This document shows, piece by piece, positions 1-64,000 of a stretch of 64,000 nt of DNA. Every line of letters begins with the position of its first letter. The first letter of the stretch is position 1. The stretch lies in assembly GCF_054482525.1 (NCBI RefSeq), contig NZ_CM137006.1; one strand, written 5' to 3'. Position numbers and translations under genes: made by a program. The notes under the pieces were generated by a model. It did no database searches and had not been told where the DNA came from. It was given only the letters and a program-made list of their open reading frames with translations.

Positions 1-1100
1 ACCGTCTCGAAACGTTACCGCTGAAAAAATCCGCAACCATTGCGGTGGTTGGCCCGCTGGCAGACAGCAAGCGTGACGTGATGGGCAGCTGGTCGGCGGC
101 AGGGGTTGCCGATCAATCCGTGACCGTGCTGACCGGGATTAAAAATGCCGTCGGTGAAAACGGTAAAGTGCTGTATGCCAAAGGGGCGAACGTTACCAGT
201 GACAAAGGCATTATCGACTTCCTGAATCAGTATGAAGAAGCGGTAAAAGTCGATCCGCGCTCGCCGCAAGAGATGATTGATGAAGCGGTGCAAACCGCGA
301 AACAATCTGATGTGGTGGTGGCTGTGGTCGGTGAAGCTCAGGGGATGGCGCACGAGGCTTCCAGCCGTACCGATATTACTATTCCGCAAAGCCAACGTGA
401 CTTGATTGCGGCGTTGAAAGCCACTGGTAAACCGCTGGTTCTGGTGCTGATGAACGGGCGTCCGCTGGCGATGGTGAAAGAAGATCAGCAGGCTGATGCG
501 ATTCTGGAAACCTGGTTTGCGGGTACGGAAGGGGGGAATGCAATTGCCGATGTATTGTTTGGCGATTACAACCCGTCCGGCAAGCTGCCGATGTCCTTCC
601 CGCGTTCTGTCGGGCAGATCCCGGTGTACTACAGCCATCTGAACACCGGGCGTCCGTATAACGCCGATAAGCCGAACAAATACACGTCGCGTTATTTTGA
701 TGAAGCTAACGGGGCGCTTTATCCGTTCGGCTATGGTCTGAGCTACACCACTTTCACCGTCTCTGATGTGAAACTTTCCGCGCCGACCATGAAGCGTGAC
801 GGCAAAGTGACCGCCAGTGTGCAGGTGACGAACACCGGTAAGCGCGAAGGGGCGACGGTAGTCCAGATGTACCTGCAGGATGTGACGGCTTCTATGAGTC
901 GCCCGGTGAAACAACTGAAAGGTTTTGAGAAAATCACCCTGAAACCGGGCGAAACTCAGACCGTCAGCTTCCCGATTGATATCGAGGCGCTGAAGTTCTG
1001 GAATCAACAGATGAAATATGACGCCGAGCCTGGCAAGTTCAATGTCTTTATCGGCACTGATTCCGCACGCGTTAAGAAAGGCGAGTTTGAGTTGCTGTAA
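1..1100 (+). CDS. bglX: periplasmic beta-glucosidase (GH3), C-terminal part; 5' end lies outside the window
   Basis: Frame 3 is open from the window edge to the stop at 1100. The translation (..PLKKSATIAVVGPLADSKRDVMGSW.. to ..KGEFELL) matches my recollection of E. coli BglX. Synteny with osmF supports it. Confidence 0.93.
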   Translation, partial: RLETLPLKKSATIAVVGPLADSKRDVMGSWSAAGVADQSVTVLTGIKNAVGENGKVLYAKGANVTSDKGIIDFLNQYEEAVKVDPRSPQEMIDEAVQTAKQSDVVVAVVGEAQGMAHEASSRTDITIPQSQRDLIAALKATGKPLVLVLMNGRPLAMVKEDQQADAILETWFAGTEGGNAIADVLFGDYNPSGKLPMSFPRSVGQIPVYYSHLNTGRPYNADKPNKYTSRYFDEANGALYPFGYGLSYTTFTVSDVKLSAPTMKRDGKVTASVQVTNTGKREGATVVQMYLQDVTASMSRPVKQLKGFEKITLKPGETQTVSFPIDIEALKFWNQQMKYDAEPGKFNVFIGTDSARVKKGEFELL

Positions 1101-1248
1101 TGCTTTAGTAAGGGCGCGACGTCTGCGCCATTTAAGTATTTATCTGATTCTGCAACTGAATCCGCCCAGACAGGCTAACCCTGTCATTATCAACTATGCT
1201 TTTCTCTTAATTCGCTGAAAACAACAGTAAAAGAATGAGGAAAGCATC

Positions 1249-2166
1249 ATGCCACTCTCAAAGCTCTGGGCAGGTTCACTGGTTATGTTGGCAGCCGTGA
1301 GCCTGCCGCTACAGGCGGCTTCCCCCGTTAAGGTCGGTTCAAAAATCGATACCGAAGGCGCGCTGCTCGGCAATATCATTTTGCAGGTGCTGGAAAGCCA
1401 CGGCGTTCCTACGGTAAATAAAGTGCAATTGGGAACGACTCCTGTGGTGCGCGGGGCGATTACTTCCGGTGAACTGGATATCTATCCGGAATATACCGGC
1501 AATGGCGCGTTTTTCTTTAAAGATGAAAACGATGCGGCGTGGAAAAATGCCGGGCAGGGCTACGAGAAAGTCAAAAAGCTCGATGCAGAGCAAAACAAGT
1601 TAATCTGGCTGACGCCCGCACCTGCGAATAACACTTGGACCATCGCCGTGCGTCAGGATGTGGCAGAGAAAAACAAACTCACTTCGCTTGCTGACCTGAG
1701 TCGTTATCTGAAAGACGGTGGCACCTTCAAACTGGCTGCCTCAGCAGAATTTATTGAACGCGCCGATGCGTTACCCGCGTTTGAAAAAGCCTATGGCTTT
1801 AAGCTCGGTCAGGATCAGTTGCTGTCACTGGCGGGCGGCGATACGGCAGTGACGATCAAAGCCGCTGCTCAGCAAACCTCTGGCGTTAATGCCGCAATGG
1901 CTTACGGTACCGACGGTCCGGTCGCGGCGCTGGGGCTGCAAACCTTAAGCGATCCGCAAGGCGTGCAACCTATCTACGCGCCTGCACCAGTGGTGCGTGA
2001 GTCGGTGTTGAAAGAGTATCCGCAAATGGCACAGTGGTTACAGCCAGTCTTCGCCAGCCTCGATGAAAAAACATTGCAGCAACTGAATGCCAGCATTGCT
2101 GTGGAAGGACTGGATGCCAAAAAAGTGGCTGCCGACTACCTGAAACAAAAAGGGTGGACGAAGTAA
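1249..2166 (+). CDS. osmF: periplasmic glycine-betaine/osmoprotectant-binding protein of the YehZYXW ABC transporter
   Basis: 305-aa ORF with a signal peptide (MPLSKLWAGSLVMLAAVSLPLQA). It is the first gene of a 4-gene ABC cluster and its length and sequence match K-12 YehZ/OsmF. Confidence 0.93.
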   Translation: MPLSKLWAGSLVMLAAVSLPLQAASPVKVGSKIDTEGALLGNIILQVLESHGVPTVNKVQLGTTPVVRGAITSGELDIYPEYTGNGAFFFKDENDAAWKNAGQGYEKVKKLDAEQNKLIWLTPAPANNTWTIAVRQDVAEKNKLTSLADLSRYLKDGGTFKLAASAEFIERADALPAFEKAYGFKLGQDQLLSLAGGDTAVTIKAAAQQTSGVNAAMAYGTDGPVAALGLQTLSDPQGVQPIYAPAPVVRESVLKEYPQMAQWLQPVFASLDEKTLQQLNASIAVEGLDAKKVAADYLKQKGWTK

Positions 2167-2172
2167 TTTCCC

Positions 2173-3330
2173 GTGACTTATTTCCGTATTAATCCTGTTC
2201 TGGCGCTGCTGCTGTTGCTGACGGCAATCGCAGCGGCGCTGCCGTTTATCAGTTACGCGCCTAATCGTTTAGTTTCGGGTGAGGGGCGTCATCTCTGGCA
2301 GCTGTGGCCGCAAACGATCTGGATGCTGGTGGGCGTTGGTTGCGCCTGGATGACAGCCTGTTTTATTCCCGCTAAAAAAGGCAGCATTTTTGCACTCATT
2401 CTGGCGCAATTCGTCTTCGTATTGCTGGTGTGGGGAGCAGGAAAGGCGGCGACACAACTGGCACAAAATGGCAGTGCGCTGGCGCGTACCAGCCTCGGCA
2501 GTGGTTTCTGGCTGGCTGCGGCGCTGGCATTGCTGGCCTGTAGCGATGCCATCCGCCGAATATCCACGCATCCGCTGTGGCGCTGGTTGTTGCATATGCA
2601 GATTGCCATTATTCCGCTGTGGTTGCTGTACGCCGGCACGCTTAACGATCTCTCGCTAATGAAAGAATACGCCAACCGTCAGGATGTGTTTGACGACGCG
2701 CTGGCACAACATCTGACGTTGCTGTTTGGTGCGGTGCTGCCTGCGTTAGTGATTGGTGTGCCGTTGGGCATCTGGTGCTACTTTTCCACTGCGCGGCAGG
2801 GGGCGATTTTTTCGCTACTCAATGTCATTCAGACCGTGCCTTCGGTAGCGCTCTTTGGCCTGTTGATTGCGCCGCTTGCCGCGCTGGTTACGGCCTTTCC
2901 GTGGCTGGGTAAGCTCGGCATAGCAGGAACAGGCATGACACCCGCACTGATTGCGCTGGTGCTCTATGCCTTGCTGCCGCTGGTGCGCGGCGTTGTAGTC
3001 GGCTTGAACCAGATCCCGCGCGATGTGCTGGAGAGCGCCAGAGCGATGGGCATGAGCGGGGCGCAGCGATTCCTGCATGTTCAGTTACCGCTGGCGTTAC
3101 CGGTATTTCTGCGTAGCCTGCGGGTGGTGATGGTGCAAACCGTCGGCATGGCGGTGATTGCGGCGTTAATCGGCGCAGGCGGTTTTGGTGCGCTGGTTTT
3201 CCAGGGGCTGCTAAGCAGTGCCATTGATTTAGTGTTGCTGGGGGTGATCCCGGTAATTGTTCTGGCGGTGCTGATCGATGCGCTGTTCGATTTGCTTATC
3301 GCACTGCTGAAGGTGAAACGTAATGATTGA
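2173..3330 (+). CDS. yehY: ABC transporter permease
   Basis: 385-aa polytopic hydrophobic ORF. Its stop overlaps the yehX start (3323-3330). Same length as K-12 YehY. Confidence 0.92.
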
Positions 3331-4249
3331 ATTTAGCCATGTCAGCAAACTGTTCGGCGCACAAAAAGCCGTTAACGATCTCAATCTCAATTTTCAGGAG
3401 GGGAGTTTTTCGGTGCTGATTGGTACATCAGGCTCCGGTAAATCCACCACTCTGAAAATGATTAACCGCCTGGTGGAGCATGACAGTGGCGTGATCCGCT
3501 TTGCCGGAGAAGAAATTCGCTCGCTGCCAGTGCTGGAGTTGCGCCGCCGGATGGGCTATGCCATTCAATCTATTGGCCTGTTTCCCCACTGGAGCGTGGC
3601 GCAAAACATCGCTACCGTGCCGCAATTACAAAAATGGTCACGGGCGCGGATCGACGATCGTATCGACGAATTAATGGCGCTACTGGGGCTGGAGCCAAAT
3701 TTGCGTGAGCGTTATCCGCATCAGCTTTCTGGCGGTCAGCAGCAACGTGTGGGAGTGGCGCGCGCACTGGCTGCCGATCCGCAAGTCTTACTGATGGATG
3801 AACCTTTTGGCGCACTGGACCCGGTAACGCGCGGCGCGTTGCAACAAGAGATGACGCGCATTCACCGTTTGCTGGGGCGCACTATTGTGCTGGTCACTCA
3901 TGATATTGATGAGGCGCTACGGCTGGCAGAACATCTGGTATTGATGGATCACGGTGAAGTGGTGCAGCAGGGCAATCCGCTGACGATGCTGACTCGTCCG
4001 GCGAATGATTTTGTCCGCCAGTTTTTTGGGCATAGTGAACTGGGTGTCCGCCTGCTTTCGTTACGTAGTGTGGCGGATTACGTGCGTCGCGAAGAACGGG
4101 CAGAAGGTGAGGCACTGGCAGAAGAGATGACGCTACGCGATGCGCTCTCCCTGTTTGTCGCGCGGGGATGCGAGGTGCTGCCGGTGGTGAACACGCAGGG
4201 CCAGCCTTGCGGCACGCTGCATTTTCAGGATCTGCTGGTGGAGGCGTAA
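3323..4249 (+). CDS. yehX: ABC transporter ATP-binding protein
   Basis: Walker [13 protein letters not shown] signature LSGGQQQRV and Walker B VLLMDEP. 308 aa, as in K-12 YehX. Confidence 0.94.
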
Positions 4250-4253
4250 GCGT

Positions 4254-4985
4254 ATGAAGATGTTGCGCGATCCGCTGTTCTGGCTCATTGCTTTGTTTGT
4301 GGCACTGCTTTTCTGGCTGCCTTACAGCCAGCCGCTGTTTGCTGCCTTGTTCCCACAACTGCCACGACCCGTTTATCAGCAGGAAAGCTTTGCAGCTCTG
4401 GCACTGGCTCATTTCTGGCTGGTGGGAATTTCGAGTTTGTTTGCGGTGATCATTGGTACTGGTGCCGGAATTATTGTTACTCGCCCGTGGGGCGCGGAAT
4501 TTCGCCCACTGGTGGAAACTATTGCCGCCGTTGGGCAGACTTTTCCGCCCGTTGCGGTGCTGGCGATTGCCGTTCCGGTGATCGGCTTTGGTCTGCAACC
4601 CGCGATTATCGCCTTGATCCTTTACGGCGTGCTGCCCGTCCTGCAGGCGACACTTGCCGGGCTGGGAGCGATTGATGTCAGCGTGACAGAAGTTGCGAAA
4701 GGTATGGGAATGAGCCGTGGTCAGCGACTGCGTAAGGTCGAGCTACCGCTGGCGGCTCCGGTGATTCTGGCGGGCGTGCGAACTTCGGTGATTATCAACA
4801 TTGGTACGGCGACGATCGCCTCAACGGTAGGGGCCAGCACGCTGGGTACGCCCATCATCATCGGGCTTAGCGGATTTAATACCGCGTATGTGATCCAGGG
4901 GGCGTTACTGGTGGCACTGGCGGCGATCATTGCAGACCGCCTGTTTGAAAGGCTGGTGCAGGCGCTTAGCCAGCACGCAAAATAA
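4254..4985 (+). CDS. yehW: ABC transporter permease
   Basis: 243-aa hydrophobic ORF directly after yehX, same length as K-12 YehW. Confidence 0.92.
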
Positions 4986-5073
4986 AGGTATAACCTGCGA
5001 GCATGACGCCACCAATTCCGCCTAACGCCATAAACAGGAACAGGGCGATGACCCCAATTTTAGCTATGCGCAT
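4966..5073 (-). CDS. yohO: 35-aa small membrane protein
   Basis: Hand translation of the minus strand gives [35 protein letters not shown], which I recognise as YohO. It is too short for the ORF track. Its 3' end overlaps the yehW 3' end convergently. Confidence 0.75.
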
Positions 5074-5132
5074 AATGCACTCCTTATGTTAACGAAAGGA
5101 TTGTACAGTAAAGCGCATTTGTTAACGAATGA

Positions 5133-5864
5133 TTAAATGCCGAGTGGGAAAATATCATGGCCTTGTTCCTGCCAACTGGTAAGTTGCTGCTGTTGGGCAG
5201 AGGTTCGATTTTCACCGCACCACACCAGCAATGTACGGCCTTCGAACAGTTCAGGGCGTAGTTGATTGAGCGAGTGGGCGAGGACATCAATGCGCCATCC
5301 TTGTTGACTGGCAATCCAGCCCTCCAGCCACAGACGGGTGGTATCGTGAATATTCCAGCCAACCACCAGCGCATCTTTACCCTGTTTTTTACGTGCCGAA
5401 GCCAGACAAATGGCGATGTAGTTGATCAGTACGCCGTCGAGGATCGCCAGCAGCGCCTGGAGAGTCGGTTGTTGGCACTGAAGTCGTCGGCGCAGAGGAA
5501 TAAACAGATGCGTGGTGAGTGTCTGGGCGGGGTAATCCTGACCGCGCTCTTTGATCCACGTTCGCAGGCTATGCAGATTGCCGCTTTGCAGGTAAGTCAG
5601 TAATGTTTCTTGCTGATCGCGCCAGCCGTTCTGCACATCAACATTTTCATTACTGAGCAGCATTTTAACTTTGCTGACCTGCACGCCGTTGTCGATCCAG
5701 CGTTTGATCTCGCGGATCCGGTCAATATCGGCATCGTTGAACAGCCGATGGCCGCCGTCTGTTCGTTGCGGTTTCAGCAATCCGTAACGCCTCTGCCACG
5801 CGCGTAACGTGACAGGGTTAATATCACAAAGCAACGCCACTTCACCAATTGTGTAAAGCGCCAT
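5133..5864 (-). CDS. mlrA: MerR-family transcriptional regulator (activator of csgD)
   Basis: 243 aa with an N-terminal MerR HTH (YTIGEVALLCDINPVTLRAWQRRYGLL). Sequence and position match K-12 MlrA/YehV. Confidence 0.93.
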   Translation of the reverse strand: MALYTIGEVALLCDINPVTLRAWQRRYGLLKPQRTDGGHRLFNDADIDRIREIKRWIDNGVQVSKVKMLLSNENVDVQNGWRDQQETLLTYLQSGNLHSLRTWIKERGQDYPAQTLTTHLFIPLRRRLQCQQPTLQALLAILDGVLINYIAICLASARKKQGKDALVVGWNIHDTTRLWLEGWIASQQGWRIDVLAHSLNQLRPELFEGRTLLVWCGENRTSAQQQQLTSWQEQGHDIFPLGI

Positions 5865-6085
5865 CGTCTCACCCTTGCTCGCGAGGTCCCGGTTTAACTT
5901 TAGACGCAGTTTTGCGAACCAGGTAGTTTTGCCCGTTTTTTGTGCATCTATAGGGTGATTTTATTTTTGCCAGGCGATTTTGAGTGATCGTACTCACGAA
6001 TTCTCATTTTTCTGCAAGAGTTCAAAGAAAGTTAAACGCAGGCAATGTATGTTACGCGTTTTAAAGGGAAGTGTGGTTTGCGGGT

Positions 6086-7771
6086 ATGTACGATTTTAAT
6101 CTGGTGTTGCTGCTGCTTCAGCAGATGTGCGTTTTTTTAGTCATTGCGTGGTTAATGAGTAAAACGCCATTATTCATACCGTTAATGCAGGTCACGGTTC
6201 GTCTGCCGCATAAATTTCTCTGCTACATCGTCTTTTCCATCTTCTGCATCATGGGCACCTGGTTTGGGTTGCACATTGACGATTCTATTGCCAATACCCG
6301 TGCGATAGGCGCGGTAATGGGCGGCTTGCTCGGCGGTCCGGTCGTCGGTGGGCTGGTTGGTCTGACCGGCGGGTTACATCGATATTCGATGGGGGGCATG
6401 ACCGCGCTAAGTTGCATGATCTCGACCATCGTTGAAGGATTGCTCGGCGGCCTGGTACACAGCATCCTGATCCGTCGCGGGCGCACTGATAAAGTCTTTA
6501 ACCCCATTACCGCCGGTGCCGTCACGTTCGTCGCTGAAATGGTGCAAATGTTGATCATCCTGGCGATCGCCCGACCTTATGAAGATGCGGTGCGTCTGGT
6601 GAGTAATATTGCTGCGCCAATGATGGTTACCAATACCGTCGGCGCGGCGCTGTTTATGCGTATATTGCTCGATAAACGCGCGATGTTTGAAAAATACACT
6701 TCGGCTTTTTCTGCCACTGCGCTAAAAGTGGCTGCCTCGACGGAAGGCATTTTGCGCCAGGGGTTTAACGAAGTTAACAGCATGAAAGTGGCACAGGTGC
6801 TGTATCAGGAGCTGGATATTGGTGCAGTCGCGATTACCGATCGAGAGAAATTGCTGGCCTTTACCGGAATTGGTGACGATCACCATTTACCCGGCAAACC
6901 GATTTCTTCGACTTACACCTTAAAAGCGATTGAAACCGGTGAAGTGGTCTACGCTGATGGCAACGAAGTACCTTATCGTTGCTCTTTGCATCCGCAATGC
7001 AAACTGGGGTCGACGCTGGTAATTCCGTTGCGTGGTGAAAATCAGCGGGTGATGGGCACCATCAAATTGTATGAAGCCAAAAACCGTTTATTCAGTTCAA
7101 TCAACCGCACGCTGGGCGAGGGGATTGCGCAACTGCTTTCGGCGCAGATCCTCGCCGGGCAATATGAGCGGCAAAAAGCGATGCTCACCCAGTCAGAGAT
7201 CAAACTGCTTCACGCCCAGGTGAACCCCCATTTTTTGTTTAATGCGCTTAACACCATTAAAGCGGTGATCCGCCGCGACAGCGAACAGGCCAGCCAGCTG
7301 GTCCAGTATCTTTCCACTTTTTTCCGCAAAAACTTAAAGCGGCCTTCGGAGTTTGTTACTCTCGCAGACGAAATTGAACATGTGAACGCTTATCTGCAAA
7401 TTGAAAAGGCGCGCTTCCAGTCGCGGTTGCAGGTCAACATTGCTATTCCGCAAGAATTATCCCAGCAGCAATTGCCCGCGTTTACCCTGCAACCGATAGT
7501 GGAAAACGCCATTAAACATGGGACATCACAACTGCTCGATACAGGGCGAGTGGCAATCAGCGCCCGACGTGAGGGGCAACATTTGATGCTGGAGATCGAA
7601 GACAATGCCGGTTTGTATCAACCGGTAACCAATGCCAGTGGGCTGGGGATGAATCTGGTGGATAAGCGTTTACGTGAACGGTTTGGCGATGACTATGGGA
7701 TAAGCGTCGCCTGTGAGCCTGATAGTTACACCCGAATAACGTTACGACTACCATGGAGGGACGAGGCATGA
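6086..7771 (+). CDS. btsS: LytS-type sensor histidine kinase (pyruvate sensing)
   Basis: I chose the start at [13 protein letters not shown] (561 aa, as in K-12 YehU) rather than the GTG at 6071. It has N-terminal multi-TM, GAF-like and His-kinase regions (..HFLFNALN..). The stop overlaps the btsR start. Confidence 0.92.
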
Positions 7772-8487
7772 TTAAAGTCTTAATTGTCGATGATGAACCG
7801 TTAGCACGGGAGAACCTGCGCGTATTTTTGCAGGAGCAGAGCGATATTGAAATTGTTGGAGAGTGTTCAAACGCCGTGGAAGGGATCGGCGCGGTGCATA
7901 AACTGCGCCCGGATGTGCTGTTTCTCGATATCCAGATGCCGCGCATCAGTGGTCTGGAAATGGTGGGGATGCTCGACCCGGAACATCGTCCGTATATTGT
8001 TTTTCTCACCGCGTTTGACGAATACGCTATTAAAGCCTTTGAAGAACATGCCTTTGATTATCTGCTGAAGCCAATTGATGAAGCGCGACTGGAGAAAACG
8101 CTGGCGCGATTGCGTCAGGAGCGCAGCAAGCAGGATGTTTCGCTGTTACCGGAAAATCAACAGGCGCTGAAATTTATCCCTTGTACGGGGCATAGTCGGA
8201 TTTATTTGCTGCAAATGAAAGATGTGGCATTTGTCAGCAGTCGGATGAGCGGTGTCTACGTTACGAGTCACGAAGGGAAAGAGGGCTTTACCGAACTGAC
8301 ATTACGTACCCTGGAGAGTCGTACACCACTACTACGCTGCCATCGTCAGTATCTGGTTAACCTCGCGCATTTACAGGAGATTCGTCTGGAAGATAACGGC
8401 CAGGCCGAGTTGATTTTGCGTAATGGCTTAACCGTGCCGGTCAGCCGTCGTTATCTGAAAAGCTTAAAAGAGGCGATTGGCCTGTAA
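7768..8487 (+). CDS. btsR: LytTR-family response regulator
   Basis: [17 protein letters not shown] receiver domain plus a C-terminal LytTR domain. 239 aa, as in K-12 YehT. ATGA overlap with btsS. Confidence 0.93.
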
Positions 8488-8533
8488 AAGACTGCTAAAA
8501 TGGCTTTTTGCCTCATCAACACCTGAAGGCCTC

Positions 8534-9004
8534 ATGCTAAGTAACGATATTCTGCGCAGCGTGCGCTACATTTTGAAAGCCAATAATAATGACCTGGTGC
8601 GTATTCTGGCGCTGGGTAATGTCGAAGCCACCGCGGAACAGATCGCCGTCTGGCTACGTAAAGAAGACGAAGAGGGTTTTCAGCGTTGTCCGGACATTGT
8701 TTTGTCTTCCTTCCTCAATGGCCTGATTTATGAAAAACGCGGCAAGGATGAGTCTGCTCCGGCACTGGAGCCGGAACGTCGCATTAATAACAACATCGTG
8801 CTGAAAAAATTACGCATCGCGTTTTCGCTGAAAACCGATGACATTCTGGCGATCCTCACCGAACAGCAGTTCCGCGTTTCGATGCCGGAAATTACGGCGA
8901 TGATGCGTGCACCGGATCATAAAAACTTCCGCGAATGCGGCGATCAATTTTTACGTTATTTTCTGCGTGGACTGGCAGCGCGCCAGCATGTGAAGAAAAG
9001 CTAA
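8534..9004 (+). CDS. yehS: DUF1456-family protein
   Basis: Start chosen at MLSNDILRSVRYILK (156 aa, as in K-12 YehS). The ORF-track start at 8477 would overlap btsR. Confidence 0.88.
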   Translation: MLSNDILRSVRYILKANNNDLVRILALGNVEATAEQIAVWLRKEDEEGFQRCPDIVLSSFLNGLIYEKRGKDESAPALEPERRINNNIVLKKLRIAFSLKTDDILAILTEQQFRVSMPEITAMMRAPDHKNFRECGDQFLRYFLRGLAARQHVKKS

Positions 9005-9013
9005 GACGGGTAT

Positions 9014-9038
9014 GGCGGCCATGCGAAACATGGCCGCC
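9014..9038. terminator. bidirectional hairpin between the convergent genes yehS and yehR
   Basis: GGCGGCCATG-cgaaa-CATGGCCGCC forms a perfect 10-bp stem between two convergent stop codons. Confidence 0.6.
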
Positions 9039-9044
9039 GACAGA

Positions 9045-9506
9045 TTATTTCACTTCTTTAAAACCAGCGGCTTTCATCACCAGTTCCATTTGCGCCATAG
9101 TGATACCTTTTTTGGCATCTTCAGCAGAAACGTTGATTCCTGAAATACCCTGCAGGGCTTTAAAATCCACTTTTTCCATATCGATAGTCACGTTTTCCTG
9201 CGCGTAGGTATCGGTATAGGTTAATTTTTCTTCAACACCCGCGATATTTTTGTATTTGGCGCTTAACGGCTCAAGTGTCTTGGCAGCGTCTTCTTTGGTG
9301 GTTGCACCAATGGAGGCAAATTGAATTTTGGTTTCAGAAGATTGCTTAAGCACCTTGTCACCTTTGTAGACATAGGTAATGGCAATTTCAGTACCGTTCA
9401 GATTGGCGCTGAATTTTTTCGATTCTTCTTTGTCACCGCAGCCAGCAAGAGAGAAAACCAGAACAGATGCAACAACGAGGGAAAACAGCTTATTGAAAGC
9501 CTTCAT
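9045..9506 (-). CDS. yehR: lipoprotein (DUF1307)
   Basis: MKAFNKLFSLVVASVLVFSLAGC contains a lipobox. 153 aa, as in K-12 YehR. Confidence 0.9.
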   Translation of the reverse strand: MKAFNKLFSLVVASVLVFSLAGCGDKEESKKFSANLNGTEIAITYVYKGDKVLKQSSETKIQFASIGATTKEDAAKTLEPLSAKYKNIAGVEEKLTYTDTYAQENVTIDMEKVDFKALQGISGINVSAEDAKKGITMAQMELVMKAAGFKEVK

Positions 9507-9630
9507 GTAAAACTCCATTTTATTTAATCAAGAAACTGGTGACTCTCACCAGGGGCTATATAGGATATGCCTAATACCGTGGCGTGAGCAGTCCGGAACT
9601 GGAGTAGAACTCTTAGTAAAAAGCACTATT

Positions 9631-11631
9631 TCATCCTTGTTGCTGAAGCATGTGGAATAATTGTTCGCAAAGCAAAACACCGTTATTCATTGCTTCTACC
9701 CGTGCCTCGCTTTCTGTATTACAAAATTGTGCCAACACATGTGCCAGCCGATAAAAACCGACCGCGGTGAGGTCATTCGCCAGCAACTCTGCCTGACCAA
9801 TAGCACTCTGTTCCTGATAGCGCCAGCCGTTATGGAGCAGTTGAATAAGTAACGCCTGGCAGCGCATCAGCAACTGATGAGCGGTAGACGGCACAGGCAG
9901 AACGCTGGCAGAAGGTAGCGGTGCCACAGGCGCAGTTTCTGCGTCCAGCGCCCAGGCGCGGGTTTTGGTCATCATTACCCGTGGTTCCAGTGTCAATTGC
10001 CCCTCAACAAAACTGACAAAGCCAGAAACCAGACTCACGGGGTCGTCTGTGTGTTGCAAAAGTGCCGCCATGCGTTCAACGGCAAAAGGCGCGCTGGCTG
10101 AGGCTGGCAGTGATAAAGTCAGCAGATTATCTTCACCTTCGCCGCTGATTACCTGCGCATCCAGCGTCTGGCGGCTGCTATCCCAACCGAGTGAAATACA
10201 CTCAGCGACTGGCAGAATAAATAAGTTATCCACCTGATTAAGAGGCCGTATGCAGGCGGGGGGACGCTGGCGTAAATATTCCCGCAAAGCCACAATGCCC
10301 GACTGGCGCAATGGCGCGCTCAACATTTGCCAGGCGTCTGGCGACAGCGGCACAACGCTGCTTAAGCGGTTGCGGGTAGCTAACAACAGCTCGCCATCGG
10401 CACTGCGTTTTGCTGCTTGTGAAACAATTTGCCCACCTGCCAGTGCGCCAGCCAGAAAACTAAACAGCCGACGCGTCGCTGCCGGTGAGTTTTCCTGTTC
10501 GCTTCTCGGCCAACTACGCGAAAGATGCAAAATACTGCCAGTGTCGGGATCGGTAAACCAGATGCGTAAACCATAATGCTCAATATCCTGCCAGCAACGC
10601 ATACCTAAAGACACCAGCCGCAGATGATCAAGCTTTGCTTCTCCGGCAATGCCAGAGCCAACGACCGTGCGCCACGGCACAGGAGGAACTTCACCAACAC
10701 TGTCGCGCCGGGCCATCTCTTGTGCGCAATTTAATCGACTGTTTAATGCCGCAAGCTGACGTAAGCATTCTCCGACATGATAGTGGCTGGCGCGGGCGTG
10801 GAAGGCATCAACGCTGGCGCGCAGTTGCCGTAGCGATTCACTCACCCAGCGCCAGTTGCAGCGTTCCGCCGCTTGCTGCGCGCGGCTGAAAGCAGCCTTG
10901 TAATGAATAAGCGGCTGGCTGATGCCGCCAAGCCATAACGCCTGGCTTAATTGCTGAACATATTGACGACACGCGTCGCCCTCATCGTTGGCAAACGGAT
11001 CGTCAGATGATGTGACGTGTTCGCTGCGCATCTGCCAGATTAAATGAGTAAATTCCGCTTGCTGCGCTTTGGCCTGGACAAAGGCCTGTACTGCCAGTAC
11101 GACATGTTCGCAAAGTGTGCCGTCAATACAATCACAGCGTGCGAAACGAATGCTGCTGCGGGAATAAAAACGTACATCGCTCATCGGTAAGCGGGCAGAG
11201 GGAATTTCGCCCGGCGTACAGAACAACTCAATGGTGATGCCTTTAGCGACCAGTGTCTGTGCGCGTTTGCGGGTGGCATCGGGCAGGGTAGCCAGTTCTT
11301 CCAGCCAGATTGCCGGATCCCACTCTTCTTCTTTTTCCGTAGGCTGGGTGGTGGCGCAAAGTCGCTGATAACTTAAAACCAGCATCACGCGATGGCGGCA
11401 CATGCCGCTGGCCCCGCAGCTGCATTGAGCCTCTTTCAGTGCCTGACCGTTCGCCAGCTGGGTGCGGACACCGTCACTGAAGGTGGCGATTAAAGCGCCG
11501 TTCTCATGGCTGATTTCCGGGACGTTGCCATTTTCCAGTTCTTTAAGGCTGCGCTTAACAAAACCGGCATTGCTTAACGCCGTCAAAGCTTGTGGTGTCA
11601 GTTCTAATAATTCCGGCCGTAGTGAATTCAT
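9631..11631 (-). CDS. yehQ: SWIM zinc-finger protein, last gene of yehLMPQ
   Basis: Two CxC..CxH SWIM motifs (CSCGASGMCRH and CDCIDGTLCEH). The ATG overlaps the yehP stop (ATGA at 11628-11631), which suggests translational coupling. K-12 may annotate a shorter start. Confidence 0.85.
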   Translation of the reverse strand: MNSLRPELLELTPQALTALSNAGFVKRSLKELENGNVPEISHENGALIATFSDGVRTQLANGQALKEAQCSCGASGMCRHRVMLVLSYQRLCATTQPTEKEEEWDPAIWLEELATLPDATRKRAQTLVAKGITIELFCTPGEIPSARLPMSDVRFYSRSSIRFARCDCIDGTLCEHVVLAVQAFVQAKAQQAEFTHLIWQMRSEHVTSSDDPFANDEGDACRQYVQQLSQALWLGGISQPLIHYKAAFSRAQQAAERCNWRWVSESLRQLRASVDAFHARASHYHVGECLRQLAALNSRLNCAQEMARRDSVGEVPPVPWRTVVGSGIAGEAKLDHLRLVSLGMRCWQDIEHYGLRIWFTDPDTGSILHLSRSWPRSEQENSPAATRRLFSFLAGALAGGQIVSQAAKRSADGELLLATRNRLSSVVPLSPDAWQMLSAPLRQSGIVALREYLRQRPPACIRPLNQVDNLFILPVAECISLGWDSSRQTLDAQVISGEGEDNLLTLSLPASASAPFAVERMAALLQHTDDPVSLVSGFVSFVEGQLTLEPRVMMTKTRAWALDAETAPVAPLPSASVLPVPSTAHQLLMRCQALLIQLLHNGWRYQEQSAIGQAELLANDLTAVGFYRLAHVLAQFCNTESEARVEAMNNGVLLCEQLFHMLQQQG

Positions 11632-12764
11632 GACTGAAGATTCTCCGCAAGCCAGGTCGCCAGTTCGCCCGGCGTCATGGCGGCTATTTGTGCGCCGACA
11701 TTAACCAGCGCCTGGGCCGTATCGTGGTCATAGCAAGGTGTTGCGGTGCTATCGAGCGCCGCCAGTCCCAGTACTTTGATGCCGCTCTGGACACACTTTT
11801 TCACCTGATGCGTCAGTAATGATGATGAACCCCCTTCGTAAAAATCGCTCACGAGGATAATGACGCTTTTCGCTGGTTGTTCAATAAGTTGCCGACCATA
11901 TTCCATGGCACTGGCGATATTGGTTCCGCCGCCTAATTGCACTTTCATTAATAACTCTACCGGATCGGCAACGTCTGCCGTGAGATCAACCACGCTGGTG
12001 TCAAACGCCACCAGATGGGTACGAATACCGGGTAACTGCCATAAACAGGTCGCCATCACCGCTGAGTGGATCACCGAGTCCACCATTGATCCGCTTTGAT
12101 CAACCAGTAAGACCAGTTGCCATTGTTCACTGTGGCGCTTAATGCGGCTGTTAAAGCGGGGGGATTCGATATACAACTTGCCGTGTTGCGGATGCCAGTG
12201 TTGCAGGTTGGCGCGCAGCGTACTTTTGAAATCAAAGTTTCGCGCCAGTGGAATAAATGAGCGGCGACGGCGATCGCGGACACCAGAAAAAGCCTGACGA
12301 ACTTCCTTTGCCAGTCGCGCCATAATCTCTTCAACAACCTGGTGCACTATCCGGCGGGCGGCAGCCAGCACTTCGGGATTCATCAGATGTTTAGTGTGCA
12401 AAACGGCGCGTAGCAGGCTTTCAGAAGGCTGCATACGTTCCAGCACGTCGAGATTCGTCACCACATCTTCAATGCCGTAGCGCAGTACGGCATCGCTTTC
12501 CAGCCGCTCGATCACCTGTTGCGGAAACAGCGTGTGAATACTGTTGATCCACTTAGGGGTGGTGAGATTTGAGTCACCTAATCCACCGGAGCGTTCACCA
12601 CGCTGGAGCCGTTCAGGATCGCGCCCATACAGCCACTCCAGCGCGTGGTCTATCTGCCGGGCATTGTCATCCAGCCCACAAAGGGTCGTTTCTGCCGCTT
12701 CGCCAAGAATTAATCGCCAGCGATGTAGCTCACGGGTGGTCAGAAGATCGTTCAGTTCAGACAT
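11628..12764 (-). CDS. yehP: von Willebrand factor A (vWA) domain protein
   Basis: Start at MSELNDLLTT (378 aa, as in K-12 YehP). MIDAS-like motif LLVDQSGSM. The start overlaps the yehM stop by 8 nt. The ORF-track N-terminal extension to 12992 is rejected. Confidence 0.9.
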   Translation of the reverse strand: MSELNDLLTTRELHRWRLILGEAAETTLCGLDDNARQIDHALEWLYGRDPERLQRGERSGGLGDSNLTTPKWINSIHTLFPQQVIERLESDAVLRYGIEDVVTNLDVLERMQPSESLLRAVLHTKHLMNPEVLAAARRIVHQVVEEIMARLAKEVRQAFSGVRDRRRRSFIPLARNFDFKSTLRANLQHWHPQHGKLYIESPRFNSRIKRHSEQWQLVLLVDQSGSMVDSVIHSAVMATCLWQLPGIRTHLVAFDTSVVDLTADVADPVELLMKVQLGGGTNIASAMEYGRQLIEQPAKSVIILVSDFYEGGSSSLLTHQVKKCVQSGIKVLGLAALDSTATPCYDHDTAQALVNVGAQIAAMTPGELATWLAENLQS

Positions 12765-15036
12765 GGAAAACTCCCCAGTGTTGCAGCGATGCCAGTGCCT
12801 GCTGTTCGAGTTGTTGATGATGTGCAATGGCTTGCGGTGGACAATGCAACGGCATTTGCAGCGCTGAAACGGGAAGCTGTGCGAGCTGGTAATGCTCAAG
12901 CACCTGATGCGCCAGCGTCCCGCGTTCTCGTGGTGGTAGCCAGGCCATCGCCGCACGCAAATCGGGCAGGGCGTTAATAAAATCGTCGTCACTCAGTTGA
13001 TTTAAATGACTACTGAAACCGGCGATAAATGCCGGCTGACAGGCCAGTTGATGGCGGGCCAGCGCCAGCAAACCGTGCAGTGCCTCGCCGGATTGTGCCG
13101 GGGATAATTGCGCCAGCATCGTCAGCGCCGCTTCGGCACTGGCGTTGGGATGTTCCAGACGCATCAGTGCGCCAAGAGCCGCGCCGCGATCCAGCGCCGA
13201 GGCATGAATCGCCTGACTGCGGCGCTCAAGTAAGGCTACCGCCGCAGAAAGCGAAACGCCGGGTAAATTAACGCCGCTATGTAGATCGCGCAGGATATGG
13301 CAAAGCGCCTGCCAGCTATGCAGGTGAGCGTGAAACTCCTTTTCCTCCGGTCTGCCGTTGGATTCACACAGCCAGAGTGTGCGATCGATAGCCGCGCATA
13401 ACGTCGTCTGTAATATCTGCGCGCCTTGCATACCGCTAATTTCATCCAGCCGCCATAAGGCGTATAGCACTTCCAGCGCCTGGCCCATTTCGGCAAACTG
13501 ATTTTCCTGGGCGATTAATAATGTAAGTTGCTCCAGTAATTGTTGACTGAAGGACGCCAGACCCGCTAACGCCGCCTGGCTAAGACATGTGGTGATACTG
13601 CCGATTCCACCCGCGTCCAGCATATCGGCTTCTAATTTATTGCGTGCGGCTTCCTGGAGTGTGGCACCAAAGCAGGCGGCCTCAATTAATGCCGCATGTT
13701 GGCTAAGCGGGCGGGTTAATTTCCAGCGTTCTTCACCGTTGCCTGCAAGTGTCAGTGTACTTCCCTGCTGGCGCACAACCCCTGGGATCTCCAGTATTGC
13801 CAGCCGATGTAACACCTGACTTTGCGCTAGTCCATTGGGGTTAAAGCGATTTAAGGTAAGCTCCGCCGGAAGAGAGATTGCGGTACGTTCCAGTTCGCAG
13901 GTGACATCTTTTGGCAGAGGCGGTTGTGGCGTAGAAGGGGCAAGTTTACCGAATCCGTCACCCGCTAATGTGTCTATCAACGTTAGCAGAATCGGATCGG
14001 TATCGGGATGAATAACGCCGCGATAGCTCCACGGCAACGGCGCATTCAGGGCTTCTTTAATCAGCGAGCCTGCTATGGCATCCAGCCAGTCAGTGCGTAA
14101 CGGTAGTGTATGACCGCGCAACTGTGCCAGTGCCATCGCATGCAGATGAGCGGCAGCCATATCCGCTGTTGAAGCAGGCAAGTGGTGCTGGCGCAAACGG
14201 GTAAGAACCGTTTTCAGCAGTTGTTCACCTGCCTGCTGCAAGCCCCACCGCCAGCACCAGTTTTGCCAGACCGGGGCAGGCATACCGGAAAGGTATCCTG
14301 CCAGCACATCAAGGCGCTTTTCACTGTAGGGTGTGAGATAACAACCTGTAACGGCATCATCCAGTAAGAGCAATTCTGGCGTGTTAATTACCTGCGGACA
14401 TTCGCGCCACATTTTTGCCAGTGCCGGAGCGTGCCAGCCACCGCAGACAACTAACACGTCGCCATTATTTTGCTGCATCGCCCATCCAATCCAGCGGGCC
14501 ATAAAGGCTTCGCGCTGACGATTGAGAGCATCTCCGGGGGAGTCGCCCCGCAGTTGGGCAAAATAGTGCGCAAGTGCAGAGGGTAATGCAGTTTGCTGCC
14601 TTTCATCTTCGAACAAGTGATCCCACAGGGTGTCGCTGTTATCCATGCGGGTGGCACGCAGCAGCAAGGTCTGGCTTTCCTCTTGCGTATCAGGCGAATC
14701 GTCCTCTTCTTCACTCTGCGCCCAGCAAGGCAAATCGATGAAGTAAGTTTGTGCCTGAATACGACGAGCGGCTTGTAGCGCCTGCCACTCCGGCGAAAAT
14801 TCAGCAAATGGCGTCCAGGCACCACGCCCGGGGGCCGCACCGTCCTGATACTGGCAATAACTGTAAATAGCTACCGGAAGCTGGTGGGCTAACAACAGTT
14901 CGTCTACCCGGTCATTAAAATCAGCCGGGCCTTCAATCAACACATATCGTGGCCGCTGGCTTTCGATTAACGATTTCACCAGCCGGGCGCAGGCCGGACT
15001 ATGATGCCGGATGCCGACAATTAACGGCTCGCTCAT
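12757..15036 (-). CDS. yehM: large uncharacterised protein of the yehLMPQ operon
   Basis: Start at MSEPLIVGIRHHSPACARL (759 aa, as in K-12 YehM), preceded by an AGGAAA Shine-Dalgarno that contains the yehL stop codon. Confidence 0.9.
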   Translation of the reverse strand: MSEPLIVGIRHHSPACARLVKSLIESQRPRYVLIEGPADFNDRVDELLLAHQLPVAIYSYCQYQDGAAPGRGAWTPFAEFSPEWQALQAARRIQAQTYFIDLPCWAQSEEEDDSPDTQEESQTLLLRATRMDNSDTLWDHLFEDERQQTALPSALAHYFAQLRGDSPGDALNRQREAFMARWIGWAMQQNNGDVLVVCGGWHAPALAKMWRECPQVINTPELLLLDDAVTGCYLTPYSEKRLDVLAGYLSGMPAPVWQNWCWRWGLQQAGEQLLKTVLTRLRQHHLPASTADMAAAHLHAMALAQLRGHTLPLRTDWLDAIAGSLIKEALNAPLPWSYRGVIHPDTDPILLTLIDTLAGDGFGKLAPSTPQPPLPKDVTCELERTAISLPAELTLNRFNPNGLAQSQVLHRLAILEIPGVVRQQGSTLTLAGNGEERWKLTRPLSQHAALIEAACFGATLQEAARNKLEADMLDAGGIGSITTCLSQAALAGLASFSQQLLEQLTLLIAQENQFAEMGQALEVLYALWRLDEISGMQGAQILQTTLCAAIDRTLWLCESNGRPEEKEFHAHLHSWQALCHILRDLHSGVNLPGVSLSAAVALLERRSQAIHASALDRGAALGALMRLEHPNASAEAALTMLAQLSPAQSGEALHGLLALARHQLACQPAFIAGFSSHLNQLSDDDFINALPDLRAAMAWLPPRERGTLAHQVLEHYQLAQLPVSALQMPLHCPPQAIAHHQQLEQQALASLQHWGVFHV

Positions 15037-15046
15037 GCATCTTTCC

Positions 15047-16135
15047 TCACGGCAGGCGGTGGCGAGCTTGATAATAAGCCTGCCAGTGAGCTTCTTTATG
15101 TGTGGCGACGCGCTGTTCGAAGTAACGGCGCAGACGCGCGCGATCTTCTTCGTTATCTTTGACGATGGTTCCGGCAATACAGTCCACCAGGTCGGCAGGC
15201 TCCCCCGCGCGATTCGCTAAAAACCAGGCGCGGACACCCACAGCATGGGCCACGTTAACGGCTTCAGCGGTGGACATAATCGCTGTCAGTGTATCCATTG
15301 ACGTTTTCTTTTCGCCGTTGGCACGCAGATCGCGGAACGTGCGCACCAGTAATTCCAGTACCGTGTCAGGCACTTTATGCGGAATACCGCTATGGGCCAG
15401 CAAACGCGCCGAAGCACTGGCGACCAGTTCCAGCTCCTGGGCGAAATCCATAATCGGAAAGACAGTTTCAAAATCGAAGCGACGCTTTAGCGCAGCACTC
15501 ATTTCATTGACGCCGCGATCGCGGGTATTGGCAGTGGCAATAATATTAAAGCCTTCTCGCGCATAGAGCTGACTGGCTTCACCAGTGAGTTCCGGCACCG
15601 TCATTACCCTGTCAGAAAGCATACCTAACAGACAGTCTTGTACTTCCAGCGGTGTACGCGTTATCTCTTCAAAACGGACAATTTTGCCGTCGCGCATTCC
15701 CTGGTAAAGCGGGGCTGGGACCAGCGCTTCCGTTGACGGACCATGGTTGATAAGCAGGGCGTAGTTCCAGCCGTACTTGATTTGATCTTCAGTGGTAGAT
15801 GCGCCGCCCTGGATGGTTAACCCGGCATCGCCGCTAATAGCGGTTGCCAGTAATTCAGACAGGAGAGATTTTGCGGTGCCAGGTTCCCCCACCAACATCA
15901 AACCGCGCCCGGTTGCGAGAGTGACTAACATGCGTTCGACAGCGGAGGGGCTAATCACGACTTTACGGCTAATATTTTGTGCTTCGTCGCCAAGGATAAA
16001 AGCGCGGGCCGCAGGCAAACTTAACTGCCAACCTGGCGGGCAAGGTGCGTTATCATTTTGTTTTAATTTTGCCAGTTCATCGGCGTATAACACAGCGGCA
16101 GGCGGACGCTGCAGATGATTATTCTGCGGTGACAT
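15047..16135 (-). CDS. yehL: MoxR-like AAA+ ATPase
   Basis: Start at MSPQNNHLQ (362 aa, as in K-12 YehL). Walker A GEPGTAKS and Walker B/sensor region IVRFEEITRTPLEVQDCLLGML, typical of MoxR. Confidence 0.9.
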   Translation of the reverse strand: MSPQNNHLQRPPAAVLYADELAKLKQNDNAPCPPGWQLSLPAARAFILGDEAQNISRKVVISPSAVERMLVTLATGRGLMLVGEPGTAKSLLSELLATAISGDAGLTIQGGASTTEDQIKYGWNYALLINHGPSTEALVPAPLYQGMRDGKIVRFEEITRTPLEVQDCLLGMLSDRVMTVPELTGEASQLYAREGFNIIATANTRDRGVNEMSAALKRRFDFETVFPIMDFAQELELVASASARLLAHSGIPHKVPDTVLELLVRTFRDLRANGEKKTSMDTLTAIMSTAEAVNVAHAVGVRAWFLANRAGEPADLVDCIAGTIVKDNEEDRARLRRYFEQRVATHKEAHWQAYYQARHRLP

Positions 16136-16244
16136 ATATTCATCCCTGAAATGTATTAATGAAATAAACGATATTTTACGCGCAATAAATGTTTGGCGCA
16201 TTAGTTGTTTGAGCGAAAAATATCTGGAAAGCAGATCACAGTAA

Positions 16245-16329
16245 ATAAAAAAACCTGCTGGTGAGGCAGGTTCTTTGATTTACTACTTTCAGGCCTAACA
16301 CCACGGCCTGTGCAACATCGTGTTCCAAC
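16245..16329 (-). ncRNA. orzO: Orz-type antitoxin sRNA (predicted), copy 1
   Basis: Minus-strand promoter TTGCAA-17-TATAAT (-10 at 16336-16341). Minus-strand intrinsic terminator: stem 16252-16258/16266-16272 followed by a U-run. The 5' 20 nt (16310-16329) are complementary to the zor 5' UTR (16476-16495) with 1 mismatch. Ends are predicted, and the O/P naming is arbitrary. Confidence 0.65.
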
Positions 16330-16335
16330 GAACGA

Positions 16336-16386
16336 ATTATAACCATCGGTGGACCCCGTTGCAATTAAGATAATGAGATTTATAAT
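16336..16386. promoter_or_regulatory. divergent back-to-back sigma70 promoters for orz (minus) and zor (plus) sharing one palindromic -35 hexamer
   Basis: TTGCAA at 16359-16364 is its own reverse complement. TATAAT sits 16 bp downstream on the plus strand (16381-16386) and 17 bp downstream on the minus strand (16336-16341). The same layout occurs in copy 2 (16945-16995). Confidence 0.6.
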
Positions 16387-16566
16387 CCTGACTGTTGGGA
16401 CGTTGCGCCGGATCGAACCCATTTCAAGTCCTGGCTACCGGACGGGTGGTGCCGCAGGTAGTGCCCTGATCCGGAGTGCAACATCGTGGTCCAACATACG
16501 TAAACCAGTATCGACAGGCAGTGTAAGGGTAAGGTGCTGGTGTTGCGCTCCTTAATAAGGAGAGCG

Positions 16567-16656
16567 AATGGACACGCTGACACAAAAGTTAACCGTGCTC
16601 ATTGCTGTACTGGAGCTATTAGTGGCTCTGTTACGGTTGATTGATTTGTTGAAGTA
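16567..16656 (+). CDS. zorO: 29-aa hydrophobic type I toxin peptide (Zor family), copy 1
   Basis: Hand translation gives MDTLTQKLTVLIAVLELLVALLRLIDLLK*, which I recognise as the ZorO toxin described in E. coli O157:H7. Shine-Dalgarno AAGGAG lies upstream, and a long structured 5' UTR is predicted from about 16393. Confidence 0.8.
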
Positions 16657-16680
16657 ATGGGCAAATTGAAACGCAACTAA

Positions 16681-16703
16681 GGGGGAAAACCGCTTCCCCC
16701 TTT
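16681..16703 (+). terminator. intrinsic terminator of zor copy 1
   Basis: GGGGGAA-aaccgc-TTCCCCC stem-loop followed by TTT. Confidence 0.7.
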
Positions 16704-16852
16704 AATAAAATGATTACATCTTCCATTAATTCACCCGATAACTTTTTTCATATTTATAAATTCATCGATTTTATAATCAACGTACTATTTGGCCGGGATG
16801 TGAATAATCATGGTGGGCTATTGGCGAAAAATATCTGGAAAGTAGATCGTAG

Positions 16853-16938
16853 AAAATAAAAGAACCTGCTGGTGAGGCAGGTTCTTTTATTTACTACTTT
16901 GATGTTAAGTTACTGATAGTGCAACATGGCATCTCAAC
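16853..16938 (-). ncRNA. orzP: Orz-type antitoxin sRNA (predicted), copy 2
   Basis: Same architecture as copy 1: minus-strand -10 at 16945-16950 and terminator stem 16861-16869/16877-16885. The 5' 20 nt (16919-16938) match the cognate UTR at 17085-17104 with 2 mismatches. Confidence 0.6.
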
Positions 16939-17176
16939 GAACGAATTATAACCACCGCTGGACCGTGTTGCAATTAAGATAATGAGATTTATAATCCTGA
17001 CTGTTGGGAAGTTGCGCCGGATCGAACCCATTTCAAGTCCTGGCTACCGGACGGGTGGTGCCGCAGGTAGTGCTCTGATCCGGAGTGCAACATGGCGACT
17101 CAACATACGTAAACCAGTATCGACAGGCAGTGTAAGGGTAAGGTGCTGGTGTTGCGCTCCTTAATAAGGAGAGCGG

Positions 17177-17266
17177 ATGGACACGCTGACACAAAAGTTA
17201 ACCGTGCTCATTGCCGTACTGGAGCTATTAGTGGCTCTGTTACGGTTGATTGATTTGTTGAAGTAA
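17177..17266 (+). CDS. zorP: 29-aa type I toxin peptide (Zor family), copy 2; peptide identical to copy 1 (one synonymous change)
   Basis: Hand translation is identical to copy 1 (GCT to GCC, both Ala). Assigning O or P to a given copy is arbitrary. Confidence 0.78.
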   Translation: MDTLTQKLTVLIAVLELLVALLRLIDLLK

Positions 17267-17289
17267 TGGGCAAATTGAAACGCAACTAA

Positions 17290-17312
17290 GGGGGAAAACC
17301 GCTTCCCCCTTT
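17290..17312 (+). terminator. intrinsic terminator of zor copy 2
   Basis: Same GGGGGAA-aaccgc-TTCCCCC-TTT hairpin as copy 1. Confidence 0.7.
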
Positions 17313-17387
17313 AATAAAGTAATATTCTATTAGTTGGTTGAATATATTCTGTAGTTTACGATTAAAAATTGCTATTACAGTTTCAGG

Positions 17388-17639
17388 TTATTCACCTCGT
17401 AATTTCCGCTCATCAATACACTCATCTCTTATATAAATCAACGCATCATTTATTAGCGGGTCAACATCCTCTCGATCACGTTGATGAAATGTTGGACGTA
17501 GCCGGAACCGTTCCAGTCGGTAAACGGAACCTGTAAATAATTCAGAGCATTTATGGATCTCAAGTCTGAAGGAAAACGGATCTTCAGGTACAGGGACCTC
17601 ATAATTGTAAATAGCGACCAGCTCTTTTTGCACGCTCAT
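17388..17639 (-). CDS. yehK: small uncharacterised protein between yehI and the zor/orz module
   Basis: 83-aa ORF co-oriented with yehI, at the position of yehK in K-12. K-12 YehK is longer as I recall, so the symbol rests on position only. Confidence 0.5.
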   Translation of the reverse strand: MSVQKELVAIYNYEVPVPEDPFSFRLEIHKCSELFTGSVYRLERFRLRPTFHQRDREDVDPLINDALIYIRDECIDERKLRGE

Positions 17640-17699
17640 CGCTTTTCCCGATGGTAAGTCGTGTTGATAACGGGCAGTCGCATCACTGCCCGTTGTGTT

Positions 17700-20600
17700 T
17701 TAATGGAAAATGACGTCGGGTGCGCTTAACGCCTCACTCAAATCAAACACATCAAGTTCGGCAAAAGTGACAGATTTATTGTCACGGTATACATGAAGAG
17801 AACGGAAGCTCATTAGCGCTTTGCTATCAACATTGTAGTGGTTAAAACCGGATGAAAACTTAAGGACCAGCCGGTACTCGCCCAGGTCATAGACAAATGC
17901 GTTCTCATAGCCTGACTCCCAGCCTTTGTATCGCATTCCCATAAGTTGCCCAACGGTAGCAGATTTACCTTCCCAGCGATTCAAACTATTACTGGCTGAC
18001 TCGTCAGGCGTGAGCAGTACTGTGCGCCGTGCCAATTGGCGAAAAGGCGGCATAATTTCGTAATCGGCAAAAAGCTGTGCAAACTCACTGCGCATTTCTG
18101 CTGCCATTTCTAACGGGTGGGCAATGCCAATCAGAGCATCGGCAGGCAGGTCAATTGGCTCATCTTGCTCATTGCAGAACTCCCCCTCAGCGGCCACACG
18201 AAAGGCGTTGAGTAAACGACGCGGTTCATTTGCCGGATAAACACCCCATATTAATCGCTGAGTAACCAGACGGGTAAAGGGATGATTAACAAACAGAGAA
18301 TGAAAATCTGCCAGCGACCAGCGTCGGGTGGTGCGCAGGGCAGTTTCAAGACGCGGGAGCAGGTTTTTGCTCACCTGAGTGGCATCTTTTTTTAGCCCTT
18401 TTAGTCGGGCCAGTGCCTCGGGTGCTTTCAGTTGATCGTCATCGGCGCGCAACCGGGGAACGCTTTTCTGGCGAACGTTTTGCTGATCAAAGATAACCGG
18501 GTTAAGGTTTTCATCGAAGCGAACGGTAAATTGCCGTGGACCAAAATCAAAAATCAACGCCTGCGGATCATCAAGACCCAGTGTTGGGACTAATCTGTCC
18601 GCTAACTGTTCCTGGCTTAGCCCTCGATTTTCTGCGACCACCTGAAGAAATTCCGCCGCGTTATCACGTAAGGGGCGGGATTTCGCCCGTTGCGATATAT
18701 GATGCAGCTGTATCAGTGCCATATCATTATTCATCTGAGTAAGGATGTTCAGGCCGCTGACGGCACGGGCAGATTTGCCTTCCTGTGGCCAGGCAAGGAT
18801 CTGTGTTGTTAGATCCCGTGCCGTGCTTTCGTCGCCAAAGAGACTTAACGCCAGAAATGCCCAGTTGTCTTTTGCGGGAGCACCAGCTTGTTGCCACGCG
18901 GTGAAAAGATCCCAGGCAAAGGCTGCCAGCGTTTGCGGCTGGCAAAACGTTTTCAGCTGTTCCAGTCCGCTATAAAAACGTCCGCCCTGGGTAAAGCGCA
19001 GCATTTCGCCGATAATTTCCAGAGCGTCATCAGTAACAGGTTGATTATTCGTGATAAGGCGCGGCCTGGACCACATTGCCGGCTGCCAGAAATCAGGGGC
19101 TTTTGGAATGCGTGTCGGGTAAATCTCTATTGGACTCTGTTTAAGTAATTGCTCCAGGGCAGGCCATACATCTTTACGCTGCCAGCGGTTTGCCACGGTT
19201 TGCAGTAACTCGCCATGTCCCTGTTCGTAAAGTAAACGCAGGGCAAGTAATGCAGCTTCGCTATTATCGCTGGATTTGGTGAAGACAAGAGGGATAAGTG
19301 CAGTAGCTGTATGTTCCGGCCATTGTAAAATCCACTGGCGGGCCAGATCTCGCTGCGCCGCGAAACGTCGCCAGACGCGGGCAACGGGCAGGGCCAGTTC
19401 GGTTGCGCCGAAATTTAAAATTAACGGAAATGTTTCTTTTGGACGATGTGAAAAAGCCAACAGCAGACCTGGTAGAGCATCCAATCCGAAGATACTGAGA
19501 AAATAGTCCTCACCCGCAGACAGATGCTTTTTCTCATTGATACGTAGCCAGAAAGTCAAAGCCATCTCACGCGGCAACTGCGCCAATAAATACAGGTTCC
19601 AGATACTCTTTTCCCGACGATAGCGTGAGTAGCTGTCATTTTCCCATATGTTAATTAACACTTCTACGTGACCGCTGTGAAGCGCCTGTTCTGCTAATTG
19701 AGCTTCCGGGGAGCTCCAGCCATTCATGATCTCTTCAACCCGCCCTGGGTAGTAATGCCACTGAACAATGAGTGAATTGCGTGCAGCATCCAGTTTTCCG
19801 GGGAGTATATAATTCAAAAACAGCCATACATCATCTCCAAAACCCAGCTCCTGTAGTACAACTCGTCCACTTTTTTGTTCCATGCGTTCCGCAAGAGATT
19901 CCGTGCTGAAATAACGGGCAGACGCAGTGGCGGCAAGCCTCTCTCGTTCGCCTGGTTGCCAGTAAACTTGCGGCGTTAATTCGAACGGTGCCAAATCAAG
20001 ACGTGGAACTGTCATTTTTTTCTTACTACGCCACGGTGGTGAAACGAGGATTTCAGGCATTTGGCTGTTATCGGTGCTATCAATAACCGTTTTGGACGGT
20101 GCCGATAAATAACTATTCAGCATTGCCCGGGCTTGAGTACTTAACCACGGCATCACCTCTTCTGCCAGTTGTGGCTGCGATGCCATCAGCGTTTGTAACA
20201 GCGTACGCCAGTATTCATCGCGTGCTTTTTGCTGTGCAGGCAGCTTTTTGTCTTCAATGATTGGATAACCAGGGCGCGCAGGTGGTTCTTTTAACGCCAG
20301 CAGTTCTGCTAATGCGGCGAGCGTCGCATGGGGGAAGTTTTTACTGTATTTAGCCACACGTTGCAGGCTGGGTTTGTTTTTATCAGCAACTAACAGCAAG
20401 GTGCGGATGACTTGCGGATGGTTAATTTGTACCAGCAGACTGCCGCAATCTTCTTTATGGGCATACATCGCGAGGCGCGGAACGGCTGCCAGTCCTTGTT
20501 CGCGCAAAAGGGCGGCGCAGGCCGCGTAGCCGAAGCGGTTTTCTTGTGACATGTAGCTGGCTTCGCGATCGCTAAATACGTCCAGGCCCCAGTATCGTTC

Positions 20601-21332
20601 GAGTTTTTTTACCGCCGTATTATCAGTAGCAACGACCTTTAACCACTCCTTTGAATGGAGACTTGACCGGGAGCTTTCAAAACTGGCGAGTTCATTGGCT
20701 ATTTCAGGTTTTTCCGGGAGGATCAGCGCAATAAAAGGACGGCGAATTTTGGGTATTCCTGGCAGTGCGGCAATGAGTTTATCGGCACAACGCTGCCAGC
20801 AACTTTCCTCTGCCAGCGACAGATGCTTACGCAAACGGAGATCGAAATCGTTATAGGTCGCGGAGCCATAACCGTAGCTATAGTCCTCGTCCTGATACTG
20901 CAAAGTGACGACCAGTGAGTCACTCTCATAACGCCGCGCAATGCACTGACGCGATATCACTACATCCGTCGCATATTCCAGCCCCTCTTGTTGCACGATT
21001 TCATCAAGTAACTGCTGGCTGTCATTTTGCGCGATACAGATCAGAGCCGCCATGGTAAGGGCTGGGATTGACGGTTTATGCTCGCCAGTCAAATTGATTG
21101 CCTGCTGGATGGCGGACTGCCACTCCAGTGAGCATTTATCATAATTCCAGGTGATATTTTCCTTCTGGCCTGCTTGTTGTAGTAATTCATCTCCCAATGT
21201 CTGGATGAGACTTCCAGTGATAACGGACACTGGTTCGCCCGGCCAGCGACGATGACTGAGCGGCGTTTTGCCTTTTTTATATTTCAGTTCCAGTTGGGCG
21301 TTATCCGCCAGCCACGGTAATTCCTTGTCCAT
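17700..21332 (-). CDS. yehI: 1210-aa DUF4132-type protein, paralog of MolR
   Basis: Same length as K-12 YehI. It shares long conserved blocks with the upstream 1249-aa ORF, for example FGPRQFTVRFDE and LFADYEIMPPFRQL. Confidence 0.9.
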   Translation of the reverse strand: MDKELPWLADNAQLELKYKKGKTPLSHRRWPGEPVSVITGSLIQTLGDELLQQAGQKENITWNYDKCSLEWQSAIQQAINLTGEHKPSIPALTMAALICIAQNDSQQLLDEIVQQEGLEYATDVVISRQCIARRYESDSLVVTLQYQDEDYSYGYGSATYNDFDLRLRKHLSLAEESCWQRCADKLIAALPGIPKIRRPFIALILPEKPEIANELASFESSRSSLHSKEWLKVVATDNTAVKKLERYWGLDVFSDREASYMSQENRFGYAACAALLREQGLAAVPRLAMYAHKEDCGSLLVQINHPQVIRTLLLVADKNKPSLQRVAKYSKNFPHATLAALAELLALKEPPARPGYPIIEDKKLPAQQKARDEYWRTLLQTLMASQPQLAEEVMPWLSTQARAMLNSYLSAPSKTVIDSTDNSQMPEILVSPPWRSKKKMTVPRLDLAPFELTPQVYWQPGERERLAATASARYFSTESLAERMEQKSGRVVLQELGFGDDVWLFLNYILPGKLDAARNSLIVQWHYYPGRVEEIMNGWSSPEAQLAEQALHSGHVEVLINIWENDSYSRYRREKSIWNLYLLAQLPREMALTFWLRINEKKHLSAGEDYFLSIFGLDALPGLLLAFSHRPKETFPLILNFGATELALPVARVWRRFAAQRDLARQWILQWPEHTATALIPLVFTKSSDNSEAALLALRLLYEQGHGELLQTVANRWQRKDVWPALEQLLKQSPIEIYPTRIPKAPDFWQPAMWSRPRLITNNQPVTDDALEIIGEMLRFTQGGRFYSGLEQLKTFCQPQTLAAFAWDLFTAWQQAGAPAKDNWAFLALSLFGDESTARDLTTQILAWPQEGKSARAVSGLNILTQMNNDMALIQLHHISQRAKSRPLRDNAAEFLQVVAENRGLSQEQLADRLVPTLGLDDPQALIFDFGPRQFTVRFDENLNPVIFDQQNVRQKSVPRLRADDDQLKAPEALARLKGLKKDATQVSKNLLPRLETALRTTRRWSLADFHSLFVNHPFTRLVTQRLIWGVYPANEPRRLLNAFRVAAEGEFCNEQDEPIDLPADALIGIAHPLEMAAEMRSEFAQLFADYEIMPPFRQLARRTVLLTPDESASNSLNRWEGKSATVGQLMGMRYKGWESGYENAFVYDLGEYRLVLKFSSGFNHYNVDSKALMSFRSLHVYRDNKSVTFAELDVFDLSEALSAPDVIFH

Positions 21333-21341
21333 GCTCTTTCC

Positions 21342-24300
21342 TTATTCAAACAGGGCTTCAATATCGTTAATTAGCTCGCTGGCGGTGATGGCATCGAGTA
21401 CGGAGAGCTGCGCTTCCTGTGTTGAATTACTCCTCCAGCCATAGCTTTCTGCTTTGCCTTCCCATAGCCACAGCTTGCTTAAGATTTGCTCGGCACTCAG
21501 TTCGGCTGGTGACATACCCACCGCAAAACCTTCATCGATTTCCATGATTAACGACCAGCGGCCCAGAGGTTTGATCATCCAGCCGATCCAGCCTGCATCC
21601 AGCGGGGTGCCCTTTATCCAACCTTTATTCGCCAGTCCCATGACCCGACCGCTCGGGCATTTTCTGCCTGCCCAGCGGATCAATTCGCTGGCATTGCGCT
21701 CGGTTTCTGTCAGGGCGTAACTGTTACGGTCGAGCTGGCGAAACGGCGGTAGCAGTTCGTAGTCGGCAAAAAGCTGACCAAAGGCGGCAGCATCCGTGGG
21801 TGATATTTCCAGAACGTGAGGAATACCAACAGAGATATCGCCTTCCGGCGGGGTGAAAAGATCATCGTCAGCGGTGCTGTAGCTGTTATCTTCCGCCACG
21901 CGAAAGCAAGCCAGTAGCTCGTTTTCGGCGCTATAAACGCCCCAAATCAGACGGCGGGTTAAGTGACGAACCAGCGGATGCTCAACCAGGAAGAGCTGAA
22001 AGTTTTCCGGCGACCAGCGGCGGCGCAGGCACATGGCGGATTCCAGCCTTGCTACCTGCTGGGCGGCGACGGTACGCGCATCTTTTTTCAGCAATTTGTA
22101 GCGGTTAACAGCATCGTTCGCCTGTGATTCATCATCGCTTTTATTGGGTTTAGGTAAGTCTTTCAGGCGGCTGCCGGAAACATCGCGCACAAACGGTTTT
22201 AAGGTTTCATCAAAGCTGACGGTGAACTGCCGTGGGCCAAAATCCAGCAGCAGCGAACCGTTATCATCCAGACCGAGATCCGGTGCTAACCGGTCTTCAA
22301 GTTCCGCCACCGTGAGTTCGCGGCTCTCGGCAATGTCGGCAATTTTTTCTTTCGCCCGCTCCTGTAAGGCTTTGAATTTCAGTTTCTGGGCGATGCCGTT
22401 AAGCTGCATCAGGGCGATATCGCTGCCGATAGCAGCGAGAATATCCAACCCAACGGTGGCACGTTTATGCTGAGATTCGCCAGGCCAGGCGCGGATTAAT
22501 GGCGTCAGTTTGCGGGCGGCGTCATCGTTACCGAGAACGCCTAACGCAGTGAACGCCCAACTCTCTTTCGACGGCGCGCCAGCGGTCTGCCAGGCGGTAA
22601 ACAGATCCCAGGCAAATTCAGCCAGTGAGTCGGCGGTACAGGCATCTTTCACCTGCAATAATCCCGGATACAGCGCCTCCTCCTGATGGAAGCGGAGCAT
22701 TTCACCGAGGTGCTGGAGTGCGCTATCGGGCAGTGATTGGGCGCTTGCTTTTAATACCGGGCGGTTCCAGAGCGATGGCTGATAAAAGGCCGGAAGAGTG
22801 GGGATTTTTGTCGGGTGATTATCTAAGGGATCGAGCGCAAGCAGAGCGTTCACCGCGTCTGTTACTTCCGGCTGGTTATAACGCCGGGCGATTTCTTGCA
22901 GTAATGGCTGATGACCGTTTTCGGTAAGCATACGCAAGGCAGCGCGGGCGTTATCCTGTGCTTCACCGGATTTGCCGAGCGCCGAAGGTAGCAGGCCGGT
23001 AATGGCGTGTTCCGGGTATTTCAGCAGCCAGGTGCGGGCGTCTTGTCGTAGGGTTTTGAGTTTGTTGAAGGCGCGGGCGATCAGTGGCGCTAATTCGATA
23101 GCCGCAAAATATTGTGCTACAGGCAGAGCTTCTTGTGGATAGCGTGAAAAGGAGTGAATAAAACCCTGTAACCCAGTGAGTTGCAGGTGCGTCATGACAA
23201 ACTCGACACCGACGTGTGGCTCTTTACTGAGGACATTCCACGCCTGCGCTGTCTTTTCGATAGGCAGGGTGGCTAACATGTAAAGCTGCCATTCCCGTTG
23301 ATAGGAGTGCCAGAAGGTTTTAAATTCGCTGATCAGCGCGGAATAATGTCCCCTTTGCCAGAGATCTATAGCAGCATCAGGCGCTTTCATATACTGGCCA
23401 TTATTCCAGCGATTGAAACCCAGACGTGCCAGGTAGTTCTGAATATCCTCTTTTTGGCCGATGTCTATTTGATGTGCGTGCCAGCGATGCCTTGCATGAA
23501 TCTCTTTTTCTGCCGTCTCGGTCAATGTGCAGCATGACTCCAACGATAATGGCGTTAAATCCAATACCGGTATAACAGATTTTTTCTTTTTCGAAAGCCA
23601 GGGCGGTGAGACTAATACGGCAGGCAGTAGATCGGCGCAGGCATGGTTTGAGGGCTGTGTCAGTTGTTGCAGGCATGCTTTCAGCACTGCAACTGCGGGT
23701 GTTGAGAGCCAGGGAGTGACCTGTTCTGCTAGTGCCGGTTGCGAGATAAGCATCGTCATTAGCATAATGCGCCAACTATTCTCTTCTTTTTGCGCAAGAA
23801 GTTCCGCCAGTGCCGCCAGTGCCGTGTGTGGGAACGCAGCGCAAGCCTTAGTCATTCGTTCATGGCAGCGTTTAGTTTTGCCAGACACACGTATAAGTAG
23901 CATTAATGCTTGTGGGTGATTGATCTCTGCGAGAATACTTCCGCAAAGATCAGCATAAGCATAGGGGGCGAAGCGAGCGATTCCGGCAATCCCTTGCTCC
24001 TGCAAAACGGTGACATTCCAGATGCAACCATGGTAATAGTCATTAAAAAGGTCGTACGCGCAATAAGATTCCAGTGCTTTGAGCAAGGAAGATTCTTGTA
24101 CAACAAGTTTCAGCCATTCAACAGTTTGGATATTTTTCTGCTCCAGTAACCGTCGTGCGATTTCTTCTGCAATCTCCGGGCGTTCCGGTAGCATTAGCGC
24201 TACCATCGGTTGTTGAACGGGAGGAATATCAGGCAAAGCTGTAATGAATTTATCTACACAGCGTTGCCACAAAGTTTCTTCTGCTAGAGCCAAATGTTTA

Positions 24301-25091
24301 CGCAGTCGAACGTCAAAGGGGGTAACACAATGTGCATGGTTTAATAATGGCTGAAAAGTAATGTGTATGCTTATTCTGTGATAAGTGCAATCGAACGAGA
24401 TATATTGCATGGCAATAAACATATCCACGGCAAATTCTAGTCCGTAGACATAGACAATTTCATCCATGAGTTCAGGGCATTCGTCCCAGAATTTACGTGA
24501 AACCAGAACAACCTGTACAGCCAACGCAGCAGGAGAAAGTGGACCATTAGCGAGAGCTTCATTGATATTCTGCTGCCAGTTAGCAGAACATGCACTGAAA
24601 TCGTATGTTGTTATTTTTCCTGATAGATTATGAATATCCTGACCTAAATTCATAAGGAGGCTGTCTTGTGGTTCGCTTACAGCATCCCCAGGAAAACGTC
24701 GGGAAGGTAAGGCCTCCTGAGACTTTTTCTCCGATAGATGGATAGTGGAATCATCTGTCAGCCACGGGCATGGTGTCTCAGCAGGTTCAGCAACCATACT
24801 TTGGTCAAATACGACTGTGGTTTCTGCCACGCCAGTTGTATCTACTTCGATCGTTTCTATTTTGATTGCGGGTTGGGATGGCGAAGATAATTCTTCCACA
24901 TACCCCTTCTTCACCTTCTCCGCAATCAGCTTCAGTCCCGCTTTTTCCGCCGCTGCTGCATCCGCAAAGCTTTTTACCTGGTTTTGCCCTTTGGTGCCAA
25001 CTTTTCCCCAACAGATATGCAACTCGTTTCCCTGTTGCTCCACCGCCCAGAATTTATGTGATTTTTCGTCCTGAAAGATAAAGTGCCTCAT
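21342..25091 (-). CDS. molR: 1249-aa WGR-domain plus DUF4132-type protein (intact here; split pseudogene in K-12 as I recall)
   Basis: N-terminal WGR-like motif (KFWAVEQQGNELHICWGKVGTKGQ). It is an uninterrupted ORF at the position of molR/yehH. Confidence 0.85.
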   Translation of the reverse strand: MRHFIFQDEKSHKFWAVEQQGNELHICWGKVGTKGQNQVKSFADAAAAEKAGLKLIAEKVKKGYVEELSSPSQPAIKIETIEVDTTGVAETTVVFDQSMVAEPAETPCPWLTDDSTIHLSEKKSQEALPSRRFPGDAVSEPQDSLLMNLGQDIHNLSGKITTYDFSACSANWQQNINEALANGPLSPAALAVQVVLVSRKFWDECPELMDEIVYVYGLEFAVDMFIAMQYISFDCTYHRISIHITFQPLLNHAHCVTPFDVRLRKHLALAEETLWQRCVDKFITALPDIPPVQQPMVALMLPERPEIAEEIARRLLEQKNIQTVEWLKLVVQESSLLKALESYCAYDLFNDYYHGCIWNVTVLQEQGIAGIARFAPYAYADLCGSILAEINHPQALMLLIRVSGKTKRCHERMTKACAAFPHTALAALAELLAQKEENSWRIMLMTMLISQPALAEQVTPWLSTPAVAVLKACLQQLTQPSNHACADLLPAVLVSPPWLSKKKKSVIPVLDLTPLSLESCCTLTETAEKEIHARHRWHAHQIDIGQKEDIQNYLARLGFNRWNNGQYMKAPDAAIDLWQRGHYSALISEFKTFWHSYQREWQLYMLATLPIEKTAQAWNVLSKEPHVGVEFVMTHLQLTGLQGFIHSFSRYPQEALPVAQYFAAIELAPLIARAFNKLKTLRQDARTWLLKYPEHAITGLLPSALGKSGEAQDNARAALRMLTENGHQPLLQEIARRYNQPEVTDAVNALLALDPLDNHPTKIPTLPAFYQPSLWNRPVLKASAQSLPDSALQHLGEMLRFHQEEALYPGLLQVKDACTADSLAEFAWDLFTAWQTAGAPSKESWAFTALGVLGNDDAARKLTPLIRAWPGESQHKRATVGLDILAAIGSDIALMQLNGIAQKLKFKALQERAKEKIADIAESRELTVAELEDRLAPDLGLDDNGSLLLDFGPRQFTVSFDETLKPFVRDVSGSRLKDLPKPNKSDDESQANDAVNRYKLLKKDARTVAAQQVARLESAMCLRRRWSPENFQLFLVEHPLVRHLTRRLIWGVYSAENELLACFRVAEDNSYSTADDDLFTPPEGDISVGIPHVLEISPTDAAAFGQLFADYELLPPFRQLDRNSYALTETERNASELIRWAGRKCPSGRVMGLANKGWIKGTPLDAGWIGWMIKPLGRWSLIMEIDEGFAVGMSPAELSAEQILSKLWLWEGKAESYGWRSNSTQEAQLSVLDAITASELINDIEALFE

Positions 25092-25196
25092 TCTGCATCC
25101 CTGTAATTTTATCCAGTTGAATGCTGATGCTACCAGTATTTATGCGGGTTAGAGAGAGACAAAATCGCAAGAAAACAACTTTAGGAATTTATAAAG

Positions 25197-25220
25197 AAAA
25201 GGCGCTGTCGATACAGCGCC
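25197..25220 (-). terminator. intrinsic terminator of metG
   Basis: GGCGCTGT-cgat-ACAGCGCC stem with a T-run on the minus strand (the A-run at 25197-25200 on plus). Confidence 0.7.
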
Positions 25221-25231
25221 TTGAAAGGAGA

Positions 25232-27265
25232 TTATTTCACCTGATGACCCGGTTTAGCACCGGCATCCGGGCTTAGCAGGAAAATATCTTTCCCGCCAGG
25301 ACCGGCAGCCATCACCATGCCTTCGGAGATACCGAAGCGCATTTTACGTGGTGCCAGGTTAGCCACCATAATGGTGTGACGACCAATCAGTGCCTGCGGA
25401 TCCGGGTAAGCAGAACGAATGCCGGAGAAGACATTGCGTTTTTCACCGCCGAGATCCAGCGTCAGGCGCAGCAGTTTGTCAGAACCTTCAACAAACTCTG
25501 CGTTTTCAATCAGTGCCACGCGCAGGTCAACTTTGGCGAAGTCATCAAAGGTGATAGTTTCCTGGATTGGATCGTCAGCCAGCGGGCCAGTTACCGGCGC
25601 GGCAGCGGCTTTTACTTCTTCTTTAGATGCTTCCACCAGTGCTTCAACCTGCTTCATATCGATGCGGTTATACAGCGCCTTGAACGGATTCACTTTATGG
25701 CCCAACAGCGGTTGCTGGATACCATGCCAGGTCAGTTCTGTATTGAGGAATGCTTCTGCACGCTCGGTCAGTTTCGGCAGTACCGGCTTCAGGTAAGTCA
25801 TCAGCACGCGGAACAGGTTGATGCCCATCGAGCAAATTGCCTGCAGGTCGGCATCGCGGTCTTCCTGTTTCGCCACCACCCACGGAGCCTGTTCATCGAC
25901 ATAGCGGTTAGCCAGATCAGCCAGCGCCATAATTTCGCGTACTGCTTTACCAAATTCGCGGCTTTCCCACGCTTCACCAATCACTTCAGCGGCATCAGTG
26001 AAGGTTTTGTACAGTTGCGGGTCAGCCAGTTCGCTTGCCAGCACACCGTCAAAACGCTTGTTGATAAAGCCAGCGTTACGGGAGGCCAGGTTAACCACTT
26101 TATTCACGATATCGGCATTCACGCGCTGAACGAAATCTTCCAGGTTGAGATCGATATCATCAATGCGCGAAGAGAGTTTCGCAGTGTAGTAGTAACGCAG
26201 GCTGTCAGCGTCAAAATGATTCAGCCAGGTGCTGGCTTTAATAAAGGTGCCGCGAGACTTGGACATCTTCGCGCCGTTCACCGTCACATAGCCATGAACA
26301 AACAGGTTAGTCGGCTTGCGGAAGTTGCTGCCTTCCAGCATGGCAGGCCAGAACAGGCTGTGGAAGTAAACGATATCTTTACCGATGAAGTGGTACAGCT
26401 CGGCGGTGGAATCTTTCTTCCAGTATTCATCGAAGCTGGTGGTGTCGCCGCGTTTGTCGCACAGATTCTTGAAGGAACCCATGTAGCCAATCGGCGCGTC
26501 CAGCCAGACGTAGAAATATTTGCCCGGTGCGTTCGGAATTTCAAAACCGAAGTACGGCGCATCGCGGGAGATATCCCACTGTTGCAGGCCAGATTCAAAC
26601 CACTCCTGCATTTTGTTTGCCACCTGCTCCTGCAACGCACCGCTGCGGGTCCATGCCTGCAACATTTCGCTGAAAGAGGGCAGATCAAAGAAGAAGTGTT
26701 CAGAATCACGCATTACCGGCGTAGCACCAGAAACCACCGATTTCGGCTCGATCAATTCAGTCGGGCTGTAGGTCGCGCCGCAGACTTCGCAGTTATCGCC
26801 GTATTGATCCGGGGATTTACATTTCGGGCAGGTGCCTTTCACAAAACGGTCCGGTAGGAACATGCCTTTTTCCGGATCGTACAGCTGAGAAATAGTGCGG
26901 TTTTTAATAAAACCGTTTTCTTTCAGGCGAGAGTAGATAAGTTCTGACAACTGGCGGTTCTCTTCGCTGTGCGTCGAGTGATAGTTGTCATAGCTGATGT
27001 TAAAGCCTGCGAAATCAGTCTGATGCTCCTGACTCATTTCGCCAATCATCTGCTCCGGGGTGATACCGAGCTGCTGAGCTTTCAGCATGATCGGTGTACC
27101 GTGGGCATCGTCGGCGCAGATGAAGTTGACCTCGTGGCCGCGCATTCGCTGGTAACGGACCCAGACATCAGCCTGGATGTGCTCCAGCATATGGCCGAGG
27201 TGGATTGAGCCGTTAGCGTACGGCAGTGCGCACGTCACCAGAATTTTCTTCGCGACTTGAGTCAT
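25232..27265 (-). CDS. metG: methionyl-tRNA synthetase
   Basis: Start at [25 protein letters not shown] (HIGH motif). KMSKS is present. 677 aa, as in K-12. Confidence 0.97.
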
Positions 27266-27396
27266 AGTAGGCATTACTTCTTAATAGTGAAAAGGGGTTA
27301 GATAGTACCAAATGGGAAAATGTTAAGTAAGTACTTCTCTATATTCTTCAGGTAAACTATCAGCTGATGGTTTATCTATACAAAAAAGGAGTCGGG

Positions 27397-28506
27397 ATGA
27401 ACGAACAATCCCAGGCCAAATCACCAGAAGCCTTGCGCGCAATGGTCGCCGGGACACTGGCCAATTTTCAGCACCCAACCCTGAAGCATAACCTCACCAC
27501 GCTGAAAGCGTTGCACCATGTCGCCTGGATGGACGACACGTTGCATGTGGAACTGGTTATGCCATTCGTCTGGCATAGCGCGTTCGAAGAGTTAAAAGAG
27601 CAATGTAGCGCCGAACTGCTGCGCATCACCGGGGCGAAAGCTATCGACTGGAAACTGTCGCACAATATCGCCACCTTAAAACGCGTGAAGAATCAGCCGG
27701 GAATTAACGGCGTGAAGAACATCATTGCGGTCAGCTCCGGTAAAGGCGGCGTGGGTAAATCCTCCACGGCGGTAAACCTGGCGCTGGCACTGGCGGCGGA
27801 AGGGGCGAAAGTCGGCATTCTGGACGCCGATATCTACGGCCCATCAATCCCCACCATGCTGGGCGCAGAAAATCAGCGTCCAACTTCGCCGGACGGTACC
27901 CATATGGCACCGATTATGTCTCATGGACTGGCAACCAATTCAATTGGTTATCTGGTCACTGACGACAATGCGATGGTGTGGCGTGGTCCGATGGCGAGCA
28001 AGGCGTTAATGCAGATGTTGCAGGAAACCTTGTGGCCGGATCTCGACTATCTGGTGCTTGATATGCCGCCAGGCACCGGTGACATTCAATTGACACTGGC
28101 ACAAAACATTCCAGTAACTGGCGCGGTAGTGGTCACCACCCCGCAGGACATTGCGTTGATCGATGCGAAAAAAGGCATTGTGATGTTCGAGAAAGTCGAG
28201 GTTCCGGTGCTCGGTATTGTCGAGAACATGAGTGTGCATATTTGCAGTAACTGTGGTCACCATGAACCGATTTTCGGTACCGGTGGTGCAGAGAAACTGG
28301 CCGAGAAATACCACACGCAGTTGCTGGGGCAGATGCCGTTACACATCTCCTTACGTGAAGATCTCGATAAAGGCACGCCAACGGTTATCAGCCGTCCGGA
28401 GAGCGAATTTACCGCTATCTACCGCCAGCTGGCTGACCGCGTTGCAGCCCAGCTTTATTGGCAGGGAGAAGTCATTCCTGGCGAGATTTCCTTCCGCGCG
28501 GTCTGA
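27397..28506 (+). CDS. mrp: Mrp/ApbC Fe-S cluster carrier ATPase
   Basis: Start at MNEQSQAKSPE (369 aa, as in K-12) after an AGGAG Shine-Dalgarno. Deviant Walker A SGKGGVGKSS. Confidence 0.94.
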   Translation: MNEQSQAKSPEALRAMVAGTLANFQHPTLKHNLTTLKALHHVAWMDDTLHVELVMPFVWHSAFEELKEQCSAELLRITGAKAIDWKLSHNIATLKRVKNQPGINGVKNIIAVSSGKGGVGKSSTAVNLALALAAEGAKVGILDADIYGPSIPTMLGAENQRPTSPDGTHMAPIMSHGLATNSIGYLVTDDNAMVWRGPMASKALMQMLQETLWPDLDYLVLDMPPGTGDIQLTLAQNIPVTGAVVVTTPQDIALIDAKKGIVMFEKVEVPVLGIVENMSVHICSNCGHHEPIFGTGGAEKLAEKYHTQLLGQMPLHISLREDLDKGTPTVISRPESEFTAIYRQLADRVAAQLYWQGEVIPGEISFRAV

Positions 28507-28768
28507 CGCGCATTAACCTTTTTGGTTGTTTTTCATACACCGCAGAGATGTTACATTGATGCGGTGTATTTGTTTTTGCCGCATTAATGAACACTTATTT
28601 AATGCTGTGAATATTCTGCGGACCTTCGTCCGAAACTCTATAAAGTCGATTGATCGTACAGGCAATGCTTCATTATCATCCTTCGTGGCTGTGTAGTGGA
28701 TGTACAGCTATAGTTTGTTATGCACTCATTCTATCCAGGCATAACCTTTACTACAGGGATAACGTTCA

Positions 28769-29050
28769 ATGAATAAGTACTGGCTGTCAGGAATTATTTT
28801 TCTTGCCTATGGAATGGCTTCTCCCGCGTTCTCTTCACAGACTGCCACATTAACGATTAATGGCAGGATCAGTCCCCCAACATGCAGTATGGTTATGGTT
28901 AATGGTCAACCTCAACAGCATTGTGGTCAGTTAACGTATGATGTTGATACCCGTCATCAGGTTTCTTCGCCAGTCAAAGGTGTAACGACAGAAGTGGTTG
29001 TTGCAGGTAGCGATAGCAAACGTCGAATCGTGTTAAATCGCTACGATTAA
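28769..29050 (+). CDS. yehE: small secreted protein (DUF2574) upstream of the yeh fimbrial genes
   Basis: 93 aa with a signal peptide. Length and position match K-12 YehE. Confidence 0.85.
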   Translation: MNKYWLSGIIFLAYGMASPAFSSQTATLTINGRISPPTCSMVMVNGQPQQHCGQLTYDVDTRHQVSSPVKGVTTEVVVAGSDSKRRIVLNRYD

Positions 29051-29345
29051 TTTGCCACCCTGGTTTTTTAATCGGATTTAGAAAGCTGAAATCATTCGTG
29101 TGAATGATTTCAGCTTTTTTATTGATATCAATAATACCATTTACAAAAATCTGCATTAATTAATAGATGTGATAAATATTTAATATGCTTAAGTATTTGT
29201 TGTATTTATATTGCAATAGTTAATTTGTTTTAAATCAATAAAACAATATGTTTACATTGCGGCAACTTTTTTGATGTGAGAAATTTGTTTCCAAGAGATA
29301 CAGACTCTTAACAACCAAAAAATAAATTTTATTAAGGAACATATT

Positions 29346-29888
29346 ATGAAACGTTCAATTATTGCTGCCGCTGTCTTTTCTTCTTTTTTTATGAGCGCTG
29401 GGGTATTTGCCGCAGACGTTGATACCGGAACATTAACCATTAAAGGGAATATTGCAGAATCTCCGTGTAAATTCGAAGCGGGTGGCGACTCAGTAAGTAT
29501 TAATATGCCAACTGTACCAACCACTGTCTTTGAAGGTAAAGCTAAATACTCGACCTATGATGATGCAGTCGGTGTAACCAGCAGCATGTTAAAAATTAGC
29601 TGTCCGAAAGAAGTTGCTGGTGTAAAACTCTCGTTGATTACCAACGATAAAATAACCGGAAACGATAAGGCGATAGCCAGTAGCAACGATACCGTGGGGT
29701 ACTATCTCTATTTAGGTGATAACAGCGATGTCCTGGATGTTTCTGCACCTTTTAACATTGAGAGTTATAAAACAGCGGAAGGTCAATATGCTATTCCGTT
29801 TAAAGCAAAATACCTGAAGCTGACAGATAATTCAGTGCAATCAGGTGATGTGTTATCTTCTCTGGTTATGCGTGTGGCGCAGGATTAA
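29346..29888 (+). CDS. yehD: fimbrial major subunit-like protein
   Basis: 180 aa with a signal peptide and a fimbrillin-like sequence. It is the first gene of a chaperone-usher cluster. Confidence 0.9.
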   Translation: MKRSIIAAAVFSSFFMSAGVFAADVDTGTLTIKGNIAESPCKFEAGGDSVSINMPTVPTTVFEGKAKYSTYDDAVGVTSSMLKISCPKEVAGVKLSLITNDKITGNDKAIASSNDTVGYYLYLGDNSDVLDVSAPFNIESYKTAEGQYAIPFKAKYLKLTDNSVQSGDVLSSLVMRVAQD

Positions 29889-29924
29889 TAAATAAAATTT
29901 CAAGTTTCTCCAGGTAATAAACAT

Positions 29925-29950
29925 GGCCGCTATCCCCATGGCGGCCTTTT
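29925..29950 (+). terminator. hairpin plus T-run after yehD (possible attenuating terminator within the operon)
   Basis: GGCCGC...GCGGCC stem followed by TTTT. Confidence 0.5.
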
Positions 29951-29968
29951 AATTTAAGAGGCATTAAG

Positions 29969-30643
29969 ATGAAAGGATTATTAGCTTTACTCATTTCTTC
30001 TATGGTCCTTCCTGCACATGCCGGTATTGTTATCTACGGGACGCGTATTATTTACCCGGCAGAAAATAAAGAAGTGATGGTGCAGTTGATGAATCAGGGA
30101 AACCGTTCTTCGCTGCTGCAGGCGTGGATTGATGATGGTGATACGTCGTTACCACCAGAAAAAATTCAGGTTCCTTTCATGTTAACGCCACCAGTGGCAA
30201 AAATAGGGGCAAATTCCGGGCAGCAAGTAAAAATCAAAATTATGCCGAATAAACTGCCCACTAATAAAGAGAGCATTTTTTATCTGAATGTTCTGGATAT
30301 TCCACCAAATAGTCCAGAGCAAGAGGGCAAGAATGCACTGAAATTTGCAATGCAAAACAGAATAAAATTGTTTTACCGGCCTGCGGGTATTGCACCGGTA
30401 AATAAAGCGACATTTAAAAAGTTACTGGTAAATCGCAGTGGCAATGGATTGGTGATAAAAAATGACGCAGCAAATTGGGTGACGATTTCGGATGTCAAAG
30501 CTAATAATGTCAAAGTCAATTATGAAACTATTATGATTGCCCCCTTAGAAAGTCAGAGTATTAATGTCAAAAGTAATAATGCGAATAACTGGTATCTGAC
30601 CATTATCGATGACCATGGCAACTATATTAGTGACAAAATTTAA
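29969..30643 (+). CDS. yehC: periplasmic fimbrial chaperone (PapD-like)
   Basis: Signal peptide followed by a GIVIYGTRIIYP motif typical of PapD-family chaperones. Confidence 0.9.
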   Translation: MKGLLALLISSMVLPAHAGIVIYGTRIIYPAENKEVMVQLMNQGNRSSLLQAWIDDGDTSLPPEKIQVPFMLTPPVAKIGANSGQQVKIKIMPNKLPTNKESIFYLNVLDIPPNSPEQEGKNALKFAMQNRIKLFYRPAGIAPVNKATFKKLLVNRSGNGLVIKNDAANWVTISDVKANNVKVNYETIMIAPLESQSINVKSNNANNWYLTIIDDHGNYISDKI

Positions 30644-30658
30644 TTGCAGGAGCTGCCT

Positions 30659-33139
30659 ATGTTGAGAATGACCCCACTTGCATCAGCAATCGTAGCGTTA
30701 TTGCTCGGCATTGAAGCTTATGCAGCTGAAGAAACCTTTGATACCCATTTTATGATAGGTGCAGTGAAAGATCAGCAGGTTGCAAATATTCGTCTTGATG
30801 ATAATCAACCCTTGCCGGGGCAGTATGACATCGATATTTATGTCAATAAGCAATGGCGCGGGAAATATGAGATTATTGTTAAAGACAACCCGCAAGAAAC
30901 ATGTTTATCAAGGGAAATTATCAAGCGGTTAGGCATTAATACCGATAACTTTGCCAGCGGTAAGCAATGTTTAACATTTGAGCAACTTGTTCAGGGTGGG
31001 AGCTATACCTGGGATATCGGAGTTTTTCGTCTCGATTTCAGTGTCCCGCAGGCGTGGGTGGAAGAACTGGAAAGTGGCTATGTTCCACCGGAAAACTGGG
31101 AGCGGGGTATTAATGCGTTTTATACCTCTTATTATGTGAGTCAGTATTACAGCGACTATAAAGCGTCGGGTAATAGTAAGAGTACATATGTACGTTTTAA
31201 CAGCGGGTTAAACTTACTGGGGTGGCAACTGCATTCTGATGCCAGTTTCAGTAAAACAAATAGCAATCCAGGGGTGTGGAAAAGCAATACCCTGTATCTG
31301 GAACGTGGATTTGCCCAACTTCTCGGCACGCTTCGCGTGGGTGATATGTACACATCAAGCGATATTTTTGATTCTGTTCGCTTCAGCGGTGTGCGGTTGT
31401 TTCGTGATATGCAGATGTTGCCTAACTCGAAACAAAATTTTACTCCACGGGTGCAGGGGATTGCTCAGAGTAACGCGCTGGTAACTATTGAACAGAATGG
31501 TTTTGTGGTTTATCAGAAAGAGGTTCCTCCTGGCCCGTTTGCGATTACAGATTTGCAGTTGGCCGGGGGTGGAGCGGATCTTGATGTCAGCGTGAAAGAG
31601 GCGGACGGTTCGGTAACCACCTATCTGGTGCCTTATGCAGCGGTGCCGAATATGCTGCAACCTGGCGTGTCGAAATATGATTTTGCGGCGGGTCGTAGCC
31701 ATATTGAAGGGGCGAGCAAACAAAGTGATTTTGTCCAGGCGGGTTATCAGTATGGTTTTAATAACTTATTGACGCTGTATGGTGGATCGATGGTCGCGAA
31801 TAATTATTACGCGTTCACTTTGGGGACTGGCTGGAATACACGCATTGGTGCCATTTCCGTCGATGCCACGAAGTCGCATAGTAAACAAGACAACGGCGAT
31901 GTGTTTGACGGGCAAAGTTATCAAATTGCCTACAACAAATTTGTGAGCCAAACGTCGACGCGTTTTGGTCTGGCGGCCTGGCGTTATTCGTCGCGTGATT
32001 ACCGGACATTTAACGATCACGTTTGGGCAAACAATAAAGATAATTATCGCCGTGATGAAAACGATATCTATGACATTGCCGATTATTACCAGAACGATTT
32101 TGGCCGTAAAAATAGCTTTTCTGCCAATATGAGCCAGTCATTGCCAGAAGGCTGGGGTTCTGTGTCCTTAAGTACGTTATGGCGAGATTACTGGGGGCGT
32201 AGCGGCAGCAGTAAGGATTATCAGTTGAGTTATTCCTACAACCTGCGACAGATAAGCTATACCCTCGCGGCAAGCCAGGCTTATGACGAGAATCATCATG
32301 AAGAGAAACGTTTTAATATTTTTATATCGATTCCCTTTGATTGGGGTGATGACGTTACGACGCCTCGTCGGCAAATATATATGTCTAACTCAACGACGTT
32401 TGATGATCAGGGTTTTGCCTCAAATAATACGGGATTATCAGGAACCGTTGGAAGCCGGTATCAATTTAACTATGGGGTCAACCTGAGTCATCAGCATCAG
32501 GGAAATGAAACGACAGCTGGAGCGAATTTAACCTGGAACGCGCCGGTGGCAACGGTGAATGGCAGTTATAGTCAGTCGAGTACTTATCGACAGGCTGGAG
32601 CCAGTGTTTCAGGGGGCATTGTCGCCTGGTCGGGTGGCGTTAATCTGGCGAACCGTCTTTCCGAAACGTTTGCTGTGATGAATGCGCCAGGAATTAAAGA
32701 TGCTTATGTCAATGGGCAAAAATATCGCACAACAAACCGTAATGGAGTGGTGGTATACGACGGAATGACACCTTATCGGGAAAATCACCTGATGCTGGAT
32801 GTGTCGCAAAGCGATAGCGAAGCAGAATTACGTGGCAACCGGAAAATTGCCGCCCCTTTTCGCGGCGCGGTTGTACTGGTTAATTTTGATACCGATCAGC
32901 GCAAGCCCTGGTTTATAAAAGCGTTAAGAACGGATGGGCAACCATTAACGTTTGGTTATGAAGTCAATGATATCCATGGTCATAATATTGGCGTTGTCGG
33001 CCAGGGAAGCCAGTTATTTATTCGCACCAATGAAGTACCGCCATCGGTTAATGTAGCAATTGATAAGCAACAAGGACTTTCATGCACAATCACCTTCGGT
33101 AAAGAGATTGATGAAAGTAGAAATTATATTTGCCAGTAA
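30659..33139 (+). CDS. yehB: outer-membrane fimbrial usher
   Basis: Start at MLRMTPLASAIVALLLG (826 aa, as in K-12 YehB). Usher-family sequence throughout. Confidence 0.92.
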   Translation: MLRMTPLASAIVALLLGIEAYAAEETFDTHFMIGAVKDQQVANIRLDDNQPLPGQYDIDIYVNKQWRGKYEIIVKDNPQETCLSREIIKRLGINTDNFASGKQCLTFEQLVQGGSYTWDIGVFRLDFSVPQAWVEELESGYVPPENWERGINAFYTSYYVSQYYSDYKASGNSKSTYVRFNSGLNLLGWQLHSDASFSKTNSNPGVWKSNTLYLERGFAQLLGTLRVGDMYTSSDIFDSVRFSGVRLFRDMQMLPNSKQNFTPRVQGIAQSNALVTIEQNGFVVYQKEVPPGPFAITDLQLAGGGADLDVSVKEADGSVTTYLVPYAAVPNMLQPGVSKYDFAAGRSHIEGASKQSDFVQAGYQYGFNNLLTLYGGSMVANNYYAFTLGTGWNTRIGAISVDATKSHSKQDNGDVFDGQSYQIAYNKFVSQTSTRFGLAAWRYSSRDYRTFNDHVWANNKDNYRRDENDIYDIADYYQNDFGRKNSFSANMSQSLPEGWGSVSLSTLWRDYWGRSGSSKDYQLSYSYNLRQISYTLAASQAYDENHHEEKRFNIFISIPFDWGDDVTTPRRQIYMSNSTTFDDQGFASNNTGLSGTVGSRYQFNYGVNLSHQHQGNETTAGANLTWNAPVATVNGSYSQSSTYRQAGASVSGGIVAWSGGVNLANRLSETFAVMNAPGIKDAYVNGQKYRTTNRNGVVVYDGMTPYRENHLMLDVSQSDSEAELRGNRKIAAPFRGAVVLVNFDTDQRKPWFIKALRTDGQPLTFGYEVNDIHGHNIGVVGQGSQLFIRTNEVPPSVNVAIDKQQGLSCTITFGKEIDESRNYICQ

Positions 33140-33154
33140 TAGTCAGGTGGTTCT

Positions 33155-34189
33155 ATGAAAATTCGCATAATGCTATTTATATTAATGATGATAGTTATGC
33201 CTGTGAGCTATGCGGCATGTTATAGTGAGTTATCTGTTCAGCACAATTTGGTTGTTCAGGGGGATTTTGCACTTAGTCAAACACAAATAGCGACATATGA
33301 GCATAATTTTAATGATTCGTCATGCGTGAGTACAAATACTATCACCCCTATGAGCCCATCGGATATTATTGTTGGACTTTATAACGATACCATTAAATTA
33401 AATTTACATTTTGAATGGACCAATAAAAACAACATCACGTTGTCAAATAATCAGACCAGTTTCACCAGTGGTTATTCGGTAACGGTGACACCTGCGGCCA
33501 GTAATGCAAAAGTGAATGTTTCTGCGGGGGGCGGCGGTTCAGTGATGATTAATGGTGTTGCGACATTATCCAGTGCTTCATCATCGACACGCGGGAGTGC
33601 TGCAGTACAATTTTTACTGTGTTTATTAGGTGGCAAGTCATGGGATGCATGTGTAAATAGCTACAGAAATGCATTGGCACAAAATGCAGGTGTCTATTCC
33701 TTTAATCTGGCATTGTCATATAACCCGATAACCACAACCTGCAAACCGGACGATTTATTAATTACTTTAGAGAGTATTCCCGTTTCACAATTACCAGTCA
33801 CAGGTAACAAAGCAACAATAAATAGTAACAAAGGGGATATTGTTCTGCGTTGTAAAAACTTATTAGGTCAACAAAATCAAACATCACGGAAAATGCAGGT
33901 GTATTTATCAAGTTCTGACTTGTTAAACAACAGCAACACGATACTTAAAGGTGCAAAAGATAATGGCGTAGAATTTGTTCTTGAAAGTAATGGTTCGCCA
34001 GTCACACTTTTAAATATCACTGACAGCAGTAAAGGATACACAAATTTAAAAGAAATTGCGGCGAAGTCAAAACTTACAGATACAACGGTTTCAATTCCGA
34101 TAACAGCCAGTTACTACGTCTACGATACAAACAAAGTTAAATCCGGCGCACTGGAGACAACCGCATTAATCAACGTGAAATACGACTAA
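33155..34189 (+). CDS. yehA: fimbrial adhesin-like minor subunit
   Basis: 344 aa with a signal peptide. It is the last gene of the cluster and has the same length as K-12 YehA. Confidence 0.88.
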   Translation: MKIRIMLFILMMIVMPVSYAACYSELSVQHNLVVQGDFALSQTQIATYEHNFNDSSCVSTNTITPMSPSDIIVGLYNDTIKLNLHFEWTNKNNITLSNNQTSFTSGYSVTVTPAASNAKVNVSAGGGGSVMINGVATLSSASSSTRGSAAVQFLLCLLGGKSWDACVNSYRNALAQNAGVYSFNLALSYNPITTTCKPDDLLITLESIPVSQLPVTGNKATINSNKGDIVLRCKNLLGQQNQTSRKMQVYLSSSDLLNNSNTILKGAKDNGVEFVLESNGSPVTLLNITDSSKGYTNLKEIAAKSKLTDTTVSIPITASYYVYDTNKVKSGALETTALINVKYD

Positions 34190-34245
34190 TAACAAGCAAG
34201 ACGAGCAAGTGGTTAATAATAAAAAATAATAAGGTGTCTGCATTT

Positions 34246-34272
34246 CCCCCTCATGATGAGGGGGCTTTTTTT
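34246..34272. terminator. bidirectional terminator between yehA and rcnB
   Basis: CCCCCTCAT/ATGAGGGGG palindrome followed by TTTTTTT. Confidence 0.7.
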
Positions 34273-34609
34273 AGCGATGATAAAAAATCTCACCGTCGTA
34301 GGCTTTAACGATTTTACCGTCGGTGTCGCTGATCAACACATATGCGCCACCCATATAGGTCCAGTGCGTCCCGGCATCAGGCGCGGGCAGGTTACGTAAC
34401 TGCCACTGCTTAATGTTGTACTCATCGGTGCGGTACATCTCTGGGACGGTATCGCCTGGTTTGAAATGCTTAAAGTCAGCAATGAAACTACTTAACTCAT
34501 ACTTAGAAATTCCCGAGGTATTGGTCGAACCCGCGGTGGCTGGTGCGGCCCAGGCGGCACTGGTAACCAGCAAAAGCGCACCCAGCAACATCTTATTTTT
34601 AATGGTCAT
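34271..34609 (-). CDS. rcnB: periplasmic Ni/Co homeostasis protein
   Basis: Start at MTIKNKMLLGALLLVTSAAWA (112 aa, as in K-12 RcnB/YohN). The ORF-track extension to 34789 is rejected. Confidence 0.9.
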   Translation of the reverse strand: MTIKNKMLLGALLLVTSAAWAAPATAGSTNTSGISKYELSSFIADFKHFKPGDTVPEMYRTDEYNIKQWQLRNLPAPDAGTHWTYMGGAYVLISDTDGKIVKAYDGEIFYHR

Positions 34610-34827
34610 AAACTCTCCACTTTGGGGATCTGTAATATCAGTCGCATATCTTTCCTGCCATACAATATAACTGACAAGCGATATTTTGTTAGTGATCCCA
34701 TGATTTCGTAAAAAGTGTAAATGAAAGGATGCCCTAAAAGCATCCTTAGCGAGCAGAGAGTCAGCGGAAATAGCTGATTTAAGAATCATCCTGGGCTGAA
34801 GATAACATGCAAGCCTAAAGGATAGAG

Positions 34828-35661
34828 TTATCGCATTATGCCCATAAAGCCATGCACACCCATATACACACCAACTAAGCCAATCAACAGACTGGAAAAA
34901 TAGGGGGCGCGTTTAGCGAGAGTGTTAAATCCGCTCCAGCGTTTTGCGACCTGCTGAACGCTGATTGCTGCGCCAACGCCTACGGTGACCAGCGTTAACG
35001 CCAGGCCGATGCTGAAACTGACGACCAGTGTTGCGCCCAGTGTCAGGGCTTTCAACTGAATGCAAATCAACAGCACGGTAATTGCTGCCGGGCAGGGGAT
35101 AAGGCCACCGGTTAAGCCAAATAACAAAATTTGCCAGTTGGTGACCTCTCTACCATCAAAGCGTCGTTTAATGTCATTGGCATGGGCTCGTGCATGAGCA
35201 TCCTGATACTCCCCATGTTCGTGATGGTGATGATGTCCATGGTCGTGGTGATCTTCGTGATCGTGATGATGATGGTGATGATGCTCATGATCATGCCCGT
35301 GCATATTCTCCAGCCAGTTGCGTTCGCCGCGCCAGGTACGCCAGAACATCCAGAACGCGGTGCCAATAATGATCACCGCGGAAATCAACTGGAGCCACGG
35401 TTCTGCTGATTGAGCAGTAAAGCGCTTACTGATCACCATCCCGCCAAAGGCAATCAACCAGACCACCGCGGTATGCGAAATGGTTGCTGCCAGTCCGAGC
35501 ATCACCGCCTGTTTAATGGTGCCTTTGATGGCGATGATAAACGCCGCCATCATCGTTTTTGAGTGCCCTGGTTCCAGGCCATGAAGCGCACCAAGTAAGA
35601 TGGCGCTGGGGATGAAGAACCAGGCGTTTCCTTGCTGAAGAAGAGTGGTAAATTCGGTCAT
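34828..35661 (-). CDS. rcnA: Ni/Co efflux membrane protein with a histidine-rich loop
   Basis: Polytopic membrane ORF with a central HGHDHEHHHHHHHDHEDHHDHGHHHHHEHG tract. It is divergent from rcnR. Confidence 0.93.
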   Translation of the reverse strand: MTEFTTLLQQGNAWFFIPSAILLGALHGLEPGHSKTMMAAFIIAIKGTIKQAVMLGLAATISHTAVVWLIAFGGMVISKRFTAQSAEPWLQLISAVIIIGTAFWMFWRTWRGERNWLENMHGHDHEHHHHHHHDHEDHHDHGHHHHHEHGEYQDAHARAHANDIKRRFDGREVTNWQILLFGLTGGLIPCPAAITVLLICIQLKALTLGATLVVSFSIGLALTLVTVGVGAAISVQQVAKRWSGFNTLAKRAPYFSSLLIGLVGVYMGVHGFMGIMR

Positions 35662-35698
35662 GATAATAATTCTTAGTATTAATTCGGCAATCCGATTC

Positions 35699-35733
35699 TA
35701 CTCCCCCCCAGTACCTGATACTACCCCCCAGTA
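35699..35733. promoter_or_regulatory. two RcnR operator sites of the TACT-G6-N-AGTA type in the rcnA-rcnR intergenic region
   Basis: TACTCCCCCCCAGTA (35699-35713) and TACTACCCCCCAGTA (35719-35733). They match the published RcnR operator consensus read on the complementary strand. Confidence 0.8.
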
Positions 35734-35781
35734 GATTAATAGTGCTATGATTTTTCATGTTCTTGTTAACCAGGTGTTGCC

Positions 35782-36054
35782 ATGTCTCATACCATCCGTG
35801 ATAAACAGAAACTGAAAGCGCGTGCCAGTAAGATTCAGGGCCAGGTCGTGGCGCTCAAGAAAATGCTCGACGAGCCGCACGAATGCGCTGCAGTTTTACA
35901 ACAGATTGCTGCTATCCGTGGCGCGGTAAACGGTCTGATGCGGGAAGTGATTAAAGGTCATCTGACGGAACACATCGTTCACCAGGGGGATGAGCTAAAA
36001 CGTGAAGAAGATCTGGATGTCGTTCTGAAGGTGCTGGATTCTTATATCAAATAA
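35782..36054 (+). CDS. rcnR: CsoR/RcnR-family Ni/Co-responsive repressor
   Basis: 90 aa ([22 protein letters not shown]..), matching K-12 RcnR. Confidence 0.94.
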
Positions 36055-36091
36055 TTTATTAACGCTATTGTAAAACTGCCGTTTTTCCTCG

Positions 36092-36120
36092 TTTACAACG
36101 GGTGCGCTGGACATTACCAT
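36092..36120 (+). promoter_or_regulatory. putative native thiM promoter, now separated from thiMD and pointing into the island integrase
   Basis: TTTACA-17 bp-TACCAT lies immediately upstream of the left copy of the riboswitch sequence. This is a prediction by eye. Confidence 0.45.
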
Positions 36121-36142
36121 CCTCCTCTGCGATTTATCATCG

Positions 36143-36224
36143 CAACCAAACGACTCGGGGTGCCCTTCTGCGTGAAGGCTGAGAAATACCCGTATCACCT
36201 GATCTGGATAATGCCAGCGTAGGG
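36143..36224 (+). repeat. attL: 82-bp direct repeat, a 5' portion of the TPP (thi-box) aptamer that lacks the 3' strand of the closing helix and the expression platform
   Basis: Identical base for base to 44033-44114. It contains CTGAGA and the other thi-box core sequences. It diverges from the thiM leader after ..GCGTAGGG. Confidence 0.9.
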
Positions 36225-36307
36225 GGCCAAAATAGTCTTGAAAATTATGTGGTTGTATCTCTTTTTGACCATAAATCATGCTGTTAAGGTACAAAAAGGG
36301 GTCGTTT

Positions 36308-37615
36308 ATGAGGTCAAGAACTCTCCCATACACATTTCAGCGAAACGGTAATTACTATCTACAAATCCGGCTTTCGGATGGTCGGATATACAAAAAATCA
36401 CTTTTTACTGACAGTTATCGCGAAGCATCGGCGTTGATGATTGGCCTTACTCCGCACATTCCTTTCGTTAAATCACTCGCTACTCCGTTGCCGCAATTTA
36501 ATAAGTTTGTTTCAAACTTGATCGCTTCGTCACGTAACGTAATGATTCCGTTGCCACTCCCTCAGCAATTGAACAATATTTCTAAAGAAGTTTTGCAGCT
36601 TCAACCACCAGCCAAACCGGAAAAGGTACTAACACTTGCTGATGCGTGGGCTATGTACAAGGAGGAAAGAGGTCGAAATTGGACAAAATCGATCTCAATA
36701 GCAAATGAGCGTTATATGGAGGTATTGCTTGTTGTCTTGGGAAAAGAAACAGACGTAACGGCAATCACCAAACAAGATATTAAGCGAGTAATGGAAACTG
36801 TCGAAAACTTACCAAAGCGTGTAGTGCAACCGTATAGGTCAATGACTATTCAGCAACTAATCGAATGTGATGATGTGCTGCCAGAGGATTTAGTTGGTGC
36901 TGAGGCTGTACATAAGCACCTTAAAATCTACAAATCGTTATTCAAAACATTTCTGACTGAAAACAAAGATATTCTATCTAAGTCTCCGACTGATGGAATA
37001 GTAGCGGCACCATCCAAAGCTAGGTTTGGTGCATACAGTGCAGCAGAAATGAAAAAATTTGTAGGATGGGCACTAAAGCAGCCTGATGGATGGCAGAAGT
37101 GGATCACTTTGTTGTTGGCGTACACAGGAGCCAGAAGAGGTGAGATTGCTAAACTGGAGAAGTCGCAGATCAAATTTGATGAAGATAGCCAGCGGCACTA
37201 TCTTCTGATCGCGGAAAGAAGGCTGGGTAAAACTGAGAATGCTACAAGACAGGTAGTGATTCATCCCAAACTGATTGAGTGGGGGTTTCTGGATTTTGTT
37301 AACCGCCAATGGAAAGAGAAAATCTTTTCGGAAGTCTCAGGTCGAAATATGTCAAAGATAGGTAAAGTTCTTTCAGATGTTCGTGATCAGCTTGATATTC
37401 CTTATCTTGATGATTATGGGCAGCGGCGCTTGGTGCATAGTTTCCGGCATACTATGATTTCTACTTGTTTAGCTGGTTGGGTGAGTAATTTGGCGCATCT
37501 GCAACAGGTGGTAGGTCATGAAAAGAGTGGAGTAGGGATTACCCAGCGTTATCTGCACACATTCCCACTTTCCACCGTTTGTTATGTGATCGATGGTCTT
37601 TGTTGGGAGACTTAG
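36308..37615 (+). CDS. tyrosine recombinase / integrase
   Basis: The ORF in the track starts at 36278. I prefer the ATG at 36308, after an AAAGGGG Shine-Dalgarno. N-terminal arm-binding-like RNGNYYLQIRL, then catalytic-domain motifs ARRGEI, HSFRHT and GHEKSGVGITQRYLH (Tyr). Confidence 0.88.
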   Translation: MRSRTLPYTFQRNGNYYLQIRLSDGRIYKKSLFTDSYREASALMIGLTPHIPFVKSLATPLPQFNKFVSNLIASSRNVMIPLPLPQQLNNISKEVLQLQPPAKPEKVLTLADAWAMYKEERGRNWTKSISIANERYMEVLLVVLGKETDVTAITKQDIKRVMETVENLPKRVVQPYRSMTIQQLIECDDVLPEDLVGAEAVHKHLKIYKSLFKTFLTENKDILSKSPTDGIVAAPSKARFGAYSAAEMKKFVGWALKQPDGWQKWITLLLAYTGARRGEIAKLEKSQIKFDEDSQRHYLLIAERRLGKTENATRQVVIHPKLIEWGFLDFVNRQWKEKIFSEVSGRNMSKIGKVLSDVRDQLDIPYLDDYGQRRLVHSFRHTMISTCLAGWVSNLAHLQQVVGHEKSGVGITQRYLHTFPLSTVCYVIDGLCWET

Positions 37616-37743
37616 TTATTCGTGTATCCTTCTTAGTGTATAACCAGCTAATAATTTGTAGATTTTTATTGTCTGAGATCAAAAATTTTCACAACTAATT
37701 TACAATAATAACTTAAGATGAATTTAGGCTTAGTGAGTCTTCT

Positions 37744-38469
37744 ATGGTTAAAAATTTAGGCAAAAAATACAAGTATGGCGATCAACCGATAAGAGCTATT
37801 ACCATACAGATAATTGCTAATCAGTTTGGTGGGGCTGCAACGGCTAAGCAGGTAGATGATTATCTTAGAAAGCTATTTCCATCTTATAAAGATAATACTT
37901 GGCTCAATTTAATTGCTAATACAGTTAATTGTAAGCGGAGCTACTGGAGTTTCAACAAAACTGCCCGACGAACTGATGATGTAACTCATCGGCATCATAA
38001 GTATGACCGATTGTTCAAGCGTGGAAATATTTTTGAAATCTATCAACCATCTGTGCACGGTATTTGGGAATTATACCAGGATTTAGAAGGGATGTGGCGT
38101 TATCGTCAAGTAAAATCGGTTTTCGAAGAAGCTGTTGAGACGGCTGCAAAATTATCTTCAGTGGAACGAAAGCAAATTTTAGCGACAGAAAGTAAAATCC
38201 CGGAACTAATCGAAGTAACAACACGAGTTTATAAACGAAGCCCATATGTAGTTGCTGAAGTTCTTTTGAGAGCAAATGGAAAATGTCAATATTGTAAGCG
38301 AGATGCTCCTTTTCTAAAGGAAGATGGTACTCCATTTCTAGAAGTTCATCATATTGAGTGGCTTTCAAAGGGGGGGGAGGACTCTGTGGAAAATGCTATT
38401 GCATTATGTCCTAATTGCCATAGACAAGCCCATTATGGCGATCTGACATTACTACCTGTTAATAAATAG
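37744..38469 (+). CDS. HNH nuclease-domain protein with an uncharacterised 170-aa N-terminal domain (McrA-like architecture)
   Basis: C-terminal CQYCKRDAPF..EVHHIEWLSKGGEDSVENAIALCPNCHRQAH is a canonical HNH/zinc-ribbon motif. No adjacent methyltransferase gene. Confidence 0.8.
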   Translation: MVKNLGKKYKYGDQPIRAITIQIIANQFGGAATAKQVDDYLRKLFPSYKDNTWLNLIANTVNCKRSYWSFNKTARRTDDVTHRHHKYDRLFKRGNIFEIYQPSVHGIWELYQDLEGMWRYRQVKSVFEEAVETAAKLSSVERKQILATESKIPELIEVTTRVYKRSPYVVAEVLLRANGKCQYCKRDAPFLKEDGTPFLEVHHIEWLSKGGEDSVENAIALCPNCHRQAHYGDLTLLPVNK

Positions 38470-38546
38470 GCTTGATGAAAGTTCTATTTCTATATTTTTC
38501 AATATACAAATTTCCCCAAAAACGGCGTGAATATCACGCCGATCAA

Positions 38547-38894
38547 TCATACTTCAGAACACATACTCAATGTGTAAACAGCCATCTCCCCATCGGGATT
38601 AGAAGGGCGTAATACAAATATCGGTATACTGCCATTGTCAATGTATGTGGCTGCAACCCCTCCGTCAGGTGTAGCATACATCTTTGCGATGCTTTTTTGA
38701 CCTACAAAATCAAGTCTCCAAGTTTTACCGCCAAGATTTATGGTCATTTTTTTATCTTGTATATCAAAAGTTGAATCTACAGAAACTTTCTGACTTCCCG
38801 AGTCAATATGACCTTCCTGTATTGCTTTACAGGAAAAGGTTGTGGCGTGGCCCATCACTGGAATTAACAAAGCGGCAAATACTAGTTTTTTCAT
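38547..38894 (-). CDS. small secreted protein of unknown function
   Basis: I prefer the start at MKKLVFAALLIPVMGHA (signal peptide), after an AAGGGAGA Shine-Dalgarno. 115 aa with two Cys. The ORF-track start at 38951 is rejected. Confidence 0.7.
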   Translation of the reverse strand: MKKLVFAALLIPVMGHATTFSCKAIQEGHIDSGSQKVSVDSTFDIQDKKMTINLGGKTWRLDFVGQKSIAKMYATPDGGVAATYIDNGSIPIFVLRPSNPDGEMAVYTLSMCSEV

Positions 38895-39004
38895 TTGTCT
38901 CCCTTGGTGTGTCAAATGGATGGTGATGCTAATAATACATGATTGATTCAAAATGTCACGATTAGTGCGTGGTTAATTGGTGCGTCAAATTGCATCTTTG
39001 TGCC

Positions 39005-39469
39005 ATGCGAAAGAATCTGAGATACCTTTTTGGACAACGAGTAAAAGAGTTCCGTATAGCTATTGGCTTAAGCCAAGAGGCCTTTGCAGATCGGTGTGGT
39101 TTTGCACGTAGTTATATGAGTCGAATTGAGCGTGGTTGCTCTAATGCATCTCTTGATGCAATTGAGGTTCTGGCTGACGCTTTGCGTATTGAGCCTTGGC
39201 AGTTACTGGCTTCTGATTCAAGGAAACCTGATGATCAGGAGGTACTTGTTCCTTATGCTGCAGATGGGTCGTGTTTTCATCCAGGATTGGCAAGTACTCG
39301 CGATGGTTCGTTTAGAGTAGGGGAAAAATCAGCCCAGAAACGTTTCAGTTCGTTCAATGAAGCTCTCGAATACCTTCGTGGAATGGAAACCGCGAAGTGG
39401 CGTAGGCCTAATGCTAGTGGTAATTGGGGAATTGTATCTGCGGTTAAATGGGATCGACTGAATCAATAA
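39005..39469 (+). CDS. XRE-family HTH protein fused to an uncharacterised C-terminal domain
   Basis: HTH region LSQEAFADRCGFARSYMSRIERGCSNASLDAIEVLADAL. The 90-aa C-terminal part (..ETAKWRRPNASGNWGIVSAVKWD..) is not recognisable to me. Start chosen at MRKNLRYLFG. Confidence 0.75.
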   Translation: MRKNLRYLFGQRVKEFRIAIGLSQEAFADRCGFARSYMSRIERGCSNASLDAIEVLADALRIEPWQLLASDSRKPDDQEVLVPYAADGSCFHPGLASTRDGSFRVGEKSAQKRFSSFNEALEYLRGMETAKWRRPNASGNWGIVSAVKWDRLNQ

Positions 39470-39635
39470 GATATCAGTAATTTTCGGGCCACTCCACAAG
39501 GCAATAAGTGGCTTAGTGGTGATTATCGAAGGGGAATACAAGCGAGCACCTAGGCACCATTGCAAGAACCGCTCAACGCTGAGATCAGCAAGCCCCGATT
39601 TTTGCCGACCGTCCCTGTCAAATATCAAGGAGGCA

Positions 39636-40187
39636 TTACGCCACCTGCTCTTTCTTGATACGTTGCACCGTCTGCGTGCTGACACTGAAATCTTTTGCTA
39701 CGCTCCGAATTGAGCCACCATTCGCGAGAGCGGCAGCAATTCCCGCTCGATCAATTGCTTTTCCATTACCACGTTTTGCTATACGTCCAGCGGCCTTGGC
39801 TGCGGCGATCCCTTCACGTTGACGCTCAAGCATCATTTCACGTTCCATTTGTGCCACTGCTGCAAGAACTGTGAGCATCATATTCCCTGCGGGAGAGTTC
39901 TTTCCTGTCTTAAAGTCTTCTTTATGGAAATGCACAGACACGCCGCGCTTTGTTAATTGCTCTACAGTTGCCAGAAGGTCGGCTGTATTACGACAAAGGC
40001 GATCAATACTATGGACGTGTAACACGTCACCCTCCCGCACATAGTTCATCATTGCCTCAAACTGTGGGCGCTGAGTGTTCTTGCCTGACGCTTTATCTTC
40101 AAAGACTTTATCAAGAGTTACTCCTGCTAATTGACGGTCTGTGTTTTGTTGCACAGTCGATACCCTAATGTATCCAATATTAGCCAT
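39636..40187 (-). CDS. serine recombinase (resolvase/invertase family)
   Basis: MANIGYIRVSTVQQNTDRQ contains the catalytic Ser. Also VHSIDRLCRN and a C-terminal HTH (SIRSVAKDFSVSTQTVQRI). 183 aa. Confidence 0.9.
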   Translation of the reverse strand: MANIGYIRVSTVQQNTDRQLAGVTLDKVFEDKASGKNTQRPQFEAMMNYVREGDVLHVHSIDRLCRNTADLLATVEQLTKRGVSVHFHKEDFKTGKNSPAGNMMLTVLAAVAQMEREMMLERQREGIAAAKAAGRIAKRGNGKAIDRAGIAAALANGGSIRSVAKDFSVSTQTVQRIKKEQVA

Positions 40188-40214
40188 CTTCTTTTTTCTT
40201 CTGTATTGATTTGT

Positions 40215-40318
40215 GTGTAGTGATTATTGAACGTGTTGATTAGGTGTGTAAAGTACTTTTTTCACTACGAAATTCGAAGTTTTTTAGTGTGGTGATTTAG
40301 CCTGCCTTATCACTACAC
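40215..40318. promoter_or_regulatory. res-like site upstream of the serine recombinase gene
   Basis: Perfect 10-bp inverted repeat GTGTAGTGAT (40215-40224) / ATCACTACAC (40309-40318), with inner related half-sites TCACTAC (40262-40268) and TAGTGTGGTGA (40285-40295). Confidence 0.5.
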
Positions 40319-40572
40319 TTCTTGCATGAGAATCATGTAGTTACATTTTGGTAAAATTAGCAAGCTATTAAATTGTGTGTTTATTTTGAAAAAATAATTT
40401 TTGTTGCATTAAAGAAAACTTGTTCGACAAATAATAGGTTGATTTTTGATCAATAATTTCTGATAGTGCTCTGTAAGCCGCATTACACAAGGCGCAGCGA
40501 AAGTGATGTAAAAGTGAAGAAAGCTAACATTGCACTTTTAAACTACTTTTCATTGAATTTTTTAGTATGGAA

Positions 40573-40643
40573 TTACACAGGAATAAGTTAGGGATATTCT
40601 ATGATTTACACAGGGAATATAGGGGGATTATGGTATTACACAG
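40573..40643 (+). repeat. three direct repeats of about 20 bp with core TTACACAG, spaced 33 and 30 bp
   Basis: TATGGAATTACACAGGAATA, TATGATTTACACAGGGAATA and TATGGTATTACACAGAGTGA. Cores are at 40573, 40606 and 40636. Confidence 0.7.
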
Positions 40644-40673
40644 AGTGAGTGCTATGTGATGATTGGTAGTAAC

Positions 40674-40782
40674 GGTAGGTCACTGTGAACTAGGGGGGTA
40701 GGTCACTGTGAACTAGGGGGGTAGGTCACTGTGAGCTAGGGGGTAGGTCACTGTGAACTAGGGGGTAGGTCACTGTGAACTA
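40674..40782 (+). repeat. five contiguous iterons (GGTAGGTCACTGTGAACTAGGGG, period 23/23/22/22 bp): putative vegetative origin
   Basis: Read directly from the sequence. Copy 3 carries one A-to-G change. The array is immediately followed by an AT-rich tract. Confidence 0.85.
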
Positions 40783-40877
40783 CAATAAGACTATAATAAG
40801 ACTATTAATAAAACTATATTAGATTATTAATTAGATCATAATAATAATATTCTTTATATCTATATATATATGATCTT
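40783..40877. other. AT-rich tract next to the iterons (candidate DNA-unwinding element)
   Basis: Almost pure A/T, with internal AATAAGACTAT x2 and a TATATATATAT run. Confidence 0.5.
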
Positions 40878-41883
40878 TTGCCTTCCGGCGTTAGCTTCAC
40901 TCTCTGGCAAGCAGCCTTACTCCGCTACCTTTCGGGCTACGTTGGCTGGCCCGTTCCGCTCACACCGAAAGCAAAGCGTTACTTTCTTCGTGTAACTTCG
41001 TTGGCGGTAACGCCCACGAAGGAATACTATTGCGCTGTGCGCAGTAAGAGTAATCACCTAACCAATCATCTGATTGCTTACGTGTTAACTCTCTCTAACT
41101 CTTAATTACCCTCCTACATTTAATAACTCTCGTTATTCTCTGTAGTTGTGTAATTACTCGAAGAGAGAGCGGCTAAAGCTCAATTACACTCTGCTTTCCT
41201 CGTGTAATTTCACTAAGCCTCAATACAATTTCACTTCCTACATTCTGTAGTCGTGTAATTGTTTTCGGTGGAAAAGCCAGAGGCGACACCGAAAGAGAAT
41301 TCTGATCTTATTAATCTTATCTATCTTAGTTATCTTACTTACTTTATCTACTTTATTATTAATAATAGCTTTATAAGCTCTCTGTGTAGCTCTCTGACGC
41401 AAGAAACAGAGTTCAGGAAGGGAATCACCTTAGAAAAGTGTTCTTTGCGTCATAATGTGTTTTATGAAGGATTCAGAGGTGTTTCATAACAGAGATGTAT
41501 AGAGGATACTTTAGGTAATTAAAAATAAGGGGTCTAAATGCTTCTCTAACAGCATTAAGCAGGGTAGAGAATGGAAACCGCTTTGCCTACATATATAAAC
41601 TCACTACAGGGCTTTACAGAGCGTTTTATAAAGTGACTCTCTGTTTTATATCTACCATCACCTTTTCATATACCTAACAAATACAAAATAAGCCCCTTAA
41701 ATAAGCCTCTGGCGAGCTAAACAGCCATTACATAAGAGAATGTATTGCTTTTATCAAAACCTCGTTAGAACGCGTTTTAGAGCGTTTTAGCGGATAATGA
41801 AGAATAGCACTACACAGGAGAGCACGAATTGCTAAGAAAAAATGTAACTACATGAAAAAGATCAGATTTTTTGTGAAAAGGTA

Positions 41884-41912
41884 TTGACAAACGTCTCTTT
41901 CTGTGCAATAAT
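41884..41912 (+). promoter_or_regulatory. predicted sigma70 promoter upstream of the rep-like operon
   Basis: TTGACA (41884-41889), 17 bp, then AATAAT (41907-41912). Confidence 0.5.
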
Positions 41913-41965
41913 AGGTATTAGAGGGACAGGAATAGATTCTTATCCTCTAAATAATTAAACCAATG

Positions 41966-42010
41966 CACCGCACTTTGAAGCCCAAGGCTTGTAAGGTGTG
42001 TTTTTTCTTT
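41966..42010 (+). terminator. intrinsic-terminator-like hairpin between the promoter and the first ORF (attenuator, or the 3' end of a roughly 90-nt sRNA)
   Basis: Long imperfect stem 41966-41982/41986-42000 around a CAA loop, followed by TTTTTTCTTTT. It lies 29 bp upstream of the ATG at 42039. Confidence 0.55.
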
Positions 42011-42038
42011 TAACCAAATAGAATAAGGAGGCTAATTA

Positions 42039-42227
42039 ATGAAATATTTTACTCCACAGGATGTAGTAGAAGCCTGGAAACGTGGTGAGATCAACCGCTT
42101 TAAAGTAAGGATGTATAGAAACACCGCTCGCCGTTGTGGTTATCCAGAGCGTGAAAAATGTTTTGACGATGCACTAAAAATTATTGATGAACTGCGTAAA
42201 GCTGAGAAAGAAGCAGAGAAAAAATAA
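42039..42227 (+). CDS. 62-aa basic/acidic small protein, unknown function
   Basis: Strong AAGGAGG Shine-Dalgarno 8 nt upstream. It is the first ORF of a tightly packed 4-gene cluster. Confidence 0.65.
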   Translation: MKYFTPQDVVEAWKRGEINRFKVRMYRNTARRCGYPEREKCFDDALKIIDELRKAEKEAEKK

Positions 42228-42249
42228 TAGACAAGAGAAGGAGAAAACT

Positions 42250-42417
42250 ATGAGCGAAACTAAGAAACCAATTCCGCGCACTTACCTACACGTTGACCCT
42301 GAAATCTTCAAGGTTTTATTTGCTGAAGCCAAGAAAAGGCAAATTATGGTCAGTGATTTGATGTTAGAAATCATTACTGAAGCAGCAGAGAACATCAAAC
42401 AAAAAAAGGGTAAGTGA
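42250..42417 (+). CDS. 55-aa ribbon-helix-helix (CopG/Arc-like) protein candidate
   Basis: Start at MSETKKPIPRTYLHV after AAGGAGAA. The beta-strand, helix, helix pattern (RTYLHVDPEIFKVLFAEAKKRQIMVSDLMLEII) fits an RHH fold. The ORF-track start at 42184 is rejected. Confidence 0.6.
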   Translation: MSETKKPIPRTYLHVDPEIFKVLFAEAKKRQIMVSDLMLEIITEAAENIKQKKGK

Positions 42418-42468
42418 TCCTCATTCACTTTAGTAGCGCATTAAGCGTGATTTATAAGGAGATTTTTA

Positions 42469-43158
42469 ATGATTAATCAACTAACTTTTACAAAACACTA
42501 TGACACGTTTGATAATGTATCAAAGATTTATTCTGATAAATTCCCTCAAGGAAAAGATTTAGATCTATTACATATTGTGCTTTATTTTCGATTCCTTAGT
42601 TATCAGGAAAACAACCTTAATTGTTATGAAAGTCACGAAACATTAGCTAAGATTTTTAAGTCTTCAGCGTCAACAATTAAACGTAAGATAAACGATCTTA
42701 AAGAGATGGGATTATTAGAAACATCCCCACATCCTGATCCGTATATTTCATCTTTGATTTACAATGCTCTCCCTCTCACAGATGCACATATTACTCCCCC
42801 AGGAGAATCATCACTCTCTGATCTTTCTGAGGCAGAAGAAGCACAGGAACAACCTAAAGGCCATAAACAGCCTTCTTTTGATGTTCTTGATGATTGGGAT
42901 ACGCCTTTACCCTGGGAGACGGAAGAAACACCTGTTTCATCAAGTGAAAAAGTAGCTAATGATAATGAGGAGGATGTGTTAGAGAATTTTGCCTCTCTTA
43001 TCATCCAGGAGAAACACACAAGAACAGGAGGAGCATCATTTATTGAGTTTGCAAATTCACTAGCTTGTAGATACGGGCTAAAACGACCAAATGGTATTGA
43101 GGCATATTTTTCTAAGAATTACCCAAATATATACGATGACTTTGATATTCCATTTTAA
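42469..43158 (+). CDS. putative replication initiator (winged-helix N-terminal domain, acidic C-terminal half)
   Basis: HETLAKIFKSSASTIKRKINDLKEMGLLE is an HTH/wHTH like those in DnaD/Rep-type initiators. AAGGAG Shine-Dalgarno. It is encoded near the iteron array. The function is inferred. Confidence 0.55.
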   Translation: MINQLTFTKHYDTFDNVSKIYSDKFPQGKDLDLLHIVLYFRFLSYQENNLNCYESHETLAKIFKSSASTIKRKINDLKEMGLLETSPHPDPYISSLIYNALPLTDAHITPPGESSLSDLSEAEEAQEQPKGHKQPSFDVLDDWDTPLPWETEETPVSSSEKVANDNEEDVLENFASLIIQEKHTRTGGASFIEFANSLACRYGLKRPNGIEAYFSKNYPNIYDDFDIPF

Positions 43159-43169
43159 TAAGGAGGGTT

Positions 43170-43415
43170 ATGATTCAATATTTAGTAAAAAATCAAGTAG
43201 ACAGAATTCAGTGTAATGACACAGGAAAACGCATCTACGAGACACTTGTTTACCTCTATAAAGGAAAGCCAACACCGCTAAAATATAGCGATGTGTTACA
43301 TCGAGCAGGTTGCTCTGAGTCAGGTTTAAAATTCTGGCTGAAACAGCTATCAAATTTCGGTGTTATTGAAATGAAAGAGCTGTCTTTTTCTACATTCAAC
43401 CTCAAGAAGTTATAG
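43170..43415 (+). CDS. 81-aa winged-helix-like small DNA-binding protein candidate
   Basis: AAGGAGGG Shine-Dalgarno. The YSDVLHRAGCSESGLKFWLKQLSNFGVIE segment looks like a wHTH. Confidence 0.55.
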   Translation: MIQYLVKNQVDRIQCNDTGKRIYETLVYLYKGKPTPLKYSDVLHRAGCSESGLKFWLKQLSNFGVIEMKELSFSTFNLKKL

Positions 43416-43483
43416 AAAATAGAATTCATCTATTCCACGCTCTAATTCTATTTCTCTGTTTAATATAAAAGGAAAACATTATT

Positions 43484-43561
43484 ATGGTAATAGCTATGTG
43501 GTGGTTGTTGTTTTTTATGCTCGTAGAAACATATGCAAGTAAGTCTGGAAAACAAAAATAA
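43484..43561 (+). CDS. candidate 25-aa hydrophobic peptide (MVIAMWWLLFFMLVETYASKSGKQK)
   Basis: Hand-translated. AAGGA lies 10 nt upstream. It has a hydrophobic N-terminal part and a basic tail, like type I toxins or small membrane peptides. There is no other support. Confidence 0.25.
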   Translation: MVIAMWWLLFFMLVETYASKSGKQK

Positions 43562-43580
43562 TATATTGATGATTTGTTTT

Positions 43581-43820
43581 TTATAACTTCGTGGTGTCAA
43601 GTCCAGCAGCTTTGAGTCGCTCGGTAAGATTTCTCATTTTGCTGAACTCTGTACCAAAGCTGGCTTTAAGTCCTACACCTTCACAAAACTCTTTTGCCGT
43701 AACCTTTTTCAGATGGTCAGCATATTTGATCATCTGGAGGTGCATTTCCATCGTTTGGCTATTTCGTGGTGCGCTGCTAATGGCTTGCTTAATGTTCTCG
43801 TAGATCTGGGTTTCTGTCAT
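43581..43820 (-). CDS. 79-aa protein of unknown function at the right end of the island
   Basis: Clean ORF, MTETQIYENIKQAISSAPRNSQ... It is the last gene before attR. Confidence 0.6.
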   Translation of the reverse strand: MTETQIYENIKQAISSAPRNSQTMEMHLQMIKYADHLKKVTAKEFCEGVGLKASFGTEFSKMRNLTERLKAAGLDTTKL

Positions 43821-44032
43821 TTTTTATCTCACCTATCAAATTTAGATAAATAATATAAATTAGCAAATTAAGATAATCAATAGTTTTTATCATCTGAATG
43901 ATAGATGTTAAATGTTTCTTTTTCATTTCTGATATGGGGTACAAAATGGGGTACACAGAGAAGAAGCAATTAATGGAGGCGAGCTTGCATCTGCAAGCCA
44001 CTTCCCCTAAGCTGGCACAAAATATAGAGATT

Positions 44033-44166
44033 CAACCAAACGACTCGGGGTGCCCTTCTGCGTGAAGGCTGAGAAATACCCGTATCACCTGATCTGGATA
44101 ATGCCAGCGTAGGGAAGTCACGGACCACCAGGTCATTGCTTCTTCACGTTATGGCAGGAGCAAACT
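44033..44166 (+). promoter_or_regulatory. complete TPP (thi-box) riboswitch of thiM; its first 82 nt form the attR repeat
   Basis: CGACTCGGGGTGCCCTTCTGCGTGAAGGCTGAGAAATACCCGTATCACCTGATCTGGATAATGCCAGCGTAGGGAAGTC matches the well-studied E. coli thiM aptamer. It is followed by the native expression platform and a GGAG Shine-Dalgarno. Confidence 0.92.
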
Positions 44167-44955
44167 ATGCAAGTCGACCTGCTGAGTTCCGCGCAATCTG
44201 CGCACGCGTTACACCTTTTTCACCAACATTCCCCTCTTGTGCACTGCATGACCAACGATGTGGTGCAAACCTTTACTGCCAATACCTTGCTGGCGCTCGG
44301 TGCATCGCCAGCGATGGTTATCGAAACCGAAGAGGCCAGTCAGTTTGCGGCTATCGCCAGTGCGTTGCTGATTAACGTTGGCACGCTGACGCAGCCACGC
44401 GCACAGGCGATGCGTGCCGCCGTTGAACAGGCAAAACGCTCTCAAACACCCTGGATGCTTGATCCAGTAGCGGTGGGTGCACTCGATTATCGCCGCCGTT
44501 TTTGTCTGGAACTTCTGTCTCATAAGCCAACCGCCATACGTGGTAATGCTTCGGAAATCATGGCATTAGCTGGCGTTGCTAATGGTGGACGGGGAGTGGA
44601 TACCACTGACGCCGCAGCTAACGCGATACCCGCTGCACAAACACTGGCACGGGAAACTGGCGCAATCGTCGTGGTCACTGGCGAGATGGATTATGTTACC
44701 GATGGACATCGTATCATTGGTATTCACGGTGGCGATCCGTTAATGACCAAAGTGGTAGGAACTGGCTGTGCATTATCGGCGGTTGTCGCTGCCTGTTGTG
44801 CGTTACCAGGCGATATGCTGGAAAATGTCGCATCTGCCTGTCACTGGATGAAACAAGCCGGAGAACGCGCAGTCGCCAGAAGCGAGGGGCCAGGCAGTTT
44901 TGTTCCACATTTCCTTGATGCGCTCTGGCAATTGACGCAGGAGGTGCAGGCATGA
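44167..44955 (+). CDS. thiM: hydroxyethylthiazole kinase
   Basis: 262 aa ([32 protein letters not shown]..), matching K-12 ThiM. The stop overlaps the thiD start. Confidence 0.95.
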
Positions 44956-45752
44956 AACGAATTAACGCTCTGACGATTGCCGGTACTGATCCGAGTGGTG
45001 GTGCGGGGATTCAGGCCGATCTTAAAACCTTCTCGGCACTTGGCGCTTATGGTTGCTCAGTGATTACTGCACTGGTGGCGCAAAATACCCGTGGCGTACA
45101 GTCGGTGTATCGCATTGAGCCTGATTTTGTCGCCGCCCAGCTCGATTCGGTGTTCAGCGATGTGCGAATCGACACCACTAAAATCGGTATGTTGGCGGAA
45201 ACCGATATTGTTGAAGCGGTGGCAGAACGGTTGCAACGTTATCAGATCCAAAACGTGGTACTCGACACCGTTATGCTGGCAAAAAGCGGCGACCCGCTGC
45301 TTTCACCTTCGGCGGTTGCTACGCTGCGCAGTCGATTATTGCCACAGGTTTCATTAATAACGCCAAACTTGCCCGAAGCTGCTGCCTTGCTCGACGCGCC
45401 ACACGCGCGCACCGAACAGGAAATGCTGGAACAAGGGCGATCGCTGTTGGCGATGGGCTGTGGCGCAGTGCTAATGAAAGGTGGTCATCTGGATGATGAA
45501 CAAAGCCCGGACTGGCTGTTTACCCGCGAGGGTGAACAACGGTTTACGGCACCGCGCATTATGACCAAAAACACCCACGGCACTGGTTGTACACTCTCTG
45601 CGGCGTTGGCTGCACTACGCCCGCGCCATACAAACTGGGCAGACACCGTCCAGGAGGCAAAAAGCTGGCTTTCATCGGCGTTAGCCCAGGCCGACACGCT
45701 GGAAGTTGGTCACGGTATTGGTCCGGTTCACCACTTCCACGCCTGGTGGTGA
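44952..45752 (+). CDS. thiD: hydroxymethylpyrimidine / phosphomethylpyrimidine kinase
   Basis: 266 aa ([27 protein letters not shown]..), matching K-12 ThiD. Confidence 0.95.
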
Positions 45753-45816
45753 GCACCTTACTATAGCTGCTTTGGTTATTGTCAGCCTTTGGCGCTGACA
45801 TTCAGGGATGAAACCA

Positions 45817-46635
45817 ATGCAGCTGAAAATCACCAGTCGAAAAAAATTCACCGCTTTATTATGCTCTCTTGGGCTAATTTCCATCGTTGCAATTTATCCG
45901 CGTCAGACGGTGAATTTTTTCTATTCGACAGCAGTTCAGATTAAAGACTACATCCACTTCTACGGTTATCGCCCGGTTAAATCTTTCGCTATTCGCATTC
46001 CTGCCAGTTACACCATTCATGGTATTGATGTTTCACGCTGGCAGGAGCGAATCGACTGGCAGCGGGTGGCAAAAATGCGCGATAACGGTATTCGCTTGCA
46101 GTTTGCCTTTATCAAGGCGACGGAAGGCGAAAAGCTGGTGGACCCCTATTTTTCGCGTAACTGGCAACTAAGCCGCGAAAATGGCCTGCTGCGCGGGGCG
46201 TATCATTATTTTTCCCCGTCGGTATCCGCTTCAGTTCAGGCGAGATTATTTCTGCAAACGGTGGATTTCTCACAAGGCGATTTCCCTGCCGTGCTGGACG
46301 TAGAAGAACGGGGAAAATTATCGGCAAAAGAATTACGCAAGCGGGTAAGTCAGTGGCTAAAAATGGTCGAAAAAAGTACGGGGAAAAAGCCGATTATTTA
46401 CTCAGGAGCCGTTTTTTATCACACGAATCTGGCGGGCTATTTCAATGAATATCCGTGGTGGGTGGCTCACTACTATCAACGTCGTCCGGACAATGACGGA
46501 ATGGCCTGGCGCTTCTGGCAGCATTCCGACCGTGGACAGGTAGATGGCATCAATGGTCCGGTGGATTTTAATGTATTTAATGGCACGGTGGAGGAGTTGC
46601 AGGCATTCGTTGATGGGATTAAAGAAACGCCTTAA
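45817..46635 (+). CDS. yegX: GH25 lysozyme-family protein
   Basis: Start at MQLKITSRKK (272 aa, as in K-12). GH25-like motifs (GIDVSRWQ, FAFIKATEG). Confidence 0.88.
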   Translation: MQLKITSRKKFTALLCSLGLISIVAIYPRQTVNFFYSTAVQIKDYIHFYGYRPVKSFAIRIPASYTIHGIDVSRWQERIDWQRVAKMRDNGIRLQFAFIKATEGEKLVDPYFSRNWQLSRENGLLRGAYHYFSPSVSASVQARLFLQTVDFSQGDFPAVLDVEERGKLSAKELRKRVSQWLKMVEKSTGKKPIIYSGAVFYHTNLAGYFNEYPWWVAHYYQRRPDNDGMAWRFWQHSDRGQVDGINGPVDFNVFNGTVEELQAFVDGIKETP

Positions 46636-46686
46636 ATAAGAAGCAGTGATATACTCCCACCAGACTCCCTGGCAGGAAAAAGACAA

Positions 46687-47433
46687 ATGGAACAAGCGCA
46701 TACCCAGCTGATTGCCCAACTGAACGAACGTATTTTAGCGGCGGATAACACGCCGCTTTATATTAAGTTTGCCGAAACGGTAAAAAATGCCGTGCGCAGC
46801 GGGGTGCTGGAGCATGGCAATATTTTGCCCGGTGAGCGTGATTTAAGTCAGTTAACCGGCGTTTCGCGCATTACGGTGCGCAAGGCGATGCAGGCGCTGG
46901 AAGAAGAGGGCGTGGTGACGCGTTCGCGTGGTTACGGTACGCAGATCAACAACATCTTCGAATACTCGTTGAAAGAAGCGCGAGGTTTTTCTCAGCAGGT
47001 GGTATTGCGCGGGAAAAAGCCCGATACACTATGGGTTAACAAGCGTGTCGTGAAATGTCCCGAAGAAGTCGCGCAGCAGCTAGCGGTCGAAGCAGGAAGT
47101 AATGTCTTTTTGCTTAAGCGTATTCGCTATGTCGATGAAGAAGCGGTATCAATTGAGGAATCGTGGGTTCCTGCGCATTTAATTCATGATGTTGATGCCA
47201 TCGGAATTTCTCTTTATGACTACTTCCGCAGCCAGCACATTTACCCACAACGTACGCGTTCCCGCGTTAGCGCCCGGATGCCGGATGCCGAGTTTCAGTC
47301 ACATATTCAGTTAGATAGCAAAATACCGGTGCTGGTGATCAAGCAAGTGGCGCTTGACCAACAGCAACGGCCTATTGAGTACAGCATCAGCCACTGTCGC
47401 AGCGATCTATACGTTTTTGTGTGCGAGGAGTAG
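46687..47433 (+). CDS. yegW: GntR/HutC-family transcriptional regulator
   Basis: 248 aa with an N-terminal GntR wHTH (LPGERDLSQLTGVSRITVRKAMQALEEEG) and a UTRA-like C-terminal domain. Confidence 0.92.
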   Translation: MEQAHTQLIAQLNERILAADNTPLYIKFAETVKNAVRSGVLEHGNILPGERDLSQLTGVSRITVRKAMQALEEEGVVTRSRGYGTQINNIFEYSLKEARGFSQQVVLRGKKPDTLWVNKRVVKCPEEVAQQLAVEAGSNVFLLKRIRYVDEEAVSIEESWVPAHLIHDVDAIGISLYDYFRSQHIYPQRTRSRVSARMPDAEFQSHIQLDSKIPVLVIKQVALDQQQRPIEYSISHCRSDLYVFVCEE

Positions 47434-48372
47434 TTCCTCGCGCGTTGGCGCACAATCACCGCCCCGATGCCCGACAACCCACGACGCCACTGCATTGCCC
47501 AGTAATACGGCATCCGCCAGTGGCAGACCAGAGGCTAGCCCGGCAAGTACGCCACCTGCATGACTGTCGCCCGCCCCAATGGTGTCTACAACTTGCGTTG
47601 GAAATGCCGGAATGCAGCCAGAAGCGTCGTTGCTGAAATACCATGCGCCCTCTTTATCGAGACGAATGATCAACGGCGCGGCAAATTTCTCCTGCCATTG
47701 CTTGCCAAGTGTTGTTATCTCTGCGGATAAAGCAAAACGTTCGGCGGCAATCTCAGCCTCCTGACGATTGAGTGACACTAAAGGTCGACAGGTCATGATC
47801 CGCGCCAGCAATGCATCCGGGATATCGCCAATACGTGGGCCAAAATCGATAAACGGCGTCACGTCTTGCAGCTTTTCCAGCCATTCCACTAATAATTCGC
47901 CGCAGGGCGAGGCCAGTTGATAACCGGAAAAATAGAGCAGGCTGCCAGGCGCAACGGTTAATCGCGCCAGCCACTGGCGATTCCACTGATTTTCCACACC
48001 GCTGAATGACATAAAAGTGCGTTCGCCATCCGGCTCAACCAGCGCCAGACACCAGCCGTTATCACCTTCGGCGTTATCGATCAGGCTGATTAAGTCCTCT
48101 TTTGCCATCCGGTTGCGAATAATCTCCGCCCACACCCCCTGACCGAGCGGCAAGGCATTACCCGCTTCGATGCCGAGGCGCTTTAATGCCACGGCAATAT
48201 TCAGTGCACAGCCGCCAACGTTAACGCTCTGCTGTTTCAGTTCGATATCGCACCCACGCCAGGGGAGGGCATAAGCGTCGGCGATCACATCAATGACCGC
48301 CGCGCCGACGACCATCACCGGCTGACGCGTGGCTAATTCAGGCAGCAGCGTGTGTAATCGAGCGCCGCTCAT
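47407..48372 (-). CDS. yegV: PfkB-family sugar/nucleoside kinase
   Basis: 321 aa with the C-terminal PfkB signature DTIGAGDSHAGG. Convergent overlap with yegW. Confidence 0.9.
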   Translation of the reverse strand: MSGARLHTLLPELATRQPVMVVGAAVIDVIADAYALPWRGCDIELKQQSVNVGGCALNIAVALKRLGIEAGNALPLGQGVWAEIIRNRMAKEDLISLIDNAEGDNGWCLALVEPDGERTFMSFSGVENQWNRQWLARLTVAPGSLLYFSGYQLASPCGELLVEWLEKLQDVTPFIDFGPRIGDIPDALLARIMTCRPLVSLNRQEAEIAAERFALSAEITTLGKQWQEKFAAPLIIRLDKEGAWYFSNDASGCIPAFPTQVVDTIGAGDSHAGGVLAGLASGLPLADAVLLGNAVASWVVGHRGGDCAPTREELLLAHKNV

Positions 48373-49373
48373 ATCGCCTCCCGTTGTTGGCGATACTTCG
48401 CCAGCGCCGTGGCATAGCGGTTGAAATCAAGCTGATTTACTGCATCCAGTTCCGCCTTTAACGCAGGATCGATAGCGTTAACGCCATGCAACGCGCCACA
48501 AATTGCCGTCGCCATAGCACCGATGGTGTCTGTGTCGCCGCCAAGGTTAGCGCACAGGACGGCGCAACGGTTCGGGTCGGTTTGTGCCAGTTCAACCAGC
48601 GCAATGGCGCACGGAACGGACTCAATAGTGCTGGTACCTGCGCCAACGACCTGGTAAAGCTGTTCGCTGGCGGATTCGGTGCCGTCGGCATTGCGCACAA
48701 TTTTCAGCGCAATCTCCAGACGTGCTGCCAGTGAGGCGCTGAAGGTAGTGATGCGTTTTTGTTGAGCATGTCGCGCAATTGAAGGCAGTGAATCAACAAT
48801 TGCTGACCAGCTTTCTCCGTCAATGGCACGAGAAATCGCCCATGCGATGACTACCGCCCCCGCAACCGCCAGATCGGATTTATGTGTCGGGCTGGAGGCC
48901 AGCGCCACATCATCAATAAAGGAATCAACATCACGCGCCGGAAGCAAACAACCTAATGGCGAGACGCGCATCGCTGCGCCGTTGGTCACGCCGTTATTTT
49001 CCAGTTCAGCAACGGGTTTACCGTCGCGAATGGCGTTAAGCGCAATCTTCGAGGTCGGACCTAGTACGTTTTTGTTAAAGGCGTCGAAACGCAGCGCCCA
49101 GTCGAGAATATTACGCCCAATCAGATCCGGATCGATCTTGCCTTCACGTTCCAGTAACGCATCCGCCAGACACAGCGCCATCGAGGTATCGTCGGTGAAT
49201 TCGGCGCGGTTAAAATAACAGGCTGCGTTATTCTCCTTTGGCCCAGGCAGAAAACGGTCAATCCAGCCAAAGTGCGCTTTGACGCGACTGCGCGGCCAAA
49301 GCTCGGAGGGCATCCCCATCGCATCCCCTAACGCCTGCCCATAAAGAGCACCGAGAATACGTTCTGTTTTCAT
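48369..49373 (-). CDS. yegU: ADP-ribosylglycohydrolase-family protein
   Basis: 334 aa (GALYGQALGDAMGMPSE...). Overlaps yegV and yegT by 4 nt each. Confidence 0.9.
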   Translation of the reverse strand: MKTERILGALYGQALGDAMGMPSELWPRSRVKAHFGWIDRFLPGPKENNAACYFNRAEFTDDTSMALCLADALLEREGKIDPDLIGRNILDWALRFDAFNKNVLGPTSKIALNAIRDGKPVAELENNGVTNGAAMRVSPLGCLLPARDVDSFIDDVALASSPTHKSDLAVAGAVVIAWAISRAIDGESWSAIVDSLPSIARHAQQKRITTFSASLAARLEIALKIVRNADGTESASEQLYQVVGAGTSTIESVPCAIALVELAQTDPNRCAVLCANLGGDTDTIGAMATAICGALHGVNAIDPALKAELDAVNQLDFNRYATALAKYRQQREAI

Positions 49374-50647
49374 TTAACTTCCCCTTGTGTCAACGCAATA
49401 TCGCGATCATCGACCTTGATAGCCGTAATTTCGTTGTCGGATTCGCGGAAAAAAATCATGAACAGCACGGCGATAATGGCAATCATCACCGCGCCAAAAG
49501 TCCACATCCCGGACCAGTTGAAAGTCAGTCCGTTTACCGGTTCCTGATAAGCGAACATCTTTTCCATCATCACACCGCCAAGACGATAGCCGAGCAAACT
49601 GCCGAAGCCCTGGCAGCAGAGCGTGATCAGCCCCTGCGCGGCGGTACGCATATGCACGGGGGCTTTTTTATCGACATAGATGTAAGCGGTAACGTAGTAA
49701 AAATCGTAACTTACGCCGTGAAGCAAAATGCCGAGGAACAGTAACGCGTAGGTGAAATATTCATCCGCACTACCGTAAATAAAGAAGCCATAGCGGATCG
49801 CAGCGGTGACCAGACCAAGTAATAATACCTTTTTGATACCAAAGCGTTTGGTAAAAAACGGCAATGCCAGCATAAAGAAGATTTCAGAGAACTGGCCGAG
49901 CGTCATCCAGCCAGTGGCGTTTTTCATGCCAACTTCGGTCAGATAACCGTTGGCAAAGATGTAATAGAACGCCAGTGGCATTGCAAACAGAAATGAACAG
50001 AAGAAAAAGACGAGGAAGTTTTTATCGCGCAGCAGGATCAGCGCATCCAGGCCGAGCATGACTTTAATGTCCATTTTGCCGGTGCTTTTTGGCGGCGTGT
50101 CGGGCAGGAAAAACGCAAACACACCGAGCAGAGCAGAACTTCCGGCGGTAATCAGCAGCGGGATGTTAGTCGGAGAGATATCGGCATAACCCAGCATTTG
50201 CGGCAAAAATCCACATGCCAGACCAGAGGCAATCCAGCCGATAGTGCCCATCACACGAATGCGTGGGAAATCACGCTCCACATCCGGCACGTTGGCAAAA
50301 GCGATACTGTTAGTCAGCGCAATGGTCGGCATATAGGTTAGCGAGTAGGCCAGCAGTAACGGGAAGAACCCGGCAAAAGTGGTCTGTTGCGCAGCGAAAT
50401 ACATCAGTACCGCGCCAGCGAACATCAATACCGCCAGCACTTTCTGCGCCGAGAAAAAGCGGTCAGTGATGGAGCCAACCAGAATTGGCGACAGGATCGC
50501 CGCAATGGCGGTACAGGCATACGACCAGCCAATTTCTCCGGCACTAAAACCACTTTTACTTAACCACAGCCACAATGGCACAAACCACGCGCCCCAGATA
50601 AACCATTCAACAAACATCATGAACGACAGCTTTGCTGTTGTTTTCAT
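49370..50647 (-). CDS. yegT: MFS nucleoside:H+ symporter-family transporter
   Basis: 425-aa polytopic membrane protein, NupG/XapB-like. Same length as K-12 YegT. Confidence 0.9.
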   Translation of the reverse strand: MKTTAKLSFMMFVEWFIWGAWFVPLWLWLSKSGFSAGEIGWSYACTAIAAILSPILVGSITDRFFSAQKVLAVLMFAGAVLMYFAAQQTTFAGFFPLLLAYSLTYMPTIALTNSIAFANVPDVERDFPRIRVMGTIGWIASGLACGFLPQMLGYADISPTNIPLLITAGSSALLGVFAFFLPDTPPKSTGKMDIKVMLGLDALILLRDKNFLVFFFCSFLFAMPLAFYYIFANGYLTEVGMKNATGWMTLGQFSEIFFMLALPFFTKRFGIKKVLLLGLVTAAIRYGFFIYGSADEYFTYALLFLGILLHGVSYDFYYVTAYIYVDKKAPVHMRTAAQGLITLCCQGFGSLLGYRLGGVMMEKMFAYQEPVNGLTFNWSGMWTFGAVMIAIIAVLFMIFFRESDNEITAIKVDDRDIALTQGEVK

Positions 50648-50903
50648 CTTTTAATTCCTTCATGACAGGTAATGTAAGGTACGCGATGACAATACCATTT
50701 AATAATACCTTTTAAATACCTTTGCGGTGAAAACTTGACCGCGCTAACATTTTTTCTGATGAATCGAGCCAACAGAAAACGCTGAAAAAACATCCAAAAG
50801 ATGGAAAAACTCGCCTGTAACGACCAGGATTATGATTGCCCGCAAAAGGTGGGCCAGGACAATCCATAGCCGATATCCAATCGGAATTTACGGGAGCATA
50901 GTA

Positions 50904-51956
50904 ATGACAGATATTGCGCAGTTGCTTGGCAAAGACGCCGACAACCTTTTACAGCACCGTTGTATGACTATTCCTTCTGACCAGCTTTATCTCCCCGGAC
51001 ATGACTACGTAGACCGCGTGATGATTGACAATAATCGCCCGCCAGCGGTGTTACGTAATATGCAGACGTTGTACAACACCGGGCGTCTGGCTGGCACAGG
51101 ATATCTTTCTATTCTGCCGGTTGACCAGGGCGTTGAGCACTCTGCCGGAGCTTCATTTGCCGCTAACCCGCTCTACTTTGACCCGAAAAACATTGTTGAA
51201 CTGGCGATCGAAGCGGGCTGTAACTGTGTGGCGTCAACTTACGGCGTGCTGGCATCGGTATCGCGGCGTTACGCGCATCGCATTCCATTCCTCGTCAAAC
51301 TTAATCACAACGAGACGCTAAGTTACCCGAATACCTACGATCAAACGCTGTATGCCAGCGTGGAGCAGGCGTTCAACATGGGCGCGGTGGCGGTTGGTGC
51401 GACTATCTATTTTGGCTCGGAAGAGTCACGTCGCCAGATTGAAGAAATTTCTGCGGCTTTTGAACGTGCGCACGAGCTGGGCATGGTGACAGTGCTGTGG
51501 GCCTATTTGCGTAACTCCGCCTTTAAGAAAGATGGCGTTGATTACCATGTTTCCGCCGACCTGACTGGTCAGGCGAACCATCTGGCGGCAACCATAGGTG
51601 CAGATATCGTCAAACAAAAAATGGCGGAAAATAACGGCGGCTATAAAGCGATTAATTACGGTTATACCGACGATCGCGTGTACAGCAAGTTGACCAGCGA
51701 AAACCCGATTGATCTGGTGCGTTATCAGTTAGCTAACTGCTATATGGGCCGCGCAGGGTTGATAAACTCCGGCGGTGCTGCAGGCGGTGAAACTGACCTC
51801 AGCGATGCAGTGCGTACTGCGGTTATCAACAAACGCGCTGGCGGAATGGGGCTGATTCTTGGACGTAAGGCGTTCAAGAAATCGATGGCTGACGGCGTGA
51901 AACTGATTAACGCCGTGCAGGACGTTTATCTCGATAGCAAAATTACTATCGCCTGA
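50904..51956 (+). CDS. fbaB: class I fructose-bisphosphate aldolase
   Basis: Start at [19 protein letters not shown] (350 aa, as in K-12 FbaB). The ORF-track extension to 50832 is rejected. Confidence 0.94.
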
Positions 51957-52041
51957 TACGCCTTATACGAACAGCACTACCCCGTATGACGGAAAAGGCG
52001 TTTACGTCGCATCCGGCATAAAAACACGCGCACTTTGCTAC

Positions 52042-52069
52042 GGCTTCCCTATCGGGAGGCCGTTTTTTT
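52042..52069 (+). terminator. intrinsic terminator downstream of fbaB
   Basis: GGCTTCCC-tatc-GGGAGGCC stem followed by TTTTTTT. A REP-like GCATCCGGCA sequence lies just upstream. Confidence 0.7.
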
Positions 52070-52129
52070 GCCTGTCATTCTGATTAATTTTCGAATTGTC
52101 GTTTTTGTGATCGTTATCTCGACATTTAA

Positions 52130-53065
<936 letters not shown>

Positions 53066-53066
53066 T

Positions 53067-54329
<1,263 letters not shown>

Positions 54330-54338
54330 GGACGGTAT

Positions 54339-54791
54339 ATGACTAACCTGTTTGTTCGTAGCGGAATTTCTTTTGTCGATCGTAGCGAAGTTTTAACCCA
54401 TATCGGTAATGAGATGCTCGCGAAAGGTGTGGTTCATGATACCTGGCCACAGGCATTAATTGCCAGAGAAGCAGAATTCCCTACCGGGATAATGCTTGAG
54501 CAGCACGCCATTGCAATACCGCATTGTGAGGCGATTCATGCTAAGTCGTCAGCCATTTATCTGTTAAGGCCAACAAATAAAGTTCATTTTCAGCAAGCGG
54601 ATGATGATAACGACGTGGCGGTATCGTTGGTTATTGCGTTAATTGTGGAAAATCCGCAGCAGCAATTGAAACTTTTACGCTGTTTATTTGGCAAGTTACA
54701 ACAGCCCGATATCGTCGAGACACTAATCACTCTTCCTGAAACCCAGTTAAAGGAATACTTCACAAAGTATGTTTTAGATTCAGACGAATAA
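54339..54791 (+). CDS. gatA: galactitol PTS EIIA
   Basis: 150 aa. Position and sequence match K-12. Confidence 0.94.
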   Translation: MTNLFVRSGISFVDRSEVLTHIGNEMLAKGVVHDTWPQALIAREAEFPTGIMLEQHAIAIPHCEAIHAKSSAIYLLRPTNKVHFQQADDDNDVAVSLVIALIVENPQQQLKLLRCLFGKLQQPDIVETLITLPETQLKEYFTKYVLDSDE

Positions 54792-54821
54792 ATCCCTCTG
54801 TAACAATAAAAAGGACTATTT

Positions 54822-55106
54822 ATGAAACGCAAGATTATTGTCGCTTGCGGAGGCGCGGTTGCGACCTCCACGATGGCGGCGGAAGAAATTAAAGAGTTGT
54901 GTCAGAGTCATAATATTCCTGTTGAATTAATCCAGTGTCGGGTTAATGAAATAGAGACCTATATGGATGGCGTGCATTTGATATGTACTACCGCCAAAGT
55001 TGACCGTAGTTTTGGCGATATTCCGTTAGTTCACGGCATGCCTTTTGTTTCTGGTGTCGGTATCGAAGCATTACAAAATAAAATTCTGACTATCTTACAG
55101 GGGTGA
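54822..55106 (+). CDS. gatB: galactitol PTS EIIB
   Basis: 94 aa ([16 protein letters not shown], with the active-site Cys). Confidence 0.94.
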
Positions 55107-55109
55107 CCT

Positions 55110-56465
55110 ATGTTTTCAGAAGTCATGCGTTATATTCTCGACCTCGGCCCTACGGTGATGCTGCCGATTGTCATCATTATTTTTTCTAAAATATTAGGCA
55201 TGAAGGCAGGCGATTGCTTTAAAGCGGGTCTGCATATCGGGATTGGCTTTGTTGGCATTGGCCTTGTGATTGGCTTAATGCTGGATTCCATTGGTCCGGC
55301 GGCGAAAGCGATGGCGGAAAATTTCGACCTGAATCTGCATGTGGTCGATGTCGGTTGGCCGGGCTCTTCACCAATGACCTGGGCGTCGCAAATTGCGCTG
55401 GTGGCGATTCCGATTGCGATTCTGGTTAACGTGGCGATGCTACTGACCCGTATGACGCGGGTGGTAAATGTTGATATCTGGAATATCTGGCATATGACCT
55501 TCACCGGCGCATTGCTGCATCTGGCAACCGGTTCATGGATGATAGGGATGGCGGGTGTGGTAATTCACGCGGCGTTTGTTTATAAGCTCGGCGACTGGTT
55601 TGCCCGCGATACCCGAAATTTCTTTGAGCTGGAAGGCATTGCTATCCCGCACGGTACGTCGGCGTATCTGGGGCCGATTGCGGTGCTGGTGGATGCTATC
55701 ATCGAAAAAATCCCAGGCGTTAACCGTATTAAATTTAGCGCCGACGATATTCAGCGCAAATTTGGCCCATTTGGCGAACCTGTCACCGTGGGCTTTGTGA
55801 TGGGGCTGATTATCGGCATCCTCGCGGGTTACGATGTCAAAGGTGTATTGCAGCTGGCGGTAAAAACGGCGGCAGTTATGCTGCTGATGCCACGGGTGAT
55901 TAAACCCATCATGGATGGTTTAACGCCTATCGCTAAGCAGGCCCGTAGTCGTTTACAGGCGAAGTTCGGCGGTCAGGAGTTCCTGATTGGCCTTGATCCG
56001 GCGTTGCTGCTGGGGCATACGGCGGTGGTATCGGCAAGCCTGATTTTTATCCCGCTCACCATTTTTATTGCTGTTTGTGTGCCGGGTAATCAGGTGCTGC
56101 CGTTTGGCGATCTTGCCACCATCGGCTTCTTTGTGGCGATGGCAGTTGCCGTGCATCGAGGAAATCTGTTCCGCACCTTAATCTCGGGTGTCATCATTAT
56201 GAGCATCACCCTGTGGATCGCGACGCAAACTATTGGTTTGCACACCCAACTGGCGGCTAATGCTGGGGCGTTAAAAGCCGGAGGTATGGTGGCTTCAATG
56301 GATCAGGGCGGTTCTCCCATTACCTGGTTACTGATTCAGCTTTTCTCCCCGCAAAATATTCCCGGTTTCATTATTATCGGCGCAATTTATCTTACCGGTA
56401 TTTTCATGACCTGGCGTAGAGCGCGTGGTTTTATTAAACAAGAGAAAGCCGTTCTCGCAGAATAA
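55110..56465 (+). CDS. gatC: galactitol PTS EIIC
   Basis: 451-aa polytopic membrane protein. Confidence 0.94.
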   Translation: MFSEVMRYILDLGPTVMLPIVIIIFSKILGMKAGDCFKAGLHIGIGFVGIGLVIGLMLDSIGPAAKAMAENFDLNLHVVDVGWPGSSPMTWASQIALVAIPIAILVNVAMLLTRMTRVVNVDIWNIWHMTFTGALLHLATGSWMIGMAGVVIHAAFVYKLGDWFARDTRNFFELEGIAIPHGTSAYLGPIAVLVDAIIEKIPGVNRIKFSADDIQRKFGPFGEPVTVGFVMGLIIGILAGYDVKGVLQLAVKTAAVMLLMPRVIKPIMDGLTPIAKQARSRLQAKFGGQEFLIGLDPALLLGHTAVVSASLIFIPLTIFIAVCVPGNQVLPFGDLATIGFFVAMAVAVHRGNLFRTLISGVIIMSITLWIATQTIGLHTQLAANAGALKAGGMVASMDQGGSPITWLLIQLFSPQNIPGFIIIGAIYLTGIFMTWRRARGFIKQEKAVLAE

Positions 56466-56512
56466 TTTTTACCTGAGGGGGAGTTTATCCCCCTTAACAA
56501 TCAGGAGTTTTT

Positions 56513-57553
56513 ATGAAATCAGTGGTGAATGATACTGATGGTATCGTGCGCATTGCAGAAAGCGTCATTCCTGAAATTAAACATCAGGATGAGGTACGGG
56601 TAAAAATTGCCAGCTCGGGCTTATGTGGTTCCGATTTACCCAGGATATTTAAAAATGGTGCACATTATTATCCAATAACGTTAGGCCATGAATTTAGCGG
56701 CTATATTGATGCGGTGGGATCCGGTGTTGATGATTTACACCCTGGCGATGCGGTTGCCTGTGTGCCGTTATTACCCTGTTTTACTTGTCCAGAGTGTTTG
56801 AAAGGGTTTTATTCCCAGTGCGCAAAATATGATTTTATTGGCTCGCGGCGTGATGGTGGATTTGCTGAATATATTGTCGTTAAGCGAAAAAATGTCTTTG
56901 CTCTACCCACGGATATGTCTATTGAGGATGGGGCTTTTATTGAGCCGATTACCGTTGGCCTGCATGCTTTTCATTTAGCGCAAGGTTGTGAGAATAAAAA
57001 CGTTATTATTATTGGTGCCGGAACCATTGGCCTGCTGGCTATTCAGTGCGCTGTCGCGCTGGGAGCAAAGAGTGTGACGGCTATCGACATTAGCTCAGAA
57101 AAACTGGCACTGGCAAAATCTTTCGGTGCGATGCAAACATTTAACAGCCTTGAAATGAGCGCGCCGCAAATGCAGGGCGTTTTACGCGAGCTGCGCTTTA
57201 ATCAGCTTATCCTCGAGACGGCTGGCGTCCCGCAAACCGTCGAACTGGCGGTAGAGATTGCCGGGCCTCATGCCCAGCTGGCGCTGGTGGGCACGTTGCA
57301 TCAGGATTTGCATTTAACATCGGCAACGTTTGGCAAAATATTACGTAAAGAGCTGACGGTTATCGGCAGTTGGATGAACTACTCCAGCCCTTGGCCGGGG
57401 CAGGAGTGGGAAACGGCGAGCCGGTTGCTGACAGAACGTAAGTTAAGCCTGGAGCCATTAATCGCTCACCGTGGAAGCTTTGAAAGCTTCGCCCAGGCGG
57501 TGCGTGACATCGCTCGTAATGCTATGCCGGGCAAAGTGTTGCTCATTCCCTGA
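56513..57553 (+). CDS. gatD: galactitol-1-phosphate 5-dehydrogenase (Zn-dependent MDR)
   Basis: 346 aa with zinc-ADH motifs (GHEFSG, CxxCxxC) and a Rossmann GAGTIGL. Confidence 0.94.
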   Translation: MKSVVNDTDGIVRIAESVIPEIKHQDEVRVKIASSGLCGSDLPRIFKNGAHYYPITLGHEFSGYIDAVGSGVDDLHPGDAVACVPLLPCFTCPECLKGFYSQCAKYDFIGSRRDGGFAEYIVVKRKNVFALPTDMSIEDGAFIEPITVGLHAFHLAQGCENKNVIIIGAGTIGLLAIQCAVALGAKSVTAIDISSEKLALAKSFGAMQTFNSLEMSAPQMQGVLRELRFNQLILETAGVPQTVELAVEIAGPHAQLALVGTLHQDLHLTSATFGKILRKELTVIGSWMNYSSPWPGQEWETASRLLTERKLSLEPLIAHRGSFESFAQAVRDIARNAMPGKVLLIP

Positions 57554-57652
57554 AACTGCGGGCCAGCGTGATGCTGGCCCGGTATTGTGCAAAACAGATC
57601 ATTCACCAATGGTCCCCCTTCGTTTACACTAGCCACAATTGAATATGGGTAA

Positions 57653-58432
57653 ATGACGATGAATTCATTCGAGCGAAGGAATAAGATCATCCAATTAGTG
57701 AATGAACAGGGAACCGTGCTTGTTCAGGATCTGGCGGGAGTATTTGCTGCCTCGGAAGCGACAATCCGTGCCGATTTGCGCTTTCTCGAACAAAAAGGCG
57801 TAGTTACGCGCTTTCATGGCGGTGCGGCGAAAATAATGTCCGGTAATAGTGAAACCGAGACCCAGGAAGTTGGGTTTAAAGAGCGATTTCAGCTCGCCAG
57901 TGCGCCAAAAAACAGAATAGCGCAGGCGGCAGTCAAAATGATCCACGAAGGGATGACCGTTATTCTCGACAGCGGAAGTACCACAATGCTTATCGCCGAA
58001 GGTTTAATGACCGCCAAAAATATCACGGTGATTACCAACAGTCTCCCGGCGGCGTTTGCCCTTTCCGAAAATAAAGACATTACTCTGGTCGTCTGTGGTG
58101 GCACCGTCCGCCATAAAACGCGCTCGATGCATGGTTCCATTGCCGAGCGTTCATTGCAGGATATTAATGCCGATTTAATGTTTGTCGGTGCTGATGGTAT
58201 TGATGCGGTTAATGGTATTACGACCTTTAATGAAGGTTATTCGATTAGCGGGGCGATGGTCACAGCCGCAAATAAAGTGATTGCCGTTCTCGATTCATCG
58301 AAATTTAATCGTCGCGGTTTTAATCAGGTACTGCCAATCGAAAAAATCGACATTATTATTACCGACGATGCTGTGTCAGAGGTGGATAAACTGGCATTGC
58401 AGAAGACACGGGTGAAATTAATTACGGTGTAG
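57653..58432 (+). CDS. gatR: DeoR-family repressor of the gat operon; uninterrupted here
   Basis: N-terminal DeoR HTH (RRNKIIQLVNEQGTVLVQDLAGVFAASEATIRADLRFLEQKG) and a sugar-binding C-terminal domain. The start could be 57653 or 57659. Confidence 0.88.
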   Translation: MTMNSFERRNKIIQLVNEQGTVLVQDLAGVFAASEATIRADLRFLEQKGVVTRFHGGAAKIMSGNSETETQEVGFKERFQLASAPKNRIAQAAVKMIHEGMTVILDSGSTTMLIAEGLMTAKNITVITNSLPAAFALSENKDITLVVCGGTVRHKTRSMHGSIAERSLQDINADLMFVGADGIDAVNGITTFNEGYSISGAMVTAANKVIAVLDSSKFNRRGFNQVLPIEKIDIIITDDAVSEVDKLALQKTRVKLITV

Positions 58433-58443
58433 TATTGCTCTGT

Positions 58444-58477
58444 ATGCCGGATAAAGTTTTTACACCGCATCCGGCAT
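58444..58477. repeat. REP-type palindromic element
   Basis: ATGCCGGAT (58444-58452) and ATCCGGCAT (58469-58477) form an inverted repeat with the GCCGGATG-type core typical of E. coli REP sequences. Confidence 0.65.
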
Positions 58478-58513
58478 TACGGATTCTCCCTGGTTCAAGA
58501 GAGAATAGTGTGA

Positions 58514-59413
58514 TTAACGCAACAATGGGCAATCTGGTGGTAATCGACAACGCAACGCCGCCGGAAGTATTTCAATATGAAAGTTTTGCCCACTCAACGG
58601 TTCGCCATCAAGATTAAAAGTGATTTCGTGTGGGGCTTGTATATCAAACCACGACGAAGCACCTTCGATAATATTCGGGTTATCTTCGTCAGATTTTAAG
58701 GTTGATACGAGAGCTGGAAGAATTTCATCGCCGGTAAAAATGCGCAGTTGCAGCAGGCCATCGTTAATTAACGCGTTCGGGCACAATTGCTGACCGCCAC
58801 CGGCCTGACGCCCGTTACCAATACCAATGACCAGGGCGTCACCTTGCCAGTGAAAGTTTTCACCGCGGATCTCACAACGGTCCGGTTGCAGAGTATCCAT
58901 GCGCATTAAGCCATGAATGATGTAAGAGACGCCACCCAGCGCGGCTTTTAATTTTTCCGGCGTTTCTGTGGTAATACGCGTCCCAAATCCGCCTGTCGCC
59001 ATATTAATAAAACAGGTTTGTTTATTGACCTGCGCCATATCTATCGCAATGGCGTTACCGGCAATTGCCAGTTTCAGCGCCTTATCCAGTGCCTCAGGAA
59101 TCCCTACACTGGTGGCAAAATCATTGGCGGTTCCTAATGGTAAAATTCCCAGCGCGGGTATGTCATCCCCCTCACACTGAATCAACGCCGTAGAAACTTC
59201 ATTAATGGTGCCATCGCCACCACCGGCAATCACCGTTGCGACGCCCAACTTCCGTGCCTCCTCTACATATCGTGCGGCATCGCCTTTCTCCCAGGTGACC
59301 CGCACATGGATCGTCATTCCTTCCTCACGCAACAGCATAATTGCTTCGCGCAAGGGTAGATTGTCAGTACTTTTGCCATTAAGAATCAGTAAGCTGGCGG
59401 GAAATTCTGCCAT
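58514..59413 (-). CDS. yegS: lipid kinase (diacylglycerol-kinase catalytic-domain family)
   Basis: 299 aa with a GGDGT motif ([13 protein letters not shown]), matching K-12 YegS. Confidence 0.93.
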
Positions 59414-59828
59414 GATCGTATGTGCCTTTATGATTGGTCTGTAGACAGTGTAGAGCAGAAAACAAAAGGTGGAGTCAGAACAGGATGAAAATCGGAGGAT
59501 AAAAAGTCAGTTCAAGTATGGAGGATTCAGTGGTTACCACCAGGAGCTTGCAATGGGAACATCGAATATTAACGGTAGCCACCAGTAAATTTCAAAAAAG
59601 AGCAAATACCTAATATTCAACTAAACAGTGGCATCTTCAATATCTTATTCTAAATATATTAAAGCCCTCATGGGGATACCTGGGCAGGGCTTCATGTTTG
59701 TAATTCCTACTTATGTAGGAAATGTTGTACAGAACATTTATTATAATCCTATTCAATTATAATAATCATGCCATTATTATATTTTAACACCAGAGCGTGT
59801 CGTTGGTATTTAATGGGGGAAGGTGAGA

Positions 59829-60145
59829 TGAAAAAGATAGCTGCTATATCATTAATTAGTGTTTTTCTTATGTCTGGGTGTGCTGTACATAATGATGAGA
59901 CAAGTATCGGTAAATTTGGTCTTGCATATAAAAGTAATATTCAGCGTAAACTCGATAACCAATACTACACCGAAGCCGAAGCTTCTTTAGCCAGGGGCAG
60001 AATTTCTGGTGCAGAAAATATAGTAAAAAATGATGCAGCTCATTTCTGTGTTACTCAGGGCAAAAAAATGCAGATAGTTGACCTGAAGACAGAAGGTGCA
60101 GGATTACATGGCGTCGCTCGTCTGACATTCAAATGTGGAGAGTGA
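59829..60145 (+). CDS. yegR: small lipoprotein-like protein
   Basis: Start at MKKIAAISLISVFLMSGC (lipobox). 105 aa, as in K-12 YegR. The ORF-track start at 59768 is rejected. Confidence 0.85.
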
Positions 60146-60315
60146 GAATATTTTTTGGTAAGCGTCAAACATCCGCGTTCTGGTTGTGCTTAGCCGGAAC
60201 CTGTGCGAGCACGATGCCGTTACGTGAAAGGCATCGTGCTATGAAGGGAGATTCTATCGATGTGGTCAATGGAAGACGGTCACCTGGGATCAATCCGTCT
60301 CTATGGTTTATGCAC

Positions 60316-60342
60316 AAAAAATAAGCCCGTGTAAGGGAGATT
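60316..60342. other. P2 attachment-site 27-bp core at the host/prophage junction (attL, int-proximal)
   Basis: AAAAAATAAGCCCGTGTAAGGGAGATT equals the P2 att core sequence as I remember it. It sits 80 bp beyond the 3' end of the P2-type int gene. Confidence 0.75.
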
Positions 60343-60421
60343 TAGGGTGTCACCAGTAGGGGCTTTCAACGGTACAATGCGGGTTTGAGCGGCATAAATT
60401 ACCACTGAAAGCCCTTAAACG

Positions 60422-61435
60422 TTACTCTACTGTGGACACTGTGTGGACACTCTCGGCCTCAGTACCACCTCTTAGCGGATTAAGAGAAATGGCGTCCTGA
60501 AGGTACTCTGGCGCAAAATGAGCGTAAACCATAGTTTGTTCAATCCGCGTGTGACCTAGTATCCGTTGTAGCGTGATAATACTTCCTCCATTAATCATGA
60601 AATGAGTGGCAAAGCTGTGCCTTAGTGCATGTGTGGCTTGCCCCATTGGCAAATCCGGTTTTATTGCTTTCATTGTTCGTCTGAAGCGAGGGTAATCAGC
60701 ATCAGGGAATAAAAAACCTCGTTTGTTATCCGCGATCATTTTGGCAACAGCCTCTGAGATCGGGACGGTGCGTGGTTTGTTTGTTTTCGTTTTAACAAAC
60801 GTGACGCGGTTATGGATGATATTTTCTGCTTTCAAACGAGCTGCTTCTCCCCAACGTGCGCCTGTACTCAGGCAAAGAATCGCAATCTTTTTGTTGTCGC
60901 CGTCAAGTGCTGCAAGCAGTAAGGCAATTTCTTCCTGTGTGAGATAGCCTGTTTCTGGTTTTTCCTCCTTAAGCCTCTTTGTCCCTCTGATAGGGTGCTC
61001 ACCAAAGAATAACTCCGCTTCAATCAGGGCTGTAAACATGCCGCTAATACATGTTAAATCACGATTGATACTCGAAGGTTTAATACCCTGACTTCTTCGG
61101 GTGGCGCAGTACTGGCTGATAAGGGATTTCGTGATTTGAAATGCGCATGGGTCATTCGTTATTTTTGTGAAGATTTCAATTTTTCCAAGATTAGATTTCC
61201 CATGCTCTTCGTGTTTACCCTTTAAATCCCACCAGATCTGTGTCAGTTCCGACAGACGTCGTTTGTCTGTTGGTTTTGATAGCCATTCTTTATTGTGGTG
61301 GTTGTACAACGTGTATTTTTCGAAAGCGACAGCTTCGCTTTTCTTATCAAACTTCCTACGGATGCGTTTTCCGTTACGTCCAGTAGGGCGGATGTCCACT
61401 TCATATCGACCATCATCGAGTTTTTTGATTGCCAT
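60422..61435 (-). CDS. int: P2-type tyrosine integrase
   Basis: 337 aa (MAIKKLDDGRYEVDIRPTGRNGKRIRRKF..). Catalytic motifs ARWGEA, HALRHSFAT and GHTRIEQTMVYAH. Confidence 0.93.
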   Translation of the reverse strand: MAIKKLDDGRYEVDIRPTGRNGKRIRRKFDKKSEAVAFEKYTLYNHHNKEWLSKPTDKRRLSELTQIWWDLKGKHEEHGKSNLGKIEIFTKITNDPCAFQITKSLISQYCATRRSQGIKPSSINRDLTCISGMFTALIEAELFFGEHPIRGTKRLKEEKPETGYLTQEEIALLLAALDGDNKKIAILCLSTGARWGEAARLKAENIIHNRVTFVKTKTNKPRTVPISEAVAKMIADNKRGFLFPDADYPRFRRTMKAIKPDLPMGQATHALRHSFATHFMINGGSIITLQRILGHTRIEQTMVYAHFAPEYLQDAISLNPLRGGTEAESVHTVSTVE

Positions 61436-61550
61436 CAGAAAACCCTCCGAGTGGTACTTTTTTTTGCTACTACTAATCGCTTTTTTCGTGGTGGCTGAAA
61501 TTTAGCCACCAATAGTAGGCACTTGTGATGAATATATTCACGATAAATTG

Positions 61551-61850
61551 TTAACCAGTCTTTTGACCGGAGTGGGGCGACGTTGTTTCGTTTTGCCCAA
61601 AGTGTGCGAGAGCGGGCGCAATTTGCCCGGCTTCTGGAGCTACCTGATCAGTCATGAACCACAAAGTATATTTAGTAAATCTGGGATGTTGTAAGACCTT
61701 CATTATGGCTTCAACTCCAGCGTTTTTTGACCGGCTCTCATAGCTCGAAAGTGAGCTGTAGGCTACACCAGTTAATTCACTGAATTCTTTACGGTTTAAC
61801 CTTTCAGATTCACGGATTAGCTTCAACTTCTCCGAAACGTCTATTGACAT
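61551..61850 (-). CDS. C: P2 C-type immunity repressor
   Basis: Start at MSIDVSEKLKLIRE (99 aa, the same length as P2 C). It has an HTH and the conserved C-terminal QIAPALAHFGQNETTSPHSGQKTG. The ORF-track extension is rejected. Confidence 0.85.
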   Translation of the reverse strand: MSIDVSEKLKLIRESERLNRKEFSELTGVAYSSLSSYESRSKNAGVEAIMKVLQHPRFTKYTLWFMTDQVAPEAGQIAPALAHFGQNETTSPHSGQKTG

Positions 61851-61971
61851 AATTACTCCGATTGCGTAATTTCTTGCTGATAGTGTGAAATATTGTGCTT
61901 CTGGAGTTATCCTTTTAGGCAATAATTAGCCATTAGGAGCCATTAGAAGCACTAAGGGAGAATCGTAGCAG

Positions 61972-62247
61972 ATGAATAGACAGCTTGTAAGCGTGACTGA
62001 TGCCGTGCCTTATCAGGAGTTTGCAAAACTCATTGGTAAAACTCCAAGAGCTGTAAGAGGCATGATTGAGAAAGGGAAATTACCAGTTATTGAGATTACT
62101 GACCCTCAGTCAGTATCGGGGCGTGCTGGTGAATATTGGGTATACCTTCCGGCATGGAATAACGGACTAAAACTGGCTTATGAAAGCCGTCCTAAAGAAA
62201 TTCGTGACGGCTGGTTGATGTGGTTAGGTCTCGGTGAACCACGTTAA
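61972..62247 (+). CDS. cox: Cox (excisionase / Pc repressor)
   Basis: 91 aa with AGEYWVYLPAWNNGLKLAYESRPKEIRDGWLMWLGLGEPR, as in P2 Cox. Divergent from C. Confidence 0.88.
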   Translation: MNRQLVSVTDAVPYQEFAKLIGKTPRAVRGMIEKGKLPVIEITDPQSVSGRAGEYWVYLPAWNNGLKLAYESRPKEIRDGWLMWLGLGEPR

Positions 62248-62257
62248 GGAGAACCGT

Positions 62258-62428
62258 ATGAATGAGCCTCGTTGTATTGCTCAGTTATTGCGTAACGAAA
62301 GCCCTAGGGCGATTGACTTCACCATCACCCACGGTAAGGGGCGTAAGGGAATCATTATCCGCACCAAAAAACAGAGTCCGTTAAAAAAGGCTCTGACCTT
62401 TCTGAAAAGCCGGAGGGTCTGGAAATGA
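62258..62428 (+). CDS. P2 orf78-like small protein
   Basis: 56 aa, starting after an AAGGAGAA Shine-Dalgarno. Positional equivalent of P2 orf78. Confidence 0.6.
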   Translation: MNEPRCIAQLLRNESPRAIDFTITHGKGRKGIIIRTKKQSPLKKALTFLKSRRVWK

Positions 62429-62925
62429 CAGTGATGACGCTCAATCTCGTTGAAAAACAGCCAGCAGCTATGCGCCGGATAATTGGTAAGCATCTGGCCG
62501 TCCCTCGCTGGCAGGAGACATGCGATTATTATAATCAGATGATGGAACGCGAACGGCTAACGGTTTGCTTCCATGCGCAGTTAAAACAGCGTCACGCAAC
62601 GATGCGTTTTGAAGAAATGAACGACGTCGAACGTGAACGGCTGGTTTGTGCAATTGATGAACTGCGTGGGGCATTCTCAAAACGCCGTCAGGTCGGTGCA
62701 AGTGAGTATGCATATATTAGCTTTTTAACTGTCAGTCAGCGCCGTACTTTATTTATGCATGCCGGATTGACTGAAAAAGAATTCAACCAGCCATACTGGC
62801 GAATTAATGAAGAATCATGTTACTGGCGTGATGCCTTATTCCGTGCATTACGTGAATTATTCAGCCTGTTTGAGTATGCACCGACAATTCTGACGTCGGT
62901 AAAACCAGAGCAATATCTGCATTAA
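62425..62925 (+). CDS. B: P2 gpB-like replication protein (helicase-loader-like)
   Basis: 166 aa, the same length and position as P2 B. ATGA overlap with the previous ORF. Confidence 0.8.
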   Translation: MTVMTLNLVEKQPAAMRRIIGKHLAVPRWQETCDYYNQMMERERLTVCFHAQLKQRHATMRFEEMNDVERERLVCAIDELRGAFSKRRQVGASEYAYISFLTVSQRRTLFMHAGLTEKEFNQPYWRINEESCYWRDALFRALRELFSLFEYAPTILTSVKPEQYLH

Positions 62926-62988
62926 GTAATTAACCAGAGTTTTTAACGCACTTAATTGTGCGGGGCTTCTTTTTGCCTGGAGAAAGTC

Positions 62989-63213
62989 ATGCATACAGTT
63001 TCTGAAAATCAGTGCGGTAAATACGCATTACTGCTGCAACAGGCCAGAACCGAAGCACAGGCCGACGCAGCGACGCGCTTTTCTTCTCATCTTGACGCCA
63101 TGATTCGCCACATCACAAAGGCGGAGTTATCCCGCGTAGAGATAGTCGAGCTGCTCAGTCAGGAGTCGGAAAAATTTCACAATATCGGATTGTCTCGCGG
63201 GGAGGTGCTTTGA
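62989..63213 (+). CDS. P2 orf80-like protein
   Basis: Start at MHTVSENQ after a GGAGAAAG Shine-Dalgarno. The assignment is positional. Confidence 0.6.
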
Positions 63214-63512
63214 TGTCCTGTTCTCATTCAGTTGTATTACTGAATAACGCCTTAAAAATCGCCGTTATGAAAAATGGCGATTTGTCTCTTATTCAACTTT
63301 GTCTTGATAAAGAAAAACGCGACATCACTGAATCTGTTATCGCGATTTATCAGAATGAATTAAACCTCCTGTCTGATGTGGTCAATTTACTTGTTAAACG
63401 CGCTGTATTCCACAAGCAAATTTCCTCAGTGGATGAACTGACAAAATTAACGACAGAACTTGCCAGTTATTGCGCTGATGTATCCAGGAAACTTAACGAT
63501 AAAAGGAGCTGA
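63210..63512 (+). CDS. P2 orf81-like protein
   Basis: 100-aa ORF overlapping the previous stop (ATGA). The assignment is positional. Confidence 0.6.
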
Positions 63513-63514
63513 TA

Positions 63515-63739
63515 ATGCCGGATAACGTAGATTTTATTCAGGAACAACAGGCTGAATTACTGGAGCGCCAGATTAACGCGGCAAGGGTAAAACATTGCGG
63601 TGCTTCTGCGCTGGTTTGCGAAGAGTGTGACGCGCCAATACCTGCTGCCCGTCGTGCGGCTTATCCGTCAGCCACGCGTTGTGTTTCCTGTCAGTCAGTC
63701 TTTGAAGCAAAAAACAAACATTACCGGAGAACGGCATGA
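63515..63739 (+). CDS. TraR/DksA-type C4 zinc-finger protein (P2 orf82-like)
   Basis: CEECDAPIP...CVSCQ forms a four-Cys zinc finger. 74 aa. Confidence 0.75.
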   Translation: MPDNVDFIQEQQAELLERQINAARVKHCGASALVCEECDAPIPAARRAAYPSATRCVSCQSVFEAKNKHYRRTA

Positions 63740-64000
63740 GTATTCGTATTGAAATTGGCGAACGTTATGTCGTTACCAGTGACAGCTTTCAGTTTATTCT
63801 CCACGAGAAAAAGAGAGCGGAAAGCGGTAAAAACGCCGGTCAGGAATGGCTGTCGGTGGTTGGTTATTACCCGAAATTAAGCCAGCTCGTTTCCGGCCTG
63901 ATGCATCACGATATTCTGACCGGAAGCGCAAAGTCTTTTGCTGATTTAAACGTGCAGGTTGAGCAACTCAGCAAGCGTTGTTCAGAGGCTTTTGGCTCAT
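63736..64000 (+). CDS. P2 orf83-like protein, 3' end outside the window
   Basis: The ATG at 63736 overlaps the preceding stop. The frame stays open to the window edge (MSIRIEIGERYVVTSDSFQFILHEKK..). Confidence 0.55.
   Translation, partial: MSIRIEIGERYVVTSDSFQFILHEKKRAESGKNAGQEWLSVVGYYPKLSQLVSGLMHHDILTGSAKSFADLNVQVEQLSKRCSEAFGS

Follow-up and report, generated by a model that had tools for sequence, protein, structure and literature searches.

Insertion of an island into the leader of an operon raises the question of how the operon remains expressed once its promoter has been displaced. In the window (the whole stretch of DNA analysed, 64 kb), an island of ~7.8 kb spans 36225-44032 in the E. 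coli thiMD leader and leaves the native promoter ~7.9 kb from thiMD. We suggest, with a probability of about 0.7, that the island end brings a weak sigma-70 promoter and most of the riboswitch, keeping thiMD expressed.

Organization of the island and its insertion site

The island is bordered on both sides by a perfect 82-bp direct repeat (table 1). The attR copy belongs to a full TPP aptamer (44036-44132, + strand; Rfam RF00059, 71.2 bits vs a gathering score of 54.3, model positions 1-105), and the sequence 3' of it is identical to that of other E. coli, continuing into the native expression platform and thiM. Both thiM and thiD are annotated as intact in strain SCU-102 (100% identical). A second TPP aptamer lies at attL (36146-36241; 61.3 bits over the full Rfam model). 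The repeat, the Rfam matches, and the annotation confirm the original prediction that the native promoter is cut off from thiMD, with the riboswitch and coding regions intact at attR.

Where attL was compared with attR in loci of Lelliottia, Enterobacter, and Pantoea, the two aptamer copies are alike only over their last 26-48 nt, which places the crossover at the 3' end of the repeat and identifies the 5' part of the attR aptamer as island-borne. At the int-distal junction, DNA of the element takes the place of the 5' part of the target, and most of the TPP aptamer at attR is, on this comparison, supplied by the island. Because all DNA to the left of the crossover at attR belongs to the island, the 5' part of the thiM leader has to come from the element. 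In the mechanism that we propose, tyrosine-integrase elements would recombine in the 3' end of the thiM TPP aptamer, with a crossover near ATGCCAGCGTAG, and the right end of the island would supply ~73-82 nt of aptamer, whereas the native promoter, together with the host aptamer copy, would end up 5' of int. The weak sigma-70 promoter TTGCAT-17-TAAGCT, directly 5' of the aptamer, would start RNA at ~44019. This RNA is predicted to hold a complete, normal riboswitch, so that thiMD would stay both expressed and regulated by TPP.

The integrase has relatives (64-84% identity) in ~25 genera of Enterobacterales, all of them located just 3' of a thiM TPP-aptamer fragment. To judge from these sequences, the thiM TPP riboswitch is the invariable target of the integrase family. 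This association is new here; a literature search found no description of a thiM or TPP-riboswitch attachment site. If correct, this would be the first integrase family described with a riboswitch as its attachment site.

Table 1. Features of the island, its ends, and the thiMD leader, in window coordinates
Feature	Position	Strand	Remarks
Native thiM promoter TTTACA-17-TACCAT, displaced	36092-36120	+	-10 ends 22 nt before repeat
attL repeat copy	36143-36224	+	Host-derived aptamer, now 5' of int
GGTACAAAAAGGGGTC, related to GGGGTACA	36288-36303		Before int
Tyrosine integrase gene int	36308-37615	+	Phage_integrase domain
HTH_73 (HTH-like) protein gene, last island gene	43581-43820	-	Pfam PF24718, E = 1e-30; divergent from outward promoter
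Two GGGGTACA direct repeats	43936-43955	+	Putative arm-type integrase sites
Block ii' GAAGAAGCAAT	43960-43970	+	Perfect complement of ATTGCTTCTTC (44137-44147), thiM expression platform
Homologue of EDL933 201-nt start	43966	+	Upstream context differs
Palindrome GCTTGCA-tc-TGCAAGC overlapping -35	43983-43998	.	Direct reading; unique in window
-35 hexamer TTGCAT, island-borne promoter	43985-43990	+	Direct sequence reading
Block i' CCCCTAAGCTGGCA	44004-44017	+	Inverted copy (13/14) of TGCCAGCGTAGGGG, aptamer 3' end/crossover region; holds -10
-10 hexamer TAAGCT	44008-44013	+	Direct sequence reading; TAATCT or TACGCT in relatives
Putative thiM start (A), homologue of EDL933 148-nt site	44019	+	5 nt after TAAGCT; mapped from EDL933
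Homologue of EDL933 137-nt start	44030	+	Possible -10 CAAAAT at 44018-44023
attR repeat copy	44033-44114	+	All left of crossover near 3' end is island-borne
thiM	44167-44955	+	Intact
thiD	44952-45752	+	Intact

A promoter motif at the int-distal end

Direct reading confirms both hexamers at the positions originally predicted, with a spacer of 17 bp (43991-44007) and a gap of 19 nt between the -10 and the start of the repeat (44033). The match to consensus is weak (6/12) and consists of the six most informative positions (TTG and TA...T); a promoter scan with a 9/12 threshold therefore misses it. An approximate sigma-70 weight matrix (PWM) gives the island promoter 9.0 bits vs 11.7 for native thiMp. 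Sites scoring equally or better number 126 on both strands of the 64-kb window, ~1 per 1 kb of strand, and the chance rate of TTGNNN-N16-18-TANNNT is 0.023 per 50 nt. Within the last ~640 bp of the island (43400-44040), TTGCAT-17-TAAGCT is the top-scoring site on the + strand. Judged by PWM score alone, promoters are not significantly enriched at island ends relative to island interiors, and 23% of random 130-nt island windows reach at least 8.2 bits, the median best score of 21 island ends. This median is lower than the ~9 bits of the promoter at 43985-44013.

Other promoter assignments in the same stretch were rejected. The sequence CTGGCAC (44013-44019) resembles the -24 element of a sigma-54 promoter but has no GC at -12. 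As a -10, TATAGA (44023-44028) lacks T6 and a -35, and it is variable among relatives where TAAnCT is not.

In this comparison of island ends, positional conservation is informative and PWM score is not. The alignment comprises 17 class-A ends that have diverged in sequence and represent about a dozen genera (class-A genera are Escherichia, Enterobacter, Atlantibacter, Dryocola, Lelliottia, Erwinia, Pantoea, Silvania, Mangrovibacter, Buttiauxella, and Leclercia). Among the 82 columns 5' of the aptamer, 21 are invariant or near-invariant and include all six key promoter positions (hypergeometric P ~1.6e-4, a value that ignores the clustering of conserved columns). The TT of the -35 is invariant and its G near-invariant; in the -10, T1 and A2 are invariant and A3, C5, and T6 near-invariant. 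Most ends have a spacer of 17 bp, and one has a spacer of 16 bp. The promoter site is the best PWM match in 12 of 13 class-A ends and is fixed 28-29 nt before GACTCGG, and of the class-B ends, which are unrelated in sequence, seven of eight carry a promoter-like site of their own at a constant 54-56 nt. The entire terminal 60 bp is conserved, active islands included, and this could be explained by recombination functions or by the inverted leader copy described below.

Transcription starts have been mapped in a strain with a remnant of a related island, O157:H7 EDL933. The hexamers at the end of this remnant are identical to those in the window, and native promoter DNA is absent from EDL933 as well as from TW14359. 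Cappable-seq of EDL933 placed thiM starts 137, 148, and 201 nt from the ATG (PMC10469882, Suppl. 6 sheet 3), where a start was accepted only if all three biological replicates of a condition reproduced it (PMC10469882). Because the M9 medium of that study contained thiamine (PMC10469882), we draw no argument about thiamine prototrophy from it. We mapped the starts to the window through the EDL933 locus (L059; thiM is EDL933_RS15540, with its ATG at position 6142). All three fall within the island-derived 70 bp, and the island promoter corresponds to one of three starts spread over ~70 nt. The upstream context of the 201-nt start differs between EDL933 and the window because EDL933 lacks one 12-bp GGGGTACA unit further upstream. 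For comparison, the K-12 thiM start listed in RegulonDB is 150 nt from the ATG, at window position 36127 (table in PMC10469882). The EDL933 starts and the conserved hexamer positions support the proposal that the last 50 bp of the island hold an outward-facing promoter placed for thiMD. From the starts in this related remnant, we infer that the promoter is active in the present strain. A literature search for a start-site set from B strains found none, and a 2017 NAR paper considered for BL21(DE3) mentions neither start sites nor thiM in its text (PMC5435950).

Transcription of thiMD could also come mostly by read-through from the island, or for thiD from a promoter inside thiM, leaving the terminal motif a minor role. 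We detected no convincing intrinsic terminator at 43415-44033, nor any between the end of the last + strand ORF (43415) and thiM, and the EDL933 start at 201 nt is evidence that part of the transcription comes in from positions further 5'. However, the nearest upstream gene (HTH_73) is on the opposite strand, and read-through would run into convergent transcription. The + strand genes upstream differ or are missing in the O157 and BL21 remnants although the end is kept, and two of the three EDL933 starts are at most 16 nt from the last base of the island. We regard this source of thiMD transcripts as very unlikely to predominate.

The -35 lies within a palindrome, which thus covers a core promoter element. 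Its sequence and perfect symmetry are as first described, but its coordinates had been given as 43984-43999, off by one from the true position. Generalized as GCTTGC-N4-GCAAGC, the palindrome is a putative operator through which an island or host repressor would control the surrogate promoter. A perfect 7+7 inverted repeat centred on the -35 is suggestive, as are the conserved arms and free 4-nt centre in the 17 ends (93% of cells paired, loop variable), the pattern expected of a dimer-binding site, and the island encodes two HTH proteins. Yet none of the covariation between the arms is significant in the 17 ends, and several one-sided changes give G-U-compatible pairs. A search of the 64-kb window with up to two mismatches returned no second copy save one chance-level match outside the island. 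In remnant GF3-3, the left arm is gone. Nothing links the HTH genes of the island to the palindrome as a cognate DNA-binding protein; the Cro/C1-type gene is missing from the O157 and BL21 remnants, and the HTH_73 gene, which these remnants keep, has a likelier autoregulatory site of the same architecture at its own promoter (TATCAT-ctga-ATGATA, ~43888-43903). An operator function is accordingly improbable, if somewhat less so than read-through. As an intrinsic terminator, the palindrome was rejected since it has no U-tract on either strand and is unlisted by the terminator scan.

The distribution of the island end bears on its role. Among 5,426 complete E. coli genomes, the end is present in 564 and the whole island in only 64, and native promoter DNA is missing from 402. 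Remnants in BL21(DE3), O157:H7, and GF3-3 retain at least the terminal 48 bp, adjoining the riboswitch, and in GF3-3 the -35 is kept despite the loss of part of the palindrome. (We do not read GF3-3 as the "minimal remnant" of a deletion series because its arrangement is found in one genome only and is an anecdote.) The foreign promoter thus appears, from genome comparison, to be the sole remaining thiMD promoter in ~7% of complete E. coli genomes. Among the strains without the native promoter are those of the O157:H7 lineage as well as BL21(DE3) and C43, both laboratory B strains; BL21 and O157 are thiamine prototrophs. The interpretation of thiamine regulation, riboswitch studies, and promoter annotations is affected in such strains, from which the thiMp of RegulonDB is absent. 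The case for a replacement promoter is built on direct observations: the motifs, their geometry, the conservation of key positions, the EDL933 starts, and the many lineages in which the island end persists although the native promoter is gone.

The inverted leader copy and the predicted excised form

Parts of the island end are inverted copies of the thiM leader (blocks i' and ii'; table 1). Across 10 loci, the two blocks are 86.6% paired with their counterparts vs 33-47% when slid, and five pairs have changed on both sides. In Enterobacter nematophilus (L010), the match of block ii' is 18/18. Block i', helix 3, is 90% paired, and its sole universal mismatch is at -10 position 3. This single mismatch changes TACGCT to TAAGCT, closer to the -10 consensus. 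Class-B ends also hold an inverted copy of the core region, with alignment scores of 41-47 vs a null maximum of 24-28.

These copies raise the possibility that the terminal 70 bp is kept as a recombination or structural element and that the promoter-like hexamers are incidental, which we consider unlikely. The same doubt attaches to its variants, in which the end is an attP P arm with integrase, Xis, or IHF sites, or an inverted pseudo-core, or acts by base-pairing with the thiM leader. The -10 sits inside CCCCTAAGCTGGCA, complementary at 13/14 positions to the crossover region TGCCAGCGTAGGGG; the complementary blocks are well paired, with changes on both sides of five pairs, and adjoin the GGGGTACA repeats. 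That ends unrelated in sequence also carry an inverted core copy, and that promoter scores are unexceptional for island DNA, point in the same direction. On this view, the EDL933 starts would be products of weak, pervasive initiation in foreign DNA that is rich in AT, again an unlikely account, even if such initiation is common in a data set of ~20,000 EDL933 start sites (PMC10469882). Against incidental hexamers, a primary 5' end that is reproducible in EDL933 lies as far from TAAGCT as a -10 would predict, ~400 genomes are without other upstream promoter DNA for thiMD, and the one universal departure from complementarity improves the -10. A recombination function is, moreover, compatible with a promoter role.

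The location of the promoter relative to int suggests another use. Excision would join the right end to the repeat and the left end in a circular attP, where the promoter would read through the aptamer copy into int. It is possible, although we think it the less probable view, that the outward promoter serves mainly to express int after excision and that driving thiMD is a by-product or second benefit. A precedent is Pcirc of ICEclc, a constitutive promoter at the int-distal end that points outward when the element is integrated and lies 5' of int once the ends join (Sentchilo et al. 2003, in PMC5812530). The island has the same geometry, with int and the promoter at opposite ends and in the same orientation: the promoter at 43985-44013 points toward 44033, and the ATG of int is 84 nt beyond the repeat. 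No promoter-like site matching at 9/12 or more positions is found between the repeat and this ATG (36308), and the attL/attP aptamer copy still scores well over the full Rfam model. Natural chromosomal junctions that resemble attP, with a class-A right end, aptamer, left end, and int in series, are located 5' of attL in loci L012, L014, L029, and L034 and in the tandem pair L021/L010. Conversely, a scan of viral contigs for attP junctions yielded 0 matches and hence no excised form there, and the element is kept in the integrase-less O157:H7, B-strain, and GF3-3 remnants, where only thiMD can benefit. Expression of int from the circle is compatible with the replacement-promoter explanation. 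We infer that what maintains the promoter is selection on the expression of thiMD and not on that of int in the excised element. The original prediction that the element evolved to replace the promoter it displaces is supported as to an outward promoter placed for thiMD; the purpose is a matter of interpretation, given that the Pcirc-like geometry and the conservation of the inverted copy allow other readings.

A combination of these functions is conceivable but doubtful, in which the right end is a composite, host-matched regulatory module that joins a promoter, an inverted leader copy, and control of int after excision. First, a sigma-70 promoter may give transcripts that begin immediately 3' of block i' and contain a TPP riboswitch of the normal kind. 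Second, block ii', the palindrome, and block i' may together form a pseudo-copy of the 3' part of the leader that co-varies with the leader of each host and is absent from the other end of the excised element. In longer transcripts, from read-through or upstream starts, this pseudo-copy could pair with the 3' strand of aptamer P4/P5 and the anti-SD; if so, pairing would clamp the riboswitch open and make thiMD TPP-independent, or alternatively would mark the RNA for processing. Third, excision may put the promoter and the aptamer copy before int, such that the partners exchange promoters and the integrase is possibly under thiamine-riboswitch control. The host-matched inverted copy may thus modulate the riboswitch or recombination.

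Relation to other target-restoring elements

The principle that an element restores its target is already known; a riboswitch as the target is new. As with SXT/R391 at prfC, a tyrosine-integrase element resides in the 5' region of a host gene and its outer end restores function. The outer end of SXT reportedly also supplies a promoter to prfC. The likeness is one of site and architecture, and the elements differ in size, 7.8 kb for the island vs 100 kb for the ICE. They also differ in target because SXT/R391 enters a protein-coding sequence, inserting at the 5' extremity of prfC (PMC5812530), whereas the thiM island targets a cis-regulatory RNA, the TPP aptamer, and replaces no coding sequence.

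Islands and prophages at dusA likewise have an integrase family dedicated to one site at the 5' end of a gene, whose 5' end is replaced by sequence of the element (PMC4482086). Predicted -10 and -35 elements lie upstream of dusA whether or not an element has integrated (Farrugia et al. 2015, PMC4482086). Promoters there are predicted, in contrast to the start site mapped in a remnant related to the thiM island, and it is codons rather than a riboswitch leader that are targeted.

In the Islander concept, as set out in PMC4383910, a structured RNA gene is targeted, the split gene is regenerated, and the displaced fragment marks the other end. The thiM island resembles the tRNA and tmRNA islands of that account in having a structured RNA as target and in carrying the displaced part along (PMC4383910). 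These islands restore the 3' part of their target and need no promoter; the thiM family restores the 5' part, and a promoter is therefore needed. A similar distinction applies to Pcirc of ICEclc, which is not known to serve its target tRNA-Gly (restored at its 3' end), whereas the island promoter is predicted to also feed the operon that it interrupts. The "target-restoring integrase" principle, represented by tRNA 3' ends and by the 5' ends of prfC and dusA, would thus extend to a riboswitch. A mobile element can, in such a case, enter the regulatory leader of a vitamin operon harmlessly by bringing a promoter and most of the riboswitch.

DNA from upstream of the native leader, used as a blastn query, matched nothing in the island ends, and there is no similarity 5' of the repeat. 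The island promoter nevertheless resembles the native K-12 thiM promoter: both are weak sigma-70 promoters, and the distance from the end of the -10 to GACTCGGGG is 28-31 nt. The predicted 5' UTR from 44019 is 148 nt vs 150 nt in the native K-12 leader, and the hexamers differ, TTGCAT/TAAGCT in the island and TTTACA/TACCAT in the native promoter.

Structure of the island and location of the crossover

In the window, which is E. coli DNA, the rcnR-thiM gap holds a 7.8-kb island. A perfect direct repeat of 82 bp, corresponding to most of the thiM TPP aptamer, borders it on both sides. Both thiM and thiD are intact. A full-length aptamer is present at each junction, and attL, the left one, adjoins the tyrosine integrase gene, int. 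A sequence search found 35800-44500 to be 100% identical to E. coli strain SCU-102. The island has a 1.85-kb stretch lacking genes annotated by RefSeq, which contains iterons and inverted repeats and is probably a replication origin for the HTH_36/DUF6945 protein (42469-43158). Outside the island, two matches to the OrzO-P antitoxin RNA (Rfam RF02083, ~90 bits each) indicate that the window also has a type I toxin-antitoxin pair, zor-orz.

Features of the island, its junctions, and the remainder of the window
Feature	Position	Strand	Remarks
OrzO-P matches	16247-16322; 16858-16931	-
Native thiM promoter	36092-36120		TTTACA-17-TACCAT
Direct repeat	36143-36224; 44033-44114
TPP aptamer, attL	36146-36241		Rfam 61.3 bits
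Island	36225-44032
Tyrosine integrase (int)	36308-37615	+
HNH endonuclease
Cro/C1-type HTH protein
Serine recombinase
Small ORFs		+	a few
Gene-free stretch	40188-42038
Inverted repeat pair	40333-40349; 41839-41855		perfect, 17 bp, 1.5 kb apart; in gene-free stretch
Iterons	40671-40787		five tandem 22-23-bp repeats (GGGGGTAGGTCACTGTGAACTA); in gene-free stretch
HTH_73 protein gene	43581-43820	-
Predicted HTH_73 promoter	43926-43898	-	ATGAAA-17-TATCAT
Putative island-end promoter, -35	43985-43990	+	TTGCAT
Putative island-end promoter, -10	44008-44013	+	TAAGCT; 17-bp spacer
EDL933 start, listed distance 201	43966
EDL933 start, listed distance 148	44019		an A 5 nt downstream of TAAGCT
EDL933 start, listed distance 137	44030		possible -10 CAAAAT 44018-44023
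TPP aptamer, attR	44036-44132		Rfam 71.2 bits

Relatives of int with 64-84% identity are present in Buttiauxella, Lelliottia, Enterobacter, Dryocola, Serratia, Silvania, Leclercia, Pseudenterobacter, Atlantibacter, Citrobacter, Klebsiella, Pantoea, Rahnella, Franconibacter, Erwinia, Winslowiella, Mangrovibacter, and Kosakonia. In 29 of 32 checked loci, a TPP-aptamer fragment is directly upstream of the integrase; the other three have a truncated or partial integrase match and only the aptamer copy of attR, the right junction. Wherever a second aptamer copy is within range of the locus, it is followed by thiM. In loci with differing copies, identity is limited to the last 26-48 nt (...CTGGATAATGCCAGCGTAG), which places the crossover at the 3' end of the repeat. 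All attR DNA upstream of the crossover, including ~70 nt of the aptamer, is carried by the island, an arrangement that mirrors, on the 5' side, that of tRNA-targeting islands. Because the island carries all DNA 5' of the crossover, a promoter on the element is logically necessary if the target stays expressed. More distant relatives of int (29-38% identity; loci L035-L053, L056, and L057) are in marine Gammaproteobacteria, including Methylophaga, Microbulbifer, Marinobacter, and Porticoccaceae; among them, a GACTCGGGGTGCC-like motif is present only in L035 and L039, far from int.

Probable promoter at the right end of the island

The original prediction proposed that an outward-facing TTGCAT-17-TAAGCT at the right end of the island is a surrogate promoter for thiMD, and direct reading of the sequence locates hexamers and spacer exactly where it put them. 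The motif matches the consensus at 6 of 12 positions, below the 9/12 threshold of the promoter scan, and is therefore unlisted there; the native thiM promoter is listed. An approximate sigma-70 matrix, based on literature frequencies, scores the motif at 9.0 bits, and sites scoring at least as high are found about once per kb of strand. It is the top + strand site within the terminal 640 bp of the island, and the frequency of TTGNNN-N16-18-TANNNT is 0.023 per 50 nt. The promoter motif by itself is no more than chance expectation.

Islands of the same integrase family have two classes of right ends, and that of the window is class A, with GGGGTACA repeats and the layout ...GCTTGC-N4-GCAAGC-aACTTCCCC-TAA(G/T)CT-GGCAaAAAgTATAGAGATTCAA. 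When 17 diverged class A ends were aligned, 21 of the 82 columns preceding the aptamer proved invariant or nearly so, including T, T, and G in the -35 and T, A, A, C, and T in the -10; an alternative hexamer, TATAGA, is variable. All six high-information promoter positions are within the 21 conserved columns (hypergeometric P ~1.6e-4, ignoring the clustering of columns), and the site is the best PWM match, at a fixed distance, in 12 of 13 class A ends. Class B ends are nonhomologous to class A in this stretch. In seven of eight, the aptamer is preceded, at a constant 54-56 nt, by a promoter-like site of their own (TTGAGT, TTGTGT, or TTTACA, 17 bp, then CATGAT, CATTAT, or TACTAT). The class B right end, ~55-100 nt upstream of attR (loci L014, L018, L023, L024, L026, L034, L054, and L055), has an inverted copy of the entire core region (CGCTGGCAT[G/T]ATCCAGA[A/T]CAGG) followed by a hairpin, GATTAACG-gga-CGTTAATC, and a T-rich tract. 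Class B left ends (L018, L020, and L034) form a C-overlap-C' core, TGGATAATGCCAG-CGTAGTC-CTGGCGATTATCC.

The last 65 bp of the island are found in 564 of 5426 complete E. coli genomes. Only 64 of the 564 have an island like that of the window, and the others have mostly remnants without an integrase. Remnants occur in the O157:H7/O55:H7 clade (end 97% identical), in B strains BL21(DE3), C43, and Rosetta (86%), and in singletons such as GF3-3, in which homology starts exactly at TTGCAT and just 48 bp are left next to the riboswitch. The locus in BL21(DE3), TW14359, EDL933, and GF3-3 lacks the DNA of the native rcnR-thiM promoter, which is missing from 402 of the 5426 genomes. In lineages lacking it, island-derived DNA is the only DNA before the thiM riboswitch. 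The gap in GF3-3 (locus L005, 7694-10697) also holds an IS fragment and genes for a RelA/SpoT-domain and a NACHT-domain protein, and the two proteins look like a defence system.

Primary 5' ends of EDL933 have been mapped by Cappable-seq (Zehentner et al., BMC Microbiol 2023; PMC10469882). Sheet 3 of Supplementary file 6 lists distances from the thiM start codon of 137, 148, and 201 for EHEC gene 15540 and, from RegulonDB, 150 for MG1655. The gene is EDL933_RS15540, and positions were counted from its ATG in L059, the EDL933 locus. The K-12 value puts the native start at 36127, 6 nt after TACCAT, validating the counting convention. All three EDL933 starts are in island-derived DNA, since the distance of the last island base from the ATG is 135 nt. 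Going by this sheet, the island end in EDL933 is transcribed toward thiM, with nothing else there, and one start fits TTGCAT-17-TAAGCT. The core of the original prediction is supported, and we give a probability of roughly 0.7 that, in carriers, transcription of thiMD starts near 44019 from the right-end element. As to the purpose also claimed, we infer only that the right end may have evolved to replace the thiMD promoter.

Inverted copy of the thiM leader and palindromes

Folding of 43960-44170 revealed complementarities between the island end and the thiM leader. The block CCCCTAAGCTGGCA (44004-44017) is complementary at 13 of 14 positions to TGCCAGCGTAGGGG at the crossover. The block GAAGAAGCAAT (43960-43970) is the perfect complement of ATTGCTTCTTC (44137-44147). 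The latter belongs to the anti-SD region of the thiM expression platform and is host DNA otherwise missing from the island; the Enterobacter nematophilus counterpart of the block (L010 19999-20016) matches at 18 of 18 positions, fitting the leader variant of that host. Aligned to the reverse-complemented leader, class A ends score up to 42-43 and class B ends 41-47, relative to maxima of 25-28 and 24-28, respectively, for shuffled controls. Pairing in the two long-range helices, assessed on 10 class A attR regions, is 86.6% (33-47% when slid), and five pairs are altered on both sides. With these blocks, the right end of the island is an inverted pseudo-copy of the leader's 3' portion (44101-44147), and it co-varies with the host leader across genera.

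The inverted copy covers the aptamer 3' strand and the anti-SD region, and it clamps the riboswitch in the MFE fold (z = -2.65). The -10 hexamer falls within the 44004-44017 block, and the sole position mismatched in every sequence changes the exact complement, TACGCT, to TAAGCT, closer to the -10 consensus. The inverted copy could be an accessory integrase site or a fossil. It could also be an RNA clamp on the riboswitch, limited to long transcripts because those from 44019 begin just 3' of it.

A palindrome over the -35, proposed to be an operator, is present but spans 43983-43998 rather than 43984-43999. Among the 17 class A ends, 93% of cells preserve its 6-bp arms, its 4-nt centre is variable (ATCT, AAGA, CTCA, AACA, GCCA, GTCA, and ACCA), and the arms show no significant covariation. 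There is no second copy elsewhere in the island, and the GF3-3 remnant lacks the left arm. The palindrome is a possible operator. Another 6-4-6 palindrome, TATCAT-ctga-ATGATA (~43888-43903), lies over the predicted HTH_73 promoter. It is a candidate operator for autoregulation of HTH_73, a role for which it is more natural than the one at 43983-43998.

Possible expression of int and parallels in known systems

At attL, the displaced native promoter (start ~36127) and a full-length aptamer are retained 84 nt upstream of the int ATG (36092-36310), and the scan found no promoter site of at least 9/12 between the repeat and this ATG. P-thiM may serve as the promoter of int, which the TPP riboswitch could also influence. 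When the ends are joined on excision, promoter, aptamer copy, and int are in series; integration in effect exchanges promoters between int and thiMD. In stacked remnants and tandem arrays, class A or class B right ends immediately precede the attL of a further island (loci L012, L014, L029, and L034; L021 and L010 on one contig of Enterobacter nematophilus). Resident attR sites are therefore re-used, generating attP-like junctions in chromosomes, and junctions of the promoter-aptamer-int type are present in such arrays.

The literature searched yielded no description of an attachment site in thiM or in a TPP riboswitch; the nearest parallels are SXT/R391 in prfC, dusA-specific islands, and Pcirc of ICEclc. 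SXT reportedly supplies a replacement promoter for prfC, a finding attributed to Hochhut and Waldor in 1999. The SXT/R391 insertion site is at the 5' end of prfC, and the joined ends of the thiM island have the arrangement of ICEclc Pcirc (PMC5812530). For dusA-specific islands, putative promoters have been noted both before and after integration (PMC4482086).
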